Assembly (NCBI GenBank): GCA_039208735.1
Contig: JBCCQY010000214.1
Location: forward strand, 1 to 12,868
From: Myxococcota bacterium
GTDB taxonomy: Bacteria; Myxococcota_A; UBA796; GCA-2862545
Direction of reading: 5' to 3'
Length of the DNA: 12,868 nt
The notes under the pieces were generated by a model, which was given only the letters and a program-made list of their open reading frames with translations, made no database searches and was not told the origin of the DNA. The position numbers were made by a program, and so were the translations under genes. Positions 1-12,868 of this stretch are shown piece after piece. Each line of letters opens with the position of its first letter. Within the stretch, counting starts at the first letter, position 1.

Positions 1-567
1 AAGTCCCGACTGGAGCTGCCCGAAGTCTTCAAACGCACACCGCACTACGAGCTGCTCGTTGCCATCGTCGTCTGTCGACGTGCCCATGTCTTCGAGGCCT
101 GCATCGATGAGGTCGAGTTCGAGTTCATCGCGGTCGAGGCCATCGGGCTTGAGTCGGAACACCCCCATGCGTTCAAAGCCAAACGAGACCGAGCCCGTCG
201 TGGCGAGGTTGCCCCCGAGCTTGTTGAAGTAGCTGCGCAGGTTGGCCACCGTGCGGGTCGTGTTGTTCGTCGCCGTCTCGACGATCAAGGCCACGCCGTG
301 GGGGGCGTACCCTTCGTAAGTGACTTCGTCGTAGTCTTCTGCGCCTTCACCGGACGCCCGCTTGATCGCAGCTGCGACCTTGTCCTTCGGCATGTTGACC
401 GAACGGGCGTTCTGCAGCACCCGGCGCAACTGGGGGTTCGAGTCTGGGTTTGGACCAGCCGCCTTCACCGCAATCGTGATTTCTTTGTTGATGCGCGTGA
501 ACGCCTTGGCCATGCGGTCCCAACGCGCAAACATCGTGGCTTTTCGTGTCTCGAAAATCCGACCCAT
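1..567 (-). CDS. yebC: YebC/PmpR family protein (3' end runs off the window)
   Basis: Manually translated from ATG at 567; absent from the ORF track because there is no stop in the window. [71 protein letters not shown]...[41 protein letters not shown] carries the YebC motifs NMPKD, YEGYxPxGVA and TxNxxRT. Confidence 0.95.
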
Positions 568-715
568 CGAACCCGTCCTCTGTCGCTTCGCTGTTCTCCT
601 GTAGCTCGTGGCCTCGAAGACCGCGTAAGCGTCATCACCCGTCACGGGATCTGGGATTGGAGTGGGCAACCGGGGTTGGCGTGCGCATAAAGGGCCCAAC
701 GACCGAGGAGGTCTC

Positions 716-1372
716 GTGTTCAATTTCCTGTTCAAGGACAAGGCGACCATGGTGGCCCGCGACCGTGCGCTACCCGGCCACGACACTCGCCCCTACGCGA
801 TTGGCAACGAGCACCATGTGCTGGGCACTCCCATCGAGGGTCCGTTTCCCGAGGGGATGCAGGTGGCTCAATTTGGGATGGGTTGTTTCTGGGGTGCGGA
901 GCGCAAATTCTGGCAGTTCGACGGGGTGTACAGCACTTCGGTGGGCTACGCGGCTGGCTACACGCCAAACCCGACCTACCAAGAGGTCTGCAGCGGCCAA
1001 ACGGGCCATAACGAAGTCGTGCAGGTCGTGTTCGACCCCACGAAGATTCGCTACGAACAGCTGCTGAAGACGTTCTGGGAGAACCACGACCCCACGCAGG
1101 GCATGCGCCAGGGCAATGACGTGGGCACTCAGTACCGGTCTGGGATTTACGTTCACTCCGACGAACAACGCAAGGTCGCCGAGGCGAGTCTGGCCATGTA
1201 CGCCAAGGAACTCGAGCGGGCGGGGCACGGGAGCATCACGACGGAAATTGTGGATGCCGGACCCTATTACTACGCCGAGGATTATCACCAGCAGTATCTC
1301 AGCAAGAACCCAAATGGATACTGCGGTTTAGGCGGAACTGGAGTCTCGTGTCCCGTCGGATTGGATGTCTGA
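716..1372 (+). CDS. msrA: Peptide-methionine (S)-S-oxide reductase MsrA
   Basis: Catalytic GCFWG motif, plus [37 protein letters not shown] and [29 protein letters not shown] (resolving cysteines). GTG at 716 is preceded by RBS GAGGAGG (705-711). Confidence 0.98.
1285..1372 (+). repeat. Resident msrA 3' tail (attL/attB-like copy; no upstream boxes)
   Basis: 88 bp TCACCAGCAGTATCTCAGCAAGAACCC...TTGGATGTCTGA. Similarity to the downstream copies starts exactly at TCACCAG. Confidence 0.9.
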
Positions 1373-1731
1373 ACACATCGAACAGCGTGCCAGAGTCCGC
1401 CACTACAGCCACGTTCCAGGCCATGACCTCTGACGAACTGTCCGAACACACCAGGGCTTCCACGATTCTCCAGCGCATCCATGGGCTCATGTCGATCTCG
1501 ACTTCGCTCTACCGAAGGGTTGGACCTGGGCGTTCAATGTCGTGAGGGGCCCGTTGACAGACGAGGCTCGAACAGCGCTATGGCCGTTCGTCACCACGAT
1601 CGTCTACCAGCGGTTCTTCGTGGTTCGAACCACGTGTCGTGATGAGCGCGCATTCTGCATCGAGATCGTGTCGCGGGCACGACGGAATTCGGCTTCCATG
1701 TCGTGGTCGTGCTGATCGGGGACTGATTTCC

Positions 1732-1776
1732 TTCGAGCAAATTGATCTCTCGATTCGAGCAGTTAATCTGCCCGAC
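1732..1776 (+). promoter_or_regulatory. Putative promoter/operator of the nucleotidyltransferase operon (possibly leaderless)
   Basis: Imperfect direct repeat TTCGAGCAAATTGATCT / TTCGAGCAGTTAATCT. TTGATC (1742-1747) is 16 bp from TAATCT (1764-1769), and ATG lies 7 nt further with no SD. The segment is also conserved in the relic at 9319-9360. Confidence 0.5.
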
Positions 1777-2346
1777 ATGTACAACAATGCCGAGCTGGAC
1801 GAGGCGCTCACAGCGCTGGGCGAAATCCTGGCAGACCGAGGTGAGACCTTCGACATCGTCGTGATCGGAGGTGGAGCCCTGTTGCTCCTCGGCCTGGTCG
1901 AACGCGCCACCAAGGACCTGGACGTGCTCGCCCGGATCGAAGGTGATGCTTGGGTTCGAGCCGAGCCGTTCCCGCCCGCACTCGAAGCCGCCGTCCATGA
2001 CGTCGCTGCCGCATTGGATCTGTCGGACGACTGGCTGAACCCAGGCCCCACCGATCTCCTCGACTTCGGACTGCCGAGCGGGTTCGCAGACCGCGTCTTC
2101 TCGGGCCTCACGGTCCGACTGGCATCGCGTGATGATCAAGTCGCGTTCAAGCTCTACGCCGCCGCAGATCAGTGGCCGAGCGAGAGCCGTCATCTGTCCG
2201 ATCTTCGAGCGCTCGCTCCGACCCGCGAGGAGTTGTTGGCCGCCGCCCGCTGGTGCCGTACGCACGATCCGTCGAGCGGGTTTCGCAATGTACTCCTGCT
2301 GCCCGTGCTCACGGCCCTTGGGGTCGAGGATGCCGACGATGTCTAG
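1777..2346 (+). CDS. Nucleotidyltransferase, DUF6036/AbiEii-like (putative TA component)
   Basis: VVIGGGALLLLGLVERATKDLDVL (GG..A...R.T.D.D pol-beta-type NTase motif), WLNPGP and KLYAAAD. Start chosen at ATG 1777 after the putative -10. Confidence 0.8.
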   Translation: MYNNAELDEALTALGEILADRGETFDIVVIGGGALLLLGLVERATKDLDVLARIEGDAWVRAEPFPPALEAAVHDVAAALDLSDDWLNPGPTDLLDFGLPSGFADRVFSGLTVRLASRDDQVAFKLYAAADQWPSESRHLSDLRALAPTREELLAAARWCRTHDPSSGFRNVLLLPVLTALGVEDADDV

Positions 2347-3277
2347 CGAGCGCATTCGAGCGGCCGTACGCGACCTCTGGTGGAGCGCCTTCACGGAGCT
2401 GGGCGTTCCGGGCGTCGTCCGTCATCACCAGGATGTAGCTATCGACCCGGAGCCGCTGGTCGTCACGGCTCCCGGCATCTTCGGTCTCGATGCGCGTCTG
2501 CGCGATCAGATTTATGCGTGGTGTGCGACCCACGGATCGAAGCTCTCCGCCAGCCGGCTACAGGGCCTGGCCCGCCAGCTCGGCGCCGGAGCGCAATCCG
2601 ACTTTGCGAGCTTCGCGGCGACGCTACGAGCAGAGGCCGACGTCAGGTGGTCGGTCGCAGGCGAGCCCTGGCCCCACCCTCCTGAGGTCCGTCCGCCGCG
2701 ACTGCCACTCGAACGACCTGCGCTGATCAGACTGCGGCTCCGGGCGCTCTGTGGCGTGGGAGCCCGAGCTGACGTACTGTGCGAGCTGCTGCCGAAGGGC
2801 GACTGGGTGCGAGCCGCTGATCTGGCTTCGGAGGGCTACTCCAAGCGCTCCATCGCGAACATTCTCGCGGAGCTGGCCGCCGCCAACATCGCTCGGAGCA
2901 GGCCCGTGGGGAACGCGATCGTGTATCGGCTGGGGCATGCCGATCTCCTCGGGCAGCTCGTCGGACCGCGCCCCTCTGCGTTTCCGAGGTGGCGCCAGGT
3001 GGTCGCTCTCGCGCTGGAGGCCACCCGCTTGGCGGAGCTGGAGGCCAAGCCGGCGACAGTGCGACGGGTCGAAGCGACGCGTGTCCGCGAGAACCTCGCC
3101 CAGACGGCGTCCGAGCTGGGAGTGGCCGAACCGCCTCCGACTCGCGGCCATCCCGATGGATGGGCAAGGCTCGTCGAGTGGTGCGCAGACCAAGTGGAGA
3201 CCTTTGCATGTGGAGCCTCGGTCGCCATGCAGCCAACATCGTCGTCGGTCGAGCCCGGACAGGAAGAACGAGCCTGA
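2339..3277 (+). CDS. Conserved HTH-containing protein, partner of the nucleotidyltransferase (putative antitoxin/regulator)
   Basis: Overlaps the NTase stop (ATGTCTAG) and has GAGG upstream. LWWSAFTELGV...IDPEPL N-terminus; central wHTH-like segment RLRALCGVGARADVLCELL...RAADLASEGYSKRSIANILAELAAANIARSRPVGNAIVYRL. Confidence 0.7.
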   Translation: MSSERIRAAVRDLWWSAFTELGVPGVVRHHQDVAIDPEPLVVTAPGIFGLDARLRDQIYAWCATHGSKLSASRLQGLARQLGAGAQSDFASFAATLRAEADVRWSVAGEPWPHPPEVRPPRLPLERPALIRLRLRALCGVGARADVLCELLPKGDWVRAADLASEGYSKRSIANILAELAAANIARSRPVGNAIVYRLGHADLLGQLVGPRPSAFPRWRQVVALALEATRLAELEAKPATVRRVEATRVRENLAQTASELGVAEPPPTRGHPDGWARLVEWCADQVETFACGASVAMQPTSSSVEPGQEERA

Positions 3278-3284
3278 CGACGCT

Positions 3285-3442
3285 TTGGACACTTCGCCGG
3301 GTTCCTTGGACACTTCGCTGGATAGTCGGCCTTAAACCTGGCCCAGGAGTACTGTCACCAGCAGCATCTCAGCAAGAACCCAAATGGATACTGCGGTTTG
3401 GGCGGAACTGGAGTCTCGTGTCCGGTGGGGTTGGACACTTGA
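3285..3442 (+). repeat. Composite att-like site R1 (two boxes + core + msrA tail)
   Basis: TTGGACACTTCGC at 3285 and 3306; core GTACTG-TCACCAG-CAGCAT with TCACCAG at 3355; tail encodes [28 protein letters not shown]. Confidence 0.95.
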
Positions 3443-3455
3443 CTGACGCTGCCGC

Positions 3456-3643
3456 CTACGTGGGGCCTGCTTTCGTATGGTGCGCCTGATCTGGGTGACT
3501 TGGGAGAGCCGGGTACTTTCGCTCCAGCTGCCCAGCCTCGAGGGTTGTGACGGTTCGGGAAAGCGCGGAGGCGATTTGCTGGGGAGTCCGACATGGTCCT
3601 GAACAGAGACTCAGGATCGCAGCCTCGACCTCCGAGCGCGGCG
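3456..3643 (-). pseudogene. C-terminal remnant of a wHTH-tailed ATP-binding/AlbA-type or Fic-like protein
   Basis: RTPRSEVEAAILSLCSGPCRTPQQIASALSRTVTTLEAGQLERKYPALPSHPDQAHHT resembles the 'IL.LC....T..EIA..L.R....L.R.YP..P.HP.Q.Y' C-terminus. It has no start of its own and is fused to another relic. Confidence 0.55.
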
Positions 3644-3819
3644 TCCGGATCCTCACCGATAGAGCGCACCTGTCCAGAAGCTCTTTGGTCCTCGTCTCCA
3701 GCTCGAAAGCCCACAACGCGTTCGGCCCTCCCCAGTTGTTGGGGTCGGTGACCGAACCGCCCGGCGCGATCCATCCCCCGGGATCTTGCACCGCGTACGA
3801 CTCGATGAAGTCGTCACTG
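3644..3819 (-). pseudogene. Relic of the 3' end of the hypothetical gene at 7579-8313
   Basis: Aligns with 7570-7747 (SDDFIE.YAVQ.PGGW.APGGSVTDPNNWGGP.ALWAFELET). It is 176 vs 178 bp, so a 2-bp deletion frameshifts it, and the 5' part is absent. Confidence 0.9.
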
Positions 3820-3834
3820 TCACGTCGTGGGAAC

Positions 3835-4257
3835 TCACTCCCCTGCATCCAGGTCCTTGGCAAGGACCAAACCGTGTGGCACGTAGCTCGGCACCCAGGA
3901 GTCCTCTGACAACAGTGGAAGTCCCTCGCTCAGGGCCTGTGCGACGAGCATCCGATCAAAGGGGTCCCGATGACCTCCCTCTGGATAAGGCAGCACCGCC
4001 ACGCGCTCGGCATGCGCTCGCCTCACATCGAGAATCGTGTAGCCACGGGCTGCAACCTCACGCGCGAAGAAGTCGGCTGGGGAGACGGGGAGCGGAAGCT
4101 TCCCGATCCCGTACTTGATGCTGATCTCCCACAGTGAGGCAACGCTCACGACCAAAACGTTCCTGCGATCTCGAAATAGGGCCCGGGTGGCGCCTCGAAG
4201 CCGAGGATCCCCAATCGCCGCCCATAGCAGAACGTGCGTATCGAGGAGGATTCTCAT
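3835..4257 (-). CDS. vapC: VapC-family PIN domain toxin (Sll0205-like)
   Basis: MRILLDTHVLLW...VSVASLWEISIKYGIGKL...HRDPFDRMLVAQAL.EGLPLLSED; 4-bp ATGA overlap with the upstream antitoxin. Confidence 0.93.
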   Translation of the reverse strand: MRILLDTHVLLWAAIGDPRLRGATRALFRDRRNVLVVSVASLWEISIKYGIGKLPLPVSPADFFAREVAARGYTILDVRRAHAERVAVLPYPEGGHRDPFDRMLVAQALSEGLPLLSEDSWVPSYVPHGLVLAKDLDAGE

Positions 4258-4508
4258 CGATAGTCCGCGAAGTCGTCGAGAGGATCATCCCAGTCCTCCG
4301 GGAGAACGAAAGACCACCCGCCAATAGGACGATGAGCATCCTCGGCGGACGAATGGGCAGGCCCCTCGACCAGTCGTCGAGCCTGTGCAACGAGCGTGTC
4401 CGTGACGAACGCAGTCAGTGTCGAGTTGGTGAGTCGGGCGGCACGCTCGATCAGCTCCTTCTTTTCCGGCGAGATCCGCAGCTCCAGACGCGCGGTAGAG
4501 CCTGGCAC
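4254..4508 (-). CDS. Antitoxin: DUF1778-like RHH N-terminus with an acidic VapB-type tail
   Basis: TARLELRISPEKKELIERAARLTNSTLTAFV is DUF1778/TacA-like; the C-terminus is RPIGGWSFVLPEDWDDPLDDFADYR. GTG start with RBS AAGGAGG. Confidence 0.85.
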   Translation of the reverse strand: MPGSTARLELRISPEKKELIERAARLTNSTLTAFVTDTLVAQARRLVEGPAHSSAEDAHRPIGGWSFVLPEDWDDPLDDFADYR

Positions 4509-4517
4509 GAGGCCTCC

Positions 4518-4542
4518 TTGTACGGCAATGCCAGCCGTACAA
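4518..4542. promoter_or_regulatory. Palindromic operator upstream of the antitoxin
   Basis: Perfect inverted repeat TTGTACGGC-N7-GCCGTACAA abutting the RBS. Resembles the TGTACGG...CCGTACA operators of KacA/AtaR-type DUF1778 RHH antitoxins. Confidence 0.8.
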
Positions 4543-4589
4543 TCAGGCTAGCACGCTCGACGGCAGGCGGGAAGGGCCGGGAATCGGTC

Positions 4590-4747
4590 TTGGACACTTC
4601 GCCAGATCTCTTAGACACTTCGCTCGATAGTATGGTTCAAAACTGACTTGGGAATACTGTCACCAGCAGTATCTAAGCAAAAACCCAAACGGCTACTGTG
4701 GTTTGGGCGGAACCGGTGTATCCTGCCCAGTAGGTCTGGACGTCTGA
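4590..4747 (+). repeat. Composite att-like site R2
   Basis: Boxes at 4590 and 4611; perfect core ATACTG-TCACCAG-CAGTAT (4654-4672). The tail encodes [28 protein letters not shown], identical in protein to MsrA despite 16 nucleotide differences. Confidence 0.95.
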
Positions 4748-4798
4748 CGGCGACGACCGAGAACCGCAGGAGCTGCGACCTGAGAGAGGAGTGAGCGC

Positions 4799-5299
4799 GT
4801 GAATCCGGCAACCAAGGTTGTCTTGCGCTACATCTTTCCATCCGAGGTCGAAGTCGCGTCGGATGTCACCATCGTCCGCTCGGACTCCCATCTGCCCGCC
4901 TGGCTGCGCGACGCCAACCCTGGCGGGTGGCATCCCATCGAGTGGGACGAGCTGCTCGATGGACGCCTCGGTCCCTGGGCAATGGTCGTGGATTGCGAGC
5001 GAGTCATTTCGATCGCCCACACGCCGGTTCCCATGACCGACGAGGTCGCAGAGTGCGGCGTATGGACCAAGCCCGGCTCGCGCGGTCGGGGCCATGCAAC
5101 GGCGAGCGCCTCGATGTGGGCCGAGGTCCTTCGACCGTCGGGTCGGCGCCTCGTCTATCGAACGACCGAAGACAACCTTTCCTCTCGGCGCGTCGCCGAG
5201 AGGCTACGGCTGCGTCTCGTCAGCCGCACCGAGGAGCCTCGCGACGACCACGTCAGCAACCTGCACCCGCTCAGCTCGGTCCGGCAGGTCAGCGAGTAG
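4799..5299 (+). CDS. GNAT family N-acetyltransferase
   Basis: AECGVWTKPGSRGRGHATA (acetyl-CoA binding motif A) and YRTTEDNLSSRRVAERL (motif B). GAGGAG lies upstream of the GTG. Confidence 0.85.
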   Translation: MNPATKVVLRYIFPSEVEVASDVTIVRSDSHLPAWLRDANPGGWHPIEWDELLDGRLGPWAMVVDCERVISIAHTPVPMTDEVAECGVWTKPGSRGRGHATASASMWAEVLRPSGRRLVYRTTEDNLSSRRVAERLRLRLVSRTEEPRDDHVSNLHPLSSVRQVSE

Positions 5300-5377
5300 C
5301 GCCTCGACTGCCGACGCCCTGACGACGATCGCGCGTACCCGCACGCCGCGCTACGCTCGGGCTTGTGGAGGCCAGAG

Positions 5378-5596
5378 ATGGTGGACTTAATCATCGTCGA
5401 CCCTGACATCATGCGCGGCAAGCCCGTAGTCGGCGGCACACGCGTGACCGTCGAGTACATCCTCGACCAGCTCGGGCACGGGCACTCGATCGACGAACTC
5501 CTCCAGGGGCACCCCCGGCTGACCCGGGAAGGCATCGAGGCTGCAGTTCAGTACGCCATCGACGCGCTGCGCATGGAACGCGTGGTTGCACGTTGA
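5378..5596 (+). CDS. DUF433 domain antitoxin-like protein
   Basis: IIVDPDIMRGKPVVGGTRVTVEYILDQLGHGHSIDELLQGHPRLTREGIEAAVQYA; RBS GGAGG at 5367-5371. Confidence 0.93.
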   Translation: MVDLIIVDPDIMRGKPVVGGTRVTVEYILDQLGHGHSIDELLQGHPRLTREGIEAAVQYAIDALRMERVVAR

Positions 5597-5955
5597 ACAT
5601 TGTCGCCGACGAGAACCTGCACCGGGGCATCGCGGATCGCCTTACCACCGACGGACACGACGTCGTTCATGTTGGCGACTTGTCACCAGCGATCACAGAC
5701 ATCGAAGTTCTGCGTCTGACCGTGGAGCGAGAAGCGTTGATGATCACCAACGACCTCGACTTCGGAGAGCTGGTGTTTCGTGGAGCTGCGAGCCATGCGG
5801 GTGTCCTGTTGGTTCGCTTGGCTGACATGGCGTTCGAGGACCAAGCGGAGTTGGTCTCGACGACAGTTACCGATCACGGAGAGGCCCTCGAAGGCGCGTT
5901 CTCCGTTCTGACCGCGCGCAAGCTGCGAATTCGCGGTGGGTCAGCCGGATCATGA
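5593..5955 (+). CDS. DUF5615 family PIN-like protein (VapC45-like toxin)
   Basis: IVADENL...GHDVVHV...DIEVLRL...LMITNDLDFGELVF...HAGVLLVRL; TTG start overlaps the DUF433 stop. Confidence 0.9.
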   Translation: MNIVADENLHRGIADRLTTDGHDVVHVGDLSPAITDIEVLRLTVEREALMITNDLDFGELVFRGAASHAGVLLVRLADMAFEDQAELVSTTVTDHGEALEGAFSVLTARKLRIRGGSAGS

Positions 5956-5981
5956 GCCTTGGGCCGCGCAGTGATGCCGGT

Positions 5982-6067
5982 TTGGACACTTCGCCGGACC
6001 CCTTAGACACTTCGCCAGATAGCGGCCTTCGAACCTGCACCAGGAAAACTGACACCAGCAGTCTAAG
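5982..6067 (+). repeat. Composite att-like site R3 (msrA tail deleted)
   Basis: Boxes at 5982 and 6003; degenerate core AAACTG-ACACCAG-CAGTCT at +70 (6052). Similarity to msrA ends after about 15 bp. Confidence 0.88.
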
Positions 6068-6116
6068 GACTTCCACCTGGAGCGTTCGGGAAGAGCCTGG
6101 AAGCGAGCATCGGCTG

Positions 6117-7532
6117 TTACGTCACCTTGACTTGCCAAACCGCGCGTGGGTCCTTGGTTGAATTCCCCACCCATTCGATTAGACCCACCTCTTGCAACGC
6201 CCGGAGCCTCCGCAACAGGGTCGGCCTGGAGACGCCCGTCTGCTCCACGAGAGCCCCCGTACCGGCCGGGCCTTCTCGGAGCACCCGGAGGAGGTCGCGC
6301 TCTTCTCGGGGAAGTCGCCCCTCCAGTTCGACGTCGATGGGCTCGGAGGACAGGACCAGGCGCACGGAACCGGCCGTCTGGTAGTAGCGGGGCTCCACGA
6401 GGCCCGCGAGACGCATCTCCTCGAAGATGCGTCGAATGCCCTCCCCCAACTCCTGTCCGAAATCGAGATCAGCGCAGACACGGGCGATCCTTGGATTTCG
6501 AGCGAAGCGCGAGATCCCGACCGGATCGTTGAGGTCCACGAGCCCGGGAAACCTCCCCGGACTCTCGACTTCGATCCGGTCATCGAAGATCTCGATCCGG
6601 ATGTGGTCGCCCGCTACGCTGTAGGCGCGGTGAACAACGGCATTGACGAGCCCTTCCAACCACGCGTCGCGAGGGACCACCCCGATGGAGTCGAAGCGGC
6701 CGGCGGTCGTCATGGCCCGACGCGTCGGAACGAGTGCTTCGATCGCTCGCCGGGCGTCTTCGAGCATCTTCGGGATCGGCCCCTCGAAGTGCCGATCCTC
6801 AGCGAGTTGCTGCCGACTGCCTGCGCCTCGCTCTCGACCACGGTACCGGAGCACCCTGACGCGAGCCTCGGGTAGGAGCCGCTGGGGATGGTTCCCGAAG
6901 AGGAGCCAGCCGGCCACGGTGACCCGTCCGTCGGACTTGAGGAGTCCCCGCGCTACGAGGAGCCGCCTCGCATCTGGATGGCCGACGGCCTCGGCATACT
7001 CGCGGAGCAGCTCGATCGAGAGATCCGAGAATGCCGCTCCGTCGATCGGGTTGACCTCGAAGCTCGCCTGTCCCTTCTCGTAGAGCAGCTCCAGACGTTG
7101 CGAAAAGGTCAGGCGCCGGTTCTCGTCACCGACACGCAGCAAGACGTCGTCCTTGACGGTCGCATGAACCTGGGTGCTGGGGTCGACCCTGACGACAACG
7201 AGGTGATTGGCCTGCCCCTTCGCATCGATACACGCGATCTTCGAGAAGCTGGAACGGAGAGGAGGAACCGCGAAGTCGAACGTCGCCTGACGCCACGCGT
7301 TCTCTGCCTGTGCTCCGACGTGGTCCGTTCCTTCGATACGCCCCGAGGATAAGCCGATGACGAGGTGTCCTCCCTCGGCATTGGCCATCGCGATCGCTGC
7401 TTCGGCCAGCTCTCGGGCACCGATGCGAGCACTCTTGCGATCGAACCACTGGTTCTCGGTGAGAGAGAGGGTGGCGAGGCCGACTTCATCCGGTGGAAGG
7501 GCGAGGGCTCGGCGGACGCGGGCGGTGGACAT
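6117..7532 (-). CDS. Schlafen/AlbA_2 domain + HATPase_c_4 (RecG-C-like) + C-terminal wHTH protein
   Basis: ENQWFDRKS...AMANAEGGHLVIG (AlbA_2); EGLVNAVVHRAYS...IEIFDDRIEVESPG...RNPRIA...QELGEGIRRI (HATPase_c_4); GVSRPTLLRRLRALQEVGLIEWVG (wHTH). Confidence 0.92.
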   Translation of the reverse strand: MSTARVRRALALPPDEVGLATLSLTENQWFDRKSARIGARELAEAAIAMANAEGGHLVIGLSSGRIEGTDHVGAQAENAWRQATFDFAVPPLRSSFSKIACIDAKGQANHLVVVRVDPSTQVHATVKDDVLLRVGDENRRLTFSQRLELLYEKGQASFEVNPIDGAAFSDLSIELLREYAEAVGHPDARRLLVARGLLKSDGRVTVAGWLLFGNHPQRLLPEARVRVLRYRGRERGAGSRQQLAEDRHFEGPIPKMLEDARRAIEALVPTRRAMTTAGRFDSIGVVPRDAWLEGLVNAVVHRAYSVAGDHIRIEIFDDRIEVESPGRFPGLVDLNDPVGISRFARNPRIARVCADLDFGQELGEGIRRIFEEMRLAGLVEPRYYQTAGSVRLVLSSEPIDVELEGRLPREERDLLRVLREGPAGTGALVEQTGVSRPTLLRRLRALQEVGLIEWVGNSTKDPRAVWQVKVT

Positions 7533-7536
7533 GAAA

Positions 7537-7559
7537 CTACTCTAACAATTTTAGAGTAG
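7537..7559. promoter_or_regulatory. Palindromic operator/promoter immediately upstream of the AlbA_2 gene
   Basis: Perfect inverted repeat CTACTCTAA-N5-TTAGAGTAG in an AT-rich patch, 4 bp from the ATG at 7532; no SD. Confidence 0.7.
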
Positions 7560-7578
7560 CGATAGCATATCCGGATCC

Positions 7579-8313
7579 TCACCGATAGAGCGCTCCTGTC
7601 CAGAAGCGCTCTCCGGTCTTTGTCTCCAGCTCGAAAGCCCACAACGCGTCCGGCCCTCCCCAGTTGTTGGGGTCGGTGACCGAACCGCCCGGAGCGAGCC
7701 ATCCCCCAGGACCCTGCACCGCGTACCACTCGATGAAGTCGTCACTGGTGAAGAACCGATCGGTGAAGTTGTTCAGCTCGAACAGGTCACCTTTCGTGCG
7801 AAAGTAGCCGCCGAACCTCACGACACGGAGGGGTTGGCCGTGATGGTTGGTCAGCGTGGTCGAGCAATACGATCGATCCGCTGGACGAGCGCCAGAGCGG
7901 CCAAAGTCGACGCTGACCCTGCTTGCTCCGGCCAGAACCTCGGATTGCGACAATCGGTGTTCGACCGGCTCTCCTTCGAGCGGTTGAGATCGGGCGCCCG
8001 GCGGAAGGTGACCGATCGTCCTCGGCTCGAAGTCGACCACGACTTGGTTCCCGTAGGTCGCGACGTACGCTCGAACGTCGAGAAGCACAGCTGTGTCGCC
8101 ATCGGCGAGTCGCAGGTGGCCGGCGTCGAAGCCGTGCGCCTCGACCCAGTTTGGTGGGTCGTCCGAGACCGACACCCAGAGCTTATACCTCCCAATCTCA
8201 CCGGTGTAGTAGGGGAGCCTCGGCAATACCGCAGGCGAGCGGAGGAGCACGAGAGCGCCGAGCCCTCCAACGACGAGGATGCCCAACGCTACCACCGCCA
8301 GAACCGGCTTCAT
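7579..8313 (-). CDS. Hypothetical protein with N-terminal membrane anchor/signal
   Basis: MKPVLAVVALGILVVGGLGALVLLR hydrophobic N-terminus; GAGG upstream of ATG 8313. Coding status is supported by a diverged homologous relic at 3644-3819. Confidence 0.75.
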   Translation of the reverse strand: MKPVLAVVALGILVVGGLGALVLLRSPAVLPRLPYYTGEIGRYKLWVSVSDDPPNWVEAHGFDAGHLRLADGDTAVLLDVRAYVATYGNQVVVDFEPRTIGHLPPGARSQPLEGEPVEHRLSQSEVLAGASRVSVDFGRSGARPADRSYCSTTLTNHHGQPLRVVRFGGYFRTKGDLFELNNFTDRFFTSDDFIEWYAVQGPGGWLAPGGSVTDPNNWGGPDALWAFELETKTGERFWTGALYR

Positions 8314-8443
8314 CCAGGCCTCACATCCGTTGTCCACCGGCATCATGGCATTGGACCCCGTTAACGTCGAGGTGAGCACCGCCACCACCTCGATCGGGCG
8401 CAGCCAACAAGAACATCACGCGATCAGTGACCACGGAGTGTGA

Positions 8444-8601
8444 TTGGACACTTCGCCACATTCCTTGGACACTTCGCTAGAAAGTCGAGCTTGAAACTGG
8501 TTTGGGAATACTGTCACCAGCCGTATCTCAGCAAGAACCCAAATGGATACTGCGGTTTGGGCGGAACCGGAGTCTCCTGTCCGGTCGGGTTGGACGTCTA
8601 A
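8444..8601 (+). repeat. Composite att-like site R4
   Basis: Boxes at 8444 and 8465; core ATACTG-TCACCAG-CCGTAT with TCACCAG at 8514; tail encodes [28 protein letters not shown] (TAA stop). Confidence 0.95.
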
Positions 8602-8658
8602 TCGATCCCAGATCGCGTACTCGTGTGCAACACCTTCCTTCCAGGGGCGTCGAGGCCC

Positions 8659-9156
8659 TCAGGTTCCAAGCTGGGTCGATGGCACCCCGAACAACATCCG
8701 CCGTTCGACTGGATCGACCTTCAACACGACAACCTCGACGGCCTCTGCGACACGAGGCAGGTCGGAGCCTTCCGGCAGCCTGGAGATGTGAAGGAGACCC
8801 TCCATCTCCTCCTCCGGGCTCACAATCGCGCCGTAGGGCGCCACGAGAGTCACCCGACCACGCACCTTCGAGCCTTCGGCGTAGCGCTCCACGGCGTCCG
8901 CCCACGGATCTGGCCGTAGTTGCCGAGTACCGAGCAAGACTCTCCGGTCGTCGACCAGCACCTTGAGAACCACGGTCAGCACTTGGTCGCCGATCTCGAA
9001 GCAGTCCTTGGGGGACGGATTCCTGGTTCCCCAGCTCATTTCGTGAAGTGGGACCAGCCCCGTGAACTCACCCAGATCGATGAACAACCCGAAGTCGGTG
9101 ACTCGGACCACAGTGCTCGCGATTCGATCCCCGGGTCGCCATTGCGGCACTCTCAT
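8659..9156 (-). CDS. Small protein with two S1 RNA-binding domains (RpsA-like repeats)
   Basis: GDRIASTVVRVTDFGLFIDLGEFTGLVPLHEMSW...GDQVLTVVLKV...RRVLLGTRQLRPDPW...GSKVRGRVTLVAPYGAIV...EGLLHISRL...VEVVVLKVDPVERRMLFG. Confidence 0.88.
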   Translation of the reverse strand: MRVPQWRPGDRIASTVVRVTDFGLFIDLGEFTGLVPLHEMSWGTRNPSPKDCFEIGDQVLTVVLKVLVDDRRVLLGTRQLRPDPWADAVERYAEGSKVRGRVTLVAPYGAIVSPEEEMEGLLHISRLPEGSDLPRVAEAVEVVVLKVDPVERRMLFGVPSTQLGT

Positions 9157-9318
9157 CGCCTCGTGGGAGGATTGCCGCGCCCACGCCGGACCAGCGCACC
9201 ATCTTCAACGAGACGCTTCAACAGGTGCGATGCCTGGTCCCGACCGAGGTGGCAGAGGCGAACCACATCACGACGGAGAATGCCGCCATGCCCGGGAACC
9301 AGAGGCAGAGGTTCGTCT

Positions 9319-10047
9319 GAGCAGATTGATTTCCCGATTCGAGCAGTTGATCTGCTCGATATCTACGGTAACGCGGAACTGGCACAGGTTCCTCGGTCTG
9401 GTCGAGCGCACCACCAAGGACCTTGACGTTCTCGCCCGGATCGAGGGCCAACTGATCTCCTCGACTTCGGCCTTCCGAGCGGGTTCGCCGAACGAGTCGA
9501 GTCACGCGTCTTCGCGGGCCTCACGGTCCGACTCGCATCGCGATGATCAGCTTGCAGGAGCGAAGCGACGAAAGCTGACCGCGTAGGCCTGCAGGCGCGG
9601 AGCGCCGAAGGCCAGCGGTGAGCAGACTCGCGCAAGCGTTGCTTGCTGCTGATCAAGTTGCCTTCAAGCTCTACGCCGCCGCGGATCAGTGGCCGAGCGA
9701 GAGTCAGCACCTCTCCGATCTTCGAACCCTCACGCCGACTCGCGCGGAGCTGTTGACTGCCGCCCGCTGTTGCCGATCGCACGATCCGTCGAGCGAGTTT
9801 CGCGACGTACTCCTACTACTGGTGCTTGCTTCTCTTGGCGTTGAGGACACGCATTCACCGAGTTGGGCGTTCCTGGCGTGATCCGCCATCATCAGGAGGT
9901 GGCCATCGACCCAGAGCCCTTGATCGTCACAGCTCCAGGCGTATTCGGCCTCGGAGCCGAGGCCGATGTCCGTTGGTCGGTCGCAGGGGAGCCCTGGTCT
10001 CATCCTCTCGAGGTCCGTCCGCCGCGATTGCCGCTCGAACGGCCTGC
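9319..10047 (+). pseudogene. Decayed relic of the nucleotidyltransferase + HTH operon (homologous to ~1735-2721)
   Basis: Collinear blocks: promoter, LGLVERTTKDLDVLARIEG, PTDLLDFGLPSGFA, DQVAFKLYAAADQWPSES..., ELGVPGVIRHHQEVAIDPEPL, AEADVRWSVAGEPW...LPLERPA. Start ATG is changed to ATC, with several internal deletions and one insertion. Confidence 0.92.
9544..9655. mobile_element. Miniature structured insertion (REP/MITE-like) with duplicated TGATCA
   Basis: 106 bp extra relative to the intact NTase gene. TGATCA occurs at 9544-9549 and 9650-9655, the ends read TGATCAGC...GCTGATCA, and there are two internal 28-nt hairpin modules. Confidence 0.7.
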
Positions 10048-10122
10048 ACGGTACCTCGATCGGCATGCTGCCCGCAGCCTCATGGGTCGATCCCGGGTGA
10101 CAGGAACTGGGCTGATGTGCCT

Positions 10123-10246
10123 CTGGACACTTCGTCAGATTCCTTAGACGCTTCGCTCGATAGTCAAGCAAGAACCTGGCCCACAAACCTTGCCACCAGC
10201 AATGTCTTCAGCAAGAACCCAAGTGGATACTTCGGTTTAGGCGGAA
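10123..10246 (+). repeat. Composite att-like site R5 (degenerate)
   Basis: Boxes CTGGACACTTCGT (10123) and TTAGACGCTTCGC (10144); degenerate core at 10193; msrA tail has a 1-bp insertion and substitutions and is truncated after GGCGGAA. Confidence 0.88.
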
Positions 10247-10252
10247 TCTGTT

Positions 10253-10372
10253 TTCCGCCTGGAGCGTTCGGGAAGAGCCTGGAAGCGAGCATTGGCTGTC
10301 ATGTCACCTTGACTTGCCAAACCGCGCGTGGGTCGTTGGTTGGAAAGTCGCCCCTCCAGCTCGACGTCGATG
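10253..10372 (-). pseudogene. Relic of the 3' end and flank of the AlbA_2 gene
   Basis: 10253-10342 matches 6071-6160, and 10343-10372 matches 6310-6339 (about 149 bp deleted between the blocks). Confidence 0.9.
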
Positions 10373-10489
10373 CGTGGTCCGTTCGGTACTCGTGGAATCG
10401 GGGTGTTCCTTGCGGTCCCGTTCTCCAATCAGTATGCAGTGGAGACAAAGAGTGTCCAGACTATGGACAAACCCGGAGAGGAGACCACA

Positions 10490-11314
10490 ATGGCACGTTT
10501 TTGGATTCTGAATCTTGGTATTTCAGGGCTCCTGTTTACCGCCTGTGCGGGCGACGACAAGACCGATTCTGGGATCGAAGCGGACGCCGATGCCGATGCT
10601 GATGCCGACGCCGACGCGGATGCAGACACCGACGCCGACACCGACGCCGACACCGATGCCGACGCGTCGATTCGCGTCCTCCATCTGGCTCCGGATGTCC
10701 CTGACGTCCAGGTCTTGGCGAACGACGCGACGCCCGCCGCCGTGCCCTCGCTTGCCTTCAAGGACGGCACGGACTACATCGCGCTGCCCGCTGGAACGTA
10801 CAACTTCAAGGTTGCGCTCGCCGACAGCACCGACCCGGTCAAGGAAGCGGCGTTGAACGAAGATGTTCCGCTCGAGGCAGGCATGAGCTACGTCGCGGTG
10901 GCTCACGGCTATTTGGGAGATCCCAAGCCCGGCAACCTCGTTCTCACGCCGTTCGTCGAGAATCGTGACGGAATCAAGGCCGGCAATACCCGTCTGCACA
11001 TCGTTCACGCGGCTTCGCGGACGCCCCAGGTCGATATCTGGAACGTGACCGATCCGAAGAACCCGAGCCCCATCCTCGAGAATGTCGACTACGGCATGGA
11101 AGGCGACGTCGACATCCCGAACGCTGCGGTCGAGGTCGGCTTCGACGCGGACGACGATGGCGTTCCGGACCTCGTCTACAGCGTTCCCGCCCTCGGCGAT
11201 GGCGCGTACATCAGTGTGTACGCGGTGAACCGCGACGCCAAGGCCACTCCCTTCGACGTGGACCTCGTCGCGCACCTCGAAGACGGCACCACGGCCGTTC
11301 TGACCCCCAACTGA
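10490..11314 (+). CDS. Lipoprotein with acidic DA/DT repeat linker and DUF4397-type domains
   Basis: RBS GAGGAG; signal peptide MARFWILNLGISGLLFTAC (lipobox); IRVLHLAPDVPDVQVLAN...YIALPAGTYNFKV and RLHIVHAASRTPQVDIW. Confidence 0.85.
   Translation: MARFWILNLGISGLLFTACAGDDKTDSGIEADADADADADADADADTDADTDADTDADASIRVLHLAPDVPDVQVLANDATPAAVPSLAFKDGTDYIALPAGTYNFKVALADSTDPVKEAALNEDVPLEAGMSYVAVAHGYLGDPKPGNLVLTPFVENRDGIKAGNTRLHIVHAASRTPQVDIWNVTDPKNPSPILENVDYGMEGDVDIPNAAVEVGFDADDDGVPDLVYSVPALGDGAYISVYAVNRDAKATPFDVDLVAHLEDGTTAVLTPN
10580..10666 (+). repeat. Coding hexamer repeat (GAYGCN/GACACC) encoding ADADADADADADADADTDADTDADTDADA
   Basis: Directly visible low-complexity tandem repeat within the lipoprotein gene. 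Confidence 0.9.
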
Positions 11315-11468
11315 GACTCGCGATCTGGTGAGGTCGAACGGCGAACGGCGAAAAACGTTTGCTCGTCGATGCGGATGGGGATCGCGCACTCGCCGTTCGA
11401 CCTGGAGTTTCCGAGCGGGCCTCGCCTCCCTGCTGCAAAAGCCCGGCTCGCGATCATGGCCGCGAGTC
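11315..11468. other. Structured intergenic element (nested inverted repeats)
   Basis: AGGTCGAACGGCGA (11331-11344) / TCGCCGTTCGACCT (11390-11403) is a perfect 14-bp inverted repeat. GACTCGCG (11315-11322) / CGCGAGTC (11461-11468) is an outer pair. Confidence 0.5.
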
Positions 11469-11622
11469 CGGTGCGACGGGCGGCTCCTGCCCGGCCGGCT
11501 TGGATCTTCGATGAGGATCCGGACAACGGGGGAAGCCTCTTAAGCCACAGACCACTCCCCTTGACCTCGCCAAGGGGGGCTAGGGTTGACTTAAACCATA
11601 TGGCCTGGACATCGGAGGCCCT

Positions 11623-12868
11623 ATGGAAACTCTTGCCATCGACCTGCGACATACGCCGCGGACTCCCTTGGATGACGCCCACCTCGAGTTGATCCGTGCA
11701 TGCGGAGAACGCGTGACGTTTTCGGCTGGTGAACTCATCGCCGATGCGGGAACCCCAATCGACGCGTTTTTCCTGTTGGAGGAGGGAGAAGCCGAACTCG
11801 TGAATCCGCGGACCGGAGAGCGCGCCGTGCCCAGTACGCTGAAACCTGGGCAGTATCTTGGTGAATTGGGCCTATTGTCAGGCGGAACGTGGACGTTTCC
11901 GCAACGTGCTTGCGTTGACTGCATCTTCGTGCGGGTTCCGCGATTGGAGATGCTGCGCCTGATGGCTCGCGTGCCAGAGATGAGCGACATCATCGTGAAT
12001 GTGTACGCCGGCCGTCGTCGGGCCCAATTCGAAGCCGGGCAGAGCGCGCTGACCCTTATCGCACCGGACAGTGACCTCACCCTTCGGCGCGCGGCCTCGT
12101 TCCTTTTGCGAAACCGGATTCCCGTCCGTACGCTTCCTCTCGACGATCCGGAGGCCGAAGCGCTCCTTGGTCGTCTTTCCTTGCCGCGCGCGCCCGTGGC
12201 CATCTTCGGCCGGGACCGGATCATCGACGAGCCAACGCCTCGCGAGTTGGCTCGACTGGTGGGCCTTGATCAACCGCTGACCGGCGAAAGTGCCTTTGAC
12301 GTTGTGATCGTGGGGGGAGGGCCGGCTGGCATCGCCGCGGCTGTCTACGCCGGGGCGGAAGGACTTCGGGCCCTCGTGGTCGAAGATTCGGTGATCGGTG
12401 GTCAGGCAGGAAGCAGCAGCCGCATCGAGAACTACATGGGGTTTCCAACGGGAATCAGTGGGGCCGACCTTTGCTTTCGCGGGGAGATTCAAGCCACTCG
12501 GCTCGGTACCCGCTTCGTGATGCCGCGTCGGGTGGACGCCGTCGAATCGCACCACCAAGGCTACTGCCTCACCCTCGACGATGGGGAACAGGTACATGCG
12601 TCGGCCGTTGTCATCGCCACGGGAGTGCAGTACCGGCGCCTGGCCCTCGACCGCCTTGCGGAACTCGAGGGCAATGGCATCTACTACGCCGCCACGGATC
12701 TCGAGGCCCGATGGTGCGGCCACGAGGAGGTCATCGTCATTGGTGGGGGAAACAGCGCAGGCCAGGCGGCCATGTTTCTTCGCGGGAGCGTTCGGCACGT
12801 CCACGTGCTGATTCGCGGGGGCAGCCTTTCGTCCAGCATGTCATCGTACCTGTCCAGTCGCCTCGAAC
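11623..12868 (+). CDS. Cyclic-nucleotide-binding domain + thioredoxin-reductase-like FAD-dependent oxidoreductase (3' end runs off the window)
   Basis: Manually translated from ATG 11623 (RBS GGAGG 11614-11618): METLAIDL...FFLLEEGEAELV...LKPGQYLGELGLL (cNMP domain), then FDVVIVGGGPAGIAAAVYAGAEGL...GGQAGSSSRIENYMGFPTGISG...VIATGVQYRRL...GIYYAAT...VIVIGGGNSAGQAAMFL. Confidence 0.93.
   Translation, partial: METLAIDLRHTPRTPLDDAHLELIRACGERVTFSAGELIADAGTPIDAFFLLEEGEAELVNPRTGERAVPSTLKPGQYLGELGLLSGGTWTFPQRACVDCIFVRVPRLEMLRLMARVPEMSDIIVNVYAGRRRAQFEAGQSALTLIAPDSDLTLRRAASFLLRNRIPVRTLPLDDPEAEALLGRLSLPRAPVAIFGRDRIIDEPTPRELARLVGLDQPLTGESAFDVVIVGGGPAGIAAAVYAGAEGLRALVVEDSVIGGQAGSSSRIENYMGFPTGISGADLCFRGEIQATRLGTRFVMPRRVDAVESHHQGYCLTLDDGEQVHASAVVIATGVQYRRLALDRLAELEGNGIYYAATDLEARWCGHEEVIVIGGGNSAGQAAMFLRGSVRHVHVLIRGGSLSSSMSSYLSSRLE

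Follow-up and report, generated by a model that had tools for sequence, protein, structure and literature searches.

Streptococcal CIMEs carry no recombinase, keep attL and attR, span 1.2-13 kb with their cargo and are stacked by a tyrosine integrase; their tandems lie at the 3' end of a protein gene with the most decayed element farthest from the target, as set out in two papers (PMC5704250, PMC7563491). The same papers define CIMEs as decayed ICE/IME derivatives and survey tandems of two or three elements, with no same-family tandems (PMC5704250, PMC7563491). In staphylococci, ACME and the ccr-less cassettes at rlmH/orfX are recombinase-less modules between direct repeats at a protein-gene 3' end; the modules of these composite islands are said to be mobilized by a neighbor's recombinase, and their order is read as a chronology (PMC7029739, PMC13739063). 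The microcin H47 island of E. coli is small, lacks recombination genes and reportedly excises and integrates via functions supplied in trans (PMC3191183).

We have analyzed a 12,868-nt stretch of DNA from a Myxococcota bacterium (the window; assembly GCA_039208735.1, contig JBCCQY010000214.1) in which small integrase-less units are stacked in the 3' end of msrA. In the way it works, this array resembles the CIME tandems of streptococci and the ccr-less cassettes of staphylococci; new relative to both are the target, the integrase clade and the smaller, long-lived units. An initial sequence-only reading went too far in not recognizing it as a described system, because streptococcal CIMEs and staphylococcal composite islands already stack recombinase-less elements in a protein-gene 3' end, oldest outermost. 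As in CIMEs, the units have no integration or transfer genes and stack at a protein-gene 3' end. Unlike CIMEs as described in streptococci, they form a row of five to six same-family msrA units with lengths conserved across genera, and the helper islands described below have a primase and no relaxase match, which sets them apart from the ICE/IME origin by which CIMEs are defined. The microcin H47 island differs in being a single 13-kb element with several crossover segments and no array, and in that no cognate island at its site carries the recombinase, as islands at msrA do. Literature searches, judged from their listings and covering mostly open papers, returned nothing on msrA-targeted integrases or arrays.

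Other recombination systems offer further comparisons. Ccr enzymes are large serine recombinases using short repeats, and the msrA system departs from SCC in its target, its tyrosine integrase, its 7-bp core, its box pairs, its 88-bp replacement tail and its far smaller units. The pdif/IMEX modules depend on XerC/XerD recombination at 28-bp dif sites; the msrA core is 7 bp. Integrons and CALINs are ordered arrays of one- to three-gene cassettes, with the newest beside a fixed insertion point and with toxin-antitoxin and stress genes; they have an attC motif, and IntI is encoded beside attI. The msrA units share the order, the gene number, the newest-first arrangement and the richness in toxin-antitoxin and stress genes. 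They differ in having no attC motif or hairpin and no resident IntI, in having their own promoters and orientation, and in restoring a protein gene. As the sequence-only reading had held, no attC-type motif is present at any of the five sites, and attC-type folding of both strands of three sites gave z-scores of +0.2 to +1.7. The msrA array is not an integron. In lambda-family att sites a 7-bp overlap lies between inverted repeats, and one arm has direct boxes where the other has an inverted one, an anatomy to which we return below.

Structure of the msrA array

About 9 kb behind msrA falls into five units of 1.3-2.5 kb, none with an integrase, set off by five sites (Table 1). Each site consists of two boxes 21 bp apart, a 7-bp core 70 bp from the first box, and then an msrA tail. 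The invariant geometry claimed for five composite sites holds for the box spacing and the core position (5/5 each) but not for the tail: sites 1, 2 and 4 have it in full, site 5 has part of it and site 3 has lost it, so that not every site is a complete copy. The final 28 codons of the window's msrA are supplied by the tail of unit 1, and the tail at site 2 differs from the native one by 16 synonymous and no non-synonymous changes. Agreement between native and displaced sites is 88-100% from core position 0 to +5, versus 5-44% from -5 to -20. They thus diverge just upstream of the core, and the reading of the units as insertions at the core within msrA with replacement tails is supported. The proposed composition of a unit (tail, cargo, boxes, core) is right as far as it goes; intact units also have a left arm, in which the tail is followed by an inverted box and, in many cases, by a forward box some 60 bp beyond.

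Table 1. Features of the msrA array in window coordinates.
Feature	Position	Strand	Details
msrA, peptide methionine sulfoxide reductase	716-1372	+	Target gene; PF01625 E 3e-64; start by codon-model gene call
Site 0 core	1285-1291	+	attL-like; 7-bp predicted overlap within msrA
Unit 1 (2070 bp)	1285-3361	+	Tail, nucleotidyltransferase and partner gene, boxes and core; left box absent
Unit 1 nucleotidyltransferase	1777-2346	+	AbiEii/DUF6036-like; PF08843 E 2e-6, PF19502 E 1e-5
Unit 1 partner gene	2339-3277	+	No Pfam family; winged-helix leads only
Site 1	3285-3442	+	Boxes 3285-3296, 3306-3317; core 3355-3361; full displaced tail up to stop
Decayed 3' piece of second gene of unit 4, within unit 2	3644-3819	-	Repeat families D6, D19, 92-95%
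Unit 2 (1305 bp) cargo	3835-4508	-	TacA1-like antitoxin 4254-4508 (PF08681), PIN toxin 3835-4257 (PF01850)
Site 2	4590-4747	+	Boxes 4590-4601, 4611-4622; core 4660-4666 flanked by 6-bp inverted repeats; full tail
Unit 3 (1391 bp) cargo	4799-5955	+	GNAT acetyltransferase 4799-5299, DUF433 5378-5596, DUF5615 PIN-like 5593-5955
Site 3	5982-6058	+	Boxes 5982-5993, 6003-6014; core 6052-6058 (one mismatch); tail deleted
Remains of unit 4 left arm	6061-6102	+	Half of inverted box and conserved ~40-bp stretch
Unit 4 (2463 bp) cargo	6117-8379	-	AlbA_2/RecG-C/HTH protein 6117-7532, unknown protein 7579-8379
Site 4	8444-8601	+	Boxes 8444-8455, 8465-8476; core 8514-8520; full tail
Unit 5 (1679 bp) cargo	8659-9156	-	Two-S1-domain RNA-binding protein; PF00575 E 2e-26
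Decayed second copy of unit 1 gene pair	9312-10047	+	79-90%, five pieces
Site 5	10123-10246	+	Degenerate boxes 10123-10134, 10144-10155; core 10193-10199; partial tail
Remnant of sixth, unit-4-like element	10253-10372	+	Left-arm stretch and gene end; repeat D9, 94%

A relaxed box-pair pattern matches the 9.4-Mb genome seven times, at the five array sites and at two look-alikes without a core, and a box-pair score of at least 5 was reached at none of 3000 random positions. When the whole genome was searched for another array of the same anatomy, none was recognized by eye among 23 k-mer rows. Profile searches found no recombinase in the window and a tyrosine recombinase in none of the five units, as had been claimed.

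An assembly artefact or a local tandem duplication would be a natural concern for an array with repeats on a 12.9-kb MAG contig, but the chance of either is negligible: the sites and cargo differ from one another, the same sites are present in 28 genomes, and Logan contigs of run X1 show no differences from the array at an even depth of 6.9-10.2. These contigs span the cores of sites 1, 3, 4 and 5 by at least 31 letters (sites 0 and 2 are not spanned under that rule), although X1 is possibly the source sample and hence not an independent confirmation. Among the contig joints listed for X1 (15 of 40 and 15 of 24) there is no excised circle or empty-site joint.

The nucleotidyltransferase of unit 1 is likely, on its family matches, the toxin of a type IV-like toxin-antitoxin pair. 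The leads for its partner gene are unnamed clusters at 0.96-0.97, with MarR/HTH_24 rows below 0.9. Unit 2, with its embedded piece of a unit 4 gene, is a mosaic unit. The decayed copy of the unit 1 pair is interrupted by a dispersed hairpin repeat (9544-9655), and the array has lost its outer boundary to deletion. PADLOC matched one of ten window proteins, so that any defense function of the window cargo is hypothetical. No relaxase or integrase Pfam family was found in these ten or in 72 proteins from other units, which include one DDE transposase.

Sites and units across the class

A box pair is present at 40 of 61 displaced tails (28 genomes) versus none of 31 native tails, a count that is partly circular since 18 of the scored sites also served to train the box profile. 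Right arms are kept, and a left box is retained in 10 of 28 complete units against 75 of 3000 by chance; it is missing in the other 18, including all five in the window. None of the 28 complete units between two tails encodes a tyrosine recombinase (two tyrosine-recombinase profiles). The msrA tails are conserved as protein and not as DNA, differing at 20-86% of synonymous sites. In other phyla, a partial second tail was seen at one of 80 msrA loci. Box-pair scans gave one match in genome contigs (in G001), eight in metagenomes, of which L129 is real and seven are tandem repeats or unrelated, and two unrelated ones in viral contigs. The core pattern matched 14 stretches in genomes and 32 in viral contigs, of which L196 was recognized as the site of genome G024.

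Relatives vary in unit content and order, as had been anticipated. A deleted remnant of unit 1 lies immediately behind msrA in G002, as does the DUF433/DUF5615 pair of unit 3 in G003 (71% identity), and L129 has an 84% identical unit 2 cargo behind the same site. The length of L129 equals a single unit, so it may represent a circle; its ends lack a terminal overlap. By our own reading, distal sites are the most decayed in five of six contigs with three or more sites, in keeping with the chronological order first proposed.

Whole units are shared between hosts. Unit 4 is 95.4% identical over 2222 bp to a unit of G001, where its left arm is complete (as it also is in runs X2, X3, X4 and X6) and where it stands first rather than fourth; its four-fold-site divergence is 0.12 versus 0.58 in msrA, at 86% rpoB identity. 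It is entire at about 95% in run X3. Between genera with 80.5% rpoB identity, a HipBA unit together with its two arms is 94.8% identical, and integrase-less units of 2005/2004 bp and 1621/1621 bp keep both ends at 77% and 74% identity. Had the units all come in as full islands, shed the integrase in place and never moved again, one would expect the absence of the left box from 5/5 window units and the decay of units 5 and 6; the same integrase-less unit with its junctions at 95% in hosts with 80-86% rpoB identity largely refutes this account, which we consider extremely improbable.

In runs X2, X3, X4, X6 and X9 the same arms are joined to different cargo and neighbors. Runs X2 and X3 come from mat samples, and units 3 and 4 stand at a depth of 107-118, which may reflect either the host or free circles. 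The units are mosaic, so other recombination also shapes them. Homologous recombination might even account for the whole pattern, with the 88-bp tails and shared arms as anchors, RecA swaps after DNA uptake and the boxes as leftovers; mosaic units with internal segments in common, and a genus in which the integrase was not found, would suit it. This is quite improbable, because tails so divergent at synonymous sites make poor anchors, box spacing is constant class-wide with boundaries at the core, and a dedicated integrase clade occupies the msrA site.

A candidate helper integrase

One clade of tyrosine integrases (support 100/100; 6 of 24 rows) lies directly behind native msrA in seven genomes of the class; at weaker integrase loci, msrA was within 1.5 kb in none of 21. 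The islands of this clade carry the integrase, a DUF3854 primase and defense genes, together with the same boxes as the small units, their left arms bearing the box first inverted and then direct. The sequence-only reading had predicted just such an element. It was found in class genomes and not in the host genome and genus (G000-G004, 80-95% complete). Helper and small units co-occur in genomes G060, G124, G169 and G171, on different contigs. No relaxase or T4SS family was found in 68 proteins of the helper islands, several of which are cut by contig ends, and a search of 27 proteins against PHROGs, where a phage satellite might show capsid-redirecting or packaging genes, gave integrase, primase and helicase matches only. 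The eight tyrosine recombinases of G000 were considered as helpers and rejected, with no 20-22-bp direct repeats within 8 kb and no msrA-clade match.

The clade resembles lambda-family integrases. It has the catalytic R...H-x-x-R...H/W...Y set (R242, H325, R328, H351 and Y360, conserved in alignment A3) and a core-binding domain, and its PDB matches are lambda Int, XerA and XerD. About 90 extra N-terminal residues precede the matched part, with a putative arm-type role. Three of its members, scanned for the integron integrase IntI, gave no TIGR02249 match, and scores of the clade on XerC/XerD models do not exceed 26 bits, against cut-offs near 330. Within the clade, the G128 and G060 types would go with the box family of the window and the G171 type with family f12. 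The sites agree with this assignment, with direct boxes on one arm and inverted on the other and a 7-bp overlap between inverted core repeats (site 2 and the class consensus; predicted crossover position); unlike in the lambda family, one arm overlaps the coding tail, and no excisionase or sites for accessory factors were found.

Discussion

The cassette ends recur class-wide beside islands with a matching integrase, so the cassettes likely borrow that enzyme and are thereby exchanged between species. We lean towards the view that integrase-less cassettes, stacked at the 7-bp core in the end of msrA, are moved singly by an integrase borrowed from such islands. Comparison shows that an intact cassette carries both island ends, the left comprising core, replacement msrA tail and inverted box, and the right two direct boxes and core. 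By the example of lambda-family integrases, the enzyme would recognize the boxes as putative arm-type sites, with strand exchange at the core. An incoming circle would then restore msrA with its own tail and displace older units outward. Internal deletion of islands probably gave rise to the cassettes, which then continued as separate lineages.

A rather unlikely alternative is accretion of the CIME type, in which deleted islands are immobile alone and spread in cis with an integrase-bearing island in front that later leaves or decays. This route is described in streptococci (PMC5704250, PMC7563491). It fits the retention of right arms with loss of the left box in 18/28 units, as needed for composite excision between the helper's left end and any right end downstream, the distal decay, and the lack of a single-unit circle among the joints listed for X1. 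Moreover, once a helper excises, the cassette behind it may come to stand first, so that position is no proof of single-unit insertion. Against it, both arms are kept in 10/28 units, integrase-less units of the same length keep both ends across 23-26% divergence where random decay predicts otherwise, and the streptococcal survey has at most three elements per tandem, none same-family, whereas five or six same-family units stand here. We prefer movement of single cassettes by a borrowed integrase, with the window array itself likely dormant, since the integrase was not found in its genome and every unit lacks the left box; its units are probably not freely mobile now and at most could leave together with a newly arrived island.

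More tentatively, we suggest a class-wide, integron-like capture platform on double-stranded lambda-type att sites, in which recombinase-less cassettes of 1-3 kb circulate between genera as their own lineages and are time-ordered in msrA, each rewriting the C-terminus and being switched on by the integrase of a passing island. The integrase clade is new, its target is a defined protein gene, its att anatomy can be predicted in full, and natural substrates exist with one arm and with two. A few kilobases of DNA thus suffice to test if islands lacking a recombinase are relics or active parasites. Tools based on integrases or attC miss such arrays, which point to toxin-antitoxin, defense and stress genes.

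Integrons are the standard bacterial means of keeping an ordered, exchangeable stock of small genes. The msrA locus suggests that ordinary island ends and a visiting integrase reach an integron-like result across a class of uncultured Myxococcota-type bacteria.

Features of the window and of compared loci
Feature	Location	Length	Description
msrA	window 716-1372		target gene, array downstream
Unit 1		2070 bp	nucleotidyltransferase pair
Unit 2		1305 bp	PIN/antitoxin pair
Unit 3		1391 bp	GNAT and DUF433/DUF5615 pair
Unit 4		2463 bp	AlbA_2/RecG-C protein and unknown gene
Unit 5		1679 bp	S1 protein and decayed copy of unit 1
Unit 6	window, end at 10372		remnant only
GNAT gene	window 4799-5299		weakly similar to kasugamycin acetyltransferases AAC(2')-II (49 against a 510-bit cut-off)
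Units 3 and 4, run X3	window 5246-8553		depth 107-118; unit 1 pieces at 7-18
Hairpin repeat	window 9544-9655		flanked by two TGATCA sites; interrupts decayed nucleotidyltransferase copy; 76 blastn matches across genome, 46 of at least 70 bp
Inverted box-like sequence	window 10430-10460		5' of DUF4397 gene, beyond array; under profile threshold
Island in genome G175		21.9 kb	ends in displaced tail with degenerate boxes
Second integrase	L254:11349-12853 (G178:C124)		distant, ~30% identity, outside msrA clade; at right end of element sharing msrA core but with different repeats
Gaiellaceae insert	L078:10650-14228	3.6 kb	small genes in msrA tail; terminates in partial copy of tail
Inverted box	L277 near 18640 (G013)		strong, after native msrA

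The array and its core

The window, contig C214, belongs to a 9.4-Mb MAG of 92.7% completeness. At each of the five sites downstream of msrA, two 12-bp boxes stand at a spacing of 21 bp, and the first of them is followed 70 bp on by a 7-bp core; no such box pair with core was found elsewhere in the 9.4-Mb genome. The sequence-only reading had described five copies of one composite site; this holds for the boxes and core at all five, but the full 88-bp msrA tail is present only at sites 1, 2 and 4, being partial at site 5 and absent from site 3. The array is very unlikely to be an assembly artefact, as contigs from sequencing run X1 (possibly the source sample) are identical to the window, with even depth and four of the six cores bridged.

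The core behaves as the crossover point. Across 41 same-genome pairs, native and displaced sites agree at 5-44% from positions -20 to -5, 56-95% from -4 to -1 and 88-100% from 0 to +5, and so part just upstream of the core, the predicted insertion point. The site 2 core is flanked by 6-bp inverted repeats; lambda-family core sites have the same layout, with the core between inverted repeats. The displaced tails are not recent duplicates of the native tail: that of site 2 differs from it by 16 synonymous and 0 non-synonymous changes, and divergence among six tails compared ranges over 0.20-0.86 at synonymous and 0-0.23 at non-synonymous sites, a metagenome tail (L129) being the most changed. 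Every tail therefore likely once formed the end of a functional msrA. The tail contains two cysteines, probably the recycling cysteines.

Distribution across the class

A 28-residue tail query matches 133 of 182 genomes of the host's class, 41 with at least two matches and 14 with at least three (hand count), some two-match genomes owing the second to an msrA paralogue. In a phylum sample, at least two matches occur in 13 of 59 matching class genomes versus 4 of 205 outside the class, where three matches were never seen (0/205, hand count). Sites were scored in regions picked for multiple tail matches (34 genomes tabulated), leaving out tail matches weaker than E 1e-4 and sites less than 76 bp from a contig start; the table was edited by hand, with two sites added and two relabelled native. 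Displaced tails occur in 28 of these 34 genomes. The box pair, detected with a profile trained on 18 of the scored sites, marks 40 of 61 displaced sites; none of the 31 native sites has it, and among 3000 positions drawn at random 4 do. At least one boxed site occurs in 22 genomes and at least two in 11. Some of the 21 unboxed displaced sites are decayed and some belong to other element families at the same core. On these sequence comparisons the msrA site system is class-wide.

Other arrangements occur at the msrA core. Loci L243, L275 and L239 (G045, G148, G124) have another arm type in an inverted-plus-direct box layout, and family f6 (L356-L361; G141, G143) has displaced tails without a box pair and a common motif ~112 bp downstream. 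In the single-contig genome G013, which has no displaced tail genome-wide, the inverted box after native msrA reads as a left arm left behind. The Gaiellaceae (Actinomycetota) insert gave no integrase match, and loci L045, L051, L064 and L111 of that family are empty sites; its repeat and crossover point differ, and it is thus likely independent of the class system.

An integrase clade at msrA

An element with the same boxes and a tyrosine integrase had been predicted, and was found directly downstream of native msrA, on the same strand, in seven class genomes (G124, G171, G175, G128, G060, G169, G176). The stretch that separates the msrA stop from the start of the integrase holds one inverted and one direct box, both of that family. 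Thirty integrase loci were checked among at least 40 matches listed: these seven, two fragments of the same clade that lie at contig ends, and 21 loci with weaker matches, none of the 21 with msrA within 1.5 kb. Six msrA-adjoining integrases form one clade in a 24-row tree (support 100/100), and clade members keep the catalytic residues in alignment. Their profile matches lambda Int, XerA and XerD, with ~90 N-terminal residues outside the match. A GTDB-wide scan for the clade gave seven loci, all apparently from class members. Beside a DUF3854 primase, the islands of G175, G126 and G171 carry defence genes, of restriction or other kinds, and have no match to relaxase, T4SS or capsid families.

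No integrase of this clade was found in the host or its four genus relatives (G000-G004, 80-95% complete). The best PF00589 score in the host genome is 70.7 bits, with no match of XerC/XerD strength, while the relatives reach 125-166 bits; XerC/XerD genes may be missing from the host bin.

Content and movement of the units

As the sequence-only reading had noted for the window units, no recombinase turned up: two recombinase profiles gave no match in the 28 complete units, which measure 885-11828 bp (median ~2.2 kb). Their cargo is mixed, comprising toxin-antitoxin, regulatory, metal/oxidative-stress and metabolic genes and a few defence genes. Unit content and order vary among relatives, again as anticipated. 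In G001 unit 4 lies directly behind msrA, 95.4% identical over 2222 bp against host sequence identity of 73-86%, and four-fold-site divergence from the window is 0.12 for unit 4 and 0.58 for the msrA body. The first position is taken by the unit-3 gene pair in G003 (71% identity) and by a unit-1 remnant in G002; G004 has no array at msrA. A HipBA unit (family f12) is 94.8% identical between G177 and G167 over 1912 bp including the arms, with rpoB at only 80.5%. In microbial-mat run X3 one contig spans the whole of unit 4 at ~95% and carries, ahead of it, a further box site with a full tail and the inverted box; in runs X2, X4, X6 and X9 either that left arm or the cargo stands next to other neighbours (four examined of five listed studies besides that of X1). 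These comparisons demonstrate, at the level of sequence, that units without an integrase have spread horizontally and been reordered.

The HipBA counterpart in G171 is internal, 2004 versus 2005 bp long and 77% identical, and a 1621-bp unit is common to G177 and G169 (74%). Such pairs could be vertically inherited, in which case both ends have long been kept without an integrase. The depth contrast in run X3 has one of two sources: free copies, or a different host whose msrA has diverged. A 6.7-kb integrase-less first unit common to L256 and L257 (G008, G041; 98.7%) includes a 240-bp piece resembling the core region of the integrase-bearing islands, and is possibly intermediate between island and cassette.

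The sequence-only reading gave the unit as tail, cargo, boxes and core. Its right end is borne out, but intact units also have a left arm: an inverted box is kept in 10 of 28 complete units versus 75 of 3000 by chance. It is absent from all five window units and, compared with G001, unit 4 in the window has lost its tail and half of the inverted box. With no left box and no integrase found, the window array is probably dormant. That the oldest units lie farthest out agrees with outward decay in the window (pseudogenes in unit 5, a remnant of unit 6) and with the last site scoring worst in five of six contigs with at least three sites, but not with several two-site contigs.

Mechanism and relation to known systems

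Given the observed site geometry, boundary at the core, cognate integrase clade at msrA and shared unit ends, we infer that the integrase would bind the boxes as arm sites, that island integrases would act in trans on integrase-less units through circular intermediates, and that cassettes may originate from islands by internal deletion. The main alternative, in which units travel in cis with an integrase-bearing helper, as in CIMEs, is less likely but quite possible. It would fit the failure of the predicted excised circles to appear among the joints listed (contigs only), and L129, which is one unit long yet has no terminal overlap; a cassette in first position may likewise be a remnant after the helper's departure.

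The array is not an integron, having neither attC nor IntI. The sequence-only view that the array matches no recognised, described system was overstated, since stacking of recombinase-less elements is familiar from CIMEs and ccr-less cassettes. Streptococcal CIMEs lack integration genes, retain att sites and form stacks at the 3' ends of protein-coding genes, with decay greatest farthest out (PMC5704250, PMC7563491); for ACME and ccr-less cassettes the stacking site is rlmH, reportedly with use of a neighbour's recombinase (PMC7029739, PMC13739063); and the microcin H47 island is described as mobile via functions in trans (PMC3191183). A preprint on relaxase-less islands concerns integrase-bearing elements (10.64898/2026.01.13.699239). 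No msrA-targeted element was found in the literature, in which subscription journals were thinly covered. The phenomenon is real and extends beyond the window, and its underlying principle is already known; what is new is the msrA target, the clade of integrases, and a family of small cassettes without a recombinase that spans the class.

Follow-up and report, generated by a model that had tools for sequence, protein, structure and literature searches.

The DNA analysed here, referred to below as the window, is the entire 12,868-nucleotide contig JBCCQY010000214.1 of Myxococcota assembly GCA_039208735.1, a fragmented 9.4-Mb metagenome bin with a GC content of 64%, a completeness of 92.7% and 6% contamination. 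The window carries the gene msrA, followed on its 3' side by a tandem array of five islets of 1.3–2.5 kb with a copy of the end of msrA (the tail) at every joint, three copies being whole and two broken (Table 1). The intact target gene and the displaced 3' fragments all have the same orientation, and the core-to-core lengths along the array are 2070, 1305, 1392, 2462 and 1679 nucleotides.

Table 1. Features of the msrA locus and of the array behind it (positions in the window).
Feature	Positions	Strand	Description
msrA	716..1372	+	218 residues, bovine/E. coli type, C-terminal GYC...SCP; PMSR E = 3e-64; TIGR00401 above cut-off
Predicted integration site in msrA	1279..1297	+	7-bp spacer 1285–1291; Tyr-His-Gln codons; start of homology to all repeats
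Resident tail	1286..1372	+	28 codons and stop
Unit 1 body	1373..3284	+	AbiEii/DUF6036-like nucleotidyltransferase 1777–2346; overlapping 315-residue ORF 2330–3277
Junction R1	3285..3442	+	Arm doublet 3285/3306; core spacer 3355–3361; tail 3356–3442
Unit 2 body	3443..4589	-	176-nt remnant (3644–3819) of the unit-4 ORF end; PIN gene 3835–4257; TacA1-like antitoxin 4254–4508
Junction R2, right-end arm	4590..4659	+	Doublet 4590 and 4611; left core half-site 4654–4659
R2 core and tail	4660..4747	+	Spacer 4660–4666; right half-site 4667–4672; displaced msrA tail 4661–4747
Unit 3 body	4748..5981	+	GNAT 4799–5299; DUF433 5378–5596; DUF5615 5593–5955
Junction R3	5982..6116	+	Doublet 5982/6003; core; tail deleted; half of an inverted left arm site and left-end spacer remain
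Unit 4 body	6117..8443	-	Schlafen AlbA_2-HATPase_c_4-HTH gene 6117–7532; 269-residue ORF 7579–8388
Junction R4	8444..8601	+	Doublet 8444/8465; core spacer 8514–8520; tail 8515–8601 with Q>P
Unit 5 body	8602..10122	.	S1-domain gene 8659–9156 (-); broken relative of the unit-1 gene pair 9312–10047
Junction R5	10123..10372	+	Degenerate doublet; frameshifted, truncated tail 10194–10246; left-end spacer; remnant of the AlbA gene 3' end

The encoded MsrA can be aligned to bovine MsrA (PDB entry 1fva) as far as the last cysteine. In mammalian MsrA the resolving pair is formed by the two C-terminal cysteines, according to the accessible text of PMC13678007, and with the alignment this suggests the same role for the two tail cysteines here, in agreement with a preliminary description of the window, made from its sequence, which had placed both resolving cysteines in the tail. 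The resident tail was likely supplied by unit 1: its GC3 is 0.50 compared with 0.79 in the body of msrA, and its end, together with the following ~115 nucleotides, is 77% like the first unit of a related genome (G002).

The overlapping genes of unit 1 are likely a type IV toxin–antitoxin pair, and 79–90% identity to them is retained by the broken pair of unit 5, which holds a dispersed-repeat insertion. Neither the larger ORF of unit 1 nor the 269-residue ORF of unit 4 (95% conserved in genome G001) has a match in Pfam or PADLOC, or an NCBIfam match near the cut-off. A scan of the window for promoters and terminators gave no excess above shuffled sequences.

Junction anatomy and predicted crossover site

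All five junctions are built alike, with a doublet of TTGGACACTT-like 10-mers at 71 and 50 bases before the His codon, followed by the core and the tail. The doublet motif is confined to the window contig within its own genome, and an extra arm motif at 3431–3440 overlaps the last codons of the R1 tail. The R2 core reads ATACTG-TCACCAG-CAGTAT, that is, inverted repeats flanking a 7-bp spacer.

For comparison, 51 displaced sites, distributed over 18 genomes and 11 metagenome contigs, were curated from the part of the genome matches that was examined and from 15 metagenome pattern matches. Left out of the counts were L133 and L135 (resident genes fitting the pattern by chance), L128 and L137 (the same arrays as G078 and G088), L050, L051, L052, L069, L073, L074 and L112–L114 (longer fragments, resembling paralogues or lacking a clear junction) and L145 (found later). 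The right arm motif occurs at −71/−50 in 43 of the 51 displaced sites and in none of 19 resident controls, with a matrix that had been trained on the displaced sites. The displaced tails nearly all start at (Y)HQQY, and the symmetry across the displaced sites peaks at a 7-bp spacer whose first base is the Tyr wobble base, immediately preceding the His codon. At this first spacer base, 25 of 30 sites match their host (per-genome Fisher P = 0.008), compared with a host concordance of 13/30, 12/30 and 4/30 at positions −2, −4 and −6; position −3 is also concordant (28/30) because it is nearly always T.

A lambda-type layout consists of a 7-bp overlap and arm sites. As a sequence pattern, the junctions show the same arrangement, inverted core repeats on either side of a 7-bp overlap, accompanied by arm-type sites, and an integrase would be expected to bind and cleave at these core and arm sites.

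Divergence of the displaced tails

The substitutions reported in the preliminary description for R2, R4 and R1 were reproduced in full when recounted against the resident tail, and no copy carries the upstream msrA sequence in frame, as had also been stated. In R2 all 16 of 16 substitutions over the 28 codons are synonymous (pS 0.81, pN 0; binomial P = 9e-11 under changes falling by site number), and the displaced tail thus encodes a protein identical to the resident tail. R4 has six synonymous changes, TGA>TAA and a single replacement, Q>P at codon 3 (P = 2.5e-4), a position at which a Gln codon (8522) is read in run X2, whereas R1 has five synonymous changes and two replaced codons involving four nucleotides (P = 0.035). 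The comparison of R1 with R4 alone is not significant (P = 0.14), and the argument therefore rests on R2. The broken tails are those of R3 (6053, deleted) and R5 (10194, frameshift and truncation).

The claim that the tails had been selected as the MsrA C-terminus was upheld in a larger sample: 25 colinear pairs of resident and displaced tails, compared over 23 codons after frameshifted tails and two truncated tails had been set aside, gave pS 0.468, pN 0.076 and a Jukes–Cantor dN/dS of 0.11, with pN below pS in 25 of 25 pairs. The pN/pS ratio among resident–resident pairs is nearly equal to that between resident and displaced tails (0.153 versus 0.162). In 14 of the 25 pairs the resident tail of another host is closer to the displaced tail than that of its own host, whereas for the three whole tails of the window the nearest is their own resident tail, a closeness that local recombination could equally well produce. 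The further claim that the copies are not simple local duplications is sustained by R2; R1 and R4 alone would also be compatible with recent duplication.

A clustering of damage in the core codons of displaced tails was considered and rejected (16/164 versus 25/410, P = 0.15). A second tail type, YC[NM]HG[PF]NGVSC, was observed both as resident and as displaced tail (L109, L110, L115, L138 and L145); in L138 it is displaced behind a host gene with the other type of resident tail, which indicates that swaps can change the protein.

Integrases behind msrA in related genomes

A PF00589 scan gave no match on the window contig, including its five units, the same genome having eight PF00589 and two resolvase matches elsewhere, and an integrase of the type described below was not found in this 92.7% complete genome (best tblastn match E = 2.8e-4; none at E 0.01 in a profile search). 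In six relatives, G126, G130, G087, G183, G382 and G160, a tyrosine integrase lies directly after the msrA stop codon on the same strand. The two best matches of the G126 integrase in the order are those of G130 (E = 1e-69) and G087 (E = 1e-67), both located behind msrA; among 30 integrase loci examined in the order, msrA is present at three. G183, G382 and G160 came from a profile search across 301 genomes of the phylum, with msrA at 4 of 15 loci; integrases of similar score in G061 and G064 lack an msrA gene within 1.5 kb, so the integrase group is not restricted to msrA.

The stretch from the stop codon to the integrase contains an inverted copy of the arm motif followed, 50–60 bases on, by a direct copy. 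L134, possibly a circular attP form or else a junction within a tandem, has doublet, core, tail and integrase in succession, with left arms that score below the threshold; from this order, each tail is to be assigned to the unit that follows it downstream, and the R2 tail thus belongs to unit 3.

The 44 ORFs behind four of the integrases gave no Pfam match to relaxases, type IV secretion systems or phage structural proteins in these partly assembled elements, whose distal ends fall outside the assemblies, and relatives of the integrase were not found in viral contigs. The same ORFs match restriction, helicase, DUF3854, RelA/SpoT and AlbA_2-HATPase families. The G130 island (L108 10190–13617) contains a class II prokaryotic Argonaute with a helical-REase partner as well as a second tyrosine recombinase. 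Large DUF3854 proteins, possible replication proteins of the parent elements, are encoded in two integrase-bearing islands (L164 11444–14140 and L120 6566–9103).

Sharing of units between hosts

A search with the tail in 154 genomes of the order gave a match in 125, many of them with several, and arrays similar to that of the window were found in 17 other genomes and 11 metagenome contigs. In G001, unit 4 is the first unit behind msrA, with an inverted arm site and 95% identity over 2.2 kb. Third codon positions differ between the window and G001 at 54 of 472 sites in unit 4 compared with 67 of 150 in msrA; this lower divergence points to a transfer that postdates the separation of the species, the left junction lacking its integrase by then. 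In G003 both left arms, followed by a DUF433/DUF5615 pair 71% like that of unit 3, lie directly behind msrA, and in G002 the same position is taken by a left end 77% like that of unit 1. The earlier proposal that each unit once stood first in an array thus gains support from relatives of three window units, with the correction that the tail goes with the downstream unit.

In addition, the TacA1 end of unit 2 with its doublet is 77% like a G001 contig (L015), the displaced tail and flank of L127 are identical to the resident copy of L131 (120/120), and contigs from the mat runs X2 and X4 contain fragments of units 1, 3 and 4 (about 90–97%). Overall, there are signs that integrase-less units are still on the move. 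No excision joint between junctions was found among the joints listed, rare forms being dropped from contigs; the run X2 joints 3256–10277 and 6099–9172 were not used because of their short sides (30 and 39 nucleotides).

In several families, the msrA site repeatedly holds a gene for an HTH_3 antitoxin-like protein together with one for an AbiEii-like nucleotidyltransferase (L058 14519–15480, L065 3185–4152, L057 15577–16515 and L139). Just after the tail-less att junction of G001 lies a segment (L015 226–440) that, judged by its motif, is an IS5-like transposase remnant.

Probable integration and decay, and alternative explanations

The synonymous divergence of the tails, the junction anatomy, the integrases behind msrA and the occurrence of units in first position in congeners together make it most likely that arriving elements provide a functional MsrA C-terminus. 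With high probability, the tails are the left ends of elements that integrated successively at the 3' end of msrA, each replacing the last 28 codons, and that later decayed. An element would insert at this end and bring a working replacement for these codons, and the previous tail would be pushed outward by each arrival to become a silent fragment. A tyrosine integrase is predicted to recombine at the 7-bp spacer (T/C)CACCAG between the inverted core sites and to use a 10-bp motif with the consensus [TG]TGnnCACTT as its arm sites. Because the tail holds both resolving cysteines, it would be under purifying selection as long as its element is the newest in some host. Deletions would later strip the integrase and the left arms, and small right-end remnants rich in toxin–antitoxin genes would persist, presumably still able to travel with or by means of a visiting integrase.

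Several observations point to a decay of the units. An intact integrase is found in none of 30 core-to-core intervals (median 1.9 kb, 25 under 3 kb), in a sample in which assembly favours short intervals, and one of the 30 retains an integrase remnant (a 45-residue N-terminus in G147); in L126 and L129 the left arms are kept up to the start region of the integrase, the integrase itself being gone. Right arms are present at five of five window junctions, whereas the inverted left arm is present at none of six left ends in the window and in 12 of 64 tails overall. The most decayed members, unit 5 and the R5 remnant, lie distally in the array and are damaged relatives of units 1 and 4, although the order is not strict, R3 being worse damaged than R4. 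By comparison with G001, where a full tail and an inverted site precede the sequence matching the stretch after R3, the R3 tail is read as lost through deletion. A V>T change in the last codon of R1 creates a perfect arm motif at 3431; rather than a point change, it probably marks a deletion at microhomology between the end of the tail and the second left arm site. The toxin–antitoxin genes may halt further deletion.

It is alternatively conceivable, though improbable, that the units are a standing class of non-autonomous mini-cassettes inserted singly by an integrase acting in trans, which is in part compatible with successive integration and decay. The shortness of the intervals and their want of an intact integrase would be expected of such cassettes, as would the integrase-less left junction of unit 4, alike in G000 and G001, the appearance of related cargo twice in the window array and the cargo identity of 82–84% across families in which msrA is 68–69% identical. 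However, the rarity of the inverted left arm site, the integrase remnants and clean integrase deletions, and the bias of assembly towards short intervals argue against it, and tandem co-transfer with an intact element (cis-mobilization) accounts for the sharing equally well.

A function of the tails as a silent reservoir, repairing or varying the MsrA C-terminus by recombination, is very unlikely. Both cysteines are kept in 37 of 44 displaced tails and the resident tail of G002 has a mosaic look, but R2 encodes the resident protein, so that no variation would be gained, R3 and R5 are destroyed, and of 41 colinear displaced tails only 12 contain no residue that is absent from all resident tails. 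Stops and cysteine losses occur among the rest, indicating that tails decay once displaced. There is next to no likelihood that the tails are local duplications translated in place as small peptides and selected there: R4 lies inside a 53-codon open frame with in-frame start codons, but this frame crosses the arm sites and is closed at the other four junctions, and in R1 and R2 the frame is stopped 11 codons upstream, with no ATG, GTG or TTG in the interval. An assembly artefact that mixed strains or relatives, for which the fragmentation and contamination of the bin might speak, is just as implausible in view of the similar arrays elsewhere and of run X1 contigs, possibly from the source sample and hence not independent, that cross the R1, R2–R3 and R4 junctions with zero differences at an even depth of ~8–10.

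Beyond the successive integration and decay of elements, it is possible, but rather doubtful, that msrA serves marine and mat Myxococcota as a platform for gene capture, at which an undescribed integrase group circulates integrase-less, att-flanked toxin–antitoxin/defence cassettes of 1–2 kb between species. Stacking would be newest-first, in the manner of an integron that has no integrase of its own, and the redox-active C-terminus would effectively be inherited via the mobile pool and not the host chromosome.

Comparison with known systems

Integron cassette arrays consist of 1–2 kb units rich in toxin–antitoxin genes and have a resident integrase and attC palindromes. The msrA array resembles them in its 1–2 kb toxin–antitoxin-rich units, of which the newest is probably first, but it has no resident integrase (no PF00589 match on the contig), and its junction repeats are direct doublets and the msrA tail with no evident attC-type palindrome, suggesting double-stranded core and arm sites of the lambda type. 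A counterpart is found at icd of E. coli, where phage 21 integrates at the same site as prophage e14. In E. coli K-12, e14 integrates in the 3' part of the gene and supplies a replacement C-terminus, and the displaced fragment icdC differs largely at synonymous sites, as at msrA, according to the accessible text of PMC13626634. On the same source, e14 is a single element with its integrase, whereas the msrA array comprises five stacked remnants, the replaced part holds the resolving cysteines, and the parent elements are without phage genes in the parts scanned.

Integrase-less stacked remnants at the 3' end of protein genes are also known from streptococci, where CIMEs and tandem accretion occur at fda, rpsI, rpmG and rplL, and the accessible parts of PMC7563491 and PMC5704250 describe CIME remnants of 1.2–13 kb, the most decayed being most distal, that are mobile with an intact neighbour. 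The window units have likewise lost their recombination and transfer genes. In the same descriptions, however, CIMEs keep attL and attR, whereas the window units are mostly without left arm sites; CIMEs derive from ICEs or IMEs, whereas the parents at the msrA site look like defence islands without relaxase matches; and S. salivarius has at most three members, by a method that needs an ICE/IME neighbour, compared with five in the msrA array, none of them intact. Because their left att arms are mostly gone, the units do not qualify as CIMEs in the strict sense. The tandem islands found by Islander at tRNA and tmRNA genes are similar in that the target and displaced fragments mark the ends and a tyrosine integrase is involved, as far as the available text of PMC4383910 goes. 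Islander requires a tDNA target, an integrase for each member and at least 2 kb, and lists four tandems of three or more among 3919 islands (PMC4383910, same text); with these requirements the msrA arrays would be filtered out.

The mechanism is thus already known, and the msrA target is apparently undescribed: it was not found in the literature consulted, which included the main text of PMC13626063, a supplement of PMC12884075 and the accessible part of PMC5704250, and the TIGER/Islander tables may list the site. What is new is msrA as a target in Myxococcota, with the integrase group that goes with it, the long arrays that are integrase-less throughout, a one-sided loss that affects the left ends, and the 95% match between species in a unit without an integrase. 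A new integration hotspot in a conserved Myxococcota gene, with an integrase group and a predicted attB, 7-bp overlap and arm sites, is directly testable and may be of use for engineering. Island finders that require an integrase and a tRNA target miss these arrays, and this store of toxin–antitoxin and defence genes is therefore left out of their counts. With the dated series of displaced tails, the turnover and decay of islands can be measured, and the loss of integrase and left arms from one side hints at the way in which hosts fix cargo. The terminus of an essential-type repair enzyme that carries its cysteines can, moreover, have a mobile origin.

Other features of the window

The insertion in the broken nucleotidyltransferase of unit 5 (9541–9655) is a REP-like dispersed repeat of ~110 bp, present in dozens of copies genome-wide, some of them in tandem. 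Beyond the array, inverted TGGACA-containing sites resembling the arm motif (10454–10491), with two divergent promoter-like matches, lie upstream of a DUF4397 lipoprotein-like gene and are possibly the last att remnant. This gene (10490–11314) has an Asp-Ala/Asp-Thr repeat linker and many look-alikes genome-wide. A 30-bp sequence at 11444–11473 is shared with a G001 contig end (L046 5834–5863), where it interrupts the unit-4 ORF, and is probably a small dispersed repeat.

Follow-up and report, generated by a model that had tools for sequence, protein, structure and literature searches.

Tandem units behind msrA in a Myxococcota bacterium probably record repeated insertion by a lambda-type tyrosine integrase

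RESULTS

Five small units follow msrA

The window, by which we mean the whole stretch of DNA analyzed (12,868 bp), is an entire contig, G000:C214, from a Myxococcota bacterium. It carries msrA (PMSR; positions 719 to 1372, plus strand; Pfam PF01625, E value of 3e-64), behind which lie five units of 1.3 to 2.5 kb and a remnant, with cargo genes on both strands. Unit 1 (1285 to 3354) encodes an AbiEii-like nucleotidyltransferase (1777 to 2346) and a 313-amino-acid partner without a Pfam match (2336 to 3277); a shorter version of this unit lies behind msrA in G002. Unit 2 (3355 to 4659) holds a gene fragment that is 92% like the second gene of unit 4, a PIN-domain toxin gene (3835 to 4257, minus strand), and a TacA1-like antitoxin gene (4254 to 4508, minus strand), and its right end with the arm-like repeats described below recurs in G001:C159 at 77% identity. 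Unit 3 (4660 to 6051) encodes a GNAT acetyltransferase (4799 to 5299), a DUF433 protein (5363 to 5596), and a DUF5615 PIN-like protein (5593 to 5955). Unit 4 (6052 to 8513) encodes an AlbA_2/RecG-like protein (6117 to 7532, minus strand) and a 269-amino-acid protein without a Pfam match (7579 to 8388, minus strand). Unit 5 (8514 to 10192) encodes an S1-domain protein (8659 to 9156, minus strand) and contains decayed copies of the unit 1 genes (9312 to 10047). A PADLOC search with 11 proteins returned only AbiEii (weak) and partial matches of the RecG-like protein.

These units have relatives elsewhere. Most of unit 4 (window positions 6061 to 8282) is 95.4% identical over 2,222 bp to a unit located directly behind msrA of G001, while the yebC-msrA regions of the two genomes are 77.5% identical. 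An integrase-free 2.2-kb unit is shared by G022 and G079, which belong to two genera, at 87% identity over 2,230 bp from the core onward, and cargo recurs across families at 67 to 85% identity. The cargo of other arrays includes LysR-enzyme pairs, HTH-AbiEii, DNA alkylation repair, and HipBA genes. G171 has four junctions, one of which bounds a 2.0-kb HipBA unit that has an arm site at each end and encodes no integrase; the integrase of this genome lies behind its msrA, on a contig separate from the HipBA array.

TacA1-like antitoxins pair with GNAT toxins. In the window, the TacA1-like antitoxin gene (4254 to 4508) is coupled to the PIN gene, and the GNAT gene (4799 to 5299) lies across junction R2 in the next unit. 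Two repeats were also observed. At 9544 to 9654, within the decayed nucleotidyltransferase copy, a TGATCA site is occupied by a hairpin-forming repeat of 110 bp; the repeat has 109 BLAST matches (pieces included) in G000 at 78 to 100% identity, some of them in tandem, shows very high depth in sequencing run X1, and looks like a MITE or REP-type element. At 10553 to 10666, a DUF4397 protein gene contains a DADADT-type low-complexity repeat that is common across the loci of this lineage.

Five junctions share one layout around a putative attachment core

The units meet at five plus-strand junctions, R1 to R5, with a common layout: two direct repeats, TTRGACACTTCG, with a 21-bp period, about 30 further bases, the core, and finally a duplicate msrA 3' end. 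All of the other junctions align with R2, and the arm-like repeats lie about 44 and 65 bases to the left of the core in all five. At R2, the repeats (4589 to 4600 and 4610 to 4621; predicted integrase arm-binding sites) stand at a distance from the core that is identical in other genomes, and the msrA 3' copy (4660 to 4747) runs in frame from HQQY to GLDV and the stop codon. R1 (3284 to 3438; repeats at 3284 to 3295 and 3305 to 3316) and R4 (8443 to 8601; repeats at 8443 to 8454 and 8464 to 8475) likewise retain an intact msrA copy. R3 (5981 to 6102; repeats at 5981 to 5992 and 6002 to 6013) has lost its msrA copy and half of an inverted left-end arm site, and 6061 to 6102 is a residual element left end. 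R5 (10122 to 10372; repeats at 10122 to 10133 and 10143 to 10154) is decayed and holds a damaged msrA copy and a remnant of a unit-4-type start. The terminus of the msrA copy in R1 (3430 to 3441) reads TTGGACACTTGA, which matches the arm motif at 12 bits; the same place in R0, R2, and R4 reads TTGGATGTCT or TGGACGTCT.

The R2 core (4654 to 4672, plus strand), ATACTG-TCACCAG-CAGTAT, is a perfect 6-7-6 inverted repeat with its left half at 4654 to 4659, a central 7-mer at 4660 to 4666, and its right half at 4667 to 4672. The corresponding sequence in resident msrA is GGATTA-TCACCAG-CAGTAT (1279 to 1297, plus strand), in which the 7-mer spans the final base of the Tyr codon and the His and Gln codons of YHQQY. 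A preliminary description of this DNA noted the R2 sequence and the presence of variants in the other four junctions; these read GTACTG-TCACCAG-CAGCAT in R1 (7-mer at 3355 to 3361), AAACTG-ACACCAG-CAGTCT in R3 (6052 to 6058), ATACTG-TCACCAG-CCGTAT in R4 (8514 to 8520), and ACCTTG-CCACCAG-CAATGT in R5 (10193 to 10199). That description had also placed the start of identity with msrA at the first base of the 7-mer; this is so for R1, R2, and R4, where identity is uninterrupted from that base, and fails for R3 and R5, which mismatch there.

The palindrome by itself is at chance level: the window contains seven perfect 6-7-6 repeats against 5.85 expected per 12,868 bp (from the first 40 of 288 contigs). 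The case for an attachment site rests on its context. The paired upstream repeat has four exact matches compared to none in 200 shuffles, and all five genome-wide matches to a looser version of the paired motif fall on this contig.

Related junctions conserve a dyad set one base off the 7-mer

We searched for the msrA-end pattern in related genomes. Within the order, 23 of 154 genomes, among them the present one, have at least two copies, some of which are true second genes, and a class-wide pattern matched 8 of 182 genomes. Comparison of loci from the other 22 multicopy genomes and three regions from the class-wide pattern yielded 29 junctions like R1 to R5 in 18 other genomes. With R1 to R5, the curated set comprises 34 junctions in 19 genomes and 18 resident msrA genes; given their relatedness, the genomes are not independent samples. 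The set leaves out nonnative sites without the arm motif (two in G142 and those in G144, G052, and G151), a contig-end duplicate (L131), a site with 8 upstream bases (L153), a G022 site with about 30 msrA-like upstream bases (L135), and G001:C159, whose msrA copy is deleted. In the wider genome contigs, the paired arm motif was found in eight stretches, one of them a true junction and the others tandem repeats or coding matches, and the exact window-type core with an msrA end was found in one.

The arm-like sites have a consensus of about YKTGGVCACTTC. At a score of at least 8, the proximal site is present in 27 and the distal site in 30 of the 34 junctions, compared to 0 of 18 resident msrA genes; these counts are partly circular, as the arm matrix was built on 27 of the junctions and junctions were chosen partly by the motif. 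Seven sites were added after the matrix was made, of which six have a scorable proximal site (12 to 17 bits) and one is cut by a contig end.

The 6-bp inverted half-sites that had been proposed are not supported as the conserved feature. Counting outward from the 7-mer, complementary pairs occur in 7, 31, 33, 22, 12, and 15 of the 34 junctions, and six-pair symmetry is perfect in R2 only. The dyad axis at the midpoint of the 7-mer is conserved. As judged from the aligned junctions, the symmetry that persists is ACT-n-[7]-c-AGT, which stands one base away from the 7-mer (in R2, ACT at 4656 to 4658 and AGT at 4668 to 4670), and R2 is its most symmetric member rather than its type.

The placement of the left edge of host-derived sequence at base 1 of the 7-mer fared better. 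Base 1, a synonymous T or C of the Tyr codon, agrees with the msrA of the same genome in 28 of 32 junctions, compared to 17.1 when genomes are shuffled (P = 0.0003), a test that excludes two junctions of G147, a genome without a resident msrA; without the present genome the match is 25 of 27 (P = 0.0015). The four junctions that differ are R3, R5, one in G008, and one in G171. Immediately to the left, the base preceding the 7-mer is A in 18 of 18 msrA genes and in 16 of 34 junctions. The other 18 junctions depart from A and are not host derived at that base, and 13 of them retain ACT. A synonymous control position outside the 7-mer matches the genome's own msrA in 24 of 32 junctions (16.3 when shuffled; P = 0.05). 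Because this control is nearly as high, the base 1 match indicates host-derived sequence and not a requirement for homology.

Together, these comparisons support a transition from element to host sequence at the left edge of the 7-mer, with the qualification that it could sit further left in the 16 junctions where an A precedes the 7-mer. Sequence alone does not reveal the right edge because the msrA copy continues rightward. At base 7, 5 of 32 junctions disagree with the msrA of their own genome, and a spacer of 5, 7, or 9 bp fits the same axis, with mean symmetries of 0.64, 0.59, and 0.56, respectively. An overlap of 7 bp is suggested by analogy with other arm-binding integrases; in the accessible text of a study of mv4 Int, the heterobivalent integrases characterized so far generally use a 7-bp overlap, and that of mv4 was revised from 8 to 7 (10.1101/2023.11.06.565760).

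Two kinds of divergent site were observed. In G001:C159 (L034, 126 to 223), the arm repeats and left half-core are fused directly to a left-end stretch, the msrA copy having been deleted at a CACC microhomology, much like R3. The msrA-end copies without an arm motif in G142, G144, G052, and G151 (L148, L149, L151, L157, and L200) suggest other elements at the same or a nearby site.

Related bacteria encode a tyrosine-integrase clade just behind msrA

A tyrosine recombinase gene (PF00589) was first seen directly 3' of msrA at two loci, and this clade is now found there in five genomes and one metagenome contig. An integrase search of the 154 genomes matched 50 at an E value of 1e-15 or better; in the best three of these 50 (G130, G087, and G126), the integrase lies about 170 to 200 bases behind the msrA motif. 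G061 has a truncated copy behind msrA, and the integrases of G171 and G176, both from another order, also follow msrA. The single metagenome match, found with no msrA criterion applied, follows msrA as well. Phylogenetic analysis of 36 proteins placed the six msrA-adjacent integrases in one clade of eight with 100/100 support. Together with the arm-like repeats at a fixed distance from the core, these neighbors bear out the earlier assignment of the R2 core to a tyrosine-integrase site.

Two of the eight clade members are not beside msrA. One of them, in G064, keeps the inverted-plus-direct motif pair before its integrase, which indicates that the motif follows the enzyme and not msrA. At this locus (L197; G064:C83, about 14140 to 15490), the integrase and motif pair lie beside the 5' end of another gene, and this integrase may represent a retargeted branch.

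The catalytic residues R245, K272, H334, R337, H360, and Y369 are invariant in 17 sequences. Profile matches place lambda Int and XerA as the nearest solved relatives, and a Foldseek search returned lambda Int as the top match at about 20% identity, with the Tn1549 integrase just behind; the integron integrase 2a3v headed the VIA list, inside a tie of tyrosine recombinases. The N-terminal 80 residues are modeled as a sheet plus a helix, with four strands and a helix in residues 12 to 76; a wide fold search with this N terminus alone returned nothing above a Z score of 3.6 (single-sequence model; pLDDT of 67). One integrase homolog is labeled as coming from a Myxococcota bacterium. Viral contigs yielded two distant homologs (32 to 33%), both outside the msrA clade. 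A second, unrelated PF00589 recombinase was observed a few kilobases inside the elements of G130 (L146, 14033 to 15874) and G126 (L142, 8425 to 9945).

Searches of G000 (92.7% complete) with two proteins and the family profile detected no member of this integrase family, which counts against the main reading presented below. This genome has eight other PF00589 matches, none of them on this contig, and no recombinase was detected among the 17 window proteins scanned.

Complete elements are large, and window units appear decayed

Integrase-bearing left ends carry two arm sites rightward of the core, an inverted one 90 to 105 bases away and a direct one about 150 bases away. This set is present in G130, G087, G061, G171, and G176, and a shifted set is present in G126 and the metagenome contig. 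Window positions 6061 to 6102 align with these left ends. No inverted left-end arm site was scored at R0, R1, R2, or R4 in the window, and the window units therefore look decayed; the left-end arm sites are retained in G001, where the inverted one precedes the unit-4-like unit, and in G171. In G128:C133, 22.8 kb separate the inside of the integrase gene from the junction, a span with DUF3854, helicase, and DUF499/DUF1156 genes, indicating that complete elements are far larger than the small units. We found no relaxase or conjugation gene in the scanned parts of complete elements, and no excisionase gene or host-factor site was identified.

Among 12 sequencing runs, assembled contigs from X1 to X4, X6, and X9 were compared with the window, and contigs of five runs were inspected for joints. 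Contigs from X1, which may be the source run, bridge R2 and R3 without differences. In X2, five contigs enter position 6061 from an msrA end, and three exit at 6102 into other sequence. In X3, contigs carry a different right end followed by an intact msrA end and left-end site joined to unit 4, and that left end is also joined to the toxin-antitoxin cargo of unit 3. The X2 and X3 joints come from other strains or species in the same study, were taken at a likeness cutoff of 88, and follow the author's reading of the joint tables; they show reordering of units with intact left ends, not circles. Among the joints listed for the five runs, all from assembled contigs, there was no circle, empty site, or core-to-core excision joint.

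DISCUSSION

Positions 4654 to 4672 likely form the core of a lambda-type tyrosine-integrase attachment junction, produced by an integrase that inserts DNA in the YHQQY codons of msrA; comparison of sequences predicts that strand exchange starts at the left edge of TCACCAG. With good confidence, we propose that integrases of this clade have inserted repeatedly and site-specifically at the msrA core, that each insertion restored the gene and moved the existing units away from it, and that the internal junctions became hybrids. An incoming circle would carry arm repeats, the core, and a replacement msrA 3' end and would recombine with the core in intact msrA, restoring the gene and shifting earlier units downstream. 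Because earlier units would be pushed away from msrA, each internal junction would combine the right end of one unit with the left end of the next, and toxin-antitoxin and enzyme cassettes could pile up without the gene being broken. Resident msrA would now be of the attL type, with host sequence to the left of the core and a replacement 3' end to the right. The integrase may read the ACT..AGT dyad and exchange strands across 7 bp, as other arm-binding integrases do. Units of 1.3 to 2.5 kb may be stripped derivatives that either depend for movement on an integrase acting in trans or travel with a neighboring complete element; those in the window, mostly without a left-end arm site, are probably fixed scars. 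More tentatively, and as something we hold to be possible rather than probable, there could be a class-wide, integron-like pool, based on lambda-type chemistry, in which 1- to 2.5-kb units with only arm sites, a core, and an msrA end circulate between genera and families and enter msrA singly through an integrase acting in trans; the resulting arrays of toxin-antitoxin and defense cassettes would need neither attC nor a resident integrase.

Other explanations differ in how much of this scheme they change. The same integrase and site could operate with an overlap of 5 or 9 bp or, as with Tn916- and CTnDOT-type integrases, require only the left part of the overlap to match; the Tn1549 integrase stands just behind lambda Int in the fold search. 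The shared axis of the three spacers, with symmetry highest at 5 bp, allows other lengths, base 7 matches the genome's own msrA no more often than in shuffled genomes (27 of 32 compared to 27.7), and one G171 array has both T and C at base 1. However, such mismatches can be later synonymous drift, and the abrupt shift from the base preceding the 7-mer to base 1 fits a cut at that point. Characterized heterobivalent integrases are generally of the 7-bp kind in the accessible part of the mv4 study (10.1101/2023.11.06.565760), and we regard a different overlap rule as unlikely. A larger departure is that the units are remnants of large islands decaying in place after loss of their integrase and never mobile at their small size, with homologous recombination between the 88-bp msrA copies reshuffling the arrays. 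The 22.8-kb span in G128:C133, the truncated integrase behind G061 msrA, the left-end deletions and decayed gene copies of the window units, and the failure to find an integrase in G000 all agree with this idea, which leaves the origin of the core undisputed. It sits poorly with an integrase-free unit that starts at the core in two genera (G022 and G079), with a unit 4 that is 95% identical between species with 77% flanks, with a 2-kb unit in G171 that retains all of its arm sites, and with several X2 and X3 contigs that join one intact left end to different cargo; we consider decay in place as the whole explanation quite improbable.

If the repeats were attC-like sites recombined as folded single strands, the cassette size and the cargo of toxin-antitoxin pairs and GNAT genes would find a ready parallel in integron arrays, as would the position of 2a3v at the head of the VIA list, within its tie of tyrosine recombinases. 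Yet R1, R2, and R4 fold no better than shuffles (z scores of −0.37, 0.41, 0.51, and −0.21 for four stretches), no Rfam match was obtained, the repeats consist of direct arm repeats plus a coding msrA copy with cargo on both strands, and there is no intI (the 17 window proteins scanned include no recombinase, and the contig has no PF00589 match), making an integron-type system very improbable. Finally, the inverted repeat might be a coincidence of msrA codons without a role, with something else setting the junction edge. The chance-level frequency of perfect 6-7-6 repeats and the occurrence of ACT at the corresponding position of 7 of the 18 resident msrA genes are what coincidence would predict. 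It is nonetheless scarcely credible, given that the complementary pair of C opposite G is kept in 33 of 34 junctions compared to 9 of 18 msrA genes and that ACT persists in 13 of the 18 junctions that are not host derived there.

We regard the attachment core as real, and both lambda-type chemistry and tandem accretion are already known. We found no description in the literature of an integrase entering the coding end of msrA or of this clade, and supplementary tables of island surveys could list msrA; a Streptococcus prophage has been placed between yesN and msrA in the accessible text of one report (PMC8115907). The system offers a testable integrase-site pair (enzyme, arm motif, core, and target) for an uncultured lineage, the natural core variants across 19 genomes amount to a free mutational scan of the site, and msrA is a protein-coding hotspot that island searches centered on tRNA genes would miss.

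As far as the accessible account of mv4 Int and lambda Int goes (10.1101/2023.11.06.565760), the msrA system resembles both in its tyrosine recombinase with an N-terminal extension, its imperfect inverted core around a short center, its arm-like repeats on both element ends, and its bare target without arms. It differs in that the target lies inside a protein-coding 3' end that the element replaces, and in having a distinct arm motif (about YKTGGVCACTTC; putative arm sites) and a distinct integrase clade with about 20% identity to lambda Int. The tandem accretion of ICEs, IMEs, and CIMEs, as covered by the available sections of PMC5704250, likewise restores the gene end and admits new elements at the gene-holding att site, and decayed, integrase-less CIMEs retain att sites and accumulate as tandem arrays whose internal sites are chimeric. 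In the window, as in CIMEs, five tandem junctions stand at a gene end with no recombinase; the left-end arm sites are mostly lost, and no complete element lies beside the units there. Unlike those cases, the target is msrA, and units of 1 to 2.5 kb, shared between genera, form arrays of up to five or six. The ssrA islands of Dehalococcoides, in the portion of PMC3146451 consulted, provide another parallel, with numerous tandem islands following a single conserved gene, each ending in a gene-end copy with a conserved motif just upstream, and many without an integration module; they involve a serine recombinase, a tmRNA gene, and a 20-bp repeat. In the msrA arrays, the enzyme is instead a tyrosine integrase, the gene end is replaced in frame by 88 bp of coding sequence, and the units are much smaller.

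Integrons are arrays of small cassettes rich in toxin-antitoxin pairs, in which new units enter beside a fixed site. Unlike integrons, the msrA arrays have no folded attC and no resident intI, and each unit has arm repeats and an msrA copy. If the small units do move in trans, these arrays would be a convergent alternative to integrons and a place to seek new defense and toxin-antitoxin genes.
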